DNA of 64,000 nt from Candidatus Poribacteria bacterium. GTDB taxonomy: Bacteria > Poribacteria > WGA-4E > WGA-3G. Below the pieces are notes generated by a model. That model searched no databases. It had not been told where the DNA came from and saw only the letters and a list, made by a program, of their open reading frames with translations. The translations under genes were made by a program, and so were the position numbers. The stretch is taken from contig OZ240248.1 of NCBI GenBank assembly GCA_965198235.1, positions 672,001 through 736,000 on the forward strand, in the 5' to 3' direction. This document shows positions 1 to 64,000 of the stretch, one piece after another. The stretch's first letter is position 1. Each line of letters begins with the position of its first letter.

Positions 1-51
1 TAATACCAACAGGCGGTTTTTCATACAGATTTCAATAATTCGGTTAATCAT
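1..51 (-). CDS. cusA: CusA/CzcA-family heavy-metal RND permease, N-terminal fragment running off the window edge
   Basis: Reverse complement of 1-51 reads MINRIIEICMKNRLLVL, a typical CusA N-terminus. It lies directly downstream of the CusB-like gene. Confidence 0.75.
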   Translation of the reverse strand, partial: MINRIIEICMKNRLLVL

Positions 52-152
52 GCTCTCTCTCACTTCTTGTAGATGTGTTTTGTCGAGGCAATCTTACTCT
101 TAAGAATAATTTGTGCTCGCAAATTCAGATTACGGCTAAAGGAACCCTCAGA

Positions 153-2036
153 CTAATGCTGATGAACAGGCGCGGTTGATTCTTCACCGCCGAGTGCCCC
201 GCCGTAAGCACCGGATGCGGAACCTGTTAATTGCGTCTGCGAATCTATCAGGAAGTTGCCATGAGTGACAACCATATCACCAAGGGTAAGACCACTCACA
301 ATAGGATAGTATCGGCGTTTGGTTTCTGAGTCGCCCGTTGTTCCCCAAGCTTCGGGACCCACCTTAACTTCAATCTGTTCATAACCTGATTCACCGCGAT
401 CCACGAAGACTATTTTCCGTAAACCGGTGTCAATGACCGCACTCTTGGGAATAGTTAGAACTTCACCTGTCATGTGGAGCGGTTTTCCATCACGTGGACA
501 CAGCCCTGGGACGGTTGCATACTCGTCAGGATGGTCAGGACACACGTATTTGAAAATCAATGGTGGCTGATCTGCGTGGAGGGAAGGCGAGGGCGCGAGT
601 TGATGGGCATGAGAATGGGCACCAGTTGTTGACTGTTTTTCAACGAGATCCATACCGCAGATAGAACACTCTCCAAATTCGTCAGACTGCACTTCGGGAT
701 GCATCGGACAGGTCCACGCAGATGCTGTCGTCTCTGTGGGTGTAGATGCTTTCGCTCTTTCAACAAGATCCATACCACAGATAGAGCATTCACTGAATTC
801 CTCAGACTGCACTTCGGGATGCATCGGGCAAACCCACTTCCCCTCTGTTTCAGGTGCCGATTCAGGCCCAATGATATCGGAATGTGTCGGTTCCAGATCC
901 ATGCCACATATCTCACACTCAGCGGGATGTTCAGACGTAACCCATGGATGCATCGGACACGCATACGGGGCTTCTGAGATGGCTCCATGGGTATAGATTT
1001 CTGCAAGTGTCGGTTTTATTTGAAGGGTCACATACATCCCTGGACGGAGCCGTCCGGTCGGATTGGGGACTTCTATCTGGACCTTCTGAGTTCGCGTTTG
1101 CGTGTCAAAGAACGGATAGATATAGGTAACTTTGCCAGAAAACGCTAACCCAGGCATCGATTGCGTCGTAATTTCAACCGCCTGCCCCATGTAAATCCAC
1201 GGCAGTTCATACTCGTAAACGTCCGCCATAATCCATAAACTATTAAGGTCGGCAATGCGGTAAAGATTCATACCCTTGTTCACGTGTTGACCTTGCGTGA
1301 CGTTCATGTGAACCACAGTCCCAGCCATCGGTGCGAACAGTGGTAACGTTGTACTGACTTCTCCGCGGTCGCGTATCCCTTCAATTTGGCTTAAGGTCAA
1401 TCCGTACAATTCAAGTTTGGATTTCGCAGCGTTAAGTGTCTGTTCAACCGATCTGCGCAGTTCCGCGTATTCCGTGTTTTGAAGTTCCTCAATACTTTTA
1501 AGTGCTGTCAAATATTCTTCTTGTGCTATGACCAATTCCGGGCTGTAGATAGACAAGAGTTCATCGCCCTTACGCACTTTGATACCTGTGAAATCGATGT
1601 GCAAGTCCTCAATCCATCCGGAAACTCGTATTGAAGCATAAGCCATACGTGTCTCATTGTAATCAAGAACACCGACGGTTCGGATTTCACGCGAAACTTC
1701 GCGGAAAGCAACAGGTTCGGTACGCACAGGAATCAGTGCCTTCTGCTGCTCAGTTAGCTCCAGTCCTGAACCTTCGTAAATAGGAATCAGATCCATCTTA
1801 CAAACTGGACAGCTGCCAGATTCTGACATTTTGACTGCTGGGTGCATAACACACGTCCAGAAACGAATCTTTTTTGCTTCATCTGAGGATGCTACCATTG
1901 GCTCATGGTCGGCATGTTTATTCATACCTGACATCGTGTTTTCCGATGTTGTTTCAGGTTTCTCTTGCTGACTACAGCCGAATATAAATAGCAGAGTAAT
2001 TATCAGTGCGGTTGCGAGGCAGAAATTTTTAGGCAT
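153..2036 (-). CDS. cusB: CusB-like RND periplasmic adaptor with several heavy-metal-binding (CPMHP..CxxC) domains
   Basis: MFP core (GWIEDL..VRKGDELLSIYSPEL, LYRIADL..LW, LRPGMY, GNFLIDSQ), lipobox IFGC and five C-x-M/D-H-P domains. Start moved to ATG 2036 on the AAGGAG SD. Confidence 0.9.
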   Translation of the reverse strand: MPKNFCLATALIITLLFIFGCSQQEKPETTSENTMSGMNKHADHEPMVASSDEAKKIRFWTCVMHPAVKMSESGSCPVCKMDLIPIYEGSGLELTEQQKALIPVRTEPVAFREVSREIRTVGVLDYNETRMAYASIRVSGWIEDLHIDFTGIKVRKGDELLSIYSPELVIAQEEYLTALKSIEELQNTEYAELRRSVEQTLNAAKSKLELYGLTLSQIEGIRDRGEVSTTLPLFAPMAGTVVHMNVTQGQHVNKGMNLYRIADLNSLWIMADVYEYELPWIYMGQAVEITTQSMPGLAFSGKVTYIYPFFDTQTRTQKVQIEVPNPTGRLRPGMYVTLQIKPTLAEIYTHGAISEAPYACPMHPWVTSEHPAECEICGMDLEPTHSDIIGPESAPETEGKWVCPMHPEVQSEEFSECSICGMDLVERAKASTPTETTASAWTCPMHPEVQSDEFGECSICGMDLVEKQSTTGAHSHAHQLAPSPSLHADQPPLIFKYVCPDHPDEYATVPGLCPRDGKPLHMTGEVLTIPKSAVIDTGLRKIVFVDRGESGYEQIEVKVGPEAWGTTGDSETKRRYYPIVSGLTLGDMVVTHGNFLIDSQTQLTGSASGAYGGALGGEESTAPVHQH

Positions 2037-2142
2037 TTTGTGAACTCCTTGTATTGTTTGCATCGTAGTTTTATAAGCCAAATGCGCGTCTCCGAGAAGA
2101 AATTAGTAATTGACGAACGCTAAAATCTTACACAAGGAAAGG

Positions 2143-3843
2143 CTACTCTCGGATCAGTGGTTGTTTGGGCAATATCATGCCAACCGCCTGTTCTAATTGT
2201 GTGAGATGTTGGTGATAATCACGCAATGCTCGATGCTCTTCAATTCTCAAATTTAACAAAGTGCGCTGGGCATCAAGAAAACTCAAAAAGTCAATTTGCG
2301 CTGTTTGATAGGCTGTATTCGCGGCATCCAACGCTTGCTGTGCTTGCGGAAGCAGCACCTGGCGATAGAGGCGAACACTCCGATCTGCTGTTTCCATTCC
2401 AAAATGATGTTTTTTCACAACAAAACGGAGCTTGCTCTCAAGTTCTTCAATTCGATGCTTCACCGCTTCAATTTTTACATTCACTTCATGGATGTACGAA
2501 TTTCGGTGGCCGAACCACGCTGCATTTGTCGGATTTAATGTGCGCTGCGTCATAAAAGTCACCGGCATTTTTTGTGTGTGTTTCAAGTCCGCCATGCTCC
2601 GGTTTTCAAAGTAACTTGCCCCGAGGGTCGGATCAGGATATGTCATCTGTTTTGCCATTTCCACAGCCAAGCCCATTTTACTGATTACCAACTTCTGTTT
2701 TTGGATCTCTTGACGTTTCTGAACTGCTAATTCATACAACTCCGCCAAAGTAGATATAACACGTTCCTCTTCAATTGGTACAGGAATTCCTAACGGCAAA
2801 TCTGCTGAAGCGTTCAATAACGTATTAAGACGCGCAATGATAGTTTCCCGTTGTTGTTCAAGCGTAATAATCACGTTCGCCGACTTCGATAACTCCACCT
2901 GTGCCATAATAACGTTTGAATATTTGCCTTGTCCGACACGAAACTTCGTCTGGGCAATGGCAATCATCTGCTGCAGTAATTTCTGATTTTCTTCGTTAAT
3001 ACGGGTTGCCTCAACGACAAAAAGATAATCGTAGTAAGCTAACTTGATCTCGGTCACCAGGTCTCGTAGGGCGATTTCAAAATCTTTTTGGGCGATTAGC
3101 ACATCTTCAGTGATGACCTGTCCTTTCAACGCTAAGGTATCTGGAAACGGAAATTCCATTGCCATCATCTCTTTATGCCGCATCGGTCCAACCTTCGTAT
3201 CAAGTTGTTTCGTGAAAGCGTTATACTGCCGTAACACATTCTCCAAGTAGACGGCTTGCGGATATTGCTCCAGTATCGCCCGAATTTTTTCACGGGCAGA
3301 TTTCAACCCCGAGCTCCATTCGTATCCAAGTGCCACAAGGAGTTCCAACGCAATAGGTTCAGCAAGTCGGGCTCTTGCGGCTTCAGGTGACGCTGCCAAT
3401 TGCCGATAGGCTTTCATCGTGTCTGTTGAAAGATCGTAAAATAGATTTGGCATCGGTGTTTCACTTTCTAATTGAGCTTCCCACTGTTTCTGGTACTTCA
3501 ACACCTTCGCTTCAATTTCGCTGAGAAACTGGTCTGATTCCACGATCGGATCGCTTTCAGTATTAGAAACCTTTTTTTCTACTTCCGTATAGTAGTAGGC
3601 AGATTGTTGTATCTTAGTACCACGCAATTCTTGATACGTTTCCAATCGATGATTTGCACACCCGCTTACCAGAACAGTCAGCATTATAAGACTGATGAGT
3701 AGGGTAACAGAACACTTACGATAGTAAAACCGGTGGTGATATAGTGTGCTCGAAGCGGCGTTATGTCGGATATGTATGAAAAGCACAACTATAGGCACAA
3801 ACAGATCTCGCAATCTGCCTTTATTGCACAGTATGTGAATCAT
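2143..3843 (-). CDS. TolC-family outer-membrane efflux protein with a long N-terminal extension
   Basis: OEP repeats (EIKLAYYDY..., AYQTAQIDFLSFLDAQR..LEQAVG) and an LVSGC lipobox-like motif. GGAGG SD precedes ATG 3843. Confidence 0.8.
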   Translation of the reverse strand: MIHILCNKGRLRDLFVPIVVLFIHIRHNAASSTLYHHRFYYRKCSVTLLISLIMLTVLVSGCANHRLETYQELRGTKIQQSAYYYTEVEKKVSNTESDPIVESDQFLSEIEAKVLKYQKQWEAQLESETPMPNLFYDLSTDTMKAYRQLAASPEAARARLAEPIALELLVALGYEWSSGLKSAREKIRAILEQYPQAVYLENVLRQYNAFTKQLDTKVGPMRHKEMMAMEFPFPDTLALKGQVITEDVLIAQKDFEIALRDLVTEIKLAYYDYLFVVEATRINEENQKLLQQMIAIAQTKFRVGQGKYSNVIMAQVELSKSANVIITLEQQRETIIARLNTLLNASADLPLGIPVPIEEERVISTLAELYELAVQKRQEIQKQKLVISKMGLAVEMAKQMTYPDPTLGASYFENRSMADLKHTQKMPVTFMTQRTLNPTNAAWFGHRNSYIHEVNVKIEAVKHRIEELESKLRFVVKKHHFGMETADRSVRLYRQVLLPQAQQALDAANTAYQTAQIDFLSFLDAQRTLLNLRIEEHRALRDYHQHLTQLEQAVGMILPKQPLIRE

Positions 3844-5176
3844 CGATCTTTCCTCCAACCAACTGCTCCAACCGAGCGAGATTCTGTTGATAGTCTACAA
3901 TCGCACGCAGCCGAGCGAGATTAAAATTTAACCAAACACTCTGCGTCTCAAGAAATCCTGTAATGCTCTTAGGACCTTCTTGATGCCACGTCTCAGCAAC
4001 TTCAATAGCAGCACCAGCTTGCGGAATAAGCGTGGTTTCATAGAGCTCGACAAGCCGCCGAGCGTTTTCAAGACGAAAATAAACCTTCTGGAGGGCAACT
4101 TTGGTTTCATCCTCCAAGACGCGCTTGTTCGCTGTGACAACTTCATGATTTTGCTGCGCTTCGCGAATCTTGCTACTGTTCTTCAAATCTGACCACGGAA
4201 TTGTCACACCAAAACCGATGCTAAACGGGTTTTTACCACTGCCAGGTGCGTCTAACATCAAAGCTTCACCCGTTTCTATTGTCATTAAGTCAAACTTAAG
4301 CATGGGCTTGGTTTGGAGCTCGGCAAGAGCAATCCCCTCGGTGGCTTTTTCGATAGTCAACGCCGCAATTCGCAACTCCTGTCGTTTTGCTAATGCCTGT
4401 TTTTCCACATCGGCTAACGCCACATCAAGAGGCTCGTAAGCAATAGGCACTGTTGCACCAAGCGACGTTGTTGAAGGAACAGACAGGATTCCATTGATGT
4501 TGGCATGTTCAACGCGCTGTAATTCCTTCAGCAGAATAAGATCATATTTCAACTGTGCAAGTTGGCTTTGTGCCTTCAACACATCATTGAGTGTTGTCTT
4601 TCCTTCCGCATAACGTGTGGTTGCAATCGCGAGAATAGAGGCTATCAGTTCATGATTTTGCCGTGTCAGCTCGACCGCCCGTTGGAGATACGCCAATTCG
4701 TGATAACTTAGTTTTAGTTCAACAATGAGATCTCGTACCACCTGCTCGTGCTTCACGCGCTCAATTTCTATTGCCTTTTTGACGACCTCCCCAGCTGCAT
4801 CAAGCGTACCAGGGTATGGAAATGTTTGTGAAAAACTAACTCGATGGCGTTGAGGTCCAACTCTCGTCTCCACGCTTCGCATGTAATAGCCGTACATGAA
4901 CATCGGATCGGGCAATGCTGTCACTTGTGGGTACTGTTCAATTGTCGCTTGCCACCGTGCCTTTGCCGCTCTAACTTTTGGATTCCGCTCAACCGCAACC
5001 CGAATTAAGCTCGGCAACTCAAGCGTTTCAGTAAATAGAGTCGTCACATCGGTTTGTTCCAGGGTTGACGCTGTCTGAGTTATCCCATGTGCTTCCGTTG
5101 GCACCAGGACTTGTAACACCATCATACTTCCGATAACAATAACCGCTAATCGATATAGTAAATTAACGCCACGCAT
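3821..5176 (-). CDS. TolC-family outer-membrane efflux protein
   Basis: Signal peptide; ERNPKVRAAK..ALPDPM..SQTFPYPG and LARLEQLVG motifs. Confidence 0.85.
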   Translation of the reverse strand: MRGVNLLYRLAVIVIGSMMVLQVLVPTEAHGITQTASTLEQTDVTTLFTETLELPSLIRVAVERNPKVRAAKARWQATIEQYPQVTALPDPMFMYGYYMRSVETRVGPQRHRVSFSQTFPYPGTLDAAGEVVKKAIEIERVKHEQVVRDLIVELKLSYHELAYLQRAVELTRQNHELIASILAIATTRYAEGKTTLNDVLKAQSQLAQLKYDLILLKELQRVEHANINGILSVPSTTSLGATVPIAYEPLDVALADVEKQALAKRQELRIAALTIEKATEGIALAELQTKPMLKFDLMTIETGEALMLDAPGSGKNPFSIGFGVTIPWSDLKNSSKIREAQQNHEVVTANKRVLEDETKVALQKVYFRLENARRLVELYETTLIPQAGAAIEVAETWHQEGPKSITGFLETQSVWLNFNLARLRAIVDYQQNLARLEQLVGGKIDDSHTVQ

Positions 5177-5202
5177 TATCGTCTCCTTGAGAGGATAGGT
5201 AA

Positions 5203-5309
5203 TTCAGTTTTCAGTTTCGCACGAATTGTCATTACACGGCTCGCTCCTACCATAGAGCGGCGATCGGAAAATTGCAGTAGTGACAATACGCAGACAACTG
5301 AGAACTGAA
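5203..5309. repeat. Intergenic element bounded by inverted repeats (TTCAGTTTTCAGTT...AACTGAGAACTGAA) with an internal REP-like core
   Basis: 13 of 14 bp terminal inverted repeat built from a 7-mer unit; internal CTCGCTCCTAC REP-like motif. Confidence 0.5.
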
Positions 5310-5393
5310 CACCATATTTGAGGAGCCGTATTCGGAGCTTTCTCTAACGGGAGGCATCGTGCTCAGAACCTGCTCCTATCAGACTCGACGAAA

Positions 5394-6023
5394 TTAAAGT
5401 GAAATCTTGACAGCTGGGCTCGTCACGCGAACGCGGACCTCATGTTCTGTGCCTTTTGGCATAGCAATGAACCCTTCGTAGGTGTGCGTCATTTTGCTAT
5501 ATTTTAGTAGTGCCATCTTCGTTTCCGCTTCGGTATTGGTAACCTGAATGGCGAGTTTAACATCACCTAACGCAATCTCCCCATGATCTTGCGTCGGATA
5601 TATACTGAAATAGTGCGTTTTTCCCTTAATCTCGTCGGTTTTTATCATGCCCTCCATTCCCATGTGAGACATCATCTTCCTGTGCGCATCTATAGTGAGT
5701 ACGTTGAGATCAAATGTCAAATTTCCCACTGAAATTGTTTGGAGGTACTTATCTGGATTCGCCTTGAACATCTCTGCCTGCATATGGTTGCAGAAGTAGT
5801 AGGCTTTTCCGTCCTGTTCAACTTTCATCATTGCTGAAGGCTTCATCATCATGCCGTCAACTGTGCAACGCACCTTTTCAGCAGCAGCTGTATGCGCGCT
5901 GTGATGGTGGCCCTCATGCTTTTTGTGCGCGTCTTCTGCCTTAAGCGAAAAGACTGAGAACAGCAGCACGGCTGGGATTGCCAGGAAAGATGCGACGATT
6001 CGCCGCGTCAATTTAATTTTCAT
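5394..6023 (-). CDS. Periplasmic YHS-domain, His/Met-rich metal-binding protein
   Basis: Signal peptide, HKKHEGHHHSAH tract, and YHS signature CTVDGM...GKAYYFCN..FKANPDKY. Confidence 0.8.
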   Translation of the reverse strand: MKIKLTRRIVASFLAIPAVLLFSVFSLKAEDAHKKHEGHHHSAHTAAAEKVRCTVDGMMMKPSAMMKVEQDGKAYYFCNHMQAEMFKANPDKYLQTISVGNLTFDLNVLTIDAHRKMMSHMGMEGMIKTDEIKGKTHYFSIYPTQDHGEIALGDVKLAIQVTNTEAETKMALLKYSKMTHTYEGFIAMPKGTEHEVRVRVTSPAVKISL

Positions 6024-6354
6024 GTGTTTCTCCTTTTTTATTTTGTTTTACTTGTTGTCCAGCATTATTACATGAAAGTTTTTTGCTGGGATTTGGCCGG
6101 TGTGCTGACAGACAGATACAACACACTACACAGCATACTCAAAAGAAACTTGTCAGTTAACACAGTATGCTAACGGTTATCGCCGCTATGTAATATAGGT
6201 AGGCAACTTTGCCATAGAACGAAAAATCGCGCTACAGGTTTATTAACAGTTCTGCTTGTAAACTTTCATGAAAAGAAAGCTCGGGAAAACGCTATAAAAA
6301 AATAATGGAATCAAGGAATAGGTGAGTGCTTGAAGAATTCCTAGTGGAACTCAC

Positions 6355-6795
6355 TTAGCACTGGGTAAACGGAGGACCTCTATGGGATAGAGAGTGGTCG
6401 GGGAAAAACGTGGAGGTTAGAGGCACGAGGGAATTCTCGAACAATTCCCACGGTGCAATAGGTAAAGTTACTGAGAGAGGAAGAATTGAGACGAGAGGCT
6501 GCTCAATCAACCCACGTGATTCGTGAGCGTTGTATCTATCGTCTGGAAGAACGAGTTCTAAATTTTTCGAGCAGCAGGATTTACCGCTTTCTGATGGAGT
6601 TTCGGTTTCATCTGCTGTGCCTGCTTCGACACTTTGGCAGCAGATTGAGCGTGTTTCAGCATTTCCGTCCAAGACTTCTTGAGATCCGTCGTGGCAGAAC
6701 TTTTGTTCTAAAGTTGCACAAAGAAACGGGCATACTGAATAAACGTACAATAGTCCTACAAGTAGAATGAGAATTTGCCGATGTTTTCGTAACAC
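6355..6795 (-). CDS. Cys-rich exported small protein with C-terminal RGPP (DUF2946/CruR-like leader candidate)
   Basis: Hydrophobic N-terminus; CPFLC, C, CC and CC cysteines; ends LSHRGPPFTQC; first ORF of the metal efflux operon. Confidence 0.65.
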   Translation of the reverse strand: MLRKHRQILILLVGLLYVYSVCPFLCATLEQKFCHDGSQEVLDGNAETRSICCQSVEAGTADETETPSESGKSCCSKNLELVLPDDRYNAHESRGLIEQPLVSILPLSVTLPIAPWELFENSLVPLTSTFFPDHSLSHRGPPFTQC

Positions 6796-7139
6796 TGTTC
6801 AATAAACTCCGCTGTTTTCGTCAGAAAATGGAAACCGAATGAAATACTTTAGGATACTATACACCAAAATCTCAAAAAGTTGCAAGAAAAAAACAGACAG
6901 CCTAAGGCATTTAATTTTGGTGTATCTTTCAAGTATGAGGAATCATTGGTCAACTTCGCAGGATAAGCTTCGTTTTTTATAAGACTGCTACATTATTTGA
7001 GACCGCATCGAAGGAGAATATTACACTGGTGTAACGCTTTTAGGAACACGTCGATGAAGGCGTGCCAAAAGCAGAAACAATTTGGAGTCGAGGATTCAGC
7101 GACAGATCCGTTAAATACACAATAAAAGTTGAATTTAAG

Positions 7140-7168
7140 TTGCATTTCAGATGCAAATGAGATATACT
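7140..7168 (+). promoter_or_regulatory. Sigma70-like promoter of the msrP operon, overlapped by a palindrome
   Basis: TTGCAT-N17-TATACT; the palindrome TTGCAT-N5-ATGCAA covers the -35 box. Confidence 0.55.
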
Positions 7169-7289
7169 ACTTGGCAAATCTCGCTCCTGCATCTGTAGCA
7201 CTCTGAAGTGTCGCTCTCCGTCTTCTAAGTAAAATAACAGAAGATAGTCAAATCATTGTCCTTAATAAATTACAACGGAGGAAAACCTC

Positions 7290-8249
7290 ATGGCGCATAT
7301 TAAAATTCCAAAGGGATGGGAAATCCGTGAAAATCAGGTGACATCTGAATCAGATTATATGAACCGCCGGAAATTCATCAAAGACTTAGGGATAGCGAGT
7401 GCGAGTACCTTACTCATCTCGAGTTCAAACGCGTGCGCGCAGAATAAAGGGGTAGAAAAGCAGTTGGAACCCTTCCGCGCGCAAAAACTTGCTGCCGAAA
7501 ATAATACAAACTTTACTGTAAATAGGCAGATGACTGATGAAGTTACTGCTGCTACTTACAACAATTACTATGAGTTTACCAATAGGAAAGACCGTGTTTG
7601 GAAAAAAGTGGATAAATTTAGAACACGCCCGTGGGAAGTTGAAATATCGGGATTAGTCGAAAAGCCGATGACGTTGGATGTGGATGACTTAATCAAGCAG
7701 ATGCCGATTGAAGAGCGAATCTACCGGTTACGCTGTGTTGAAGCGTGGGCGATGGTGGTGCCTTGGATCGGCTTTCCAATGAAAGCGTTGCTTGAAAAAG
7801 TTCAACCTAAGGCTGAAGCCCAGTACGTTCGGATGCTCACATTTTTGGACGCTGACATGGCACCCGAGCAACAGAACGTACGCATGCCGTGGCCCTATTT
7901 TGAAGGACTAACGCTTGCCGAGGCAATGAACGACTTGACGCTACTCACTGTCGGCATTTATGGGCATATCTTGCCGCCGCAGCACGGGGCACCTATTCGT
8001 CTCATCGTCCCTTGGAAGTATGGATTTAAAAGTATTAAGTCCATTGTCAGTATTGAGTTGACTGACCAGAAGCCGCGGACTTTTTGGAATACGCTCGCGC
8101 CGAGGGAGTATGGCTTTGAAGCAAACGTCAACCCTAATGTGCCACACCCCCGTTGGTCGCAAGCCCGCGAACGGATGATTGGAACTGGGGAGAGGCACCC
8201 AACGGTGATTTACAACGGCTATGGCAGCCATGTCGCACACCTCTATTAA
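7290..8249 (+). CDS. msrP: Protein-methionine-sulfoxide reductase catalytic subunit MsrP
   Basis: Tat motif NRRKFIK; YNNYYEF, RLRCVEAWAMVVPW, QHGAPIRLIVPWKYGFKSIKSI and NVNPNVPHPRWSQA motifs. Confidence 0.95.
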   Translation: MAHIKIPKGWEIRENQVTSESDYMNRRKFIKDLGIASASTLLISSSNACAQNKGVEKQLEPFRAQKLAAENNTNFTVNRQMTDEVTAATYNNYYEFTNRKDRVWKKVDKFRTRPWEVEISGLVEKPMTLDVDDLIKQMPIEERIYRLRCVEAWAMVVPWIGFPMKALLEKVQPKAEAQYVRMLTFLDADMAPEQQNVRMPWPYFEGLTLAEAMNDLTLLTVGIYGHILPPQHGAPIRLIVPWKYGFKSIKSIVSIELTDQKPRTFWNTLAPREYGFEANVNPNVPHPRWSQARERMIGTGERHPTVIYNGYGSHVAHLY

Positions 8250-8299
8250 GGTAAGTTTTTCAAAGCGGCAACGCAACTACTTGAAATAGCAGGGTACAG

Positions 8300-9559
8300 A
8301 TGGATAGAAAACAGACAATCACAAAAACTTTTCTTGGACTCTTCTGCTCGATTTTGCTACTATTCGTCGGATGTGATGAGTTTCGGCCGGACATGTTTGA
8401 GAAAAAAGAAGCTAAACCTGAGATTGGCTCCGTTGATGGCAGTGTTGTCACGGCGAATACTAAATTTGGTTTTAACCTGTTCGATGAAATCCGCAAAACT
8501 GAGCAGGATAAGAATATTTTTATCTCACCCTTCAGTATTTCTGTTGCCTTGGCAATGACACTGAACGGCGCATCCGGCGAAACCGAGCAGGCGATGACCG
8601 ATACGTTGCAACTGCAAGGATTAGACTCTGCATCGATTAACACCGGCTATGCCGGACTGCGCCAAATACTTTTGACATCAGACCCGAAAGTGACACTTAC
8701 GATTGCAAACTCACTTTGGGCACGCAAGGGTAGCCCATTCAAGCAGGATTTCCTGCAGCGAAACACCCAATTTTTCGGCGCGGAGATTTCAACACTGGAT
8801 TTTAACGATCCGAGTGCTTCAAAAACAATTAATCAGTGGGTAGATACCAATACAAATGGCAAAATTCAAAAAATCATTGATAAAATTGGCCCAGGCACGG
8901 TGTTGTTTCTGATTAACGCTATCTACTTCAAAGGTACATGGCATAAAGAATTCGACCCATCAAAGACACGAGAGGGTCCCTTCCATCTCGCAAATGGCGA
9001 TGAAAAACAGATACCAATGATGAGAAAACTTCACTGGTATCCATACTACCGAGGAGAGAACTTTCAAGCGATTCGCCTCGCTTATGGTGATGGGCAGATG
9101 AGTATGTATATTTTTCTGCCCGACCGTGAATCCGACCTCAACATCTTTTTAGAGAACTTAAACGCCGAGGGTTGGGAGAATTGGATGTCGCAGTTTCGCG
9201 GACAAGACGTGTCCCTCGTTATGCCTAAATTTAAGTTGGAATATAGAAAGACGCTTAATGATCCGCTAAAAGCACTTGGCATGGACATCGCGTTTAAGCA
9301 AGGTCTTGCAGATTTCAGCCGCATGGCACCTTTAGAGATTTCAGATGTCAAGTTGTATATTGAAAAAGTTGTCCATAAAACCTTCGTTGAAGTCAACGAA
9401 GAAGGTACTGAAGCCGCCGCGGCGACCAGTGTTGAGGTCGGCGCAGTCAGTGTGCCACCACCACCAATTTCTTTTAGTGTAGACCGGCCCTTCTTCTTTG
9501 CGATTCGTGATAATGAGACAAAGACGGTGCTATTTATGGGTGTTGTTGTAGAACCATAG
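8300..9559 (+). CDS. Serpin (lipoprotein)
   Basis: Lipobox LFVGC; NIFISPFSI, NAIYFKGTW, hinge EEGTEAAAAT and DRPFFFAIRD...LFMG motifs. Confidence 0.95.
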   Translation: MDRKQTITKTFLGLFCSILLLFVGCDEFRPDMFEKKEAKPEIGSVDGSVVTANTKFGFNLFDEIRKTEQDKNIFISPFSISVALAMTLNGASGETEQAMTDTLQLQGLDSASINTGYAGLRQILLTSDPKVTLTIANSLWARKGSPFKQDFLQRNTQFFGAEISTLDFNDPSASKTINQWVDTNTNGKIQKIIDKIGPGTVLFLINAIYFKGTWHKEFDPSKTREGPFHLANGDEKQIPMMRKLHWYPYYRGENFQAIRLAYGDGQMSMYIFLPDRESDLNIFLENLNAEGWENWMSQFRGQDVSLVMPKFKLEYRKTLNDPLKALGMDIAFKQGLADFSRMAPLEISDVKLYIEKVVHKTFVEVNEEGTEAAAATSVEVGAVSVPPPPISFSVDRPFFFAIRDNETKTVLFMGVVVEP

Positions 9560-10570
9560 GTGAAAATGTATGATGATTCAGGGAAAATACCTTCCCTCCA
9601 AAGGATCCGGTGGAAGTGGGCAATGGTTGTGCTGTATCAAAAACTCTTCTCGTGGCTATGGGCGAAAGGTATTGTTTTTACCGTCCTATTACTACCAATA
9701 TTTTCGGCATCGGCAACTTGGGAGTCAGTAGAGAGCCCACACTTCCGAGTCTACTATCAGAAAGGAACAGTAGATCCAGCGTCAATCCTTCAGATTGCGG
9801 AGGACTTCTATGCCGAAATGCCGCAGTTGACAAGTCGTATCCCGGCGGGAATGATTGACATCTGGGTGTGTGACACACAAAAAGAGTTTCAGACTTCCGT
9901 TCATGCTCCGATTCAGGATTGGGCGGTTGGGTGTGCCTTTCCGTTGAGTAGACGTATCGTCATCCAAAACCCGAAACATATTGTCCTTGCGAAACTGCAG
10001 TTAGCACAAGTCTTGCGTCACGAAATTGCACATGTCCTCTTTGGACAGTGCACGCGTAAAGCCGTTAGAGAAATCCCACTATGGTTCGTAGAAGGCATCG
10101 CAATTTATTTTGCTGATGAATGGGTGCCGAGCCGCCACAAAACATTGCTAAAACATATTTTCTCAAAATCTATCCTGCCGCTTCAGGAACTGGAGCGGCG
10201 TTTTCCGCGTTCGCAAGGCGGTGCGGATTTGGCGTATGCTGAAAGTCAGGATGCACTCCGTTGGTTAGTCGAAGTCAAAGGTAGAGATGTGCTGTTTTCG
10301 CTGATTGCGGAACTCCACGCTGGCAGCAATTTCAATACTGCTTTTGAAACTGCGGTTGGATGGGATATTGCCACCTATGATATCCATTGGCGCGAATCGT
10401 TGACGGAACGTTATCAATGGGCATCCCTCTTTTCTAATTCTTACGTCTTGTGGGGAGGCTTCGGTGGACTTGCCCTTATTGGTTATCTCGTCTGCTGGAA
10501 TCGTAGACGACGGCACTTGAATAAACTCGCGCAACAAGAAGACACTGTTGACGCATTCTTCAAAATTTAA
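9560..10570 (+). CDS. Peptidase MA-like (gluzincin) membrane-anchored metallopeptidase
   Basis: HEIAH plus PLWFVEGIA; LAYAES; C-terminal TM helix. Exact start uncertain. Confidence 0.8.
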   Translation: MKMYDDSGKIPSLQRIRWKWAMVVLYQKLFSWLWAKGIVFTVLLLPIFSASATWESVESPHFRVYYQKGTVDPASILQIAEDFYAEMPQLTSRIPAGMIDIWVCDTQKEFQTSVHAPIQDWAVGCAFPLSRRIVIQNPKHIVLAKLQLAQVLRHEIAHVLFGQCTRKAVREIPLWFVEGIAIYFADEWVPSRHKTLLKHIFSKSILPLQELERRFPRSQGGADLAYAESQDALRWLVEVKGRDVLFSLIAELHAGSNFNTAFETAVGWDIATYDIHWRESLTERYQWASLFSNSYVLWGGFGGLALIGYLVCWNRRRRHLNKLAQQEDTVDAFFKI

Positions 10571-10576
10571 AAACCC

Positions 10577-11575
10577 ATGAACGCCTATCTCCTCTACATT
10601 GCCCTCTGCTTTATCTGTTTCGCTTCCGCTGCGATCGCCCAATCCAAACAACTCGCGCAGTATTCCAATCAACTGACGCGCGATGGGCACATCGTTGTTC
10701 TACCCGACCACGGCACCGTCTACATTGTTTCCGATCTGCATGCACATTGGGACGATTTTAACCAATGGTTACAACTCACAAAACTGGTTGAACGAATTCA
10801 AGCGGACGAAGATGTTTACGGATTGATACTTGGTGATGCAGTTGATTATAAGCCTGATGAACCGAGACACCCGCCTTACGGGGACACACTCATCGTCGAT
10901 CGGGTTATGGAACTCCAAAGACAACTTGGTGATAAGGGTGAAAGGATCATCTATCTCCGAGGAAATCACGAATTCGCCGCTGCAGATGCCTATGCAATGC
11001 TCAAAAGGCAAGGGATGACGGCACAGAACCGGAGGCACTTTATTCGCGCTTTATATGAAAGTCCTCTCGGTGCCTATTATGAGCAGTTCAATTTTATTGA
11101 AAGAATGACGGACACACATTATGAATTTCTGACGAATCTCCCGACGGTGGCCGTTGGAAAAAACGGCTTCGTCGGTATTCATGCGGGTCCCGCGCGTTTT
11201 GTCACCAGCCTCGCCGATCTGGTCAATCCGAACCCCAAAACCCTTGAGGAACTCCTTTGGCATCGTCCAGAGATCGCTTACAGCGGTGGATACACCTTAA
11301 CACATATTAAAAATTTCCTTGAAGCCATCCATGGGAATATCCTTATCGTTGGACATACCCCGATTCATTATTTTCCAAGGCAAAATGTCAGAGATGGTAT
11401 AGCGACGTTCGGTGAAAGCCAACTCATTTTTTCGACAGGCTACAGTGGTCGACCTGGAATTCCTTCGTATATTGAAATTGACTTGGCAGAGACGTATCCG
11501 TCTGTAAATGTGATGAAGTTAGGTACAAATATCCATCACCTCTATAGCGGAACTCGAAAGCCAAAATCCGACTAA
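10577..11575 (+). CDS. Exported calcineurin-like metallophosphoesterase
   Basis: Signal peptide; SDLH, GDAVD, RGNHE, HAG and GHT motifs. Confidence 0.85.
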   Translation: MNAYLLYIALCFICFASAAIAQSKQLAQYSNQLTRDGHIVVLPDHGTVYIVSDLHAHWDDFNQWLQLTKLVERIQADEDVYGLILGDAVDYKPDEPRHPPYGDTLIVDRVMELQRQLGDKGERIIYLRGNHEFAAADAYAMLKRQGMTAQNRRHFIRALYESPLGAYYEQFNFIERMTDTHYEFLTNLPTVAVGKNGFVGIHAGPARFVTSLADLVNPNPKTLEELLWHRPEIAYSGGYTLTHIKNFLEAIHGNILIVGHTPIHYFPRQNVRDGIATFGESQLIFSTGYSGRPGIPSYIEIDLAETYPSVNVMKLGTNIHHLYSGTRKPKSD

Positions 11576-11606
11576 AGGGACATTTTCGTCAGAAAGACAC
11601 TCACCC

Positions 11607-12503
11607 ATGCGACCACTCGCTTACATCATGACCCCGGTGTTGATTCTTACCATTATCCTCGCTTCTCGTTTCGTAACATGGGATGCAATAAAGGGGGAAA
11701 AACCACAGGCGCAAGCAGACGTACAGGAGGGGACAGTATCATTGAGGACATGGAAGATTCCACACGCAATAACGGCGTTTACGCGTGCTATTGAGACTGA
11801 ACCCAAATACGCTGAAGCTTACGTGAAACGTGGACTTGCCTATTACCGTGCGGGGCAGTACAAAGCAGCTATCGCGGATTACACCCGAACGTTAGACCTG
11901 AATCGGTATCACGCCGATGCGTACGCAAGTCGTGGCGATGCTTATCGAGCGTTAGGGGACATGCAACACGCTATTGCGGATTACTCAGCCTCGTTGGAAA
12001 AAAGGTGGAACGCCCACGTTATACGAAGGCGCGCACAAACCTATTTTGAACAGGGCGACGTTCAGAATGCGTTCGCCGACTACAGTACTGTAATTAAGCG
12101 GCAACCGAGTGCCGTGGCTTACTACGCACGTGGTAACGCCTACCTACGGCTTTCCACCGAAAGTGACGAAAACCGTTTAAGACTCGCTTTGGTAGATCTG
12201 AATCAGGCTATTGGTTTGGAACAGCGTTTTGCCGGTGCTTATATCAATCGCGCTCAGGTTCACGCACGTTTGGGAGAACAGGTATCGGCAAACTCTGATT
12301 ACACAGACGCTGTAGAACTCTTCACTGAAACAATTCAAACATGGCAAGGTGAACCGAACGCGCTTACACAGGTTTACCTCTGGCGTGCCTTCGCTTACCA
12401 AAAATTGGGCGAAATTGGTAAAGCAGAAACAGATGTCCATGAAATGTATAAACGCGTTTTTAGTTTTTTCTTGAAAAAAGCAAGAAATTGTGATATACTA
12501 TAA
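11607..12503 (+). CDS. Tetratricopeptide repeat protein
   Basis: Repeated AYxxRG...AIADY TPR units; N-terminal membrane anchor. Confidence 0.9.
   Translation: MRPLAYIMTPVLILTIILASRFVTWDAIKGEKPQAQADVQEGTVSLRTWKIPHAITAFTRAIETEPKYAEAYVKRGLAYYRAGQYKAAIADYTRTLDLNRYHADAYASRGDAYRALGDMQHAIADYSASLEKRWNAHVIRRRAQTYFEQGDVQNAFADYSTVIKRQPSAVAYYARGNAYLRLSTESDENRLRLALVDLNQAIGLEQRFAGAYINRAQVHARLGEQVSANSDYTDAVELFTETIQTWQGEPNALTQVYLWRAFAYQKLGEIGKAETDVHEMYKRVFSFFLKKARNCDIL
12471..12499 (+). promoter_or_regulatory. Sigma70-like promoter of the BMC locus
   Basis: TTGAAA-N17-TATACT with an extended TG. Confidence 0.55.
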
Positions 12504-12650
12504 GAGTGGGGTTTCAGCATTTCGCTTGATTTTCCCCTTTTTTTACGCGTGGATTCGCGATCAGGAAATTGCTTCTACTGTACGACTCACAAGTTAAAAA
12601 CTTGATTTTATTCCTGAATTAATTTTCAATAGGAGGCTCTTAGAATTAAT

Positions 12651-12926
12651 ATGACCGGAGAAGCATTGGGTTTAGTTGAAACGAGAGGCTTAGTTGGGAG
12701 CATTGAAGCTGCCGATGCTATGGTGAAAGCGGCAAATGTTCATCTCATTGGTTATCAGCAAATTGGTGCTGGCTACGTGACTGTCATGGTTCGTGGCGAT
12801 GTTGGTGCCGTGAAAGCTGCAACGGATGTTGGTGCCGAGGCTGCGGCGCGTGTCGGTGAAGTTGTTTCGGTTCATGTGATTCCGCGACCACACGCTGAAG
12901 TCGAAACTATGTTGCCAAAATCTTAA
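12651..12926 (+). CDS. Bacterial microcompartment hexamer shell protein (EutM/PduA type)
   Basis: [26 protein letters not shown]...GDVGAVKAA...HVIPRPH. Confidence 0.97.
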
Positions 12927-13005
12927 ATTAGGTAGTCCGCGGATTCATTGGACGTTCCTTGTTCCATGACGTTCAGTATATCCTAACCAAGAAGGCAGAA
13001 CATAG

Positions 13006-13719
13006 ATGCCAGACCGTGCCCTTGTTGAGTTGATTACCCGGCGTGTTGTTAATAGACTGACAACAGACCAGGCATGTAGCGGTTGTGCTTTGCGGACTTG
13101 TGATGCAGGAAACCGCGCTTGCGATGCTGTCGCACAGCAGCAGCAGATTCCGGTTGGGGTTTCAGCACGACATGCCCATGTAACGCAGAAGCACCTTGAA
13201 ATTTTATACGGTGCCGGACATCAACTTACTGTCTACGCCCCACTCTATCAACCCGGAGCATTCGCCGCAAATGAGACGTTAACTATCGTTGGGAAACGGA
13301 TGCGCGCTATTGAAGCGGTTCGTATCCTTGGTCCCGTGCGAGATTATTCCCAAGTCGAAGTCGCTCAAACGGAAGCAATCCGGCTTGGATTAAACCCGCC
13401 CATTCGAGACTCAGGTGACCTTGTCGGTGCGGACCCTATTACCCTCGTAGGTCCCGCCGGAAGCATTTATTTGCATGAAGGGGCAATCTGTGCGACGCGA
13501 CACATCCACATGACCCCCGGAGATGCTAACGCACTCGGTATTCGCGAGGACGACCTTTTAAAAGTGCACTTCCGTGGCGAGCGTGCTTTAACCCTTGAAA
13601 ACGTCCGTCCCAAAATTTCTGAAGATTATGTGCTTCAGATGCACTTAGATACCGACGATGCCAATGCGGCAGGTTTACAAGGCGGCGAACCCGTTGAAAT
13701 CGTACGTGATGCAGGTTGA
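13006..13719 (+). CDS. pduL: Phosphate propanoyltransferase PduL
   Basis: GVSARHAH, LYQPG.FAA, RILGPVR, RHIHMTP and MHLDTDDANAA motifs; N-terminal amphipathic helix. Confidence 0.92.
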   Translation: MPDRALVELITRRVVNRLTTDQACSGCALRTCDAGNRACDAVAQQQQIPVGVSARHAHVTQKHLEILYGAGHQLTVYAPLYQPGAFAANETLTIVGKRMRAIEAVRILGPVRDYSQVEVAQTEAIRLGLNPPIRDSGDLVGADPITLVGPAGSIYLHEGAICATRHIHMTPGDANALGIREDDLLKVHFRGERALTLENVRPKISEDYVLQMHLDTDDANAAGLQGGEPVEIVRDAG

Positions 13720-13751
13720 GACGTACAGGTTTCTTAATATTTTGAGGCAGT

Positions 13752-14498
13752 ATGAATCAGGAGCTGATTGACCAGATTAGGAGAATCGTGGAGAGGGTAC
13801 TGCAAGAGCAAACGCCGATTTCCACGCAAATTACACACGAAAAACGACTACTCGCTATTTTTGGTGCAACACAACTTGAGTTAGATGAACCAATCCAGCA
13901 GCTTCACACTTGCAGACAAAATGGATGGAAAATTACAATAATTCTGTCCGATCTCGCAAATAAAGTTACAAACCTCGAACCGATTCAGGTCGCATTTGGC
14001 GAAGAGAACGTTTTGCAGGAGAATGCCCTAAGCAATATAGCAACTTTTGTGGAGACTTATCAGCAAATTGTGCTCCCTGTCTTCTCATATCCGATGGCTG
14101 CGAAGCTCGCGTTAAGGTTGGTGGACACGCCGTGTACCTATCTGGTGTTTGAAGCACTCTCTAAGGGAAAGAAAGTTATAGCAGTCTCTGACGCACTTAA
14201 TCAGAGTGAAGTTTCCGTAAAAATGGGTCCTATTTTCAGTAAACTTGAAAACGATTATGTAAACGCTTTGTCTGAACTTGGCGTTCAATTGGTACCAATG
14301 ACCCAAATCGCCGAGTCGATCGTACAGAGAGCAAGTGGTTCGCGTGCTTTTGTGGAAGAAACTTTAATTAGCGCAACGACTATTTCAAATCTGGATGCGG
14401 ATGTGCGAGAATTAGTTCATGCAAATCCAGCGACTATTACGCCACTCGCCCGTGAGCACGCGAAAAAAAGAGGTATTGAACTGATACCTAAAAACTAA
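13752..14498 (+). CDS. BMC-associated flavoprotein-like protein
   Basis: AAKLAL..DT..FEALSKGKKVIA flavoprotein-like segment, C-terminal ITPLARE.AK.RGI motif, and an encapsulation-peptide-like N-terminus. Confidence 0.6.
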   Translation: MNQELIDQIRRIVERVLQEQTPISTQITHEKRLLAIFGATQLELDEPIQQLHTCRQNGWKITIILSDLANKVTNLEPIQVAFGEENVLQENALSNIATFVETYQQIVLPVFSYPMAAKLALRLVDTPCTYLVFEALSKGKKVIAVSDALNQSEVSVKMGPIFSKLENDYVNALSELGVQLVPMTQIAESIVQRASGSRAFVEETLISATTISNLDADVRELVHANPATITPLAREHAKKRGIELIPKN

Positions 14499-14606
14499 GA
14501 ATTGGTAAAACCATTCAGTTTTACCAATACATTAAGAAGCCCGTTCGTTCTTAAAGGGTGAGCCGTGATTAGGGTGTCTGAACTATTGAATGGCGTTGAT
14601 TAATCC

Positions 14607-14635
14607 TTGACAATTCTTAAAAAAAATTGTATCAT
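14607..14635 (+). promoter_or_regulatory. Sigma70-like promoter
   Basis: TTGACA-N17-TATCAT. Confidence 0.55.
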
Positions 14636-14753
14636 TTCTATGGCAATTTGATTAAGATAATTTACCTTTGATACTCACGCGTCACCGCGCTCGGTGAGTA
14701 GAAGCCTATTGACAATGCCAAATGAAGGACATGAACATAGGAGGAGGATTCTC

Positions 14754-16367
14754 ATGAAGACCCGAATTTCTATTTTAAGTGCAGCATGCCTCATCAGTTG
14801 TTTTGCAATTGCTGGGTTGTTAACCCCTGCTGCTGCGGATTATGATTATTACGCCGACCGATTGAGTCGAGAGCATCGCGTTGCAAATGATGTCGATGAA
14901 TGGATAGAACGTGGGAATGCGACAATTACCGCCAGTCCGCGTTTTGAAGATGGTGTTCGGCTCACCGCTTGGGCAAATGCTGCCGAGGACGCAAATAACT
15001 ACGAATTCGCGATTGCCAGCGCGGTATATCTCTTTGAAATTCCAACGGGGACACAGTACATTGAAGTTTTGGTGAGGTATCGAGGGGAACCCCATCGCCT
15101 GGAGATTGAAGACTACGAAGAACCTATCGCGGGACGTGTTTGGATTCGTAATACCCAGCGCGAGGCGACTCGTCGCGGTTACCATGACGAGAATGCTAAG
15201 GAGACACGCTACGGTGACACCTTTGTCCTGCGAGCAAAAAATCGCTCTGAGCGAATTAAAATTCCTGCAGTGGGCCATGTCAAAGATGGATGGATGGAAC
15301 TTCATATCGTTGCAGAGGGTGGCGAACAGATTGACGTGGAACATCTTGAGGTATCTACTTATCAGAGGCAACCGAAGGTTAAAGTGATTCAACGGTATAC
15401 ACCGGCTTATCGTTGGCATCCATGGCACCGTTACACCTATCTCTACTTTTACGATGGTCCTATCTATTACGCAACGGACTACGACCACTATCTCCGATGG
15501 AGTTATCCGATCTACGATCACCACCATCTCTCGATCCGTTCGTATTATGGAGGGTATCTTGGACGTTACCGTCGGTATTACTCAGGTGCGTACTACCGCG
15601 GTTATTCGCCGTATTATGGTTCTTACCAAGGTCACTACCGCGGCACACCGAAGGTCTATCAGCGGCGAACACGTTTGAATCGGTGGAGTGCACAGCATGA
15701 AACAGCGCGCCGGCAGTACAGCCGTAGCCGATTGTCTGCGAACAGTCGTCAAGGAGAACGGACAGCGGTTAGGAGAAACATCCGCACCACGCTTGAAAAC
15801 CACCGAAGGCAGACACCGGCAACAACGGAACGGGTTGCGCGCCAGTCAATTATTTTGGAGAAACAGCGCTCGCTTGCCTCCGCATCAACACTCCGGCAGA
15901 ATAGTGTAAGACGGAGCACATACTCTGGAAATGCGCTAAGCAAGCAGCGGCGTTACTCGGGTTCGACGGCACAGAATCTGAGTAGTTATAGAAGTTCCGT
16001 AGAGAGACAGCGAACTACGCCACTTTATAGACGTTCGACCCCTTCTTCAAACCGGTCATTCTCGTCCAGTACAAGTAATAACTCACGTTCAAAGTATAGG
16101 AGCTCGACGTCAAGTTCAAGTTCGACGCGCTCGCGCTCAAGCATAAACCGTTCAACTGAGAGGTCTCGCATAAGTCGTTCGAGTTCGACATCAAGTAAAA
16201 GCTCGACGCGCTCGCGTTCAAGCATAAGCCGTTCCTCTTCTACAAAGTCTCGGACGCGCCCGACAACATCAAGTTCGAGTTCATCGCGTAGCAGTTCGAG
16301 CAGTAGCAAGGATGATGACGATAAGAATCGGAGTCGGACAACGGAACGGACGAAACGAAGACGTTAA
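14754..16367 (+). CDS. Secreted hypothetical protein with a Tyr-rich middle and a long Ser/Arg low-complexity tail
   Basis: AGGAGG SD before ATG 14754; signal peptide ending AAA; strongly biased composition. Confidence 0.75.
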   Translation: MKTRISILSAACLISCFAIAGLLTPAAADYDYYADRLSREHRVANDVDEWIERGNATITASPRFEDGVRLTAWANAAEDANNYEFAIASAVYLFEIPTGTQYIEVLVRYRGEPHRLEIEDYEEPIAGRVWIRNTQREATRRGYHDENAKETRYGDTFVLRAKNRSERIKIPAVGHVKDGWMELHIVAEGGEQIDVEHLEVSTYQRQPKVKVIQRYTPAYRWHPWHRYTYLYFYDGPIYYATDYDHYLRWSYPIYDHHHLSIRSYYGGYLGRYRRYYSGAYYRGYSPYYGSYQGHYRGTPKVYQRRTRLNRWSAQHETARRQYSRSRLSANSRQGERTAVRRNIRTTLENHRRQTPATTERVARQSIILEKQRSLASASTLRQNSVRRSTYSGNALSKQRRYSGSTAQNLSSYRSSVERQRTTPLYRRSTPSSNRSFSSSTSNNSRSKYRSSTSSSSSTRSRSSINRSTERSRISRSSSTSSKSSTRSRSSISRSSSTKSRTRPTTSSSSSSRSSSSSSKDDDDKNRSRTTERTKRRR

Positions 16368-16393
16368 TACGTTTATTAGGAGTAGTATAGGCT

Positions 16394-16999
16394 TTGCGCC
16401 CTTCTTGGATGCGCAAAGCCTTTATATTCATTCAGATGCGATTTTTGTTAATTATATCACTACTGTTGTTGAACCTCCACGCCAGTTTTGCGCAGGAGGC
16501 TAAAAATGGTGCAGATACTGAGCAGCAAGCACCCGAAGTGACAGAAGAAGACCTGCTCGTCTCGCCGATTGGGGCTATGATACGCTCTGCGGTTTTCCCG
16601 GGATGGGGGCAATTTTATAGCCGGGGTTATATCCGCGGCAGTCTTACTATTTTGGGAATAGGGGGTTCTGTTGTCGGTGCCGTGTTGGCACAGCAATCTT
16701 TTATGAATCGTTACAATGCCTACGCGACGTACGCAAGTTTGTATCCCAACGACGATCAAGGTGTGTTAGAGCAGTACGAATTCGCGAATCAGCGCTACAA
16801 ACTCAGGACGTTTTTTATGTATACTGGTATCGGTATTTGGGTTTATAGCCTTATCGATTCTTATGTTGGTGCAAATTTCTACAATGCTACTACATTAATT
16901 CAGTCTATTGAGCAGGATGCACAGGATATTGAAAAATTGGGGATTGAAGTCGGGGCAACCCCATCACGTCTTTATTTAGGTATTGTTAAAACCTTTTAA
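16394..16999 (+). CDS. DUF5683-like membrane or exported protein
   Basis: SPIGAMIRSAVFPGWGQFY...W.YSLIDSYVGA. The true start is probably a later Met. Confidence 0.7.
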   Translation: MRPSWMRKAFIFIQMRFLLIISLLLLNLHASFAQEAKNGADTEQQAPEVTEEDLLVSPIGAMIRSAVFPGWGQFYSRGYIRGSLTILGIGGSVVGAVLAQQSFMNRYNAYATYASLYPNDDQGVLEQYEFANQRYKLRTFFMYTGIGIWVYSLIDSYVGANFYNATTLIQSIEQDAQDIEKLGIEVGATPSRLYLGIVKTF

Positions 17000-17018
17000 A
17001 ATAAGGAGGGTACTTACT

Positions 17019-17579
17019 ATGTTCAGGGCTTTTGCAAAAGTCACCGGCGTACTCATCTTACTCATAGGTTTTATGGGGTGTGGGGATGCCGAAAAGGTCG
17101 GTCAGGTTCCACCTGAAGAACTCCTTCAAATCAATAAAACCTTAGACCGATGGCGGCAAGGTTATGAGACGGAAGATGTCAACTCTTATATCGGCACTTT
17201 TTGGGAAGACGGTTTCCTGTATGTTTCTGATATGGGAACAGACGGAGACAAAACGGACGATCTGGAGTTTGATGACATCCGACAGGAACGGGACGCTGCC
17301 ACTCGCGTCTTTGAGCGTTTTCAGGATATTGAGATAGAACTCTCTGTCCCACCAGAGATTTCTATGAATGAGGATGGTAATCAGGCGGAAGTACGGAATC
17401 ACTATAGAATCCAACTTTTCATATCCGATGGACATTCGCTGGAGGGTGGATTTAGTGGTGTATACGCTGAAGGTGACAACCTCTTTATCTTTGAAAAAAG
17501 AAACAATGAATGGCGTATAGCCGAATGGCATGACGAAGCCTTTAACGCAGAAGAAATTCGTATTGCCAACAATTTATAG
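17019..17579 (+). CDS. Lipoprotein with an NTF2/SnoaL-like fold
   Basis: AAGGAGG SD; lipobox FMGC; W..GYETED...FEKRNNEWRI pattern. Confidence 0.65.
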   Translation: MFRAFAKVTGVLILLIGFMGCGDAEKVGQVPPEELLQINKTLDRWRQGYETEDVNSYIGTFWEDGFLYVSDMGTDGDKTDDLEFDDIRQERDAATRVFERFQDIEIELSVPPEISMNEDGNQAEVRNHYRIQLFISDGHSLEGGFSGVYAEGDNLFIFEKRNNEWRIAEWHDEAFNAEEIRIANNL

Positions 17580-17638
17580 GTTTAAGAAAAGGAGGGGCAA
17601 TTTCCAGTCCAAGAATTGGGCCGGAATACCGCACGTTC

Positions 17639-19063
17639 ATGCCGCAACAGGAGGAACATCTCCGCGATTATCTTCAACTCATCCGAAAGCATGATTTTAC
17701 ACTCTGCCTGAGTGTCTTGCTGGTGTTAGGAACTGCTTTGGTTATCTCACTCCGCTTGCCTAAAACGTATGCTGCCTCCACTTTAATGTTACTCGTCCAA
17801 CCTAATACAACGTCTGCCTTGCCTTCAACGAACCTGTTTCAAAGCGTCCTCTCTGGCGGTGTTGACCGACGGGAAATGGAGACAATCAGTGCTCGATTTT
17901 CCACAGAATCAATGCTAAAAATGGCAATCGAAAACCTCGAAGAGAGTGGTAACGTTGAGGCAGTTTCTCTCCTTCCACCGGTAGGTAAACTCAAACGAAT
18001 GCTGAAGGCTCAGCTGAATCCAGACTCCGATTATATTAATCTTTCGATTGCTTTGACCGAGGCGGAGGGAGGGGAACGCAACGCGGCTCTTCTTGTTAAC
18101 CAGCTTGCACAAGATATGAAAACACTGAGGCGTGGAGATGAAGAGACAAAACTCAAAAAGCGGATGGAGTTTCTCGAAAATAAACGACGAGAAATTCAAA
18201 CCGAAATAGAAAAAGATTTTGATGCCCTCCTCCTATATGTTCGCCAGAATGGTAGCCCAGAAACATGGGTGCCGACTTTTACTAATTTACTTCAACGTCA
18301 TACCAGTGTTCGGGAAAGTCTTAAAACCAATCAACAGCAGCTCTATGCGACACGTGTCCACATTGCATATCTACAGGAACAACTAAAACTCTTACCAGAG
18401 CAGACGAAGATATCAGAAACTACATCCTACGACCCCGTTTGGCTTTTTCAGCAAGAGAAACTCTTCAACCTTGAATCGCAACGTGCTGCAGATGCGGAAA
18501 AGGTCGGTAAAACTGCATCAGAGTTGAAGGGACTCGACGCACAAATTGCTGAAATCCGCGAAAAAAACGCCCAAACCTCCCCTACGGCTACTACCGTTAC
18601 TTTCGGCACCCCTGCACATTATACCTATATAAAGAATCAGCTGCTGGCATTTATTCCGAGTCTCTCGCGTTATGAAAACGCTGCAGAACGCCTTAAGCAG
18701 GAACTTAGCACATTGGAAACTGAATTGGCGCAAATGCTGGAACAGATCCCAGAAAACCAGATAATTCTCACGCAGATGGGAGCCAAGATTCAGAAAACTA
18801 ATGAACTTGCTGAAGAGATTGCGAAACGGTCGCTTGAAGCTGAAATATTATATGCTGAATCCAAGTTAAATACCGTGCGCAACCAGATGGGTGGTATTGA
18901 AATCATCGACCGCGCCACACCAAGAAAAATTCCCGTTAGTCCTCAACTCAGGTTTATCTTGGTCATCGCGGGAATCGCAGGTCTATCCTTGGGTGTTACG
19001 ACTGCTTTGTTTATCGAATATTTCAACAAAAGTCCTGAGAGTCTAAAAAACTCGATGTCTTAA
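17639..19063 (+). CDS. Wzz/GumC-like polysaccharide chain-length determinant (no kinase domain)
   Basis: HLRDYLQLIRK, TM helix, PKTYAAST, coiled coil, IIDRA.P..PVSP, second TM helix. Confidence 0.8.
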   Translation: MPQQEEHLRDYLQLIRKHDFTLCLSVLLVLGTALVISLRLPKTYAASTLMLLVQPNTTSALPSTNLFQSVLSGGVDRREMETISARFSTESMLKMAIENLEESGNVEAVSLLPPVGKLKRMLKAQLNPDSDYINLSIALTEAEGGERNAALLVNQLAQDMKTLRRGDEETKLKKRMEFLENKRREIQTEIEKDFDALLLYVRQNGSPETWVPTFTNLLQRHTSVRESLKTNQQQLYATRVHIAYLQEQLKLLPEQTKISETTSYDPVWLFQQEKLFNLESQRAADAEKVGKTASELKGLDAQIAEIREKNAQTSPTATTVTFGTPAHYTYIKNQLLAFIPSLSRYENAAERLKQELSTLETELAQMLEQIPENQIILTQMGAKIQKTNELAEEIAKRSLEAEILYAESKLNTVRNQMGGIEIIDRATPRKIPVSPQLRFILVIAGIAGLSLGVTTALFIEYFNKSPESLKNSMS

Positions 19064-19164
19064 TTTTGAAGTTTTATAGCCCAATTTCGGGTTCAGGAGC
19101 CTTATATTGATGGCTGTATGAAAAAAAAATGTCAATTTTCCTTAAAATGTAGTATAATTATAGT

Positions 19165-19434
19165 ACGCCCAATGTGCAGTGTTGCCTGACTTGTTCGCTG
19201 CCATTGTGAGGATACTCACAAATTTACACCAGGACCCATCAATATTTTTTACTTGGGTCCTTAGGACAATACAACTTTATTTTCTATTGTCTTCGGGTGT
19301 CTTCAGGAAGACAGTAGTTGTCAAAATGATCCTCATATTAGGGACGCACCTATCCTGCACAGGATTTTGTGGGATAATTACTTGGGTGCACGCGAGAGCA
19401 ATTTGTAGATCGCGACTTATCCTTAAAGTGGGCG
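19165..19434 (+). ncRNA. Candidate structured non-coding RNA (unassigned)
   Basis: TATAAT at 19153-19158; 5' CGCCCA pairs with 3' TGGGCG; several nested hairpins inside (see findings). Confidence 0.45.
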
Positions 19435-19918
19435 AAAAATCGAAAATAAAATGGTACTGATATAATTAAACTTGAAAAATATGACGTTTGTGGTATGATA
19501 TGTGAAATTACCACTCCATGCATGCGTTTTTTCTGTTAAAAACTTGACAGAAATTTGAATCAGTGCTATTTTAAATGCTAAGAACAGTTTTGTGGGCGTT
19601 TTATCACCTATTTATTGGGAATTCCCGCAAAACAAACCCTTAATTCGTTGGAAGGAGATTTGCTTTTTACACGCTTCGCTTGGTGTTCGCAACTTTCGGA
19701 TACCTGCCTGGCAGTAACAGAAAAGAACGAAATTGAAGTGATGTTGGTTTCATTAACAAGATTTTGGGACTTTTCGTTTACATGTAAAGCAGTTTTCATC
19801 CATTTTTAAGGTTTTTTGTCGGAAACCGAGGTAGGGACAGCGAAATGTGAAAAATTCATATCGCAGTTCCAGCGTCCAAACATCCGATTCATTATTTCCA
19901 AGGAGGAAAAACAAAGTA

Positions 19919-22900
19919 ATGAACAGGCTAAAACAATCATTTGATGTTTTACTTGTAGCGACCTGTATCCTGAGTGCTTTTGTGCTTTACGGTTGTGGTG
20001 CACAGAGCCTTGGTCCACAAGAACCCCTATTGCCAACAATTGAGGGGAGTTCTAAATTTTCAGCACGGTTCCAGTTGGAAGAAGAACCTCAGTTCTTCTA
20101 CGATCTGTTTGGAAAAGAGCTGCTTGAGGGTAATGAGGTCTATAACTATATTGAGCAAAAAGAGTTTGACCAGGCTGGTACATTGATTATTGGTCGGACC
20201 GGTCAGCTTGATAGCGAAAGATTCTCAGCGCAGCTGGATAGAACCGTCTTGACAGAAGACAGTTTCCGCGGTAGATATACCGAATTTGCGATCGGCGATA
20301 GTATGCGTTTCAAACCGTCTACATTGTTCCCGAACCGCTACATTCTCTACAAAACAGAGTTTGATGGGCTGCGTTGGGATATCTCTTTCGCGCAGGAACG
20401 ACATCTTTTCACGCTCATCAATTCGCGTATCTCAAACCCTGTTCAGTTGACAGACGCAGCGGCGAACCTTGCACCGACTCTCGGACGTCGAAATGGTTTG
20501 AATGAAGACGCTGGAGTTCGCCATATTGAAAACTCACGACTGGTGGGCTTCCGAGCCCAAGGACTTTTGGGTGACATCTTCCGTGTTGGGTTTACTTATG
20601 TCAACCTGCATAAAGAGCACCCCGAACGTGTTGAGAACCCGCTCATGGGTACTGTAGCCAATACACCGCCAAAGGTAATTTCTGTTGTTTTCCGCGATGA
20701 CTCACCTGAAGACAATCACGGTTCCGTTACCCTATTCTCTGGCTATGATGATGCCAAACATGGCGGGAATATTCAAGGTGGTGTCGGTGCGGCTTTCAAA
20801 GGCATGACTGCCACAGTCATCACGCAAGAACTGGAAGACTTAACACCCAAAGAGATTGAAGACGGTGTTGAACCTAAAGCCCAACCCGCACGAACCGAAA
20901 AGATTAATATCTTCTCTAGCGATGTCACTCCGATTGATGTAGGCGGACTTCCGTCTGATATCCGTAAATCCGGGGATTGGGCAATTGTGGACGGTTTCAA
21001 CAAAATGAAGTATGATCTCGTTTTTGACGAGCATGATATTGACCCGCGCACTGTTCAATCGGTCATTTTTGATATGGTCGTAGCCGGTGATTATAACATT
21101 GCTGTTATCGGATTCAGTGATGCTAACAAAGCCGCTGAAGGTGCAGATCCGTTTGTTGAAGAGTGGATTAAAACCGAAGATGGGCACATTGAAATGCCAT
21201 ACCGCGATGTTATTCAAGCCCCCGGTAACTATGGACAATCCTCGGATTATATTAGCAACCGCGCGAATCTCTTTGATAATCCGAGTCAATGGTCAGGTGA
21301 AGGCAGACCGCGTAAAATCCGTTATCGTTACGGCGCGGCACGAGCGGCACTCCTCTACGGGCTTGATTTGGAAGGTACAGTCGGCAACGTTTTCGTTCGG
21401 GCACACTACTCTATCAACGGTAAATATAAGCAGTATCCGACGGTCCCCAAAGATCAGATTGGATTTAGTAGACTTACGCCAACTATTATAGGTGAGGATG
21501 GCGAGGAAGAAACCGGTATCTCCGTCGATCCGGCAACAGGCTTGCCATTAGACCGGAACGGTATACCCACCTATTCGGAGACTGAAGGTGAGCGGTTTGA
21601 AGCCAGGTTAGGTGGTGAGGGAACCGACGAAAGCGGCGACGGAGAAATGGGAAGAGAAACCGCATGGTTCGTCCAACTCAAATCCCGATTTGGGAAGTTG
21701 TACCTTGAAGGTGTCTACTACCATATCGATCCCGGGTACACCACAACCTATCTCAACTTCGGTGCTAATACCGACAGAGACCAGCCCTACTCGCTGGAGC
21801 GAACCCCCGAATCTCAGGCTGAAAGAGATCCGTGGGATGAAGTCAATTATGCCCTCGTTGAAGATGATGATGATGACGATGACTGGCCCGATGACATTGA
21901 CTTCGACGGAGTCCTACCCCGTGCTGATGACAGAGACCAGAACGGTGTTTTGGACTTCCAAGAAGACTTTCTCATCTTTGATGCCGATCCACCAGTGTTT
22001 ACCGACCTCGTCGATCTGAACAACAACGGCACCATTGATTCTCTTGAGGACGATTTTGAACCGCAATATGAGTACGGGGTAGACAGGGCAGGATACCATG
22101 TCTTCGCTGAATATGACCTCCTTGATAACCTTTCACTCAAAGTTGGGTGGCTCAACGAAAACGAAGTTTCAAGCCGCCGGCAGAATGATTCCAAATACCT
22201 ACATGTCACCTACCAACGTGACATCCCTGATTTTGGAACTGTACTTTTCCAAAACCGCTTCGTCCGAGTCCGAGACGATATTCCAGATTACACCATTACA
22301 CTGCGTGTTGGTGAATTGGAGCCTGTCCAAATTTCCGACGAGCTTGATTTCTACAACGCTCGTGTGAATACGACAACGCTGCAGTTCCTTTACACTGCTG
22401 TTCCTAACCTCACACTTGAAGCGAAATTCCTCGTTGTCCTCCAAAAACAGTTTGAGCAGGATGAAGAAGGCGCGATCTTCTTGGATGTTGAGGGATCAGG
22501 AGAAGAGGGCGATCCACTCAATGCAGATCAACGCGTTGATTTCATGGTCCCCATTGAGCAGGTCCGATCCTCCGGTGACAGACGGGAATTCCCATTCTAT
22601 CCAGATCACGGAATTAATGCCCTGAACCCTGAGGATCCGGGCTTAATCTACGATTCTGAAAACTGGAAGAAGCGTCGTTATCCGGAACGGGATATTCGCA
22701 ATCAGCAGACGATTCTCAAGGCGAGATACGAGATTCCACTTGGTGACCTCCCCTTCGTCGACAGAATCGGTGAAGATCTGACGCTTACACCGATGGTGAA
22801 GTACATTTGGGACCGCGCTTTTGACCGCGGCGCAGAGGAAATTGGGGATGCCCTTAACCCACGTCTGTTTGTTCCGACTGATGAAGAACCCATCGAATAC

Positions 22901-23239
22901 TTGCGCTTCAACCGTAGAAGTCGTGAAGATGTCCTCGGCGTACGGCTTGATTATCAGTTCACGCAACGAATGAACATTCTTGGGGGTTTCCAGTACAGGA
23001 AGTTCACCAACCGGGATAATAACTTCAAAGATTATTTGACGAATTTCCCGGAAGATGAGGATGTGCCAATCCTTTTCCGACCCGACCTGCGAACACGGAT
23101 ATTTGAAGTCCAAGCAATCAACCGTGGTGAATGGCTTGGGTTTAACATTGTTATCCTCGCTGGTTACCGGCGAACCACCATCCTGCTCGACCACACGACG
23201 AGTAACACAACGTTTGTGCGAGCGATGATGGGTTTCTAA
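19919..23239 (+). CDS. Large hypothetical outer-membrane protein with an Asp-rich Ca-binding-like loop
   Basis: AGGAGG SD; lipobox-like LYGC; amphipathic beta-strands; DxDxDG/DxNxNG repeats; C-terminal Phe (FVRAMMGF). Confidence 0.8.
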   Translation: MNRLKQSFDVLLVATCILSAFVLYGCGAQSLGPQEPLLPTIEGSSKFSARFQLEEEPQFFYDLFGKELLEGNEVYNYIEQKEFDQAGTLIIGRTGQLDSERFSAQLDRTVLTEDSFRGRYTEFAIGDSMRFKPSTLFPNRYILYKTEFDGLRWDISFAQERHLFTLINSRISNPVQLTDAAANLAPTLGRRNGLNEDAGVRHIENSRLVGFRAQGLLGDIFRVGFTYVNLHKEHPERVENPLMGTVANTPPKVISVVFRDDSPEDNHGSVTLFSGYDDAKHGGNIQGGVGAAFKGMTATVITQELEDLTPKEIEDGVEPKAQPARTEKINIFSSDVTPIDVGGLPSDIRKSGDWAIVDGFNKMKYDLVFDEHDIDPRTVQSVIFDMVVAGDYNIAVIGFSDANKAAEGADPFVEEWIKTEDGHIEMPYRDVIQAPGNYGQSSDYISNRANLFDNPSQWSGEGRPRKIRYRYGAARAALLYGLDLEGTVGNVFVRAHYSINGKYKQYPTVPKDQIGFSRLTPTIIGEDGEEETGISVDPATGLPLDRNGIPTYSETEGERFEARLGGEGTDESGDGEMGRETAWFVQLKSRFGKLYLEGVYYHIDPGYTTTYLNFGANTDRDQPYSLERTPESQAERDPWDEVNYALVEDDDDDDDWPDDIDFDGVLPRADDRDQNGVLDFQEDFLIFDADPPVFTDLVDLNNNGTIDSLEDDFEPQYEYGVDRAGYHVFAEYDLLDNLSLKVGWLNENEVSSRRQNDSKYLHVTYQRDIPDFGTVLFQNRFVRVRDDIPDYTITLRVGELEPVQISDELDFYNARVNTTTLQFLYTAVPNLTLEAKFLVVLQKQFEQDEEGAIFLDVEGSGEEGDPLNADQRVDFMVPIEQVRSSGDRREFPFYPDHGINALNPEDPGLIYDSENWKKRRYPERDIRNQQTILKARYEIPLGDLPFVDRIGEDLTLTPMVKYIWDRAFDRGAEEIGDALNPRLFVPTDEEPIEYLRFNRRSREDVLGVRLDYQFTQRMNILGGFQYRKFTNRDNNFKDYLTNFPEDEDVPILFRPDLRTRIFEVQAINRGEWLGFNIVILAGYRRTTILLDHTTSNTTFVRAMMGF

Positions 23240-23561
23240 GTGATGTTTGGATCGCTGGACACGAAGAAATCGTTCCAGCGATCTCGCGTCTCGCTATATC
23301 ACCTGTGTTGTGTTTCCATGGGGTTTGAATAAAACTCACGTAACTTCTGAAGCACTCAGGTGTTGTTAACGAGAACGGCGTTGTAAACGGTGGGAGCGGT
23401 TACAAATCGCTTCTACCCAACCTGAAAACTTGTGTTGTTTTTCAAATGCTCAAGTGTTAGTAAAATTGAGTTGTTGGGTGAGGTTCCCACAACACTTTAT
23501 GAGATGACTTGTAAAACTTGCCAGCGTATTTGGCAAGTTATCCTAAGGAGGATCAGAACGA

Positions 23562-24554
23562 ATGACTCGTTTAAGTTTGGTGTTAATGCTGGTCGCTTGT
23601 ATCGGTATGTCTGCCGGTGTTGTCTTCGCACAAGACAGTGGCGGAACCGTCCGGGGCCAGATTGTTGATACAACCACAGCACAAAGCCCAATTGATGGCG
23701 TTGAAGTCAAGATTGTTGCCCAAAGCGGCGAAGAATTTGCAGCATCGACGGATGCTAACGGTGATTATGAGCGCTCCGGTGTTCCCGCGGGTCGCTACCT
23801 CATCAGTATCTATAGAGAAGGATACGGTGATCGGCTCGGTAAACCCGTTACAGTCGTTAATGGTGGCGACCACTTTGTCCCACTCAAGATGACGAAAAAA
23901 GACAATATCGTCACTTTCTTCCAGAAGTTTGGATTCGTCTTCTGGCCCCTCGCCCTCTGTTCCATCACGGCGTTGACTTTCATTATTGAAAGACTGTTCA
24001 CCTTCGTTCGGAGCCGTTCTCGAATTGGAACCGAACAGTTTATCGCCAGTATTGCTGATTCATTGCGGAAAGAGAACATTATGGAAGCCGTCTCGATTTG
24101 TGAAGAAGCCGGTGGACCGCTTGCTAACGTTCTTAAAGCAGGATTGCTGCGATACAGCCAAGCCCAAATTGAGGAACGCAATATTACCAAAGAGGAAATT
24201 CAGGAATCCATTGAGGAAGCAAGTCTGCTTGAAATCCCTGAACTCGAAAGAAATCTACCCGTCCTCGGTACTGTTGCAGTCGTGTCTCCGCTGTTTGGTT
24301 TGCTCGGAACAGTTACAGGTATGATTAGTGCATTTACTACAATCGCACTTGAAGGTACTGGTGACCCGCAGCAGCTCGCTGGTGGTATCTCACAGGCACT
24401 TCTCACAACTGCTGCTGGCTTGACAGTTGCTATTCCCTGCTTGATTTTCTTCCAGCTCTTTGATAGTTGGGTCAACAGGCACCTGGTTGAGATCTCCCAG
24501 GTTTCTACCGAGATTGTGAACCAGTTGATTGTTAGTGAAGGCGGCGATGCCTAA
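23562..24554 (+). CDS. exbB: ExbB/TolQ/MotA proton-channel protein with an N-terminal carboxypeptidase-regulatory-like domain
   Basis: SPLFGLLGTVTGMISAF...LAGGISQALLTTAAGLTVAIP; N-terminal GTVRGQIVD..TDANGDY beta-sandwich. Confidence 0.88.
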   Translation: MTRLSLVLMLVACIGMSAGVVFAQDSGGTVRGQIVDTTTAQSPIDGVEVKIVAQSGEEFAASTDANGDYERSGVPAGRYLISIYREGYGDRLGKPVTVVNGGDHFVPLKMTKKDNIVTFFQKFGFVFWPLALCSITALTFIIERLFTFVRSRSRIGTEQFIASIADSLRKENIMEAVSICEEAGGPLANVLKAGLLRYSQAQIEERNITKEEIQESIEEASLLEIPELERNLPVLGTVAVVSPLFGLLGTVTGMISAFTTIALEGTGDPQQLAGGISQALLTTAAGLTVAIPCLIFFQLFDSWVNRHLVEISQVSTEIVNQLIVSEGGDA

Positions 24555-24666
24555 TCTTGGAACGGAACGGGCGGGTACTTTCACTCGCCCTCTCCTAATG
24601 ACTTTGTAGGCTACCAGGTCCTTGTACCTTAGCCTTAGTCTCATTAACGAGAAAGGAGACTCTAAA

Positions 24667-25119
24667 ATGCAACAAGCCGGCGGTGAAGTCAAATTGAGTC
24701 TACTTGCGACCAGGATCCGGGAACGCAAGCCACCAACGCTCAGTATGGCACCTATGATTGATTGTGTGTTCCTGCTCCTGATTTTCTTCATGGTATCGAC
24801 AACCTTCTCGCCGATTCCAGGTCTCCGGGTACAGTTGCCCCCGCCGGGGAAACCGTCACCCGATAAACCGAAAGGTCTGACTGTCCGAATCGCAAATCCG
24901 GAACCCGGTGATGACAGAGGCACTATGGTGCTGAATGATGAGGTCGTCCAGATTGATGAAATGTTTAATCGATTCATCAATGCACCTGAGGAAGCGACAA
25001 GCATGCTCATTATTCAATCCGAGCGAGAAGTACTACATGAGCAGATCGTGCAAGTGATGGATATCGCGAAACAGGCAGGTATAGATAAAATCGGGTTCGC
25101 TATTGTCGCGAGAGACTGA
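24667..25119 (+). CDS. exbD: ExbD/TolR biopolymer transport protein
   Basis: MAPMIDCVFLLLIFFMVST; AAGGAG SD. Confidence 0.9.
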   Translation: MQQAGGEVKLSLLATRIRERKPPTLSMAPMIDCVFLLLIFFMVSTTFSPIPGLRVQLPPPGKPSPDKPKGLTVRIANPEPGDDRGTMVLNDEVVQIDEMFNRFINAPEEATSMLIIQSEREVLHEQIVQVMDIAKQAGIDKIGFAIVARD

Positions 25120-25172
25120 CTTATCTCACGCGATAATAATAGCACTCCACTCTCTATAGAAGGAGAATTCAG

Positions 25173-25595
25173 ATGGCTTTGAACATGTCTCGGCGGAAGA
25201 AAACAGGCACCGATGATGACATTCCGATGGCACCGATGATCGATTGTGTCTTTTTGTTGCTTATCTTCTTCATGGTGTCTGCTATCATGCGGGTTCCCCC
25301 GCCTTTCACTGTCACCTTACCCGATTCCGCAACTAAGCACGAGTTCACACGGAAGAAGTATAATCTCTTCATTAGCGGTGACGGACGGATTTCGATTGAT
25401 GACCAGGAGATGTTGACCCTGGAAGACATGGAGCTTTTCATTGCAGCTCATGAAAACCAGATTAGCACTCTAATTATCAAGGCAGATAAGCGTGCGAAAC
25501 ACGGTGTCGTCATTGATGTGGTGGAACGAGCGAAACAACGCTCCAGTAAAACGGAGGGGCTTGAAATCGCTTTCGCGGTCTCGGAAGAGAACTGA
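25173..25595 (+). CDS. exbD: Second ExbD/TolR protein
   Basis: MAPMIDCVFLLLIFFMVS...IIKADKRAKHG. Confidence 0.9.
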   Translation: MALNMSRRKKTGTDDDIPMAPMIDCVFLLLIFFMVSAIMRVPPPFTVTLPDSATKHEFTRKKYNLFISGDGRISIDDQEMLTLEDMELFIAAHENQISTLIIKADKRAKHGVVIDVVERAKQRSSKTEGLEIAFAVSEEN

Positions 25596-25614
25596 AAACT
25601 GCAACGCAGTTAAC

Positions 25615-25644
25615 AAAAAAGGCAGCTTCGGCTGCCTTTTTTTT
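25615..25644. terminator. Bidirectional intrinsic terminator
   Basis: AAAAAA-GGCAGC-TTCG-GCTGCC-T run between convergent exbD and gltB. Confidence 0.9.
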
Positions 25645-25720
25645 TCAGATAATATAGTACAATAGAGGGACGACTCAACTGCAAGGTAGATTTTTGGTGC
25701 TTATCTCGCGGTTGAGTTTT

Positions 25721-28700
25721 TTAGCGTTTTCGTTCTCTGCGTCCTGCGGCTCTCCTTTTAAGTTGGACGGGTGCTGGAGGCGGTGGCGGCGGCGGTGTTA
25801 CAACCTTCCAAAAATGCGAAAGGAGATCCTCCCAATTGGTGAGGATTTTCTCGGCGTGTTCACTGTCGGTATATGCCGCGTGATTTTGTATAAGTGCCAT
25901 CAGATTTTTAATATCTGTTTCACTCGTTACCTTTTCTAACTTCACCCAATCCGAGTTGTACTTCTTCTCGAACTGTTGTTTTTCGTCGAGAACATAGGCA
26001 GTGCCGCCGGTCATCCCGGCTCCAAAGTTTCTACCCGTTTCGCCGAGAATTACGACTGTCCCCGCGGTCATGTATTCACAACCGTGATCTCCCACACCTT
26101 CAACGACAGCGGTTACACCGCTATTTCGGACGCAGAACCGTTCGCCGGCTCTACCGGCTGCATAAAGCGTACCACCTGTGGCACCGTACAACACTGTATT
26201 TCCGATGATTGTATTTTCATAAGTTAGGAACTGTGCAGTTGGCGCGGGTCTAATAATAATTTCTCCGCCTGCCATGCCCTTGCCCACATAGTCATTAGCT
26301 TCGCCTGTCAAAACGAATTGTACACCGCTGATACAGAAAGCACCGAAGCTCTGTCCCGCACTGCCCCTAAAATTGCACCGGATCGTCCTATCAGGTAAGC
26401 CAGCATCGCCATAGTGCATCGCAATTTCACCGGACAACTTTGCTCCCACTGTTCGGTGCGTATTCCGGATGGAATAAGAGAGTTGGATCGATGTTTTCTG
26501 TGAGATTGCTTCCTTAGCATCCTCCAGAATCTGGTCGTCAAGAGAAATGTCATCCCGACTGTTTCGCTTTTGTAGATGGTAACGCGGCTGCGTTCCAGTT
26601 GGATCGGCAGGGGTCAGAATCTCGCTCAAATCCAGCGTTCCAGTTTTCGGGTAATCTGCTAAATCGACCGGTTGAAGCAATTCTGGACGTCCGATAATAT
26701 CGTTGAGGCTCCGGTGCCCGAGGTTGGCAAGGATAATTCGCACTTCATTCGCCACACCGAGCATGAAATTGATAACCATTTCGGGCGTGCCGGGATATTT
26801 CGCACGGAGTGCTGGATCTTGGGTAGCTACACCAACCGGACACGTATTCAAGTGGCATTGGCGTGCCATAACACACCCTGTCGCGACCATCGCTATCGTT
26901 CCAAACCCGTATTCTTCTGCCCCCAACATTGCGGCAATAACAATGTCGCGTCCGGAACGCATTCCACCGTCCGCCCGTAACACGACACGATCCCGCAATT
27001 CATTTGTTACGAGTGCACGCTGTGTCTCAGCAAGTCCGAGTTCCCAAGGGGTCCCTGCGTTTTTAATGGAACTGAGCGGGGATGCCCCGGTGCCTCCTTC
27101 ATGCCCACTTATTTGTATTACATCAGCGTAGCCCTTTGCCACCCCTGACGCAATCGTTCCAACGAGAAATTCGGATACCAATTTTACAGCTACCTTTGCC
27201 CGCGGGTTCGCTTGTTTCAGATCGTAGATGAGCTGTGCCAAATCCTCGATAGAGTAGATGTCATGATGTGGAGGTGGTGAGATCAGCGGCACTCCTGGCA
27301 CAGAGTGTCGAAGAGAAGCGATTTCGGCTGTCACTTTATGCCCTGGAATCTGTCCACCTTCTCCGGGTTTTGAACCTTGCGCCATCTTAATTTCCAGTTC
27401 CTTCGCCGATATAAGATATGTTGGAGTTACACCGAAACGTCCGGATGCCACCTGTTTGATGGCACTGGAAGCAAGGTCACCATTGGGCTGCGGCTTAAAG
27501 CGCGTGCTGCTTTCACCGCCTTCTCCACTCCCCGATTTTGCCCCAAGACGATTCATAGCGATTGCCAAGGTTTCGTGTGTCTCGCGACTTAACGCACCGA
27601 AGGACATACTACCGGTTGTGAAACGCCGAACGATATCTTCCGCCGGCTCTACCTCTTCAATCGGAATAGGGGCACCGGGTTTAAAAGCAAGCAGATCTCG
27701 TAAACTGGAAGGTTCTCCACTCTCAACGGCAGCAGCATATTTTTCATAGTCCTCAGGCTTACCTCCCTTGACAAATTTGTGAAGTGACTTAAATACCGTC
27801 GGATTAAAGGCATGGAATTCGCCGTTTCTACGAAATCGGAAATAGCCTGCCTCCTCTAAGGACGTGTTGCCTTCACTTCCAGAAAACGCTTTTGTGTGAA
27901 AGTGGAGCGTCTCTGCTGCGATTTCAGCAAAGCCAATGCCACTTAAGCGTGAGGTGGTACCTGTAAAGCATTTATCAATAACCGTTGCGTTGATACCAAG
28001 GGCTTCAAAAATCTGGGCACCGTGATAACTTGACACCGCCGAAATTCCCATCTTTGCCATAATTTTCAAAATACCTTTTTCGACGGTTGCTTTATAGATT
28101 TCAATGGCTTTCGGTGCGGTGAGTTCTGCGAATTCACCGTCCTCAGCAAGTTGAACAATCGTTGAGAGGGCAAGATAAGGGTTGATTGCAGCTGCCCCGT
28201 AACCGAGAAGAACAGCGAAGTGATGTTCTTCTCTTGCATCTCCGGTTTCAGCGACGAGGCTTGCCCGCATTCGCTTTTCTTCCCGAATCAAATGGTGGTG
28301 GACAGCACCGACAGCAAGTGCCATCGGAACCGGAGCAAGATCAGGAGAAACCTCTTTGTCACTTAGCACAAGAATTGTTGTTCCCGCATCAATTGCCTCG
28401 GAGGCGCGTTGACATAGCGTTTCTAAGGCATCCTCCAAACCTTGTTTGCCAGAAACTACGGGGAAGCAGACAGAGAGTGTTGCTATCTGAAAATCAGGTA
28501 TATTCAGTTCACGCAACGCTTGTAAATCTGTGTTTGTCAAAATTGGCGAGGGTACTCGAATAAGTCGAGCATGCTCTGGAGTTTCTGTGAGCAAACTCTG
28601 CTGCTGTCCAAGATGCGTTGTCAGGGACATCACCAAACGTTCCCGGATGGAATCGATAGGTGGATTCGTAACCTGCGCGAAACGCTGTTTGAAGTAACTA

Positions 28701-30214
28701 TAGAGCAAACGCGGATGCCGAGAAATCACAGCGGGCGGTGTGTCATCGCCCATTGAACCGACTGCTTCCTTCGCTTCTGTTACCATGGGTTTAATAAAGC
28801 GTTCCACGTCTTCAACCATATAGCCGAAAGCTTTCTGGTATGTCGATAACTGTTCAGGAACAGCATTTGTCGTGATACACGCCCCATTTTTTTCGGTTGG
28901 GAGCATCACGATGCCTTTCTGTACCCACTCGGCATAAGGCTTTTGCGTGGCAACATCATGTTTAATTTCGGAATCTTTCAGCAATTTCCCTTGTGCTGTA
29001 TCAACAGCAATCATTTGCCCAGGACCCAAACGTCCCTTTTCCACGACGCGACTGTCATCAAGTTCAATAATTCCAACTTCGGAGCCCATGACAACTGTAC
29101 CGTCTTCGGTAACCTTATAGCGTGCGGGTCGTAGTCCGTTTCTATCCAAATTCGCACCGACCATAACACCATCTGTAAACGCAACCGCCGCCGGTCCATC
29201 CCAAGGTTCGCTGACACATGAGAGATACTCGTAACAGGCTTTCAACTCGTCCGGCATATCGGGAACCTGCTCATAGGCTTCTGGGATCAGACACATCATG
29301 GCATGTAAAATACCGCGACCAGAGTGTGTTAACAACTCTAACACGTTATCCAGACTCATCGAATCGCTGCCATGTGGGTTGATAATCGGAACGAGTTTTC
29401 GGATGTGTTCGTTCCAGAGGGGCGATTGCAAGTCGGCTTCGCGCGCTCGCATCCAGTTCTGATTGCCCATCAAGGTGTTGATTTCGCCATTATGTGCAAG
29501 TGTATGAAAAGGTTGGGCGAGCATCCATGTGGATGAGGTGTTTGTACTGTAGCGTTGATGGAAAACGGCAAGTGCCGCCTGAAAATCAGGGTCTTTTAAA
29601 TCGGGATAAAACTGGGTCAGCTGGGGTGCTACCAGCAATCCTTTATAGACAATCGTCCGATGTGAAAAAGAGGCGATATGGAATTCGTCGAGTGCTGCCG
29701 CTGTAACACGATGCTCTAACTCTTTACATATCAGATACAAGCGTTGTTCAAAGGCGTCATCGGTGAATTGCTCTGGACGTCCCACCAATACCTGTTGGAT
29801 TTCCGGCAGCGTTTCCAGTGCCTTAGCCCCGAGAGCGGCAAAATCCTGAGGGACCGAACGCCATCCAAGGAAAGGAACACCGTACTGTTGTAATATCTCT
29901 TCAACGATTGCGCGTCCCCGTGCCTGTGCGTCCCGGTCGTGCCTCGGCAGGAAGATCATCCCGACACCCATGTCATTTATTGAATCGAGGTGGACTCCGA
30001 GTTTCTGAAGTTCTTTTTGAAATATTTTCTCCGGAATTTGTGTTAAAATACCTGCACCGTCTCCTGTCTTGGCATCAGCCGCCACCGCGCCTCGATGTGT
30101 CAAATTCGTGACCGCTTGCGTCGCCATCTTGATAATATCGTGGCTCCGATTTCCAAAACGGTTTGCGACAAAACCAACGCCACAGGCATCTTTTTCATTT
30201 AAATCATTATACAT
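25721..30214 (-). CDS. gltB: Glutamate synthase large subunit
   Basis: DACGVGF, HNGEINT, KQVASGRFGV, GSKPGEGGQ and CVMARQCHLNTCPVG motifs; GXGXG domain. Confidence 0.98.
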   Translation of the reverse strand: MYNDLNEKDACGVGFVANRFGNRSHDIIKMATQAVTNLTHRGAVAADAKTGDGAGILTQIPEKIFQKELQKLGVHLDSINDMGVGMIFLPRHDRDAQARGRAIVEEILQQYGVPFLGWRSVPQDFAALGAKALETLPEIQQVLVGRPEQFTDDAFEQRLYLICKELEHRVTAAALDEFHIASFSHRTIVYKGLLVAPQLTQFYPDLKDPDFQAALAVFHQRYSTNTSSTWMLAQPFHTLAHNGEINTLMGNQNWMRAREADLQSPLWNEHIRKLVPIINPHGSDSMSLDNVLELLTHSGRGILHAMMCLIPEAYEQVPDMPDELKACYEYLSCVSEPWDGPAAVAFTDGVMVGANLDRNGLRPARYKVTEDGTVVMGSEVGIIELDDSRVVEKGRLGPGQMIAVDTAQGKLLKDSEIKHDVATQKPYAEWVQKGIVMLPTEKNGACITTNAVPEQLSTYQKAFGYMVEDVERFIKPMVTEAKEAVGSMGDDTPPAVISRHPRLLYSYFKQRFAQVTNPPIDSIRERLVMSLTTHLGQQQSLLTETPEHARLIRVPSPILTNTDLQALRELNIPDFQIATLSVCFPVVSGKQGLEDALETLCQRASEAIDAGTTILVLSDKEVSPDLAPVPMALAVGAVHHHLIREEKRMRASLVAETGDAREEHHFAVLLGYGAAAINPYLALSTIVQLAEDGEFAELTAPKAIEIYKATVEKGILKIMAKMGISAVSSYHGAQIFEALGINATVIDKCFTGTTSRLSGIGFAEIAAETLHFHTKAFSGSEGNTSLEEAGYFRFRRNGEFHAFNPTVFKSLHKFVKGGKPEDYEKYAAAVESGEPSSLRDLLAFKPGAPIPIEEVEPAEDIVRRFTTGSMSFGALSRETHETLAIAMNRLGAKSGSGEGGESSTRFKPQPNGDLASSAIKQVASGRFGVTPTYLISAKELEIKMAQGSKPGEGGQIPGHKVTAEIASLRHSVPGVPLISPPPHHDIYSIEDLAQLIYDLKQANPRAKVAVKLVSEFLVGTIASGVAKGYADVIQISGHEGGTGASPLSSIKNAGTPWELGLAETQRALVTNELRDRVVLRADGGMRSGRDIVIAAMLGAEEYGFGTIAMVATGCVMARQCHLNTCPVGVATQDPALRAKYPGTPEMVINFMLGVANEVRIILANLGHRSLNDIIGRPELLQPVDLADYPKTGTLDLSEILTPADPTGTQPRYHLQKRNSRDDISLDDQILEDAKEAISQKTSIQLSYSIRNTHRTVGAKLSGEIAMHYGDAGLPDRTIRCNFRGSAGQSFGAFCISGVQFVLTGEANDYVGKGMAGGEIIIRPAPTAQFLTYENTIIGNTVLYGATGGTLYAAGRAGERFCVRNSGVTAVVEGVGDHGCEYMTAGTVVILGETGRNFGAGMTGGTAYVLDEKQQFEKKYNSDWVKLEKVTSETDIKNLMALIQNHAAYTDSEHAEKILTNWEDLLSHFWKVVTPPPPPPPAPVQLKRRAAGRRERKR

Positions 30215-30591
30215 TTGTAAACTGACTCTCCATACATTCTTCTATATTTCTTTTGCATTGGCATTGTAGAGTGGACTCCCTGCTACTCGCCATTTTGTAT
30301 TTTATCTGCGGGGCGAGGTATACGTGTTTTAGCCCTACTCCTTTTTATCAAGGCTACAAACAATCGAAAAACGGATTTAGCTTTCAAGGCTGGATAGAAT
30401 GTTTCGTACGGCTTAAATCGGACGCTGACTACTCGTATCCTGCCAGAGGTAGCGCGCCCCAAGGCAAGAGAGCCTTTGGAATCAACGGCGATCCGCGATC
30501 GCGTCAACGGTGATTCGCGACCGACTTGGCGGGCTTACATGCTTCGGTTCGGTTCTCAGTCTTTGAGCCGAAACCGCCTATTCGTCTTAAT

Positions 30592-30620
30592 ATTATACCT
30601 TAATTTAAGCCAAAAGTCAA
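30592..30620 (-). promoter_or_regulatory. Sigma70 promoter upstream of the long gltB leader
   Basis: TTGACT-N17-TATAAT on the minus strand. Confidence 0.75.
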
Positions 30621-30637
30621 AAAAATCCCCTCTCGCC

Positions 30638-31842
30638 TCAATAGCCGACTGCACAGCCATCTCGTCTCGGATCCGAACCTGCGACGAGCGTGCCGAAGGA
30701 TGGATTGATAAAAATTGTTTGTCCCCCTCCAAAAAAAGTGTGCCCCGGTATGATATGATGTCCTTTTTGTGCCAATACGGCTTGTGTATTCATCGGAATG
30801 CCTGTCTCCAGCATAACCCGTGAGTCGTCCATTATTCTAAACCGAGGCGCGTCCAACGCGTTCTGTACGTCCATATTGAAATCTACAAGATTGCATACAA
30901 ATTGTAAATGTCCTTGCGCTTGCATTTGTCCGCCCATGACCCCAAAGGTGACTAAGAGAACCCCATTTTGTGCAATCATACCGGGGATAATAGTATGCAG
31001 TGTACGTTTATGTGGAGCAATACAATTTGCATGGTCGGGATTAAGCGAGAAACCCGCACCCCGATTTTGTAACATAATACCCGTATCGCCAGCAACTAAA
31101 CCTGAACCAAAACCAGCGAAGAGACTGTTGATAAAGGATACAACATTTCGCTCGCTGTCAACTGCACAGAGGTATACCGTGTCACTTCCCATTGCGGGCA
31201 CACCAGGGTTTGGCTGCATGTTTGCCCGCTCTGGTGAGATACGCTCTCGCTGGCTTTCTGTATAGTCGTTGGAAAGCAGGCCATCTACTGGCACATCCAC
31301 AAATGTCGGATCTGTCACGTATTCGTAGAGATCTGCGAACCCTAATTTCATTGCCATGCGAGACTAATCTGTAGGCTGACAGGAAATCCTTTTTCCGCGT
31401 AATTGATGGCAGGCTGAAGGACCTCCGCTAACGACATTGTTCCACATTCGTTGAGGAGTGTTGCCCACCCGTCAATTGTACCAGGGACAGTGACTGGATA
31501 CATACTTCCAAAAGAAGGAATACTCACCAACCCCTGCTTGGTAAAGAATTCTGGCTCTGCAGCGTAAGGTGCTCTACCGCTCGCATTTAAGCCGCGGATC
31601 ACGCCATCTTTGGGCTGATAAACGAGCATGAAGGCATCACCGCCGATGCCGGTTGACATTGGCTCAACAACGTTAAGTATTGCGGCAGTCGCGACCGCTG
31701 CATCAACGGCGTTTCCGCCATTTTGTAAAATCTGCAACCCACCCTGCGCCGCGAGCGGTTGACTCGTTGCAACTGCCCCATGTTGGCAGATGACAGCCGA
31801 ACGTCCAGGCCCAAATTGGTTTGGAAAGTACCCATCAAACAT
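30638..31842 (-). pseudogene. ggt: Gamma-glutamyltransferase split by an internal deletion and frameshift
   Basis: N-part 31348-31842 (GGNAVDAAVA..GIGGD..VTVPG) and C-part 30638-31357 (SDTVY, LQNRG, GVMGG, GSDPRRDG) total about 400 aa, well short of a typical GGT. Confidence 0.85.
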
Positions 31843-31996
31843 CCATTTTCTCCTACTTGCAGACTGGTATCACTGTAGCACACCCCATATTTTTTGTCAA
31901 ATTCAGCACCAAATGCATATTTGATTTCCGTAGGAGCATTGTGTAAGAGCGTCGGTTTTCACGGACTGGATGGTGTTGCTTTTAGACTATCTCATC

Positions 31997-32025
31997 TTGA
32001 CAACCCTCAGCCTTTGTGATAAAAT
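31997..32025 (+). promoter_or_regulatory. Sigma70 promoter of lpdA, divergent from the ggt promoter
   Basis: TTGACA-N17-TAAAAT. The ggt promoter is TTGACA-N17-TACAGT at 31872-31900 on the minus strand. Confidence 0.65.
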
Positions 32026-32242
32026 TCAATTCATCTTTTTTAACTATTAAGTTTCTGCTCTACTTTCCACTTCGTTTCAAGCAGGTTTTTGGTGTGGTGG
32101 AGAGACTCTTAAGAATCGTGCAGATCCTTATGCGTGTCGGAATTAACCGGAACCCATCGCGAAACACAGTGGAGCGATTTAACCATCAACTCGCCTCCGC
32201 TTGCATAATGTTAAGGCACGAGTTGATGGTTAACAGGAGGCC

Positions 32243-33643
32243 ATGGTTAGAAAAATGGCTACGTATGATCTCGGAATAATAGGCGGAGGACCAGGGGGTT
32301 ACGTCGCAGCTATTAAAGCGGCGCAACTTGGCGGCACAGTCTGCCTGATAGAAAAGGGAGAGTGGGGTGGCACCTGTCTGAATCGCGGGTGTATTCCAAC
32401 GAAAACCCTTTTTGCAGTTGCCAACTTGGCGACACAGGTTCAAGAAGCATCCGCTTTCGGTGTGAATATCAATGGCGACGCAGTAATTGACTACCCTCAG
32501 GTATTGACTCATAAGACTTCAGTCATCCAGCAACTAACAGGAGGCATTGCGCAACTGCTGAAAGCAAACGGAGTTGATACCTTCAATGGAATAGCGACAC
32601 TTACTGATAGAAATACCATTGCCGTCAGCAAATCTGATGGTACAACCGAACAATTACACGCAAAAAATATTATCATTGCTACAGGTTCCGAACCTGCGGA
32701 ACCGCCTATTTTTGAAATAGACGAGAGCCAAGTCTTGACGACAACTGGTATCCTCAATCTCACAGAACTCCCTGAAAGCCTACTAATCGTTGGCGGTGGA
32801 GTTTCAGGATGTGAGTTTGCTTCCATCTTTAATGCTCTCGGTTGCCGTGTGACTGTGTTGGAACTCCTCCCTACAATTTTGGCGACTGAAGATATTCAGG
32901 TTATCCGACATATCCAACTTTTCATGAAACGGAAAGGGATCACGATCCACACTGGTGCGAAGCTTACCCATGTCAAAAAATCGGATGCAGGGGTCACTAC
33001 AGTGCTTGAATCCGGCGAAGAATTGACTGCCCAAAAGATGCTCGTCTCGATTGGAAGACGTTACAACACAGACGGGATAGGTTTAGAAAAGGTTGGCGTT
33101 CGCACAGAAGGCGGGAAAATCGTCGTGGATGCCAGAATGCAAACGAACGTTGCCGGTATCTATGCCGTTGGGGATGTCGCCAGCCGGTATCTGTTGGCAC
33201 ATGTGGCATCGACAGAGGGAAAGATTGCAGCAGAAAACTGTCTCAGGGACAGCGTCGAGATGGACTATCAGGTTATTCCGTGGTGTGTTTTCACCTTACC
33301 TGAAATTGGGCACGTCGGCATGACAGAAAAAGAGGCAACGGATGAGGGTTACGAAGTGAAGATAGGGCGATTTCCGTACGCCGCGAACGGGAAGGCATTG
33401 GGGCTACGCGAGACGGACGGGTTTGTTAAGACTGTTTCTGATGCCGATAGCGGGGATATCCTTGGTGTCCATATTGTTGGTGCCCATGCTTCAACCCTTA
33501 TTCATGAAGCCGCTGTCGCGATTCGTACGGGCGCGACTGCAATGGACATAGCAGGTACCGTGCACGCACATCCAACTCTCGCAGAAATGGTGATGGAATC
33601 CGCTGAAGCAGCGTACGATAGAGCAATCCACAGCCTACATTAA
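32243..33643 (+). CDS. lpdA: Dihydrolipoyl dehydrogenase
   Basis: GGGPGGYVAA, GGTCLNRGCIP and HAHPTLAE motifs. Confidence 0.96.
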   Translation: MVRKMATYDLGIIGGGPGGYVAAIKAAQLGGTVCLIEKGEWGGTCLNRGCIPTKTLFAVANLATQVQEASAFGVNINGDAVIDYPQVLTHKTSVIQQLTGGIAQLLKANGVDTFNGIATLTDRNTIAVSKSDGTTEQLHAKNIIIATGSEPAEPPIFEIDESQVLTTTGILNLTELPESLLIVGGGVSGCEFASIFNALGCRVTVLELLPTILATEDIQVIRHIQLFMKRKGITIHTGAKLTHVKKSDAGVTTVLESGEELTAQKMLVSIGRRYNTDGIGLEKVGVRTEGGKIVVDARMQTNVAGIYAVGDVASRYLLAHVASTEGKIAAENCLRDSVEMDYQVIPWCVFTLPEIGHVGMTEKEATDEGYEVKIGRFPYAANGKALGLRETDGFVKTVSDADSGDILGVHIVGAHASTLIHEAAVAIRTGATAMDIAGTVHAHPTLAEMVMESAEAAYDRAIHSLH

Positions 33644-34545
33644 AAACGGACGGCTTCTTGAAGCTCACAATATCGCGATGAGATCTCTGAAAACTGTACA
33701 TCCTTTTGTCGGCTGATGCTGAAATCTTCAATATTAAAAGAAGCGATAACTGTTCCATACACCATTGCGCTGCGTATTGCTTTTTCGGACGTGTCTTCAA
33801 TAGATGCGAGGTAACCCATCATACCACCAGCGAAACTATCGCCAGCACCTGTTGGATCCACTACTTGCGTCAGCGGATATGCCGGGGCACTAAAGAAAGA
33901 TGATTCCGTTACGCTGATTGCCCCGTGCTCCCCCTTCTTAATTATAACTCGCTTTGGACCATAGCGTAAAATTGTCTGTGCCGCCCGCATCAAATTGGAA
34001 TCACCCGTGAACAATAACGCCTCACTATCGTTCAAGATGAGAATATCCACGCGTGCTAAGAGCACCTCTAACGCCTCTCGCTCCTCGTTAATCCAAAAGT
34101 CCATCGTATCACAGACAATCAGTTTCGGGTGTGTTGCCTGCTCAATAATGCTCAATTGTAAACTTGGCGAGTTATTCGCCAAAAAGAGGTAGGGGGTTTC
34201 TTTGTAAGTTTCAGGTAAAATGGGATGAAAGTCACTAACAACATTCAATTCCGTAAAAAGTGTATCGCGCACGTTAAAATCTTCGGTATAACGACCACCC
34301 CAACGGAACGACTTGCCGTTGCACTCTCGTTTTAACCCTTGAAGGTCGATTCCTCGGGTGTGGAGGAAATCTGTGTAAGTGTGTGGAAAATCAGTACCAA
34401 CGACTCCAATAAGTTGAATAGGGTTTCCAAAAAAACTCGCGGCGACAGCAGCGTAGACACCAGAACCACCCAAGACATCCTCCACCCGTTTATTCGGTGT
34501 TTCTACCGTATCTAAGGTAACCGTGCCAACGACTAAGACTCCCAT
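33640..34545 (-). CDS. PfkB-family carbohydrate or nucleoside kinase (possible adenosine salvage)
   Basis: LGGSG, VGVVG.DF-like and DPTGAGDSFAGG motifs; downstream of ahcY. Confidence 0.88.
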   Translation of the reverse strand: MGVLVVGTVTLDTVETPNKRVEDVLGGSGVYAAVAASFFGNPIQLIGVVGTDFPHTYTDFLHTRGIDLQGLKRECNGKSFRWGGRYTEDFNVRDTLFTELNVVSDFHPILPETYKETPYLFLANNSPSLQLSIIEQATHPKLIVCDTMDFWINEEREALEVLLARVDILILNDSEALLFTGDSNLMRAAQTILRYGPKRVIIKKGEHGAISVTESSFFSAPAYPLTQVVDPTGAGDSFAGGMMGYLASIEDTSEKAIRSAMVYGTVIASFNIEDFSISRQKDVQFSEISSRYCELQEAVRF

Positions 34546-34633
34546 TCTAAACTCTCATTTCCTTCTACGTAGAGGCGCGTTTTATAGGTACGCCAGCCTC
34601 GAAACCGCGTCTATCGTAGTACGTCCGTTTTCC

Positions 34634-34864
34634 TTAGAAAGGCCCAGGTCTATTCTTGTTTTCCCGTAGCGAGCGGATAACCCGTCGCAGTCGGCGAACG
34701 AAAATAACACTCAGCACAATGATGACTGGATACTGCAAGAAACTCAACACTTTTAGCAATGTCGGTGGAAGTTGTATCTGTTGAGAAGATGCCATCCAGA
34801 TCGGTAATAACAGCACCGCCGACAGGAGTAATATCACTCCCTCCAAAATCTCTGATTTTTTCAT
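34634..34864 (-). CDS. Small two-TM membrane protein
   Basis: GAGG SD before MKKSEILEG; two hydrophobic helices followed by a basic tail. Confidence 0.6.
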   Translation of the reverse strand: MKKSEILEGVILLLSAVLLLPIWMASSQQIQLPPTLLKVLSFLQYPVIIVLSVIFVRRLRRVIRSLRENKNRPGPF

Positions 34865-34938
34865 AGGTGCCTCTCTCTCATAAAAGGGTGGTATCGAAAC
34901 TCGGAACAGTATATGAAGCAACTCTGGAAAAAACGATG

Positions 34939-36201
34939 TTAAGTTCCCATTTCCCACGAGTTGAGGTATTTTTCCTGTTCTGCCGTGAGTGTATCAATTT
35001 CAATACCGAATGCTTCCAGCTTGAGCTGTGCCACGGTGTCATCTATAAATTCCGGTACATCATATACACGATTCTCAAGATTATCCTGATTTTGGGCGAT
35101 GTACTCAAGACACAACGCTTGATTCGCGAAGCTCATGTCCATAACACTCGCCGGATGCCCTTCAGCAGCAGCCAAGTTTACCAATCTGCCTTCACCCACA
35201 AGATAGAGTTTCCTGCCATCTCCGAGGGTGTATACATCTACATAGGGACGCGCATTTCCTTTATCGACACTCAATTCTTCAAGTGCTGGAATGTCGATTT
35301 CAACGTTGAAGTGACCGGAGTTCGCTATAATTGCTCCGTCCTTCATCGCTCTGAAATGTTCTTGACGTAAGACGTGAATATCCCCCGTGAGCGTTACAAC
35401 CAAATCTGCTTCCTGAACGGCTTTCTGCATCGGCATCACTCGAAATCCGTCCATTACCGCTTCTAATGCTTTTAAAGGGGTGACCTCCGTCACAATGACG
35501 TTCGCGCCTAAGCCGCGTGCCCGGTTAGCAACTCCTCTGCCACACCAACCATAGCCTGCGATAACGACTGTCGCTCCGGCAATGAGTAGATTCGTCGCTC
35601 TGATAATACCGTCCAATGTGCTTTGTCCAGTGCCATATCGGTTATCAAAAAAATGCTTCGTCCGTGCGTCGTTCACAGCGATAATCGGATATTTCAACAC
35701 ACCTTCGGTTGCCATACTCTTGAGTCGGATAACCCCGGTTGTTGTTTCTTCTGTTCCTGCAACGACTTGCTCCACTAAAGCTGGATTTGTTTCTTCAGAA
35801 TGAAGTCTTGAAACGAGATCCGCCCCATCGTCCATGGTGATCGCTGGTCGTGTCTCAAGAGCGGCATCAATGTGTTTGTAAAAGGTTTCTATATCCTCTC
35901 CGTCAATAGCAAAAACACCTATCTCTTCGTCAACAACGAGAGATGCGGCAACATCGTCCTGTGTACTGAGTGGATTTGATGCACAGACAACCGCCTCCGC
36001 CCCACCTGCCTTCAGCGTTTTCATCAAGTTGGCTGTTTCAGTTGTGACATGTAGGCACGCTGCTACTCTCAATCCCTCCAATGGGCGTTCATTTTGAAAC
36101 CGCTCGCGGATGGAATCCAAAACGGGCATGAACCGGTTTGCCCAGTCGATTCGTTGTCGACCAGTTGATGCAAGTTCCGTTGTTTTTATATCGTAGTTCA
36201 T
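34939..36201 (-). CDS. ahcY: Adenosylhomocysteinase
   Basis: [33 protein letters not shown] and [14 protein letters not shown] motifs. Confidence 0.97.
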
Positions 36202-36241
36202 TATTATCCTTTTGTTTATTGGTATTCTCAATTTTTCCAAT

Positions 36242-37366
36242 CTACCGGAGCTTTTCGACGTAGTCGGTTTCTTCCCAAGTGAAACCGGGTTCTTCACGTC
36301 CGAAATGTCCATATGCGGCAGTATTTTGATAAATAGGCTGGCGTAATTTCAACCGTTCTATGATGCCCGCCGGTGTTAAATCGAAGTGCGCGTTGACAAG
36401 TTTAATGAGAGCCTCCGCATCGCCAGTACCAAACGTATCCACCATGACAGAGATGGGTTCTTTTCTACCGATTGCGTAGGAAATTTGAATTTCACACCGT
36501 TCTGCGAGGCCAGCAGCAACGAGGTTTTTAGCGACGTGTCGTGCTGCGTAAGTCGCACTCCGATCAACTTTAGTTGGATCTTTCCCAGAAAGTGCGCCTC
36601 CACCATGCCGTCCCATCCCCCCATATGTATCAACAATAATTTTTCGTCCGGTTAATCCGGCATCACCTTGGGGACCACCGGTCACAAAACGTCCGGTTGG
36701 ATTGATATGATATTTAATATCTGGGCTTTGGAGATTTTCAGGGATAATTTCTTTGATAACCTCTTCAATAATTGCTTCACGTAGTTCGCTATCCGTAACG
36801 TCAGGATCGTGTTGTGCAGAAATGACAACTGTAGTGACAGCCTTAGGTTTACTGTCGATATATTCCACTGTTACCTGAGATTTTCCATCGGGACGGATAA
36901 AGGGAAGGGTGCGATCTTTGCGAACTTTAGCCAAACGCTGGGTTAATTGATGGGCGAAGGTAATCGGTAGTGGCATCAATTCTGGCGTTTCGGTACATGC
37001 GTATCCAAACATTAATCCTTGATCGCCTGCACCACCAGGGTTTACGCCCATTGCAATATCAGGGGATTGCTTATCAATAATACTCAACACAGCACTTCGT
37101 TCAGCATCAAAGCCATATTCAATATCGGTGTAACCGATATCAGCTATTACTTTTCGTGCGATTTGTTGGGCATCGTAGTTTGCTGTAGTCGTGATTTCAC
37201 CAGTAATGACTGCGAGTCCTGTTGTGACCAAGGTTTCACAAGCGACTCTGGCCATCGGATCGGTTGTGAATATTGTATCAAGTACCGCGTCAGAAATCTG
37301 GTCTGCCATCTTGTCCGGGTGTCCTTCAGTGACGGATTCGGACGTAAACAGAAAATTTTTGCTCAA
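36242..37366 (-). CDS. metK: S-adenosylmethionine synthetase
   Basis: [19 protein letters not shown] and [16 protein letters not shown] motifs; TTG start after AGGAG. Confidence 0.97.
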
Positions 37367-37623
37367 TTCCACGTCTCCTAAGTCTACGTGTCTATTCTCG
37401 CTCTGTCTTGTGGAGCAAGGGTTTTGTGCCTCGTCAAGTCTTTCGTGCAAGAGAGGACGGGTGGGCACATGTGCCCACCCATGCAGGTGAAACAACGAAA
37501 ACGCGCGCGAAAACTCGTCCCTACGTTTCAAACGTAGACACACTCTGTAACGAGAGATATCGCTTTGTATTTTCGCCTCTGCCCGAAAGTTTGGACGTAA
37601 TCTCGGGCAAAGATACGAAAAAA

Positions 37624-40014
37624 TTAATTTTCAGAATTCTCGGCGTTTTCAGGGTTTTCTACATTCGCGATGTCTTCGGAGTCCTCTGCACTTGCGACTT
37701 CCTCAGAACTCTCTGCGCTCACAATGTCTTCGGAGTTCTCCACACTTGCGACTTCTTCAGAACTTTCTGCGTTTGACTTACCCATCTCCTCCTTGAGCAA
37801 TGCCCCCAACGTAGTGACAGTTTCTCCGTGTGCTGGCATTTGCCGCCGCGGTTCCCGTTCTCGCCGTGATCGAGGCGGTCGCTCGGGTCGCGTTCTCGCC
37901 GGCTGTTCCTCTTCAGTTGCCACAGCGCGCTCTTGCTCGGCAAGGAGTGCTTTCAAACTCAGCCCGATCCGTCGGTCCTTTGGAGACAGATTAATCACTT
38001 TCAAATCTAACTCGTCGCCTACGGAAACCACTTCTTCTGGTTTTTCAATCCGCCGGTCTGCGAGTTCAGAAATGTGAATTAAGCCTTCAATGCCTTCCTC
38101 AAGTTTGGTGAATGCTCCAAAACTCGTGAGATTGACAACTTTGCCTCGGACAACGGAACCGACCTTGTACTTCTCGGGTACCTCTGCCCATGGATCAGGC
38201 TGTGTCTGCTTGAGTCCCAATGAAACTCTACGTTCAGCCGCGTCAATCTGCAACACGACTACTTCAATCTCACTGCCTTCTTTAAGTTCTTCATTGGCTG
38301 CAGCACCACGTTTAGTCCATGAGAGATCTGAGGTATGGATTAAACCGTCAATTCCGGGTTCAATTTCAACAAACGCCCCAAAACTCGTCAAGTTTCGGAT
38401 ACGTCCAATGATCTTGCTGCCAACAGGGGACCTCTCTTCCAAAAGTTCCCAAGGGTTTTGTTGCAGCTGCTTGAGCCCAAGTGAAATACGTTTGTCCTCT
38501 CTTGAGATTTCAAGCACAACGGCTTCAATTTCATCACCCTTATTGACAATTCTCGATGGAGCAACGTTACGGCGGGTCCATGCCATCTCAGAGACATGAA
38601 TTAAGCCTTCAACGCCCTCTTCGAGCTGTAGAAATGCACCATAATTGACAATATTAACAACAACACCGCGAACCGTAGAGCCAACCGGATATTTTTCCTC
38701 AATGTCTGTCCATGGATCGGGAGTTTTCTGTTTCAAGCCCAAAGAAATTTTCTCATTTGCTTGGTTGATACCAATGACTTGGACTTCGATTTCTTCTCCA
38801 ACAGAGACAACATCAGACGGATGATGTATCCGTTTCCATGCCATATCTGTCTTGTGAAGTAACCCATCAACGCCACCCAGATCAACGAAAGCACCAAAAG
38901 CAGTGATGTTTTTCACCACTCCTGCCACGTGTTGACCAACTTTAAGTGTGTTGAGCACTTCCGAGCGTTTTTGGACAAGTTCGGCTTCTAACCAAGCACG
39001 CCGCGACAGAACAATGTTATGCCGCCGCTTACTCAGGCTGATAACCTTCATTTCAAGCGTTTGTCCTACATATTGTTCAAGGTTCTGGATAGGGCGCAAC
39101 TCAACTTGCGATGCCGGTAGAAAACCTCGGAGGGACCCAACGCTGGCTCGTAGTCCACCCTTAATCCGTTCGGTGATACGACCCATGACGGGTGTACCCG
39201 TTTCGTACGCGGTCGCAATTTCATCCCAAATGAGCGTTTGGTCGGCGATCTTTTTCGAAAGGACTATCTGCCCTTCCGAGTCTTCACGCCGCACAATATA
39301 AACATCGATCTCATCGCCCACCTGAACAGTAGGCAAATCGTCTTGTCCAGTATCGAATTCAGATGCTGGGATATAACCTTCCGACTTAAAGCCGATGTCA
39401 ATCATTACTTCATCGCGGCTGACATCTACGACGATACCTTTAACAATTTCGCCATCTGTAAACGCCTTGATCGAATTATCATACGCTTCTTCAAGAGATT
39501 CCGGACTCATGGGTTCCGCTGGTTCTTCCGGTGCTGCCGCTACCGCTATCTCTTCAGAGGTGGTCTCATCAGTGGACGTTACTGTTTCTTCAGTATCAGC
39601 ATCCGCAACGACTACTTCTATTACCTCTTCAGGTGCATTTTCGTCGACGAATGTTATTACTTCTTCAGCATCGCTATCAGCTATGTCTACCGACTCTTCG
39701 GGGACGGTTTCGTCAGTTTGTTCGGAATCAGCGTTACTATCAGCCACTTCTACCGCCTCTTCGGGGGCACCTTCATCAGTAAGCGTTGTCGCTTCTTCAA
39801 CATCGGTGTCGCCAGCAGTCGCTTCCACTTCACTGTTTGTGGCTTCCTCATGCTCCTCAGTGTCTGCGTTGGTTGCAGAAGCAGCTTCTGCAACTTCTGA
39901 AGCCTCTGTCTCGCTTGCTACTTCCTGATTCACTTCAACTGAACCCTCAGTTGAATGTTTTTCTTCTTCCACATCAACAGTGGAAGCATTTGTATTTGTC
40001 TGTTCGTTGTTCAT
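37624..40014 (-). CDS. rpsA: 30S ribosomal protein S1 with acidic repetitive extensions
   Basis: Six S1 domains ([31 protein letters not shown], etc.). Confidence 0.96.
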
Positions 40015-40309
40015 TAAGATACCTGGTCCATTTAAAAACGCGCAACCGCGTTAATCCGCCAGTTCCTCCTTATATTCAAAGTGCTTTTGGCACTTTCAAA
40101 TCGGTTGCATAATAGTATATCATAAATGCATAAAGAAAATCAACAATAATTTTTTTATTGATACGATTTAATTTTCAGAAAGACCCGCGATTGGAAAGCA
40201 CTTCTTTGATTTACGGTTCAAACACAGAATTTTGCTTGATTTTTTTATCGATTTAAGATAGAATTTAAGAATGGTTCCTTGAGTTAGGACTGGCTTTAAT
40301 TTATGAGAG

Positions 40310-40663
40310 GTGATTTCTATGGATTCGACAAAATTAATGAAACTCCGGGAGGAATCCGGTATCAAAATAATTGAAATAACAACAGACTTGAGCAGTTACG
40401 CAGCATCTGATTTACGGAAGATGCTTGAAGGACTTTTAGCGGAGAAAGTTGAGAAGGTTGTTGTCAATCTTAGTCAAGTGAGTCATATAAATAGCACGGC
40501 TGTGGGTGCCTTGGTAGGTGTTGCAAAACGGCTTCGCCAGAGTGGTGGCGACCTTAAAATTTGCGCGCTTGCAGACAACTTAACACGGACCTTTAATCTC
40601 ATCGGTGCATCCAGTGTCGTCGAAATCTACGAATCAGAAAACAGTGCCCTTGCAGCGTTTTAA
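40310..40663 (+). CDS. STAS anti-sigma factor antagonist
   Basis: VVVNLSQVSHINSTAVGALV...GGDLK. Confidence 0.9.
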   Translation: MISMDSTKLMKLREESGIKIIEITTDLSSYAASDLRKMLEGLLAEKVEKVVVNLSQVSHINSTAVGALVGVAKRLRQSGGDLKICALADNLTRTFNLIGASSVVEIYESENSALAAF

Positions 40664-40681
40664 TCAAAGCAAATTTAGTAC

Positions 40682-41137
40682 ATGGCGCAAGCAGATATTC
40701 AACTTCAAATTCCGAGTGCTCCCTTTTATATAGAACCTGTTCGGGCATTTGTTGGGAACCTCGCACAAAGCCTCGGATTCTCCAGAAAACGTGTAGCAGA
40801 CATTCAACTCGTGCTTGACGAAATCTGTAGCAATGCAGTACATCATGGTTCGGCTAATGCTACAGTTGGCGTTAAATTGTGTATCAGTATTGATACACAT
40901 GCCCTTGAAATTTTAGTAAAGGATACCGGTGCACGGCATGCGGGAGAAAAGAATTGGCTAACACATGAAAGACTCTCGGAGATTGAGATGAACCGTTCTC
41001 CAAGCAGTGAGAGCGGACATGGGGTTTTCATCGCTAAATCTCTCGCGGATATGCACGAAATGCAACCGAACGAGGCAGGCGGAACCGATGTCCGAGTCGT
41101 TTTTCGTTTTCCAAAACCAAGAAATATCGAAATTTAA
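40682..41137 (+). CDS. RsbW/SpoIIAB-like anti-sigma factor Ser kinase
   Basis: LDEICSNAVHHG, KDTG and GHGVFI (HATPase_c_2) motifs. Confidence 0.9.
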   Translation: MAQADIQLQIPSAPFYIEPVRAFVGNLAQSLGFSRKRVADIQLVLDEICSNAVHHGSANATVGVKLCISIDTHALEILVKDTGARHAGEKNWLTHERLSEIEMNRSPSSESGHGVFIAKSLADMHEMQPNEAGGTDVRVVFRFPKPRNIEI

Positions 41138-42324
41138 CCTTCCCCTGAAACTTCAATAGCGATAAGTGTTAGATCGTCGTCCTTTGGGCAGTTATTGGTG
41201 AAGGTATCAACAGCCTCCGAGACGCTGGTGATGAGTCCTGCTGCAGATTTTTTTCCGTATGTACATACTAATTCTTGGAGGCGATCTACCGTAAATTCCT
41301 CACCTTGTGGGTTTTTGGCTTCGTAAACACCATCGGTATAAAGGAATATTCTGCTTGACTGATCGAATGGATAACGTATCGTTTCATAAACCGAATCTCG
41401 CCAAATGCCTAACCCATTTCCTGTGTGTTGATCGCCAATGGCTTGGTATGTCTGTTGATGCGTATTGTACAAAAGTGGGAATGAATGTCCGGCGTTTGCA
41501 CAGATAAGTTCGCCTTTATCAAGGTCAATGATACCGCAAAAGGCTGTTGCAAACATGAACAGTCGTGAACTAATCAAATCATTAAAACGGGTGTTTAGTA
41601 TTTCAAGCAGATACCCTGGATTATCTTCAACTTGTTGCTGGAATTCCGCCAAAATTGTTTTAATGAAGACTGTTACGAAAGCTGCTGAAACGCCATGTCC
41701 CATAACATCAGAAATAAAAACACCGAGTCGATTCGGTGCAATTTCCCAGACATCAAAAAAATCCCCACCGACCACCATTTCAGGACGACAGTGTGAAGCA
41801 ATTCGAAATCCCGATAATTCCTGCACACCATCCTGAGGAATCAGAATTTCCTGAATGCTTCGTGCCATTTGGAGTTCTTCTTGCAAGCGGGTGTTATATT
41901 CTGCGAGTGTATCTTGATAGCGTTTGATTCGCAAAAGTGAACGAACCCGGGCGAGTACCTCTAAACTATCGAAAGGCTTCTCAATAAAATCATCGGCACC
42001 TGCTTCAATGGACTTAATTCGATTTTCGCGGGTGTCCCGTAGAGCGGTTATCATCACAATTGGAATGAATTCGGTAACCTCGTTCGATCGGATTCGTTTG
42101 ACAACTTCAAACCCATCCATTCTCGGCATGTTGATGTCCAACAAGATGAGATCTGGCATTTCTTTTTCGACGGTATCAAGTGCCTCAAGTCCATCTGCGG
42201 CTGTGTAGACTGTATATCCTCGTGCGTTGAGTTGAATTTGGAGAATTCTGACATTTTTGGGTTCATCATCAACAACAAGGATTTTTGCACCTTCCTGCTG
42301 TTCGGAAATCACTTCCTCGTTCAT
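41134..42324 (-). CDS. Response regulator fused to a SpoIIE/PP2C phosphatase (RsbU/RsbP-like)
   Basis: REC domain plus GGDFFD, DVMGHG, NAGH, YTDGV and DDLT motifs. Confidence 0.93.
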   Translation of the reverse strand: MNEEVISEQQEGAKILVVDDEPKNVRILQIQLNARGYTVYTAADGLEALDTVEKEMPDLILLDINMPRMDGFEVVKRIRSNEVTEFIPIVMITALRDTRENRIKSIEAGADDFIEKPFDSLEVLARVRSLLRIKRYQDTLAEYNTRLQEELQMARSIQEILIPQDGVQELSGFRIASHCRPEMVVGGDFFDVWEIAPNRLGVFISDVMGHGVSAAFVTVFIKTILAEFQQQVEDNPGYLLEILNTRFNDLISSRLFMFATAFCGIIDLDKGELICANAGHSFPLLYNTHQQTYQAIGDQHTGNGLGIWRDSVYETIRYPFDQSSRIFLYTDGVYEAKNPQGEEFTVDRLQELVCTYGKKSAAGLITSVSEAVDTFTNNCPKDDDLTLIAIEVSGEG

Positions 42325-42758
42325 GTTTCTGTCCTCTTGATGTGAGTCTCTACACGTTCTACCAAAACCTTGATGTCGATAGGCTTACTGAGATAATCAT
42401 CGCATCCAGCTTTGAGGATGCGTTCCCTGTCCCCAGACATCGCTGCGGCTGTCAGGGCAATAATAGGTATATCTACCCACGCAAGATTCGCTTTAATCCG
42501 TCTTGTTAAATCCTCGCCGCTTTGCCCCGGTAAGGCAATATCCATGAGAATGAGTTGTGGTATTGCGTCTTCCAAGCTTGCGAGTGCTTCCGTAGCATCA
42601 GTCGCTTCCATGACCGTATACCCCTTTGATTGCAGGACAATTCGCACAACTTTGCGGTTCAACTCTTGGTCTTCAATCACCAAGATCCGCTTTTGCGTTT
42701 CTGTTTGTTTTTCGGCTGGGGGTGGGTTTTCAGTTTTCACAGGTTGCCTTCTATTCAA
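42321..42758 (-). CDS. Single-domain response regulator (DivK-like)
   Basis: ILVIED, LMDIALP, ALTAAAMSGD and KP motifs. Confidence 0.92.
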   Translation of the reverse strand: MNRRQPVKTENPPPAEKQTETQKRILVIEDQELNRKVVRIVLQSKGYTVMEATDATEALASLEDAIPQLILMDIALPGQSGEDLTRRIKANLAWVDIPIIALTAAAMSGDRERILKAGCDDYLSKPIDIKVLVERVETHIKRTET

Positions 42759-42820
42759 GCCAGTAGTTATGAAATGAACCGAAGTTGTGGAGCCAAATCT
42801 CCTGCCTCGTTTGTCCTATG

Positions 42821-44377
42821 TCACTTTACCAGACCTATGTTGGATTCACGCTTTAATTGGTGAAGGGGGATTCTCAGAGCGAAACTACTCCCTTCTCCTT
42901 CTTGGCTTGTCACGCTAATCTCGCCACCGTGCAACATGATAAGCCTGTGTGTTAAGGCTAAACCGAGACCTGTTCCACCGTACCGCCGAGATTTTGACGT
43001 ATCGATCTGTGTAAACGGGGCGAAGAGTTTCGCCTGATCTGTTTCGGCAATACCTATACCTGTATCACTAACTTCGGCCCGCAGTTCTGTCGTTCCAACT
43101 TCCAGTTGTGTTGCTACTTTACCGCCTTCTGGGGTGAATTTCACTGCATTGGAGAGTAGGTTATAGAAAATCTGCTTGAATTTAACTCGGTCAGCTTCAA
43201 TCATACCATTCTGGTTGTAGTTCAAGGTAAGGTCCAGATCTTTCTTTACAGCGAGTGCGGTGATAATAGCGTTGACTTCCTCGACTGCTTCAACAATAGA
43301 GAACATCTCTAATTGTAGTGCCATTTTTCCGGCTTCGATTTTTGAAAGGTCAAGGATGTCATTGATCATTTCGAGCAGATGTTCGCCGCTAATGTGAATA
43401 TCATTGATGCATTCCTTTTGCTCGGCGTTAATGCTTCCGACGAGTTCATCCCGCAGGATTTCGGCGAATCCGATAATCGCATTCAAAGGTGTGCGCAGTT
43501 CGTGACTCATGTTTGCGAGGAAATCGCTTTTTGCACGGCTCGCGTACTCAACCGCTTGTTGGACGCGATAGTATTCAGTTATGTCTCGTGAAATACCACA
43601 TGTTCCTACTATGCGTCCTTCTCTATCTCGAATTGGGACTTTTGTCGTTGATACCCATGTATCCTGTTCATTGGGCCAGGTCTCTCTTTCCTGTTTCCCC
43701 TCAATAGGTTTCCCAGATTCAATGACATCTTGCTCGTCCTGATATGCCTGTTGCGCATGTTCACGGGTAAAGAAGTCAAAGTCGGTTTTATGGACCGCCT
43801 CTACGGGATTTTTTAAACCGAACCGATCCGCTAAAGAGCGATTGATTCGTATAAATCTACTCTCTGTATCTTTGAAATAGATATGGTCAGGGGTATTTTC
43901 CATCAGAGTATGCAACAGATCTGCTTCTCGAACATGCTTTGCCGCCAATTGCTGGAATCGAGTTTCACTCTCTTTCAACCTCGCTTCTAACTGCTTTTGC
44001 GCCGTTATATCTGTTGCGACGACGTAACAGAGTTGTTTTTCATCACCTTTTGTTGCGCGCCATCTTAGCCACCTGTAAGACGCGTCTTTGCACCGAAATC
44101 GGTTTTCAAAGGGTCTTTCGCGTTTTCCTGTTTTCACCTTTTCGATCTCGGTAAGCATTTCCTCCCGATCCTCTGGATGTATGAACGCGGACCATTCGGA
44201 GTTTTGAAGCTCCAATTGTGTGAATCCGAGCATTTCTTCCCATACCGAGTTGAGAGCGACGAAGCTGCCGTCACAACGGATATACCCGAACATATCCGTG
44301 GAAATCTCTAAGAAGCAGTTTGGTTCAATGATTTCATCCATTAATATGTGCTTGAAAGTTGCGTCTTTAAGCTTCAT
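42821..44377 (-). CDS. PAS-PAS sensor histidine kinase
   Basis: Two PAS domains; MSHELRTPLN, NLLSNAVKFT and GTGLGL motifs; GGAGG SD before ATG 44377. Confidence 0.93.
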   Translation of the reverse strand: MKLKDATFKHILMDEIIEPNCFLEISTDMFGYIRCDGSFVALNSVWEEMLGFTQLELQNSEWSAFIHPEDREEMLTEIEKVKTGKRERPFENRFRCKDASYRWLRWRATKGDEKQLCYVVATDITAQKQLEARLKESETRFQQLAAKHVREADLLHTLMENTPDHIYFKDTESRFIRINRSLADRFGLKNPVEAVHKTDFDFFTREHAQQAYQDEQDVIESGKPIEGKQERETWPNEQDTWVSTTKVPIRDREGRIVGTCGISRDITEYYRVQQAVEYASRAKSDFLANMSHELRTPLNAIIGFAEILRDELVGSINAEQKECINDIHISGEHLLEMINDILDLSKIEAGKMALQLEMFSIVEAVEEVNAIITALAVKKDLDLTLNYNQNGMIEADRVKFKQIFYNLLSNAVKFTPEGGKVATQLEVGTTELRAEVSDTGIGIAETDQAKLFAPFTQIDTSKSRRYGGTGLGLALTHRLIMLHGGEISVTSQEGEGSSFALRIPLHQLKRESNIGLVK

Positions 44378-44427
44378 GTTTACCTCCACAAAATGCGAGG
44401 TAATAGCACCTCGTGAGTCACGTGAAT

Positions 44428-45189
44428 CTATGTTGTGACGAGGACTGCGCGGTTTGCCAGTTTCACAACAGTTTGCGTAGTGCTTTGGAAAACAAGCTCG
44501 TACAATCTCCCATGATGACTCGCGCTCAGTGCAATGAGGTCGCAATCATTTTCCTCTGCGTTTTCCAGGATGTTTGTTACCGTAAAGCCACGAGCAGTCA
44601 GGAAGTCAGTTTGAACGTCATAATATTTCAAATACGCTTCCATCTGCTGCTTGATCTGGGCTGCCTCCGGTTGCGTGCTTGAAAGAGCAAGCCCTAAAAT
44701 TCCAGCTTTTGTTAACTCCCCGATTTCGGCGACGAGCCCTAAGGCATGATCAGAATAGCCATCCCCATGATGTACAGCGAGAATTTTCCGCAACAGTGTG
44801 CATTGTTCGTGCACCACAATAATAGGTCTCGTGATATGGAGCAGCACATCGTCGATTTGGCTTTGGATAAGTTTTAGACGACGCTTTCTTATATCTTCAG
44901 GAAGCCCAACAACAACGAGGTCAGCGGAATGGGCTTTTTCGCAGATCATCTGTCTCGGATTGCCAGCGACAGCCTCAACGTGGTAATCCAAGAAATCGTA
45001 GAGCGAGCACTCCGCCTCCGTTCGACGTATGACGGTCGCTGCGACATCAGCGTTTCCACCGTGCTGGCTGTCTTGAAAGAAAACACATGATAAGTGTGTT
45101 CCCAGAAGCACTGCCAGTTGTCCAGCGTACTCAAAGGCATTTTTCTCGTAATCCGTATCGCCGATGGCAACGAGGATATTTTTTATCAT
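44428..45189 (-). CDS. Tandem universal stress protein
   Basis: IKNILVA..., ADLVVVG, second USP domain CDLIAL...STTQTVV. Confidence 0.85.
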   Translation of the reverse strand: MIKNILVAIGDTDYEKNAFEYAGQLAVLLGTHLSCVFFQDSQHGGNADVAATVIRRTEAECSLYDFLDYHVEAVAGNPRQMICEKAHSADLVVVGLPEDIRKRRLKLIQSQIDDVLLHITRPIIVVHEQCTLLRKILAVHHGDGYSDHALGLVAEIGELTKAGILGLALSSTQPEAAQIKQQMEAYLKYYDVQTDFLTARGFTVTNILENAEENDCDLIALSASHHGRLYELVFQSTTQTVVKLANRAVLVTT

Positions 45190-45291
45190 GAGACATCCCC
45201 TTATAGATGCGAGGCAGTAGGGCTTTACTCACAAGTTTCCGACGTTAGCAAGGCACCTCTCGCTACAATAAAACTAAGATTAGCCTGAATC

Positions 45292-45645
45292 TCACTCGGG
45301 GTGCTGCAGCAAGGCAGCAACGGCATCATCTTCGCTTTCAAAGTTTTTAAAGACGGTGATTAACCGCGCCATGACAATGAGGTTCTTGACATGTTTGTTC
45401 ACATTAATCACTGCTATTTTCCCCCCGCGTGGGTAAATCTTAGTATAGATTTTCATAAGCATGCCAAGCCCAGAACTATCCATTCCAGTTACTTCTTTGA
45501 AGTCAAACACCAGTCTCGGGGGTGAGGAGTGCACTGCAAGTGCCTCCTCTACGGTTTCCGAAACCTCTTTGATCCCCGGGGTGATAATTCTGCCGCTCAG
45601 TCTGAAAATAACGACCCCTTCTTTCTCAGACACGGTGATTGCCAT
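45292..45645 (-). CDS. STAS anti-sigma factor antagonist
   Basis: GMDSSGLGML. Confidence 0.9.
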   Translation of the reverse strand: MAITVSEKEGVVIFRLSGRIITPGIKEVSETVEEALAVHSSPPRLVFDFKEVTGMDSSGLGMLMKIYTKIYPRGGKIAVINVNKHVKNLIVMARLITVFKNFESEDDAVAALLQHPE

Positions 45646-45715
45646 AGTGTACGTACTCCTAATGCTACTGCGCGTTTAGGTTATGGGTGGACTTTCCCAA
45701 TCACGGCACTTAACT

Positions 45716-46057
45716 TTAACTTGACAGTGCCGAAACTGCAGCATCCTCGGTCTCGAAATGTTCAAAGATACTGACGAGCCGACTGCGGACAATCAGATTT
45801 TTGATATTTCTTCCGACGTTGATGACACCGATACGCCCCTTCTTTCGCGTTGCGGCGACATGTGCCCCCATCAGCGTGCCGAGACCTGAACTATCCATCA
45901 TGTTGACCCGATCGAAATTAATGAGAATACGTGGCTCATCGGAGGCATCAATCTGTGAAGTGATTGCCTCTCGTAATTCCGATACTGAGGCACCCATTAT
46001 TTTTCCACTCGGTTCTAAGATTGCAACACCATCTTTCTGGCGAATCGTGGTTGCCAT
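45716..46057 (-). CDS. STAS anti-sigma factor antagonist
   Basis: MMDSSGLGTL; AAGGAG SD; promoter TTGACA-N17-TAGAAT at 46110-46138 (-). Confidence 0.9.
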   Translation of the reverse strand: MATTIRQKDGVAILEPSGKIMGASVSELREAITSQIDASDEPRILINFDRVNMMDSSGLGTLMGAHVAATRKKGRIGVINVGRNIKNLIVRSRLVSIFEHFETEDAAVSALSS

Positions 46058-46392
46058 GATTGTCTCCTTTTTTATTTCATGGAAAACTGAATTTCGATTC
46101 ATACCTCTAATTCTACACTATTTGAAAATATTTGTCAACCCGCAATTTGGGTATCTCTTTGATTTTGTCAAATCTTGCCAAAAAGGGTTTGCTCTTTTCA
46201 ATTTTACAACCTTTTTAAAGTAAGGATAGCCGTTCAACTGTGCAGAAAACTACTCACTACCGGTCTATGTTCTTTTATTTTTATGGCAGAAAATTCGGAC
46301 TCAATAATCCTGAAATCAATCGGATTTTGTTTGTTTTTAACACTGAAATAGGGTATAATGTTGACGGATTTCTATTAGGAGAAAGGAAAGCA

Positions 46393-47142
46393 ATGTACGA
46401 ACCGAACCGTATACGAATTAAGGATCTCCCCGAGGATGAACGTCCCCGTGAAAGACTCCGAAAACATGGACCGGAGAGCCTGAGGGATTCTGACCTCTTG
46501 GCTATCATTCTCAAAAGTGGTACCAAAGGGACAACCGCTGTCCAACTTGGTGAACAGATCCTTATGGCTTTTGACGGTGATTTGAAACGGATGGCTGACA
46601 ACAAGTCCAAGCAATTTGAGAAGATTAGAGGAATTGGTGAGGCAAAAGCAGCGCAGATCGTTGCGGCGTTTGAACTCGGAAAACGATTAGCACGTTTCCA
46701 CGCCGATCGCGATAAAATTACATCTCCGGCTGATGTCGCAGATCTGATGATGTCTAAAATGCGGTACCTACAGAAGGAAATCGTTTGTGTCTTGTGCCTT
46801 GATACCAAAGGTGGTGTGACAACTAAAGGTATCGCTGGTAACCTCAGCGACGATTTAACTTGGGGCAAAAAATTATTGTCAGAAGGTACAGTCTTTGAAG
46901 GCACTCTAAACGCCAGTGTTTTTCACCCACGCGAAATTTTCCGATTCGCCATTGAGGAGTCAGCGAATTCAATTATCCTTGTTCACAATCATCCATCGGG
47001 AGATCCTCAGCCGAGCCAAGAGGACATTCGGGCAACAAAACAGCTGATTGAGGCTGGAAATCAAGTTGGGATAAAAGTGTTGGATCACATCATCATCGGC
47101 GATGGGATTTTTGTTAGCCTGAAGGAAGAAAACTTCATTTGA
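46393..47142 (+). CDS. radC: RadC/JAB-domain protein
   Basis: ERPRERL, GIGEAKA, HPREIF, HNHPSGDPQPSQED and LDHIIIG motifs. Confidence 0.95.
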   Translation: MYEPNRIRIKDLPEDERPRERLRKHGPESLRDSDLLAIILKSGTKGTTAVQLGEQILMAFDGDLKRMADNKSKQFEKIRGIGEAKAAQIVAAFELGKRLARFHADRDKITSPADVADLMMSKMRYLQKEIVCVLCLDTKGGVTTKGIAGNLSDDLTWGKKLLSEGTVFEGTLNASVFHPREIFRFAIEESANSIILVHNHPSGDPQPSQEDIRATKQLIEAGNQVGIKVLDHIIIGDGIFVSLKEENFI

Positions 47143-47153
47143 AGTATGCCGAT

Positions 47154-47894
47154 TCATTTCACATCGCGTTGTCGAATTACCTCGTAGAACAGAACACCCG
47201 CGGCAACTGAAACGTTAAGGGAGTCAATTTTGCCTAACATCGGCAGGTGAACAAGATAATCACATTTCTGTTTGACGAGTCGTCGGAGGCCTTTACCTTC
47301 ACTTCCCAAGGCGAGACACAATGGCACACTAAAGTCAGCATCTGTGTACAGACAAGATGCATTCTCAGCGGCACCGGCAACCCAGATTCCTCTGTTTTTA
47401 AGCGTGTCTATGGTATGTGCAATGTTTGTCACTTTGACGATGGGCACATATGTGGAAGCACCAGCTGATGCTTTGTGGACAGCCGCTGTGATGCCGACAG
47501 CACGATTTTTTGGAATGATAACAGCATCGGCATTCACAGCCTCAGCAGTACGGAGAATCGCCCCAAGGTTTCTTGGGTCTTGAATGTTATCTAATATAAT
47601 TAACAGCGCGTTGTGCTCGCTGCGTTCTATTTTCGCGAGTATTGATGACAGATCGTTGTAACGCGCTGGACTGACAAGGGCGATAACACCTTGGTGTGGT
47701 ACAGATGGCTCAAGCCTATCCAGTTCGCGTCGTGTACAGTGTTTTATAGGGACACCCGCCTTTTCTGCCATTGTGACGATATGTTGGATGCGCGAGTGGG
47801 TATTCCCCTCGGCAATCCAGATTTTTTTTATGGCTTGAGTCCCGCGCTGTAGATGCTCTATAACTGGATTTCTACCAACAATGTATTCGGACAT
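47154..47894 (-). CDS. rlmB: 23S rRNA Gm2251 methyltransferase
   Basis: GRNPV, HQGV, DPRNLGAILR, GSEGKG and SLNVSVA motifs. Confidence 0.93.
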   Translation of the reverse strand: MSEYIVGRNPVIEHLQRGTQAIKKIWIAEGNTHSRIQHIVTMAEKAGVPIKHCTRRELDRLEPSVPHQGVIALVSPARYNDLSSILAKIERSEHNALLIILDNIQDPRNLGAILRTAEAVNADAVIIPKNRAVGITAAVHKASAGASTYVPIVKVTNIAHTIDTLKNRGIWVAGAAENASCLYTDADFSVPLCLALGSEGKGLRRLVKQKCDYLVHLPMLGKIDSLNVSVAAGVLFYEVIRQRDVK

Positions 47895-47933
47895 ATCAAA
47901 GTGTAGGCGAATACGGGTATCAGCCCTCACAGA

Positions 47934-48173
47934 TTAGTCACCACGAGCGAATTTAACATCTGGTCCGCGCGGTTCAATATTAATATCTGGATCTGCAGTT
48001 TGGCATTTAACGCAGGTAATATCACCGACGTTTGCGTTTTCCATGCGCGGAGCAAGTGTTCCCAGCTTAAACACAAACCCTAAAACGTCATTCGCTGGGA
48101 TTTGCTCATCACATGAATCGCAAGGAATCGCCTCTCCTGATTTGGCTTTTGCTAAAAGTTCTGATGCTTTCAT
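47934..48173 (-). CDS. Small Zn-ribbon-like hypothetical protein
   Basis: CDSC...CVKC; fills the iolD-rlmB gap. Confidence 0.65.
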   Translation of the reverse strand: MKASELLAKAKSGEAIPCDSCDEQIPANDVLGFVFKLGTLAPRMENANVGDITCVKCQTADPDINIEPRGPDVKFARGD

Positions 48174-48204
48174 GGTCTTTCCTTCGTTCACATCCATTAA
48201 ATTG

Positions 48205-50070
48205 CTACAGGAAGTATCGCTCCTTTTGCTTATCCGATTCGTACGCTTCGTACGCCTTTTGCGCCGTGTCTACTTCGGAGACTTGCGCGATAGGAACATC
48301 CCACCACGATTCGTAGCGCGGAACCTGTTGGTCGTAGTCTACATCAATCTTCACGACGGTTGTGTGCGCTGCTTCGCGTGCCTCATGCAGGGCGGCTTTT
48401 AGGCTTTGCAAGGTTGTCGCTTCAATTACCTTGGCACCAAGACTGGCGGCATTCGCGGCGAGATCCACTGGTAAAAAGTCGCCTTCAAGTTCACCAGTTT
48501 CTTCGTCGCGGTAGCGGAAGCGGGTAGCGAAGCCTTGCGCGCCGGTTGCCCGAGACAATCCACCGATGCTACTATGTCCCTCATTATTCACAAGCACGAT
48601 AATAAGTTTAAAACCTTCCTGAATTGATGTGATGATTTCCTGTGCCAGCATTAAGTACGAACCATCACCTACCATGACGTAGACATCGCGGTTCGGATCC
48701 GCCATTTTTATGCCTAATCCACCAGCGATTTCGTAGCCCATACACGAGTATCCATACTCTAAGTGGTACTGTTTTGGGTTGCGGGTACGCCATAACTTGT
48801 GCAAGTCCCCAGGAAGGCTCCCTGCGGCGGAAATCATGACATCCTCAGGACGCGAGAATTCGTTAACCACACCAATGACCTCACTTTGGCTCGGTATAGG
48901 ACCGTGCCCAAGGTGGTAAAGCCGATCCACTTCTTCCTCCCATTCGTCGCGATAGTTCTTGATTTGTGTGGCATAGGCGGTGTCAACGTGATAGTTCCCC
49001 ACAGCAGTAGCGAGTTCTTCAAGTGTGACGCGCGCATCCGCGACAAGCGGTAAGGCGGCATGTTTAAAGGCATCGAATTCAGCAACATTAATGTTGATGA
49101 AACGGACGTTGGGGTTTTGGAAAGCAGTCTTGGAAGCAGTCGTGAAATCGCTCAAGCGCGTGCCGATGGCAATCACCAAATCTGCCTCCCGGGCAGTGAT
49201 ATTTGCCCCTGGTGTTCCAGTCGCGCCTATTGCTCCAAGATTCTGCGGATGGTTGTAGGGCAGTGAACCTTTTCCGGCGAAAGTTTCACCGACAGGAATA
49301 CCGGTTTGCTTTGCAAATTGAGCGAGTTGCGCCGTGGCTTCGCTGTAGATAACACCACCACCGGCGATAATTAAAGGAGATTTACTCTCGCGAATCCATG
49401 ACGTTGCGCGATTAAGAAGGCTTACATCAGCACGGGGTCGAGATATGGTATAAACACGTTTCTCAAACAGTTGTGAAGGATAATCATACGCCTCAGCTTG
49501 AACGTCTTGTGGAAGTGCTAAGGTTACTGTCCCCGTATCAGCCTGCGATGTCAGCACCCGCATTGCCTCTGGTAAGGCAGTAATTATCTGTTCTGGACGA
49601 TTAATCCGATCCCAATAACGTGAAATCGGTTTGAAACAATCGTTCACTGAATAATCTTGTGAACTGGAGGACTCCAGCTGTTGTAAAACTGGGGCGACTA
49701 AGCGTGTGGAGAAAATGTCTCCCGGTAGTAAGAGTACCGGCAGTCGGTTAATCGTTGCTCCCGCAGCACCTGTAACCATGTTTGTTGCCCCCGGTCCAAT
49801 GGATGTCGTGCAAGCAAAGGTTCGTAGGCGATTGTTCATTTTGGTAAATGCAGCGGCGGTGTGCACCATCGATTGTTCGTTCCGAGTCTGGTAGAAACGG
49901 AAGGAATCGGAGTACTGATGCAACGCTTGCCCGATACCAGCAACGTTTCCGTGACCGAAGATTCCGAACATACCGGCAAAAAATTGGGTTTCGTTCCCAT
50001 CTCGTTCAACATATTGTTGTCGAAGAAATTGAACGATGGCTTGTCCCATCGTGAGTGTTTGTGTTTTCAT
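48205..50070 (-). CDS. iolD: 3D-(3,5/4)-trihydroxycyclohexane-1,2-dione hydrolase
   Basis: IFGHGNVAG, TTSIGPGATN, EYGYSCMGYE, GDGSY and SWWDVP motifs. Confidence 0.95.
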   Translation of the reverse strand: MKTQTLTMGQAIVQFLRQQYVERDGNETQFFAGMFGIFGHGNVAGIGQALHQYSDSFRFYQTRNEQSMVHTAAAFTKMNNRLRTFACTTSIGPGATNMVTGAAGATINRLPVLLLPGDIFSTRLVAPVLQQLESSSSQDYSVNDCFKPISRYWDRINRPEQIITALPEAMRVLTSQADTGTVTLALPQDVQAEAYDYPSQLFEKRVYTISRPRADVSLLNRATSWIRESKSPLIIAGGGVIYSEATAQLAQFAKQTGIPVGETFAGKGSLPYNHPQNLGAIGATGTPGANITAREADLVIAIGTRLSDFTTASKTAFQNPNVRFININVAEFDAFKHAALPLVADARVTLEELATAVGNYHVDTAYATQIKNYRDEWEEEVDRLYHLGHGPIPSQSEVIGVVNEFSRPEDVMISAAGSLPGDLHKLWRTRNPKQYHLEYGYSCMGYEIAGGLGIKMADPNRDVYVMVGDGSYLMLAQEIITSIQEGFKLIIVLVNNEGHSSIGGLSRATGAQGFATRFRYRDEETGELEGDFLPVDLAANAASLGAKVIEATTLQSLKAALHEAREAAHTTVVKIDVDYDQQVPRYESWWDVPIAQVSEVDTAQKAYEAYESDKQKERYFL

Positions 50071-50160
50071 GAAGATTATTGCGCATTTTCCGAGAGGAAA
50101 CTGCTGCTCCTTAAATAAAGTGATGTATGGCTGCGGTATGGAACCTAAGCCAAAGTGTGT

Positions 50161-51168
50161 TTACCATCCGCCGCGTTCGGCGACAAATTCATCAACTTCC
50201 GGCATTGTCGGCATAAAGTTAGCACAACCATGCCGTGTTACGACAATTGCACCCGTGGCGTTGCCGAGACGAGCAGATTTTTCCCAACCCCAACCACTGA
50301 GATGACCGTAAATAAAACCGCTCGCGAAAGCATCCCCAGCACCGAGCGTATTGTAAACTTCGACAGGAAACGGCTCCGCGTGAATGATTTCTCCGTTCGT
50401 TAAATGAACATCCGCACCCTCAATCCCACGTTTTACTATCAGCGCATCTGGACCGGCATTTAAAAGCGTCTCAATGGCAAATGCCATATCCCCTTCAATC
50501 GTAGGATTTGAGATTTGAGAGTGTTCAATTGTGAGTTGTGAAAGATTCGTAAGCGTTGCAGCTTTGATTTCTTCCTCTGTCCCGATGGCGATATCAATAT
50601 AACATAAAGCTGACCGCATGACAACACCGAATGCTCTTGGATCATGCCACTGATCTGCCCGGAAATCAAGATCCAAAAAGACGTGTTTGCCGAGGGCTTG
50701 TGCCTGTTCCGCAGCATAGAGTGTTGCGCTGCGACTCGGTTCTTTACTCAAGCCAGTGCCAGATATCAGCACTGCTCGACTTTCAACGATCGGCGCGGCG
50801 AGAACATCGTCAATAGTGAGTTCAATATCCGCACAGTTATCGCGGTAATAGATTAGCGGGAACCGATCTGGCGGCTCAATACCGAGGACGACAGCACTTG
50901 TTCGGTACCCCGGTTTGTGTGGAATAAACTGGATTTCAACGCCTTCATTTTTCAAAAACTTGAGTAAGAACTCTCCAACCGGATCCTCACCGACGGCGGT
51001 GAGGAGTGCAGCTTGAAGCCCAAGCCGCTGGATACCAACGCTGATATTAGTAGGACATCCGCCAACAAAGGCACCAAAACTTTTAATATCTGGAAATGCA
51101 GCACCGATGTCGTTCGCGTAGAGGTCTAAAGAACTCCGTCCGATTGAGAGAATATCGTAAGTTTTCAT
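50161..51168 (-). CDS. iolC: 5-dehydro-2-deoxygluconokinase
   Basis: GRSSLDLY, GGCPTN, FPLIYYR..CAD, DLDFR..W and GAGDAFASG motifs. Confidence 0.92.
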   Translation of the reverse strand: MKTYDILSIGRSSLDLYANDIGAAFPDIKSFGAFVGGCPTNISVGIQRLGLQAALLTAVGEDPVGEFLLKFLKNEGVEIQFIPHKPGYRTSAVVLGIEPPDRFPLIYYRDNCADIELTIDDVLAAPIVESRAVLISGTGLSKEPSRSATLYAAEQAQALGKHVFLDLDFRADQWHDPRAFGVVMRSALCYIDIAIGTEEEIKAATLTNLSQLTIEHSQISNPTIEGDMAFAIETLLNAGPDALIVKRGIEGADVHLTNGEIIHAEPFPVEVYNTLGAGDAFASGFIYGHLSGWGWEKSARLGNATGAIVVTRHGCANFMPTMPEVDEFVAERGGW

Positions 51169-51221
51169 TTTCTTTTCGCAGTGCGTGTACTATTTAAAAA
51201 AATTAAAAATCGGTAAAACCG

Positions 51222-52010
51222 TCATTTATGAGTGTTTGAAGCCTCTACTGCATTTTTGAATTTTTGATGTTCCTCAGCAAATTTACGGGTTAAGAGAAAA
51301 GCATCATTTCCACAGGCAATCAGTTGAACGCCAAGATTTAACCACTGTTCACCGCTCTCAAAGTCGTTGACATAACAGCCTAAAGGGATATTATATGTCT
51401 GTGTGAGGTTAATAATACTTTTTATGGCTTCTAAAAGTAGTGGGTGGCTGAGTTCACCAGAGATACCCATAGAGGTGGATAGGTCATAGGGACCAATAAA
51501 TACAACATCTAACTCGCCGGTGTCGAGAATTTCATTTAGGTTTTCAACGGCTTGAATGGTTTCAATTTGCCCGATGGTGAGGATTTCCTGATTTGCCCTG
51601 TGGACATATTCTCTGGTATTGAGTCTTGTGAAGTCACCATAATCGGTATGTCCAATGCCGAAAGCAACTCCTCGGTCGCCTTCGGGGGCATATTTTGTCC
51701 ATTTTTTAATTTTTTCAATGTCTTCACAGGACTCGACCCGAGGAATCATGACACCGGTCGCACCAGCGTCAAGTACCCGAGAGACAAAATGGCGTTCAAG
51801 TGTGGGGACACGGACAATACAAGAAAGATTCGAACCACGTGCGTTCCGAATTGTCCGCCCAATAGTTTCTATGGAGAAGGAGCTGTGCTCCAAGTCTGCG
51901 ATAATAAAGTCTGCCCCGGCACTTGCGAGAAGTGTCGCAATCGCGGAGCCAGCGAATTCAAGTACAAATGTTCCGACAAGCACTTCTCCGCGCTTCAAAG
52001 CTGCTTTCAC
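51222..52010 (-). CDS. HpcH/HpaI class II aldolase
   Basis: DLEH, RV, QIET and FIGPYDLS motifs. Confidence 0.9.
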   Translation of the reverse strand: MKAALKRGEVLVGTFVLEFAGSAIATLLASAGADFIIADLEHSSFSIETIGRTIRNARGSNLSCIVRVPTLERHFVSRVLDAGATGVMIPRVESCEDIEKIKKWTKYAPEGDRGVAFGIGHTDYGDFTRLNTREYVHRANQEILTIGQIETIQAVENLNEILDTGELDVVFIGPYDLSTSMGISGELSHPLLLEAIKSIINLTQTYNIPLGCYVNDFESGEQWLNLGVQLIACGNDAFLLTRKFAEEHQKFKNAVEASNTHK

Positions 52011-52022
52011 TATGTAGTTCCT

Positions 52023-53957
52023 TTAACTTTCGACTGGGATCTCCGACATTAATTTTTGTGCTTCGCTTACCATTTTTGTTGGTGTAGACATTTTTTCACC
52101 GACTGCTAAGATTAACGTGTAAAAGTCATAAGCGGTTTGTAATTCATCATTGAGATGAGCACTTTCAGCAGCGTTAAAATAACAGACGGTTGCCATCCGA
52201 TGGCATTCTTCGACGAGCGATGGCAAGTTCGCGTAGCCGTGGTTGTAAGCGGCGAGGATATAAGATTTTCCTGCTTCTTCCCATGAACGCTGTAGTTCGA
52301 ATTGACGTGCCAAGCGCGTGTAATAAATCCCACCTTTTTTGGCGGTTTTCTTGGCGAGACGCTGCTTCTCTGCGACTGTGTAAGCGAAGCGAGCGCGCGT
52401 ATAACAGTTGGCGACGAGTTCTAAATCGTCTTTCTTGACAAAGTTGTTAGCCTGTTTTTGATAGAATCTACCGAGCCTTCTATAAAGTACGTGGCACTGC
52501 CGGGTCCGCCCCTGTTGTTCATAGATTTGAATTTGCCGGAAGATACGAAATGCTTCTACTTCATGTGGATATTGGATGTCGCTGTGAACCTGATCGAGTA
52601 GGAATTCCGGGGATGCCTCCTCAATTACGAGTCGATAACTGCCGGTTGCCCTAACGCGAGGTCGTATGGGTGTTATATCTGTTGTTTCTTCTGGTACTGG
52701 TATTTGATGCTCAAGCCATGTACGAAGGACAATGCTTTCATTCTCCGGTAATTTCTGAATGAGTGTAACAATTTCCTCAACTGTCGGGTTTGCTGGAAAG
52801 ACCATGTTCGCGGCACTGAGATCTTCAAAGAGATTATCTACAGTTTTGGTTAAACCCTGATCGTCGATATAGAGACAACTTGCTTTGTGGAGTTCTAATA
52901 GTACGCTTCGAAAGTCTTGGTTTTCGATGTAACGTGCGGCGAGTGTATAGTGTCTTTGAACTTGGGTTGCCAACTTCTCGCGTTTACTATTTTCCTCTTT
53001 CTGCCGTCGTTGAAAAAAGAGGTTTTGATTCATCCGTTCCGCGTCTGCAAGCGAGAGGCGAAACGTTTTACGGTATCGTTCAAGTGCTTCTGCTAATCTT
53101 GGATTGTTGGAATTAACGCTCGCGTCAATAAGTTGGGAAGCTTGTTTAACATACTCATCTTGGCGAATCCGATCCAGTTCTTCGTACATCTCATCCGCAC
53201 TCTGATGGCGTTCTGAGAGTTGTCGGTGAAGTGCTTTTTGTAGGAAATTGCGGAGTACTTCGGGACATCTATGGATTTCTTCTATTTCTCCGGCTGCTTT
53301 CTTTTTATCCATTTCCTTGTTTTTACCTGAAAATGGGAATCGCCCGGTTACAGCTTGATACAAGATGAGTGCTGTCGAATAGAGATCTGCACGATAGTCA
53401 TAAGCTCCGTAGTGTTGTTCGGGTGCCATGTAACGTCGGGTGCCAGCCATGGTTTCAGCGAATTCAGTGGTTTCGCCAAATATACGAGCGATGCTAAAGT
53501 CAGCGACTTTTGCTTCTTTTTCGGTTGTGAGTAAGATATTTTGCGGTTTGATATCGCGATGCATAATCTTGTGAGCATGCGCAGTTTTTAGCCCACGACA
53601 AATGTCTAAGCCGATATTGAGCGTATCTGTTAGACTGAGTGCGCCCTCCTGCATTAGATCGTGAAGACTCTTGCCCTCAACATATTCCATCACTATCCAC
53701 GCGACATAGTCATTTTCGCCGGGTTCAACGGTATGAATGGAGACGATATTTGGTTCTCCCCAAATCTTCGACATTGCTTGAAATTCGGTCAGCAAAAACT
53801 TCATTCTACTGGCAGGATAGGCGGTTTTTGCTAAGGCTTTAATAGCAACAATTCGATTCGTCATCTCTTCGCGGGCGCGAAAAACCGAGGAGAATCCCCC
53901 TGAATTGAGAAACTCAAGCAATCTATATTTACCTAAGATTAGTTGGTCAATCTGCAT
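52023..53957 (-). CDS. Hanks-type Ser/Thr protein kinase with a helical-repeat C-terminus
   Basis: VAIK, HRDIKPQN, DFS, GT..YMAPE and DLYS motifs. Confidence 0.9.
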   Translation of the reverse strand: MQIDQLILGKYRLLEFLNSGGFSSVFRAREEMTNRIVAIKALAKTAYPASRMKFLLTEFQAMSKIWGEPNIVSIHTVEPGENDYVAWIVMEYVEGKSLHDLMQEGALSLTDTLNIGLDICRGLKTAHAHKIMHRDIKPQNILLTTEKEAKVADFSIARIFGETTEFAETMAGTRRYMAPEQHYGAYDYRADLYSTALILYQAVTGRFPFSGKNKEMDKKKAAGEIEEIHRCPEVLRNFLQKALHRQLSERHQSADEMYEELDRIRQDEYVKQASQLIDASVNSNNPRLAEALERYRKTFRLSLADAERMNQNLFFQRRQKEENSKREKLATQVQRHYTLAARYIENQDFRSVLLELHKASCLYIDDQGLTKTVDNLFEDLSAANMVFPANPTVEEIVTLIQKLPENESIVLRTWLEHQIPVPEETTDITPIRPRVRATGSYRLVIEEASPEFLLDQVHSDIQYPHEVEAFRIFRQIQIYEQQGRTRQCHVLYRRLGRFYQKQANNFVKKDDLELVANCYTRARFAYTVAEKQRLAKKTAKKGGIYYTRLARQFELQRSWEEAGKSYILAAYNHGYANLPSLVEECHRMATVCYFNAAESAHLNDELQTAYDFYTLILAVGEKMSTPTKMVSEAQKLMSEIPVES

Positions 53958-54051
53958 AATGGACGCTCAAAGGGGACAGAGTATACGTCTTAGTAATAAA
54001 ATTAACAGAATTAAGATTAATTGTCAACATAAAAATACATTTTTAACAAAT

Positions 54052-54711
54052 CTAAACTGAATTAGAGCCTGAACGGGCGCGTTGTACCTCCTTGACCAGT
54101 TCCTCAGCTCTCTCCGTGAGGATTGCGAATTCACCAGCTGCAATGAGTTGATTGTTAACAAGAGCACTTCCGACCCCCAAAGCGGTTGCACCGGCTGTGA
54201 TAAAATCAGCCGCGTTTTCCGCATTGATGCCACCTGTTGGAACCAGCGGGATCTGTGGCAGCGGAGCTTTCACATCTTTTATATAGTCGGCACCGACACC
54301 GCTTGATGGGAACACCTTCACATAGTCTGCTCCAGTCTCCCATGCCATCAAGATTTCCGTTGGCGTAAATGCACCGGGGATAACAACTTTACCGTAGCGG
54401 TTACAAATCTCGATTACATCCGGCTTTGTAACCGGACTGACGACAAAATCAGCACCTGATAACATCACAGCACGTGCTGTTTCTGCGTCTAATACCGATC
54501 CAGCACCTACAAGAACCGTATCTCCATACGTCGACGAAACGTCGTTAATCACTTGTAACGCGTTCGGCGTTGTCATCGTCACTTCAATTACGTTAACACC
54601 ACCCGCATGGATTGCCGCCGCTGCTTCAATCAATTCATTTGCACTATTGGCACGAATGATAGCAACAATACCACATGCTTCAATCTGTTGCATCTGTTCT
54701 AATTTTGTCAT
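54052..54711 (-). CDS. eda: KDPG/KHG aldolase
   Basis: IEVTMTTP, GAGSVLD, TPTEI, VKVFP and PTGG motifs. Confidence 0.92.
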   Translation of the reverse strand: MTKLEQMQQIEACGIVAIIRANSANELIEAAAAIHAGGVNVIEVTMTTPNALQVINDVSSTYGDTVLVGAGSVLDAETARAVMLSGADFVVSPVTKPDVIEICNRYGKVVIPGAFTPTEILMAWETGADYVKVFPSSGVGADYIKDVKAPLPQIPLVPTGGINAENAADFITAGATALGVGSALVNNQLIAAGEFAILTERAEELVKEVQRARSGSNSV

Positions 54712-54929
54712 AGACACTCTCAAAATTAACACTATTTGTTTGGGGTTAAAGGTATTTCTTAATGTTGGCTTACAAACGACATCTACAAAAGGTAATATTT
54801 TTGTTGCGATTTTTTTGTCAATATGTTATCATTAAATAAATGCCCAGATTACAAATTACCGCTGATTCAGTGCACTTAATAGCAATTTTCGGCATGCGGT
54901 TCCGCCGAAAAATTGTTTTCTAAAAAAGA

Positions 54930-56273
54930 ATGGAAGTTGTTCCACTACTCCCCTATCTGATCGGTTTAACAGGGTTACTCGTCCTCTCGGGCTTCTTCTC
55001 CGGCTCCGAGACGGCTTTATGCGCACTTACCCGCGTCCAAATTGAAAAGCTCCGTCTTGAAAAGGGCAACGCGTCTGCAATAGTCAGTTTTGTTGACAAC
55101 CCACGCAGACTGTTTATCACCGTTCTACTCGGTAATAATCTTGTCAATGTCGCTTTCGCGATCCTCATGCTATGGCTTGTTAAACGAGTGCTCCCGCAAT
55201 ATACAGAAGTGCCCCAGTTCGCTGCAGCCACAGCCCTTAGTGTCATCCTTATGCTTATTTTCGGTGAAATGACTCCGAAAACTTACGCGATTAAGCATGC
55301 GGAATTTTTTTCAAAAATCGCCGCGCCACCGCTATGGATATTTTCCATTATCATTTCACCCTTACGTGGCTTGCTACGCAGAATCATTGACTTCCTTGTT
55401 CCAGTATTTGGCGGACACCCGGCACCTACGGAACACCTCACGGCGACAGATTTTAGAGACATTGTCGATACCTACCACGAAGAAGCACTGCCCCCCGATG
55501 AACGGGAAATTGTGAGCAATATCCTCCAATTGCGTGACATCGAAGCAAAAGAGATTATGGTGCCGCGGACCGAAGTCGTTGCAGTCCCGACCTCAAACAC
55601 TATTCAAGAAACATTAAAGCAAGCAAAGGAATATGGGTTTTCACGCATTCCGGTCTATCAAGAGCAAATTGATAATATCTGTGGCATCTTCTATGTCAAA
55701 GATTTAGCACGCTGGGGACACGCCGCTGTGAATTCGCTTACAATTGATGCTTTCCTCGAAAAACGGGATCAGATTTCTGAAGCCCCGTCTAATGCCTCCC
55801 TCATTCGCGAACCCATCTTCGTCCTTGAGACCCGTAAGATCGGGATATTGCTACTACAACTCACACGCGAAAAAACCAAAATGGCGATTCTCCGAGATGA
55901 GTATGGAGGTGTTTCAGGAATTGTCACGACCGAAGACATTATTGAACAGGTCGTTGGAGATATCGTCGATGAACACGATAAAGATGATTCTCCACCTGAC
56001 CTTGTCAAACATTCTGAAGCACCGTTGTTACTTGAAACTTCTGGACGTATGAGCATCCGCGAACTCAATCAGCAATTTGAACTAAAACTCAGCGAAGATG
56101 ACGTAGACACTATCGGTGGCTATGTCCTCGGACTCTTTGGTCGCATTCCCTCCGTTGGCGAATCCTACATTGACGAGAACGGTATCGAATTTGAAATTAC
56201 CGCTACAGAAGGCAATGCTATTACAGGTTTATTCATCAAAATGCCGGTTACTGACGGCAAAACTGAAGTGTAA
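54930..56273 (+). CDS. CNNM/CBS/CorC hemolysin-like Mg2+ transporter
   Basis: FFSGSETAL, FGEMTPK, MVPR, FSRIPVY and DEYGG motifs. Confidence 0.92.
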   Translation: MEVVPLLPYLIGLTGLLVLSGFFSGSETALCALTRVQIEKLRLEKGNASAIVSFVDNPRRLFITVLLGNNLVNVAFAILMLWLVKRVLPQYTEVPQFAAATALSVILMLIFGEMTPKTYAIKHAEFFSKIAAPPLWIFSIIISPLRGLLRRIIDFLVPVFGGHPAPTEHLTATDFRDIVDTYHEEALPPDEREIVSNILQLRDIEAKEIMVPRTEVVAVPTSNTIQETLKQAKEYGFSRIPVYQEQIDNICGIFYVKDLARWGHAAVNSLTIDAFLEKRDQISEAPSNASLIREPIFVLETRKIGILLLQLTREKTKMAILRDEYGGVSGIVTTEDIIEQVVGDIVDEHDKDDSPPDLVKHSEAPLLLETSGRMSIRELNQQFELKLSEDDVDTIGGYVLGLFGRIPSVGESYIDENGIEFEITATEGNAITGLFIKMPVTDGKTEV

Positions 56274-56300
56274 CAACAACGGATACCGGATACGAAGCAA

Positions 56301-57662
56301 TTGAAAATTCTTCTATTATCGATCTTTTTAATCGGTGCGAGTAGCACAGAACAGATAGCTGTGTTAAGTTCACTTGTGATGGCAGTTCTTGTCTGCCTCG
56401 TCCTATCAGCTTTTTACTCTGGTTCGGAAACAGCACTTGTCTCCGTGAACAAACTCCGAATTAATCAACTCGTTGAATCCGAGAATGCCAGAGCGAGCAT
56501 CGTTTATCGTTTAGTAGAATCGCCCCAGAGAATGCTCGCACTTACACTGGTCGGGACGAATCTTGCAAATGTGCTTATTGCACAACTCGGTGAAGGGCTT
56601 GTTGCCCGAGGACTCCCGAACCTTGCAGTAAGTCTACAGGGACTCATTGCAACGGTTGGTATAACCACTCTACTCCTTATCTTTGGAGAAATTTTACCGA
56701 AAACTATCTTTCGTGTCAAGGCAGATACCTTGGCACTCCGCTACGCCTATCTCTTACGCCTTTCTGAAGTGGTTTTAGCTCCTCTTATTTACCTTGTGCA
56801 AACTTTGACACAGTTTATCATCAAACTCATAGATAGAGGGGCAAGCACACCGAGTCCTGATGCGCAGCGTGAAGAGTTACGACTTCTCGCAACAATGGGG
56901 GAACGTTCCGGCAACCTGCACACCGACCAGCGGCGTATGATTCATAGTCTGCTCAATCTACAAAACCGGACGGTTGCACAGGTCATGGTGCCGCTTGTCG
57001 ACATCGTTGCGATTGAGAAAAATACAAAATGCGAAGATTTTTTGCAAATCGCTGCTGACTCTGGCTTTTCAAGGATTCCGGTCTACGAAGAACAAATCTA
57101 TAATATCGTTGGGATTGTTAACCTCCTGGATGTTATTTATAATGACGTTGAATCAGAGGCGAATTCAAATCCTCGCGAAAAATCAGATACCCTGCCTAAC
57201 ACGATTGAACCTTTCATCCGAACAGCGTTGCACGTACCTGAATCTAAAAACATTAATGCTCTTCTCAAAGAGATCCAGCATACCCGGCATACAATGGTAT
57301 TTGCCGTTGATGAATATGGCGGCACCGTTGGTCTTGTCACGATCGAAGACCTTGTCGAAGAAATCGTCGGCGAATTTGCCGATGAACGCGATGCCCCCGA
57401 ATTTATCCGTTTGATTACGCCTCAGATCCTTGAATGTGATGCAAGAACTGAAGTAGATTTGCTTGAAGAACACTATGGACTCGCAATCCCCGAAGGTGAT
57501 TATGAGACGGTTGCTGGCTATATTCTGGATCGGACCGGCACTATTCCAGAAATTGGCACCGAACTCGACTTGGGTGATTCTATCATCACAGTTATAGATG
57601 CTGACGCACGTGCTATCCGCAAGATTCGCATTCGGCGACGACTCGGACGTTTTACCGCTTAG
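56301..57662 (+). CDS. Second CNNM/CBS/CorC protein
   Basis: FYSGSETAL, FGEILPK, FSRIPVY, DEYGG and YETVAG motifs; start uncertain. Confidence 0.9.
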   Translation: MKILLLSIFLIGASSTEQIAVLSSLVMAVLVCLVLSAFYSGSETALVSVNKLRINQLVESENARASIVYRLVESPQRMLALTLVGTNLANVLIAQLGEGLVARGLPNLAVSLQGLIATVGITTLLLIFGEILPKTIFRVKADTLALRYAYLLRLSEVVLAPLIYLVQTLTQFIIKLIDRGASTPSPDAQREELRLLATMGERSGNLHTDQRRMIHSLLNLQNRTVAQVMVPLVDIVAIEKNTKCEDFLQIAADSGFSRIPVYEEQIYNIVGIVNLLDVIYNDVESEANSNPREKSDTLPNTIEPFIRTALHVPESKNINALLKEIQHTRHTMVFAVDEYGGTVGLVTIEDLVEEIVGEFADERDAPEFIRLITPQILECDARTEVDLLEEHYGLAIPEGDYETVAGYILDRTGTIPEIGTELDLGDSIITVIDADARAIRKIRIRRRLGRFTA

Positions 57663-58423
57663 AGAATTCCGAGCGGCGGCATTACAACAATTTCTTCAGT
57701 CACCATACCGGGCGGTTGCTGACAAACGGAGACAACCGTACCAGCAACATGTTCTGGTGTTAACATCTGTTCAAAGTCCGGGTGTTCCGGCACATCGTCC
57801 CAAAATGGGGTGTGCACCGACCCAGGTAACACAGCGGTAACTCGAATATTCTGTTGTCGGACTTCACTGGCTAAAACCTTTGTCAGTGCTAACGCACCTG
57901 CTTTCGCTGCACAATACGCGCTTGAAGCTTCAAATGCGACTTTCGCGGCGATTGAAAGTACATTAATAATCTGTCCACTGCCCCGTTCCAACATGGACGG
58001 AAGCACATACTTTGCGCAGAGATAAACAGCCTTTAAATTGGAATTGAGTACCGCATCCCAATCGTCAGGATCGAAATCAACGACTGGTCCGAAATAACCG
58101 ATTCCTGCATTGTTGATTAGAATATCCACATGTTGGTAAACATCTAATGTACGCTGGATGAGTTGTTTCACAGCATCGGCGTTGGTAACGTCTGTTGGAA
58201 CAACGAGTATGGAATCGGGGTTAGAAACCCCTCCTACTTTAAGCTCCACTGCGACCTGTTCAAGTGTCTCACGTGTTCGCGCAGCGAGCACCACTTTCGC
58301 GCCCGCTGTGGCAAAAGCGAAAGCGATTGCTTTACCAATCCCTTTTGATGCTCCAGTAATTACCGTGACTTTTCCGTCAAGTCTTCCTATTTCTGACACA
58401 TTGGGATGGTCGGGAGAAACCAT
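57659..58423 (-). CDS. SDR oxidoreductase, putative sepiapterin reductase
   Basis: TGASKGIG, NNAG, SAYCAAK and PGSVHTPFW motifs; GGAGG SD; follows folE and PTPS. Confidence 0.8.
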   Translation of the reverse strand: MVSPDHPNVSEIGRLDGKVTVITGASKGIGKAIAFAFATAGAKVVLAARTRETLEQVAVELKVGGVSNPDSILVVPTDVTNADAVKQLIQRTLDVYQHVDILINNAGIGYFGPVVDFDPDDWDAVLNSNLKAVYLCAKYVLPSMLERGSGQIINVLSIAAKVAFEASSAYCAAKAGALALTKVLASEVRQQNIRVTAVLPGSVHTPFWDDVPEHPDFEQMLTPEHVAGTVVSVCQQPPGMVTEEIVVMPPLGIL

Positions 58424-58700
58424 ATCCACCTCCGCATTTTTTAAACTATGAGTCCCTGGGCATCGCTCCAAATGTAAAGCAAAGACAAATTATGCCATTT
58501 AAGGCATAATTTCGTTCCACGATGGTATCTGGTGGTTTTCAACGCGACTGAGGATCTGTACGATTCTTAACCCACACGCCCCGATTTTAGGTGTGGTTGC
58601 GAAGACCACCGTTTGTAAAAGGCAGTACTTTAAAGACACATTGTCAAAGGTGTTAGCGATCCACCAGTAGGAGAAGGATGCGTAAGCCCTGAGAAATATA

Positions 58701-59300
58701 TTAGGATATTTGAATGCACCTCAAAAACTCAGCGCGCGTTGAACTATCCTCACGGAATGTCCCCCGCATGACATTCGTTGTCATTTTCGGTGCTTGCTTT
58801 TCGACACCGCGTGCCATCATACACAAGTGTTGCCCCTCCATTACTACCGCGACACCTCGCGGGTCGAGTGCGGTTTCGAGTGATTCGGCAATCTCACGCG
58901 TGAGACGTTCCTGAACTTGCAACCGACGGGAAAACATATCCACGATCCGTGGGATTTTACTCAAGCCAATAATTCGGTTCCGTGGGAGATACCCAACGTG
59001 ACATTTGCCCCAAAAGGGGAGAATATGGTGTTCACAGAGACTGTAAAATTCAATTTCTTTCACAATCACCATTTCGTCATAATCTTCGTCAAAGATGGCT
59101 CCATTCAGAATTTCATCAACGCTTTGATGGTAGCCCTTTGTCAAAAATTCCATTGCTTTCGCGGCACGATATGGTGTTTTCACTAAGCCCTGACGACTCG
59201 GATCCTCGCCCAAACTTTCAAGAATTTTGGTAAAGAGTCCTTCTAACTCTGGGGTAACATTAGCCTGATTAAACTCCATTATGTTAAAATGTGTCTCCAA
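58701..59300 (-). CDS. folE: GTP cyclohydrolase I
   Basis: SLCEHH, GLSK, RLQVQERLT and HLCMMARG motifs. Confidence 0.97.
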   Translation of the reverse strand: METHFNIMEFNQANVTPELEGLFTKILESLGEDPSRQGLVKTPYRAAKAMEFLTKGYHQSVDEILNGAIFDEDYDEMVIVKEIEFYSLCEHHILPFWGKCHVGYLPRNRIIGLSKIPRIVDMFSRRLQVQERLTREIAESLETALDPRGVAVVMEGQHLCMMARGVEKQAPKMTTNVMRGTFREDSSTRAEFLRCIQIS

Positions 59301-59341
59301 TGGGCTGTATTTTCAATGTGCTTACTGGGTAGAAAGATGGA

Positions 59342-60169
59342 TTACTCCCCGTAATAGTCGAAATGGTTTTTGGGTGTCTCTCGCAAGCGGAGGCGATGTA
59401 AAACCACTGGGCACAGATTCGGTTCTAATACGTTCCAAAGCACTTTGACAAAGTTCTCCGAGGTTGGATTGAGGATATCAAACTCGGGCGTGTCGAGATT
59501 CAAATGTTTGTAATCAAAACGCGCATAGACCTGTTTTTGAATAACTTCGTCAAGGTGACTCAGCCCCGCAACCAACCCTGTTCTTGCATCTACGTCGCCC
59601 TTTACAGTAACTTCGAGAACATAGTTATGCCCATGCCCAGCTGGATTATTGCACTTTCCGAATATCTCTCGGTTTTCTTCGTCACTGAGCGCGTGGCTGT
59701 GTAAGCGGTGGGCTGCGCTAAACTCGTAGACTTTAGTAAGATAAACCATCGGTCCTTCCCCATAATAGTCTGCAAAATTTGTTCCACTTTCGTAGAGTCG
59801 CACCCTGTGCAACATCCCTCCTGGCAGAGAAGGCACAAGCCGTTGCCAAATCTCCATAGTAATGTTTTCGCACGTCGGTTGTAGGTGCGGGTTCTTTGCG
59901 AAAATGGGGTGTTGACGGTTTAGATGTTTGTGATCGTAATTGGCGAGTACTTCCCTCTTCAACAATGCGTCCAAGGTCACCAAATTGATTACCATACCGT
60001 CATCCACATCCACACTCCCTTTCACCATTACTTCAAGCACGTAGTTATGCCCGTGGCTATTTGGATTCGCGGCGGCACCGAACAACTCAAAGTTCTCTGC
60101 ATCGCTCAATTCAGGGATACGATTGTAATGTGATGCTTCAAACGCCGTCTGCCGGGTTAAGTAGTACAT
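59342..60169 (-). CDS. Tandem-domain 6-pyruvoyl-tetrahydropterin synthase (PTPS-II type)
   Basis: Two T-fold domains; second has CNNPAGHGHNY (CX5HGH), first has ANPNSHGHNY without the Cys. Confidence 0.9.
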   Translation of the reverse strand: MYYLTRQTAFEASHYNRIPELSDAENFELFGAAANPNSHGHNYVLEVMVKGSVDVDDGMVINLVTLDALLKREVLANYDHKHLNRQHPIFAKNPHLQPTCENITMEIWQRLVPSLPGGMLHRVRLYESGTNFADYYGEGPMVYLTKVYEFSAAHRLHSHALSDEENREIFGKCNNPAGHGHNYVLEVTVKGDVDARTGLVAGLSHLDEVIQKQVYARFDYKHLNLDTPEFDILNPTSENFVKVLWNVLEPNLCPVVLHRLRLRETPKNHFDYYGE

Positions 60170-60203
60170 CGGTTTCGTGCTGTTACGTTGTGTGCCTAAG
60201 GAT

Positions 60204-60497
60204 CTAAGCAGTGTGCCGCGGAGGTACTACGAGTTCGTTGTCGATTGACTCATATTGAACCGCCATAAGCCATTCGCCTGTCCCGCGTATCTGGACGTTG
60301 CACTTTTTCAACCACTCGATTAAGGTGACACGATTACGTGCTTCCCATTCGCAAACCATTCGTCCTGACAGCGTATCGCACAAGACTCGGATGCTGCTCA
60401 CATCGGCGTTTTCTGCTTCTTTGAAACGCTTCAGTAATCGCGTAACGTCTTGGCGTGTCATGCAGGCAATAGCATGGGTGGAAACAAATTTTGGCAT
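60204..60497 (-). CDS. DUF4242-like small protein
   Basis: MPKFVSTH...GRMVCEWEA pattern. Confidence 0.55.
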   Translation of the reverse strand: MPKFVSTHAIACMTRQDVTRLLKRFKEAENADVSSIRVLCDTLSGRMVCEWEARNRVTLIEWLKKCNVQIRGTGEWLMAVQYESIDNELVVPPRHTA

Positions 60498-60618
60498 ATT
60501 TTTTAATAGCCATCAGCCGTCGGCTTTCAGCCATTAGAGGGTGAGGTTACAAACCTCGCGAGCGGCGGTTACTGATAGTTCTCACTGCGAAGCAAGCCGA
60601 AGGCTGACAGCCATTCCT

Positions 60619-61467
60619 CTAGTCGCGGGCAATGGGTGCTCCGACGAGATTACCCCATTCCGTCCAACTGCCATCATAGTTGCGGACCTTTTCATATCCG
60701 AGCAGATACTTCAACACAAACCATGTGTGCGATGAACGTTCACCAATACGGCAATAAGCAATTGTTTCCTTATTCTCATCAACGCCTTCACCGCCGTAGA
60801 TGGCTTGCAGCTCGTCGTGAGACTTAAAGGTACCGTCTTCAGCCACAGCTGTCGCCCAGGGGATGTTCGCTGCGCCGGGGATATGTCCACCGCGTTGCGC
60901 GGTTTCGTTCATGCCGGGCGGTGCGATAATTTCGCCGGAGAATTCGGCAGGCGAACGGACATCTACAAGGTTAATAACGCCTTGTTCAAGCGTGGGTCGG
61001 ATATTATCCTGTGTGGCGCGAACGTTGTCATCAGGGAATTTCGCCTGATATCCTGTGCTCGAATGATCTGGAACGTCAGTGACAAGTTCTCTACCTTCAT
61101 CGAGCCATTTTTGACGACCCCCGTTCATCACCTTCAACAGACTTTCATCGTGTCCGTAATAGCGGAATTGCCACAAAGCATACGTTGCGAACCAGTTATT
61201 GTTATCTCCATAAAAAATAACAGTGGTATCGGTGGCGATACCGCTGTCATTGCAGAGCACCTCGAACTGTTCTTTCGTGAGGATATCGCGTCGAACCTGA
61301 TCGCACAATTGTGTCTGCCAATTGAGTCCCACTGCACCAGCGATATGTCCTTCAGCATATGCTGAAGTATCAACATCAACCTCAAGCAGTCGGATGCCAG
61401 CATCACCACCATGCTCAGCGACCCATTCCGTACTTACCAAAACATCAGAATTTGCGTAATCAGCCAT
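60619..61467 (-). CDS. Two-domain rhodanese/sulfurtransferase (SseA/CysA-like)
   Basis: LVSTEWV, GHIAGA, GHIPGA, YCRIGERSS and NYDGSWTEW motifs. Confidence 0.93.
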   Translation of the reverse strand: MADYANSDVLVSTEWVAEHGGDAGIRLLEVDVDTSAYAEGHIAGAVGLNWQTQLCDQVRRDILTKEQFEVLCNDSGIATDTTVIFYGDNNNWFATYALWQFRYYGHDESLLKVMNGGRQKWLDEGRELVTDVPDHSSTGYQAKFPDDNVRATQDNIRPTLEQGVINLVDVRSPAEFSGEIIAPPGMNETAQRGGHIPGAANIPWATAVAEDGTFKSHDELQAIYGGEGVDENKETIAYCRIGERSSHTWFVLKYLLGYEKVRNYDGSWTEWGNLVGAPIARD

Positions 61468-61574
61468 CAAAATCTTCAGGCTAGGGACTCCATGCTTTAG
61501 CATGGAGAGAAAAGCCTGTCTCCTAAAAGTTGAAAGTTAGTTAATTGTAAAGCTATATCCTCTTGTTGTATCTT

Positions 61575-62594
61575 TTAAGATATAGCGATAGGTTTATATC
61601 TAAAATTAAGTCTTCGTAATATCTTACAATCCTTAACTTTAGCATTTCGTGTCAAGCGTTTACCACCTTCTATAGGTTGTAAACACAAATAAGTGTTCAT
61701 ATACCCGCATACAACTGCTAAACCATGTTTGACATGTTTCACCAGTGTACCTTTGCTAAGTCCAAGACACTTCGTGCCGCCATATCTCGGTCTTTTACCA
61801 CCTTTCTGTGGTAGTTGCTTATGTAGACCCCGTCTTTCTATAGGTATAGGCAATATACAAAATACGCTGATGTTGTCTACTATTGCATTGCCGCCGACCA
61901 TATGATACGCTAAGCACCAACTGTCCACACAATGCACATCAAAAGACTCCGCAGTCTTGTTAGAATTCTTTTTTAGTCCGAGTTCATCACGAATCTCTTT
62001 AGTCTCGTGGCCTCTTCGTGTGGAGAGTTGCCATCTTTTTCGGACATTTTTGTAGAACCACTCTTTGCCCACTTCAAGCGGACTGAACGACTGATTTCAT
62101 TTCCGCTGACACTGCTTCGTACGTGCCTTAATATCTTCTACACATACGTATGTGACCGGAAACATCTTACCAAGCCAGTCAAGAATGCGTAGTTTCCAGT
62201 CCCACCTTGCACGTGTACCAGCGGGTAGCCTCTGTTTATTCACAAGTTTGTTCATGCGATTTTTGCGATTAGGACACTTTCTGGAACGCCTCCCTCTACG
62301 CAACTCTCGCCTCTTTGCAACCTTCTTACCAACTTTGTTATGTGCATCAGCCTGCACATTCAAGTATGTATGTGCTTCGGACTTCACCGTAAAGCCTTCC
62401 TTCTTACTACCAGGATCTACACCTACTGCTATTTCCTGGTCACAGCGTTTTGAAGGTTCTACGTTCAGCCTCACACAGAATACCCCATTCTTCCAAAAGG
62501 GGGTTGCCTTCCCTGATTTAATCCACTTCGCTGCCCTGGAAGGCCGGGTTGGCATCAATGGATTTTGATTCTTATCAACAACTGGGACAAACAT
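61575..62594 (-). pseudogene. isrB: IsrB (PLMP + RuvC, no HNH) RNA-guided nickase with an in-frame TGA
   Basis: VVDKNQNPLMP, GVDPG, Arg-rich bridge helix, VEDI and HCVDSW motifs. The two ORF-track fragments are in the same frame, separated by TGA at 62097-62099; about 339 codons in total. Confidence 0.88.
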
Positions 62595-62609
62595 CGTTTG
62601 TAACTTCCT

Positions 62610-62801
62610 TGCGGATATATACTTCCCCATCGAGATCACGAAATCAGAGAGGAATTAGACTTGGGGAGCATCCAAAACATCTGACTGCGTGCCACCACAA
62701 GACTTCGCGATATTTTACTCTATTCAGCATCTTACGTTGCAGGGTCCCGACTTGGCTGTCGATATTCTACAATCTCCACGCTTTAGCGTGGAGTTACTGA
62801 A
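62610..62801 (-). ncRNA. omegaRNA scaffold of the IsrB system
   Basis: Starts TTCAGTAAC plus a hairpin; contains GGATGCTCCCCAAGTCT..CTCT and CGATGGGGAA, motifs typical of IscB/IsrB omegaRNAs; lies directly 5' of isrB. Confidence 0.75.
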
Positions 62802-62871
62802 ATTGTATCCCTGTTAAGACCTATTCCTATAGGCATACAAAGTGTGCCCTAAAAGGACGATTCTTATTTAT

Positions 62872-62900
62872 ATTATACATATCTAACCCCGATTTGTCAA
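62872..62900 (-). promoter_or_regulatory. Perfect-consensus sigma70 promoter reading into guide, omegaRNA, isrB and the pterin operon
   Basis: TTGACA-N17-TATAAT. Confidence 0.85.
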
Positions 62901-63039
62901 ATAGAAATGCGATTTTGCCACCATTTCGTCTATTTTTGCGGAATTTACCAAGTATTCCCGACAAAAATGGTTTATAGTAAAATCCAAAAATATCTCTCAC
63001 TGCAAGGCAACTTTACGAAACAACATCCCCTCCCATCGC

Positions 63040-63143
63040 TGGCGAGGTTTCCTGCAGAAATCCGCAGAAATACCCAAGTAATACGCAGAAACACCCTATC
63101 AAAAACCCCTATCAAAAACACCCCTATCAAAAACCCCTCGCCA
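63040..63143. repeat. REP-like palindrome enclosing short tandem repeats
   Basis: TGGCGAGG...CCTCGCCA encloses GCAGAAA x3 and CCCTATCAAAAAC x3. Confidence 0.65.
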
Positions 63144-63361
63144 CCTATAGTGTATAGGTAATTGCGGGCTTTACTATAAGTCAGGGATACACCCAGTTAC
63201 TGGATCGAGAATCTTCCAACAAAACTCAAGATTGATAAGGTAAAATTAGAAGGCAAAAGAGGAGGATAGAAGCAATGGTTTCAGGAAAAAACAAGCCACG
63301 CCAAAAGATTGACGCGGCTTATTGTTTATAGGTAGTTATGTTCTGTTCTTAATTAGAATTC

Positions 63362-64000
63362 TTACAGCCGACTGGCAGCACTCGGTGCCTTTTTCGGGGC
63401 ACTATCTATCTCTCCATCGGCGAGGGCACTTGCAGGAATATAGTTGCTGTAATCCGAGATATTTCCGTGTGTCACCGCGTAGACGACGATGTTAACGAGT
63501 TGTCGTGCAGCAGCTGGAGCGAATTCATCTAAAATTCTATTCCGATCCTGATAGTGACCGAAGAAAGGTTTCTGAACGGCACCATCCATCACATGTATCA
63601 TTGCTTCTGTATCAACAAGAACAGCCAACCGATCATCAATAAAAACGCCTTGCAACTGACGATAGGGACCGTGATGGAGAATGGTAGACCCAATTTTCCG
63701 GACGGGGAAACGGAGGGGTCCGTTCAGCTCATAGAAAGCGTTGTAAATCTCATGATCTTGAGGGATAGTCGTGAGATGATATTCAGGAAGAATTTGCCGC
63801 AAGACGCGCAGCGCAGGCTGCATTGCCGCTTCCGTGTTTCCGTGTGTCGGCATATAGATAAACCCGCCGCGGTTGATGATATATTCGCGGATTCGCTGCG
63901 CCTCCCGGTCGGTATAACCGAAGGAAGGGCGATCCCCGCTTACATTCCAGATATTGCCACCTAACAGTCCGTTCTGGAGTTGCACTGAGGATTTGGGAAC
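63362..64000 (-). CDS. DUF4159-like protein, C-terminal part (5' end outside the window)
   Basis: REYI..GGF.Y, LP.Y.L..IPQDHEIY..FY, L.G.FIDDRLAV and NIVVYA.TH motifs. Confidence 0.7.
   Translation of the reverse strand, partial: VPKSSVQLQNGLLGGNIWNVSGDRPSFGYTDREAQRIREYIINRGGFIYMPTHGNTEAAMQPALRVLRQILPEYHLTTIPQDHEIYNAFYELNGPLRFPVRKIGSTILHHGPYRQLQGVFIDDRLAVLVDTEAMIHVMDGAVQKPFFGHYQDRNRILDEFAPAAARQLVNIVVYAVTHGNISDYSNYIPASALADGEIDSAPKKAPSAASRL

Follow-up and report, generated by a model that had tools for sequence, protein, structure and literature searches.

The closest described relatives of the element presented here are the ISC1-type transposons, of which ISC1-1_MA of Microcystis aeruginosa encodes IscB1 (= IsrB) according to the main text of Kapitonov et al. 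(2016, PMC4810608). In the window, by which we mean the whole 64,000 nt of Candidatus Poribacteria DNA that was analysed, we find an element that by comparison with this account is of the same kind. It is about 1.3 kb long and non-autonomous, carries a single RuvC-only Cas9 homologue, lacks a target-site duplication, sits 5' of a 4-bp target, would be moved in trans by a Y1 transposase, and has subterminal hairpins of the sort shared with IS605 elements of the same genome. The targets differ, as the target published in 2016 is N|ATGA (PMC4810608) whereas the subfamily in the window has ATGG. The terms 'start codon' and 'initiation codon' do not occur in the main text of that paper.

The protein and RNA can be compared with DtIsrB (8DMB; Hirano et al. 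2022, PMC9581776). Homology extends over the full length and includes the PLMP motif and the RRxRR bridge helix. As described in the main text for DtIsrB, the guide lies at the omegaRNA 5' end and an NTG-type TAM on the 3' side, and the same is predicted for the window. Ahead of its ORF the window has a scaffold of about 207 nt, compared with a 284-nt omegaRNA in DtIsrB (PMC9581776), and an Arg replaces Gln326, as in the engineered Q326R variant accepting G at TAM position 4.

A third point of comparison is the peel-and-paste IscB elements (10.1101/2023.03.14.532601), in which, as here, the RE bounds the omegaRNA and the element is co-oriented with an upstream host gene. The main text of that preprint proposes that the IscB nuclease cuts the joint again after excision, so that recombination restores the element, whereas IsrB nicks only. 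The docking at a start codon and the loss of the host Shine-Dalgarno sequence (SD) that we see in the window do not belong to the main account of IscB elements given there (Meers 2023).

We consider it probable that the locus holds a mobile element of this familiar type, namely an ISC1/IS200-IS605 transposon, non-autonomous and with isrB and omegaRNA, which docked at ATGG, derives its guide from the host leader and was later followed by loss of the SD.

Anatomy of the element and its host operon

On the minus strand the element runs from an end hairpin through the omegaRNA scaffold and isrB to a second end hairpin, after which the rhodanese ATG follows flush (Table 1). The anatomy laid out in the original prediction, with promoter, leader, element start, hairpins, isrB and rhodanese junction in this order, was confirmed in the sequence. 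In comparison with copies in the same genome, homology begins exactly at 62801, where the element starts with TTCAGTAAC and is soon followed by the hairpin at 62793-62774, and it stops at 61463-61466. At the right junction ...GAAGATTTTG ends at 61468 and ATGGCTGAT, the rhodanese start, begins at 61467. Both junctions are spanned by short-read contigs (X1 records 4 and 7; X4 record 20; X7 records 27 and 31; X18 records 9 and 15). The element ends could be defined because a sister mini-element (C1:4757286-4757722) is inserted cleanly between ...GAGGTGGAACAACA and ATGGCAAC relative to the empty sites of 26 relatives, with zero duplicated bases.

The hallmarks of ISC1 and IS200/IS605 elements were thus all found. 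Each end has an imperfect subterminal hairpin, inverted repeats and a duplication of the target are absent, and the insertion lies beside a fixed 4-nt target. The two end hairpins are identical except for one compensatory pair (C-G versus T-A). In an alignment of 38 copies the RE hairpin shows both-sided changes at 6 of 8 pairs, while the LE hairpin, with a lower stem CAGGCT/AGCCTG and an upper stem at 61507-61488, is kept across eight right ends of the source genome. This genome contains 18 element matches, including four intact paralogous isrB ORFs (341-355 aa), two mini-elements and solo ends, and 335 IsrB relatives were found across Poribacteria genome contigs. In itself the element is ordinary, a further IsrB/omegaRNA transposon of a family that is abundant in Poribacteria, which are bacteria of sponges.

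Table 1. Features of the element and the surrounding host operon (positions in the window)
Feature	Position	Strand	Basis or remark
Whole non-autonomous IsrB element (ISC1, IS200/IS605-type), 1,334 bp	62801..61468	(-)	Homology to genome copies
Subterminal hairpin at isrB-5' end (RE in TnpA nomenclature); also first omegaRNA stem	62774..62793	(-)	
Imperfect end hairpin at isrB-3' end (LE in TnpA nomenclature)	61477..61518	(-)	MFE fold
9-nt tail AAGATTTTG from hairpin to host ATG	61468..61476	(-)	Without SD complementarity itself
AGGAG box directly 5' of the lower stem of the end hairpin; candidate relocated SD	61520..61524	(-)	Anti-SD duplex
ATGG formed by the rhodanese start codon and the first base of codon 2; target of TnpA and predicted TAM of IsrB	61464..61467	(-)	
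isrB, 339 codons	61575..62594	(-)	Pfam RRXRR PF14239 and DtIsrB match
omegaRNA scaffold, about 207 nt upstream of isrB, may extend into the ORF	62595..62801	(-)	38-sequence alignment
Remaining host 5' leader, about 64 nt, ending ...TTAACAGGGATACAAT	62802..62865	(-)	Shared with relatives as far as ...GGAT(A/G)CAAT; start (62865) estimated from the -10 box
Host sigma-70-type promoter TTGACA-N17-TATAAT of the rhodanese/pterin operon	62872..62900	(-)	12/12 consensus positions
Rhodanese gene, 282 aa, intact, operon gene 1	60619..61467	(-)	Pfam Rhodanese
Downstream operon genes	57659..60497	(-)	97-aa ORF, double 6-pyruvoyl-tetrahydropterin synthase, GTP cyclohydrolase I, short-chain dehydrogenase

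Judged by homology, the ORF of the element is IsrB, the HNH-less IscB. Proteins of this class have about 350 aa, with a PLMP domain at the N-terminus, an Arg-rich bridge helix, a split RuvC and a TAM-interacting domain at the C-terminus. It matches Pfam RRXRR over residues 1-162 (E=1.8e-31) and DtIsrB over its full length, residues 1-334 (E=1.7e-32), with no HNH-sized insert. The motifs NPLMPT and RRELRRGRRSRK are present along with the RuvC motifs GVDPG, VED and HCVD, which align with those of DtIsrB and whose residues we take to be catalytic. In the assembly an in-frame TGA interrupts isrB at 62099-62097, and if this codon is correct the copy is dead. Every covering contig from four of four public runs reads TGG (Trp) here (position 62097 T>C), and the intact paralogues have KKWNQSFSPLEVGK (Trp) at the same place. 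The repair of isrB presumed in the original prediction is therefore apparently not needed.

For the scaffold, RNAalifold predicted 32 pairs among the 38 copies, 21 of them with compensatory changes and long-range pairs included. From the element end to the isrB ATG there are 207 nt in the window, and among 59 loci whose end was recognised most have a spacing of 206-214 nt. Pair covariation and protein matches together support the earlier reading of the locus as an IsrB/omegaRNA element. The suggested search with omegaRNA/HEARO models came out empty, as no Rfam family, HEARO included, reached E<=1 when 60500-64000 was scanned permissively. Since the Rfam model was built from IscB-type RNAs (Meers 2023 preprint, 10.1101/2023.03.14.532601, main text), the missing match weakens the name HEARO and not the omegaRNA reading. 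The term HEARO does not occur in PMC2864571.

The promoter was postulated to belong to the host. It also precedes rhodanese in element-free relatives (e.g. L022 and L025), and by this conservation at empty sites it is evidently the host's and not the element's. The element, being without a promoter of its own, would be read through from this operon promoter, and a scan of the minus strand found no terminator-like site. RNA-library contigs, which show no RNA ends, strand or level and come from libraries that can hold DNA, cross both junctions. In the X4 RNA contigs 62825-62962 is without cover, contig depth here carrying no interpretable meaning. Orthologues of the rhodanese in 28 relatives are 81-94% identical and have the same ATG start in all. 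The five-gene pterin operon of the original prediction was recovered with the members listed in Table 1, of which the 97-aa ORF matched no Pfam family.

Target, predicted guide and TAM

The genome contains six PF01797 matches over the cut-off and the element none, so that a Y1 transposase (TnpA) is available in trans for a putative mobilisation of the element. This transposase would insert elements as single strands beside a 4-nt target that is read by the bases next to the end hairpin, the target of the window's subfamily being ATGG on the isrB strand. The eight right-end flanks of the source genome read ATGG (four), ATGA (two), ATAA (one) and ATAT (one; rpsR, with ATGG 2 nt on). Further, the bases at positions 3-4 behind the hairpin covary with those at positions 3-4 of the flank. 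GA is found with TC in 32 of 40 ATGA ends, all 5 of 5 ATAA ends combine AA with TT, and the window has GG with CC. IS608 is known to read its target by a same-order pairing rule. This rule fits the ATGG and ATAA ends but fails for the ATGA ends, and only the empirical two-position covariation was kept. New sites are picked by the TnpA target ATGR and not by the guide. At this locus the ATGG is made up of the rhodanese start codon and one further base, and the element hence lies flush against the ATG.

The host 5' leader was originally proposed as the guide, and the known family architecture agrees with this. Following the position of the guide in IscB/IsrB systems as given in the main texts of 10.1101/2023.03.14.532601 and PMC9581776, the last ~16-20 nt of the host leader (...CTTAACAGGGATACAAT) would open the omegaRNA as its guide. 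The ATGG would serve as TAM, read by the Arg at the Gln326 place. This TAM, also part of the original prediction, is supported by the conserved flanks and by the Arg, for which GKRLTRNA of the window was aligned to GKRIGQFS of DtIsrB. In DtIsrB, Q326R gains activity on TTGG/ATGG (Hirano 2022, PMC9581776, main text). Our survey found Arg at the equivalent position in 0 of 38 ATGA-flanked copies, while the two copies that have Arg and whose flank could be read (L115, and L165 by eye) are ATGG-flanked; it should be noted that the link between Arg and ATGG is based on three copies, possibly of one clade. Flank conservation and the Arg thus point indirectly to guide-dependent nicking at an NTGG TAM as the predicted activity. 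It seems that transposase target and nickase TAM reading shift together, ATGA going with Gln or Thr and ATGG with Arg.

Loss of the native SD and the empty alleles

Removal of 61468-62801 was expected to rebuild a normal ribosome-binding site with AGGGA as the SD. This is contradicted by the element-free alleles. A pattern search detected a GGAG-type SD before the ATG in 27 of the 28 relatives' rhodanese loci, the search having missed L041. In about eight loci collinearity with the window extends to ...GGAT(A/G)CAAT and is followed by 19 extra nt (AAGGAGGCTTAACACAAAA-like) that are absent from the window. An X7 contig provides a metagenomic empty allele, in which 61467 is joined to 62803 through 20 other letters, the same SD segment. 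Hence relatives and metagenomic allele alike hold 19-20 nt extra between ...GGATACAAT and the ATG, consisting of the native SD AAGGAGG and a spacer, and the empty allele predicted earlier was absent from the relatives and runs examined.

By this comparison the window copy has lost its native SD segment. We suggest that 19 bp of adjoining host leader including the SD went after the insertion, and that rhodanese translation would now have to start from element sequence. Neither microhomology nor a second element was found that would account for the loss.

The same alleles bear on the proposal of RNA-guided homing to start codons, in which empty alleles in the population would be attacked by the RNP at their translation-initiation region. 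The proposal builds on the way in which IscB/IsrB combine guide and TAM, which is established (10.1101/2023.03.14.532601; PMC9581776, main texts), and for the clean mini-element insertion at C1:4757286 guide and ATGG would match the empty allele. In the natural empty alleles of the window's locus, however, the extra 19-20 nt put AAGG, GAGG or TAGG and not NTG after the match to the guide (...GGGATACAAT), so the RNP of the window copy should spare them. It should cut only the precise excision product of its own allele. Further, the guide matches its own flank only and hence cannot choose new start codons, and IsrB is a nickase. Taking both sides, we regard such homing as very unlikely. For the docked ISC1-type transposon that we prefer, nicking of the joint left by precise excision would correspond to the family's known self-preservation role.

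Docking at start codons and possible translation signals of the element end

To follow the suggestion that other copies be surveyed for ATG adjacency, right ends were compared with gene starts. They abut the start of a real gene in 9/14 cases in the source genome and in 30/51 cases in other Poribacteria genomes, where the right-junction parser gave no parse for 13 of the 80 loci examined and mis-assigned at least two (L132 and L156, both of the ATAA type). At L119 and L120 the flank is TTGA-like and the gene starts lie downstream. Two loci, L133 (PIN-type start) and L165 (glycosyltransferase-like start), seem flush by eye and were left out of the 30/51. Among the host genes with a flush element are dnaN (in two genomes), rpsR, uvrD, thiI and a trpB-like gene. 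Pfam families were found for 20 of 29 docked genes, several with the first positions of the profile at residues 2-7. The left flank contains an SD in 13/22 flush cases versus 2/16 non-flush cases, and natural OMEGA guides would often be ribosome-binding sites. Start-codon docking as a general pattern thus stands, while the homing attached to it in the original prediction does not, the guide being fixed by the flank.

More than half of the examined copies lie exactly on a host start codon, a pattern that we find worth keeping. The SD of the docked gene is moved 1.3 kb away or, in the window, deleted, with dnaN, rpsR and uvrD among the genes hit. In openly accessible main texts, supplements aside, we found no report of start-codon or SD docking of IS605/IscB elements. 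The testable question is how a transposon occupies this spot without silencing the gene.

If survivors are limited to the sense orientation within ~100 nt upstream of a gene, a null model resting on crude gene calls gives 59% flush ends, equal to the observed 30/51. This fits a short ATGR target with retention only in sense-oriented 5' leaders, and RNA-guided homing is not needed. The elements are found in sense orientation and mostly either flush to starts or some tens of nt ahead of them, because the target contains ATG and only sense leader insertions are kept.

The docking may then be a passive by-product of a target that happens to hold ATG, with selection removing in-gene and untranscribed insertions and the element end having no translation role. 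Translation of docked genes would then do without an SD, depend on re-initiation after isrB or run at a lower level that the cell tolerates. We give this a little less than an even chance. Besides the agreement with the null, 22 of 37 non-flush junctions are followed within 100 nt by a co-oriented ORF of at least 80 aa, and for IscB elements a bias in orientation relative to upstream genes has been reported before (10.1101/2023.03.14.532601, Extended Data Fig. 1c legend). The TAA that ends isrB in the ATGA subfamilies falls within the hairpin loop, ~30 nt ahead of the host ATG, which would permit coupling. What such a by-product leaves unexplained is that essential genes work with their SD 1.3 kb away or deleted, and that AGGAG is enriched in ATG-docking over ATAA-docking ends.

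This enrichment leads to a second explanation, which we put forward tentatively and hold to be the less probable of the two. The isrB-3' end of ATG-docking elements may have evolved to supply translation signals, in that the transposase-binding hairpin, with the AGGAG box before it and a tail of 6-9 nt behind it, would act as a bridge in the folded mRNA and set an SD at normal distance from any docked ATG. Hairpin-bridged ('split') ribosome-binding sites are known, e.g. from phage T4 gene 38, where a stem-loop brings a distant SD near the AUG. The resemblance is geometric only, as the stem in the window is the transposase-binding hairpin and its function in a ribosome-binding site is putative. 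The AGGAG box at the docking end is a new lead.

In the 12 nt before the outer stem, 26/44 ATG-docking ends bind the anti-SD at <=-6 kcal/mol, versus 7.8% of random 12-mers and 2/15 ATAA-docking sister ends (3/20 before five mis-parsed rows were dropped). The subfamilies compared are, however, not phylogenetically independent, and in most ATGA subfamilies AGGAG overlaps C-terminal codons of IsrB (..NYRSG..), so that the enrichment could also stem from coding constraint or from shared descent. For the window the same stretch gives a duplex of -7.3 kcal/mol, and the tail from hairpin to ATG is 9 nt, the median being 8 nt (46 ends). The last 20 nt of the element were also considered as an SD mimic and rejected. 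Their mean of -1.58 kcal/mol (n=30, none <=-6) is weaker than that of random 20-mers (-3.08 kcal/mol), and this too speaks against a translation role of the element end.

The AGGAG-hairpin-tail geometry is a candidate answer to how the docked genes are kept active, and a translation role would be in line with the window, where the native SD is gone while rhodanese is intact, as well as with the flush host genes listed above. Were it true, start-codon insertions would be nearly harmless even in essential genes, and the element would hold the gene's most reliably transcribed non-coding spot at little cost. Solo ends would further be kept by the host as ribosome-binding sites after the rest of the element has decayed, and solo ends with the box retained are indeed found flush to DegT, DHDPS and S18 genes.

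Layout and identity of the element

The original prediction placed a promoter, a leader, two end hairpins with an ORF between them, a tail, the rhodanese gene and its operon in this order, and they were found so on the minus strand. The 97-aa ORF after the rhodanese gene matched no Pfam family. Short tandem repeats with units like GGGGTTTTTGATAGG (minus strand) lie 5' of the promoter at 63032-63150; contig depth over them in the public sequencing run X1 is 20-100x that of neighbouring sequence, with many loose ends, and they resemble a repeat present in many copies or a further mobile end.

Features of the element and of the host operon around it
Feature	Position	Strand	Remark
Promoter TTGACA-N17-TATAAT	62900-62872	minus	12/12 consensus positions
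Host leader, ~64 nt, 3' end ...TTAACAGGGATACAAT	between promoter and 62801	minus	
Element start TTCAGTAAC	62801	minus	
First hairpin CTCCACGCTAAAGCGTGGAG	after element start	minus	
Non-coding stretch, ~207 nt	62801-62595	minus	
isrB-like ORF, 339 codons	62594-61575	minus	
Second hairpin CTCCATGCTAAAGCATGGAG	3' of ORF	minus	one compensatory pair apart from first hairpin
Tail ...GAAGATTTTG	ends 61468	minus	
ATGGCTGAT, start of 282-aa rhodanese	directly after 61468	minus	
97-aa ORF, double 6-pyruvoyl-tetrahydropterin synthase, GTP cyclohydrolase I, short-chain dehydrogenase	3' of rhodanese		operon

The ORF matched Pfam RRXRR (E=1.8e-31) and, over its whole length and without an HNH-sized insert, the Desulfovirgula thermocuniculi IsrB structure 8DMB (E=1.7e-32). 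Kapitonov et al. 2016 (PMC4810608) described the ISC1 / IS200-IS605 group, of which the element is a member; in the TnpA nomenclature the right end of the transposon is the one 5' of isrB (Meers et al. 2023 preprint). The isrB codon at 62097-62099 (minus strand) reads TGA in the assembly and Trp in paralogues (..KKWNQSFSPLEVGK..). Every covering contig in four out of four public runs has another base at 62097, giving TGG, and one of these runs is 100% identical to the window over the rest of the element; hence isrB is probably intact in the population, and an assembly error or minor variant probably accounts for the TGA.

The Rfam scan of the element region gave nothing at E<=1. We aligned the ~207-nt region 5' of isrB in four copies of this genome and 34 of other genomes, 38 in all, and 21 of the 32 consensus pairs, long-range pairs among them, keep pairing via two-sided changes; judged by this covariation the region acts as an omegaRNA scaffold would. 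Matches to the element number 18 in this genome and include four paralogues with an intact IsrB ORF (341-355 aa), a fifth isrB-like ORF (C1:4954590-4955542), two miniature derivatives reduced to their ends (one also with the omegaRNA) and several solo ends; six Y1 transposase genes lie elsewhere in the genome. By the record titles of related loci the family belongs to Candidatus Poribacteria. The window element itself is genuine, yet an ordinary IsrB transposon. Hairpins with CTAAAG or CTGAAG loops number 109 in this genome, from several IS200/IS605-type families that differ in their end sequences, and their flanks fall into two groups, |ATG(A/G) and |ATAA.

The empty site

In 27 of 28 relatives with a rhodanese orthologue the start could be located by pattern; all 27 have the same ATG with a GGAG-type Shine-Dalgarno (SD) sequence 7-12 nt 5' of it. 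Some eight relatives at genus level follow the window promoter and leader collinearly up to ...GGAT(A/G)CAAT and then have 19 extra nt before the ATG (AAGGAGGCTTAACACAAAA or a close variant), and a contig of the public run X7 independently joins 61467 to 62803 via 20 other letters, the same SD segment as in the relatives. Because relatives and contig carry this segment, the empty allele first proposed, AGGGA-TACAAT-ATG, is contradicted, and its AGGGA is no SD but part of the ordinary leader; the window lacks the true SD. In the simplest history the element would have inserted flush to the ATG, the adjacent 19 bp being lost afterwards; a search for a mechanism of the 19-bp loss found none. In natural empty alleles the match to the guide of the window copy (...GGGATACAAT) is followed by AAGG, GAGG or TAGG, without an NTG motif, hence the predicted complex of IsrB and omegaRNA should recognise only the precise excision joint of its own allele.

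Target and docking at start codons

A clean insertion is that of a 437-bp mini-element of this genome (C1:4757286-4757722), which lies exactly at the bar of ...GAGGTGGAACAACA|ATG... with 0 nt lost or duplicated, the empty site being present in 26 relatives. The ends are therefore TTCAG... and ...GAAGAATTT(N), and the target is the flank ATGG. This mini-element, which has both ends and the omegaRNA scaffold without isrB, separates the ATG of a PhyH-type gene from its SD; RNA library X4 contains a 215-nt contig with a loose end that matches its interior, at ~15x the depth of the isrB contig.

Eight right ends picked out of this genome by similarity had the flanks ATGG (4), ATGA (2), ATAA (1) and ATAT (1), the last at rpsR, where ATGG begins 2 nt on. 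In other genomes the two bases after the end hairpin covary with flank bases 3-4, TC going with GA in 32/40 ATGA ends and TT with AA in 5/5 ATAA ends; the window has CC and GG at these positions. Such covariation would be expected if the transposon end reads its target by direct base pairing, which is known from work on IS608. An IS608-type pairing register does not fit all ends.

ISC1 targets of the form N|ATGA have already been reported by Kapitonov et al. (PMC4810608). DtIsrB reads position 4 of the TAM, the motif 3' of the guide target, with Gln326; the wild type cuts TTGA and ATGA, not TTGG and ATGG, whereas the Q326R mutant cuts all four (Hirano et al. 2022, PMC9581776). Unlike DtIsrB, the window IsrB has Arg at this position (alignment GKRLTRNA vs GKRIGQFS), as in Q326R. 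Among 38 ATGA-flanked copies the residue was Gln in 18, Thr in 17, another in 3 and Arg in none, and of the other Arg copies the two whose flank could be read, L115 by parser and L165 by eye, show ATGG. The predicted TAM, ATGG, is thus supported by the Arg and by the flanks of the Arg copies, a small sample that may be a single clade.

Docking at start codons was suggested to be general, and this holds. In the own genome 9 of 14 ATG-type right ends adjoin the first codon of a Pfam-family gene: rhodanese, ribosomal protein S18 (2 nt off), PhyH-type dioxygenase, DegT-type aminotransferase, DHDPS-family enzyme, PSCyt/PSD protein, MatE transporter, Laminin_G_3 protein and PALP (TrpB-like) enzyme. 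We further surveyed the best 80 of 335 IsrB relatives in genome contigs, all Poribacteria, and the parser located the right junction in 67, with flanks of ATGA or ATGG (51), ATA (12) or something else (4). At 30 of these 51 junctions the ATG begins an ORF that either has at least 80 aa or runs off the locus, and 20 of 29 junction ORFs have Pfam families, the first profile positions aligning to residues 2-7 in DnaN, UvrD, ATP sulfurylase, ThiI, a GFO/IDH/MocA oxidoreductase and two Phd/YefM antitoxins. A strong SD lies within 20 nt before the other element end in 13/22 flush copies against 2/16 non-flush copies and 16% of random 20-mers; the typical flush copy therefore sits between SD and ATG, and the window copy is an exception whose SD has since been lost. 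Elements flush against dnaN (L176 and L184, two genomes) have the SD AAGGAG 8 nt before the other end. One and the same Phd/YefM-type antitoxin gene has its start codon occupied in two genomes (L187 and L191) by elements of different subfamilies with different ends.

As a null model we took the share of ATGR sites in this genome that are starts among 3,913 crude ORF-based gene calls: 3.1% of all sites, 18% of non-genic sites and, on the sense strand 5' of a start, 38% within 300 nt and 59% within 100 nt. The observed 30/51 is far above 18% (p about 1e-10) and equal to 59%, and 22 of 37 non-flush junctions lie within 100 nt 5' of a co-oriented ORF of at least 80 aa. Hence docking needs only a short ATG-containing target and retention in sense-oriented leaders, and by this model the pattern reflects target choice plus filtering instead of the RNA-guided homing proposed originally; its generality is mostly explained by the published target motif. 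Such retention is in line with the orientation bias of IscB elements (Meers et al. 2023 preprint) and with the search for a promoter inside the window element, which found none. The element-rhodanese junction is bridged by RNA-library contigs from two studies and the leader-element junction by one, which is compatible with read-through and no proof of it, as contigs give no strand or ends; use of the host promoter is supported. Literature searches, with supplements and most subscription journals beyond reach, found no paper on the docking pattern or on the AGGAG-hairpin geometry described below.

Translation of docked genes

Using the anti-SD of the 16S tail found in the analysis, we rejected the last 20 nt of the element as an SD mimic, as their anti-SD binding is weaker than that of random sequence. 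Directly 5' of the outer stem of the end hairpin, (T)AGGAG (duplex <=-6 kcal/mol) occurs in 26/44 ATG-docking ends against 2/15 ATAA-docking sister ends and 7.8% of random 12-mers, although these counts come from subfamilies that are not independent. The tail after the stem has a median of 8 nt. The window end has AGGAG (-7.3 kcal/mol), the stem CAGGCT/AGCCTG around an upper hairpin and a 9-nt tail, a suggestive arrangement in which folding would set the SD at normal spacing from the ATG. That such an end supplies the SD of the docked ATG is possible, if on balance rather doubtful; the AGGAG overlaps the last codons of IsrB in most ATGA subfamilies. Alternatively, docked genes might be translated by SD-independent initiation, or by re-initiation after isrB, whose TAA stop lies inside the end-hairpin loop in ATGA subfamilies, so that a terminating ribosome would be ~30 nt before the docked host ATG. 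At C1:1584112-1585400 and most ATGA-type loci (e.g. L126, L143) this stop reads ..SSPH* = ..CCA CAC TAA AG...

At C1:4862179-4863678 (L012/L048) a DegT-type gene has, in place of its native SD, ~300 nt of unrecognised sequence and a solo end in which AGGAGG box, hairpin and tail are retained. In four other genomes (L052, L055, L071, L074) the same ATG of the DegT-type gene directly adjoins a short insert of another kind, which ends ...AACCGCAAGGAA(A)ATTAAAAA and in L074 has replaced the native SD together with the end of the upstream gene; this insert is apparently an unrelated element, likewise docking at start codons.
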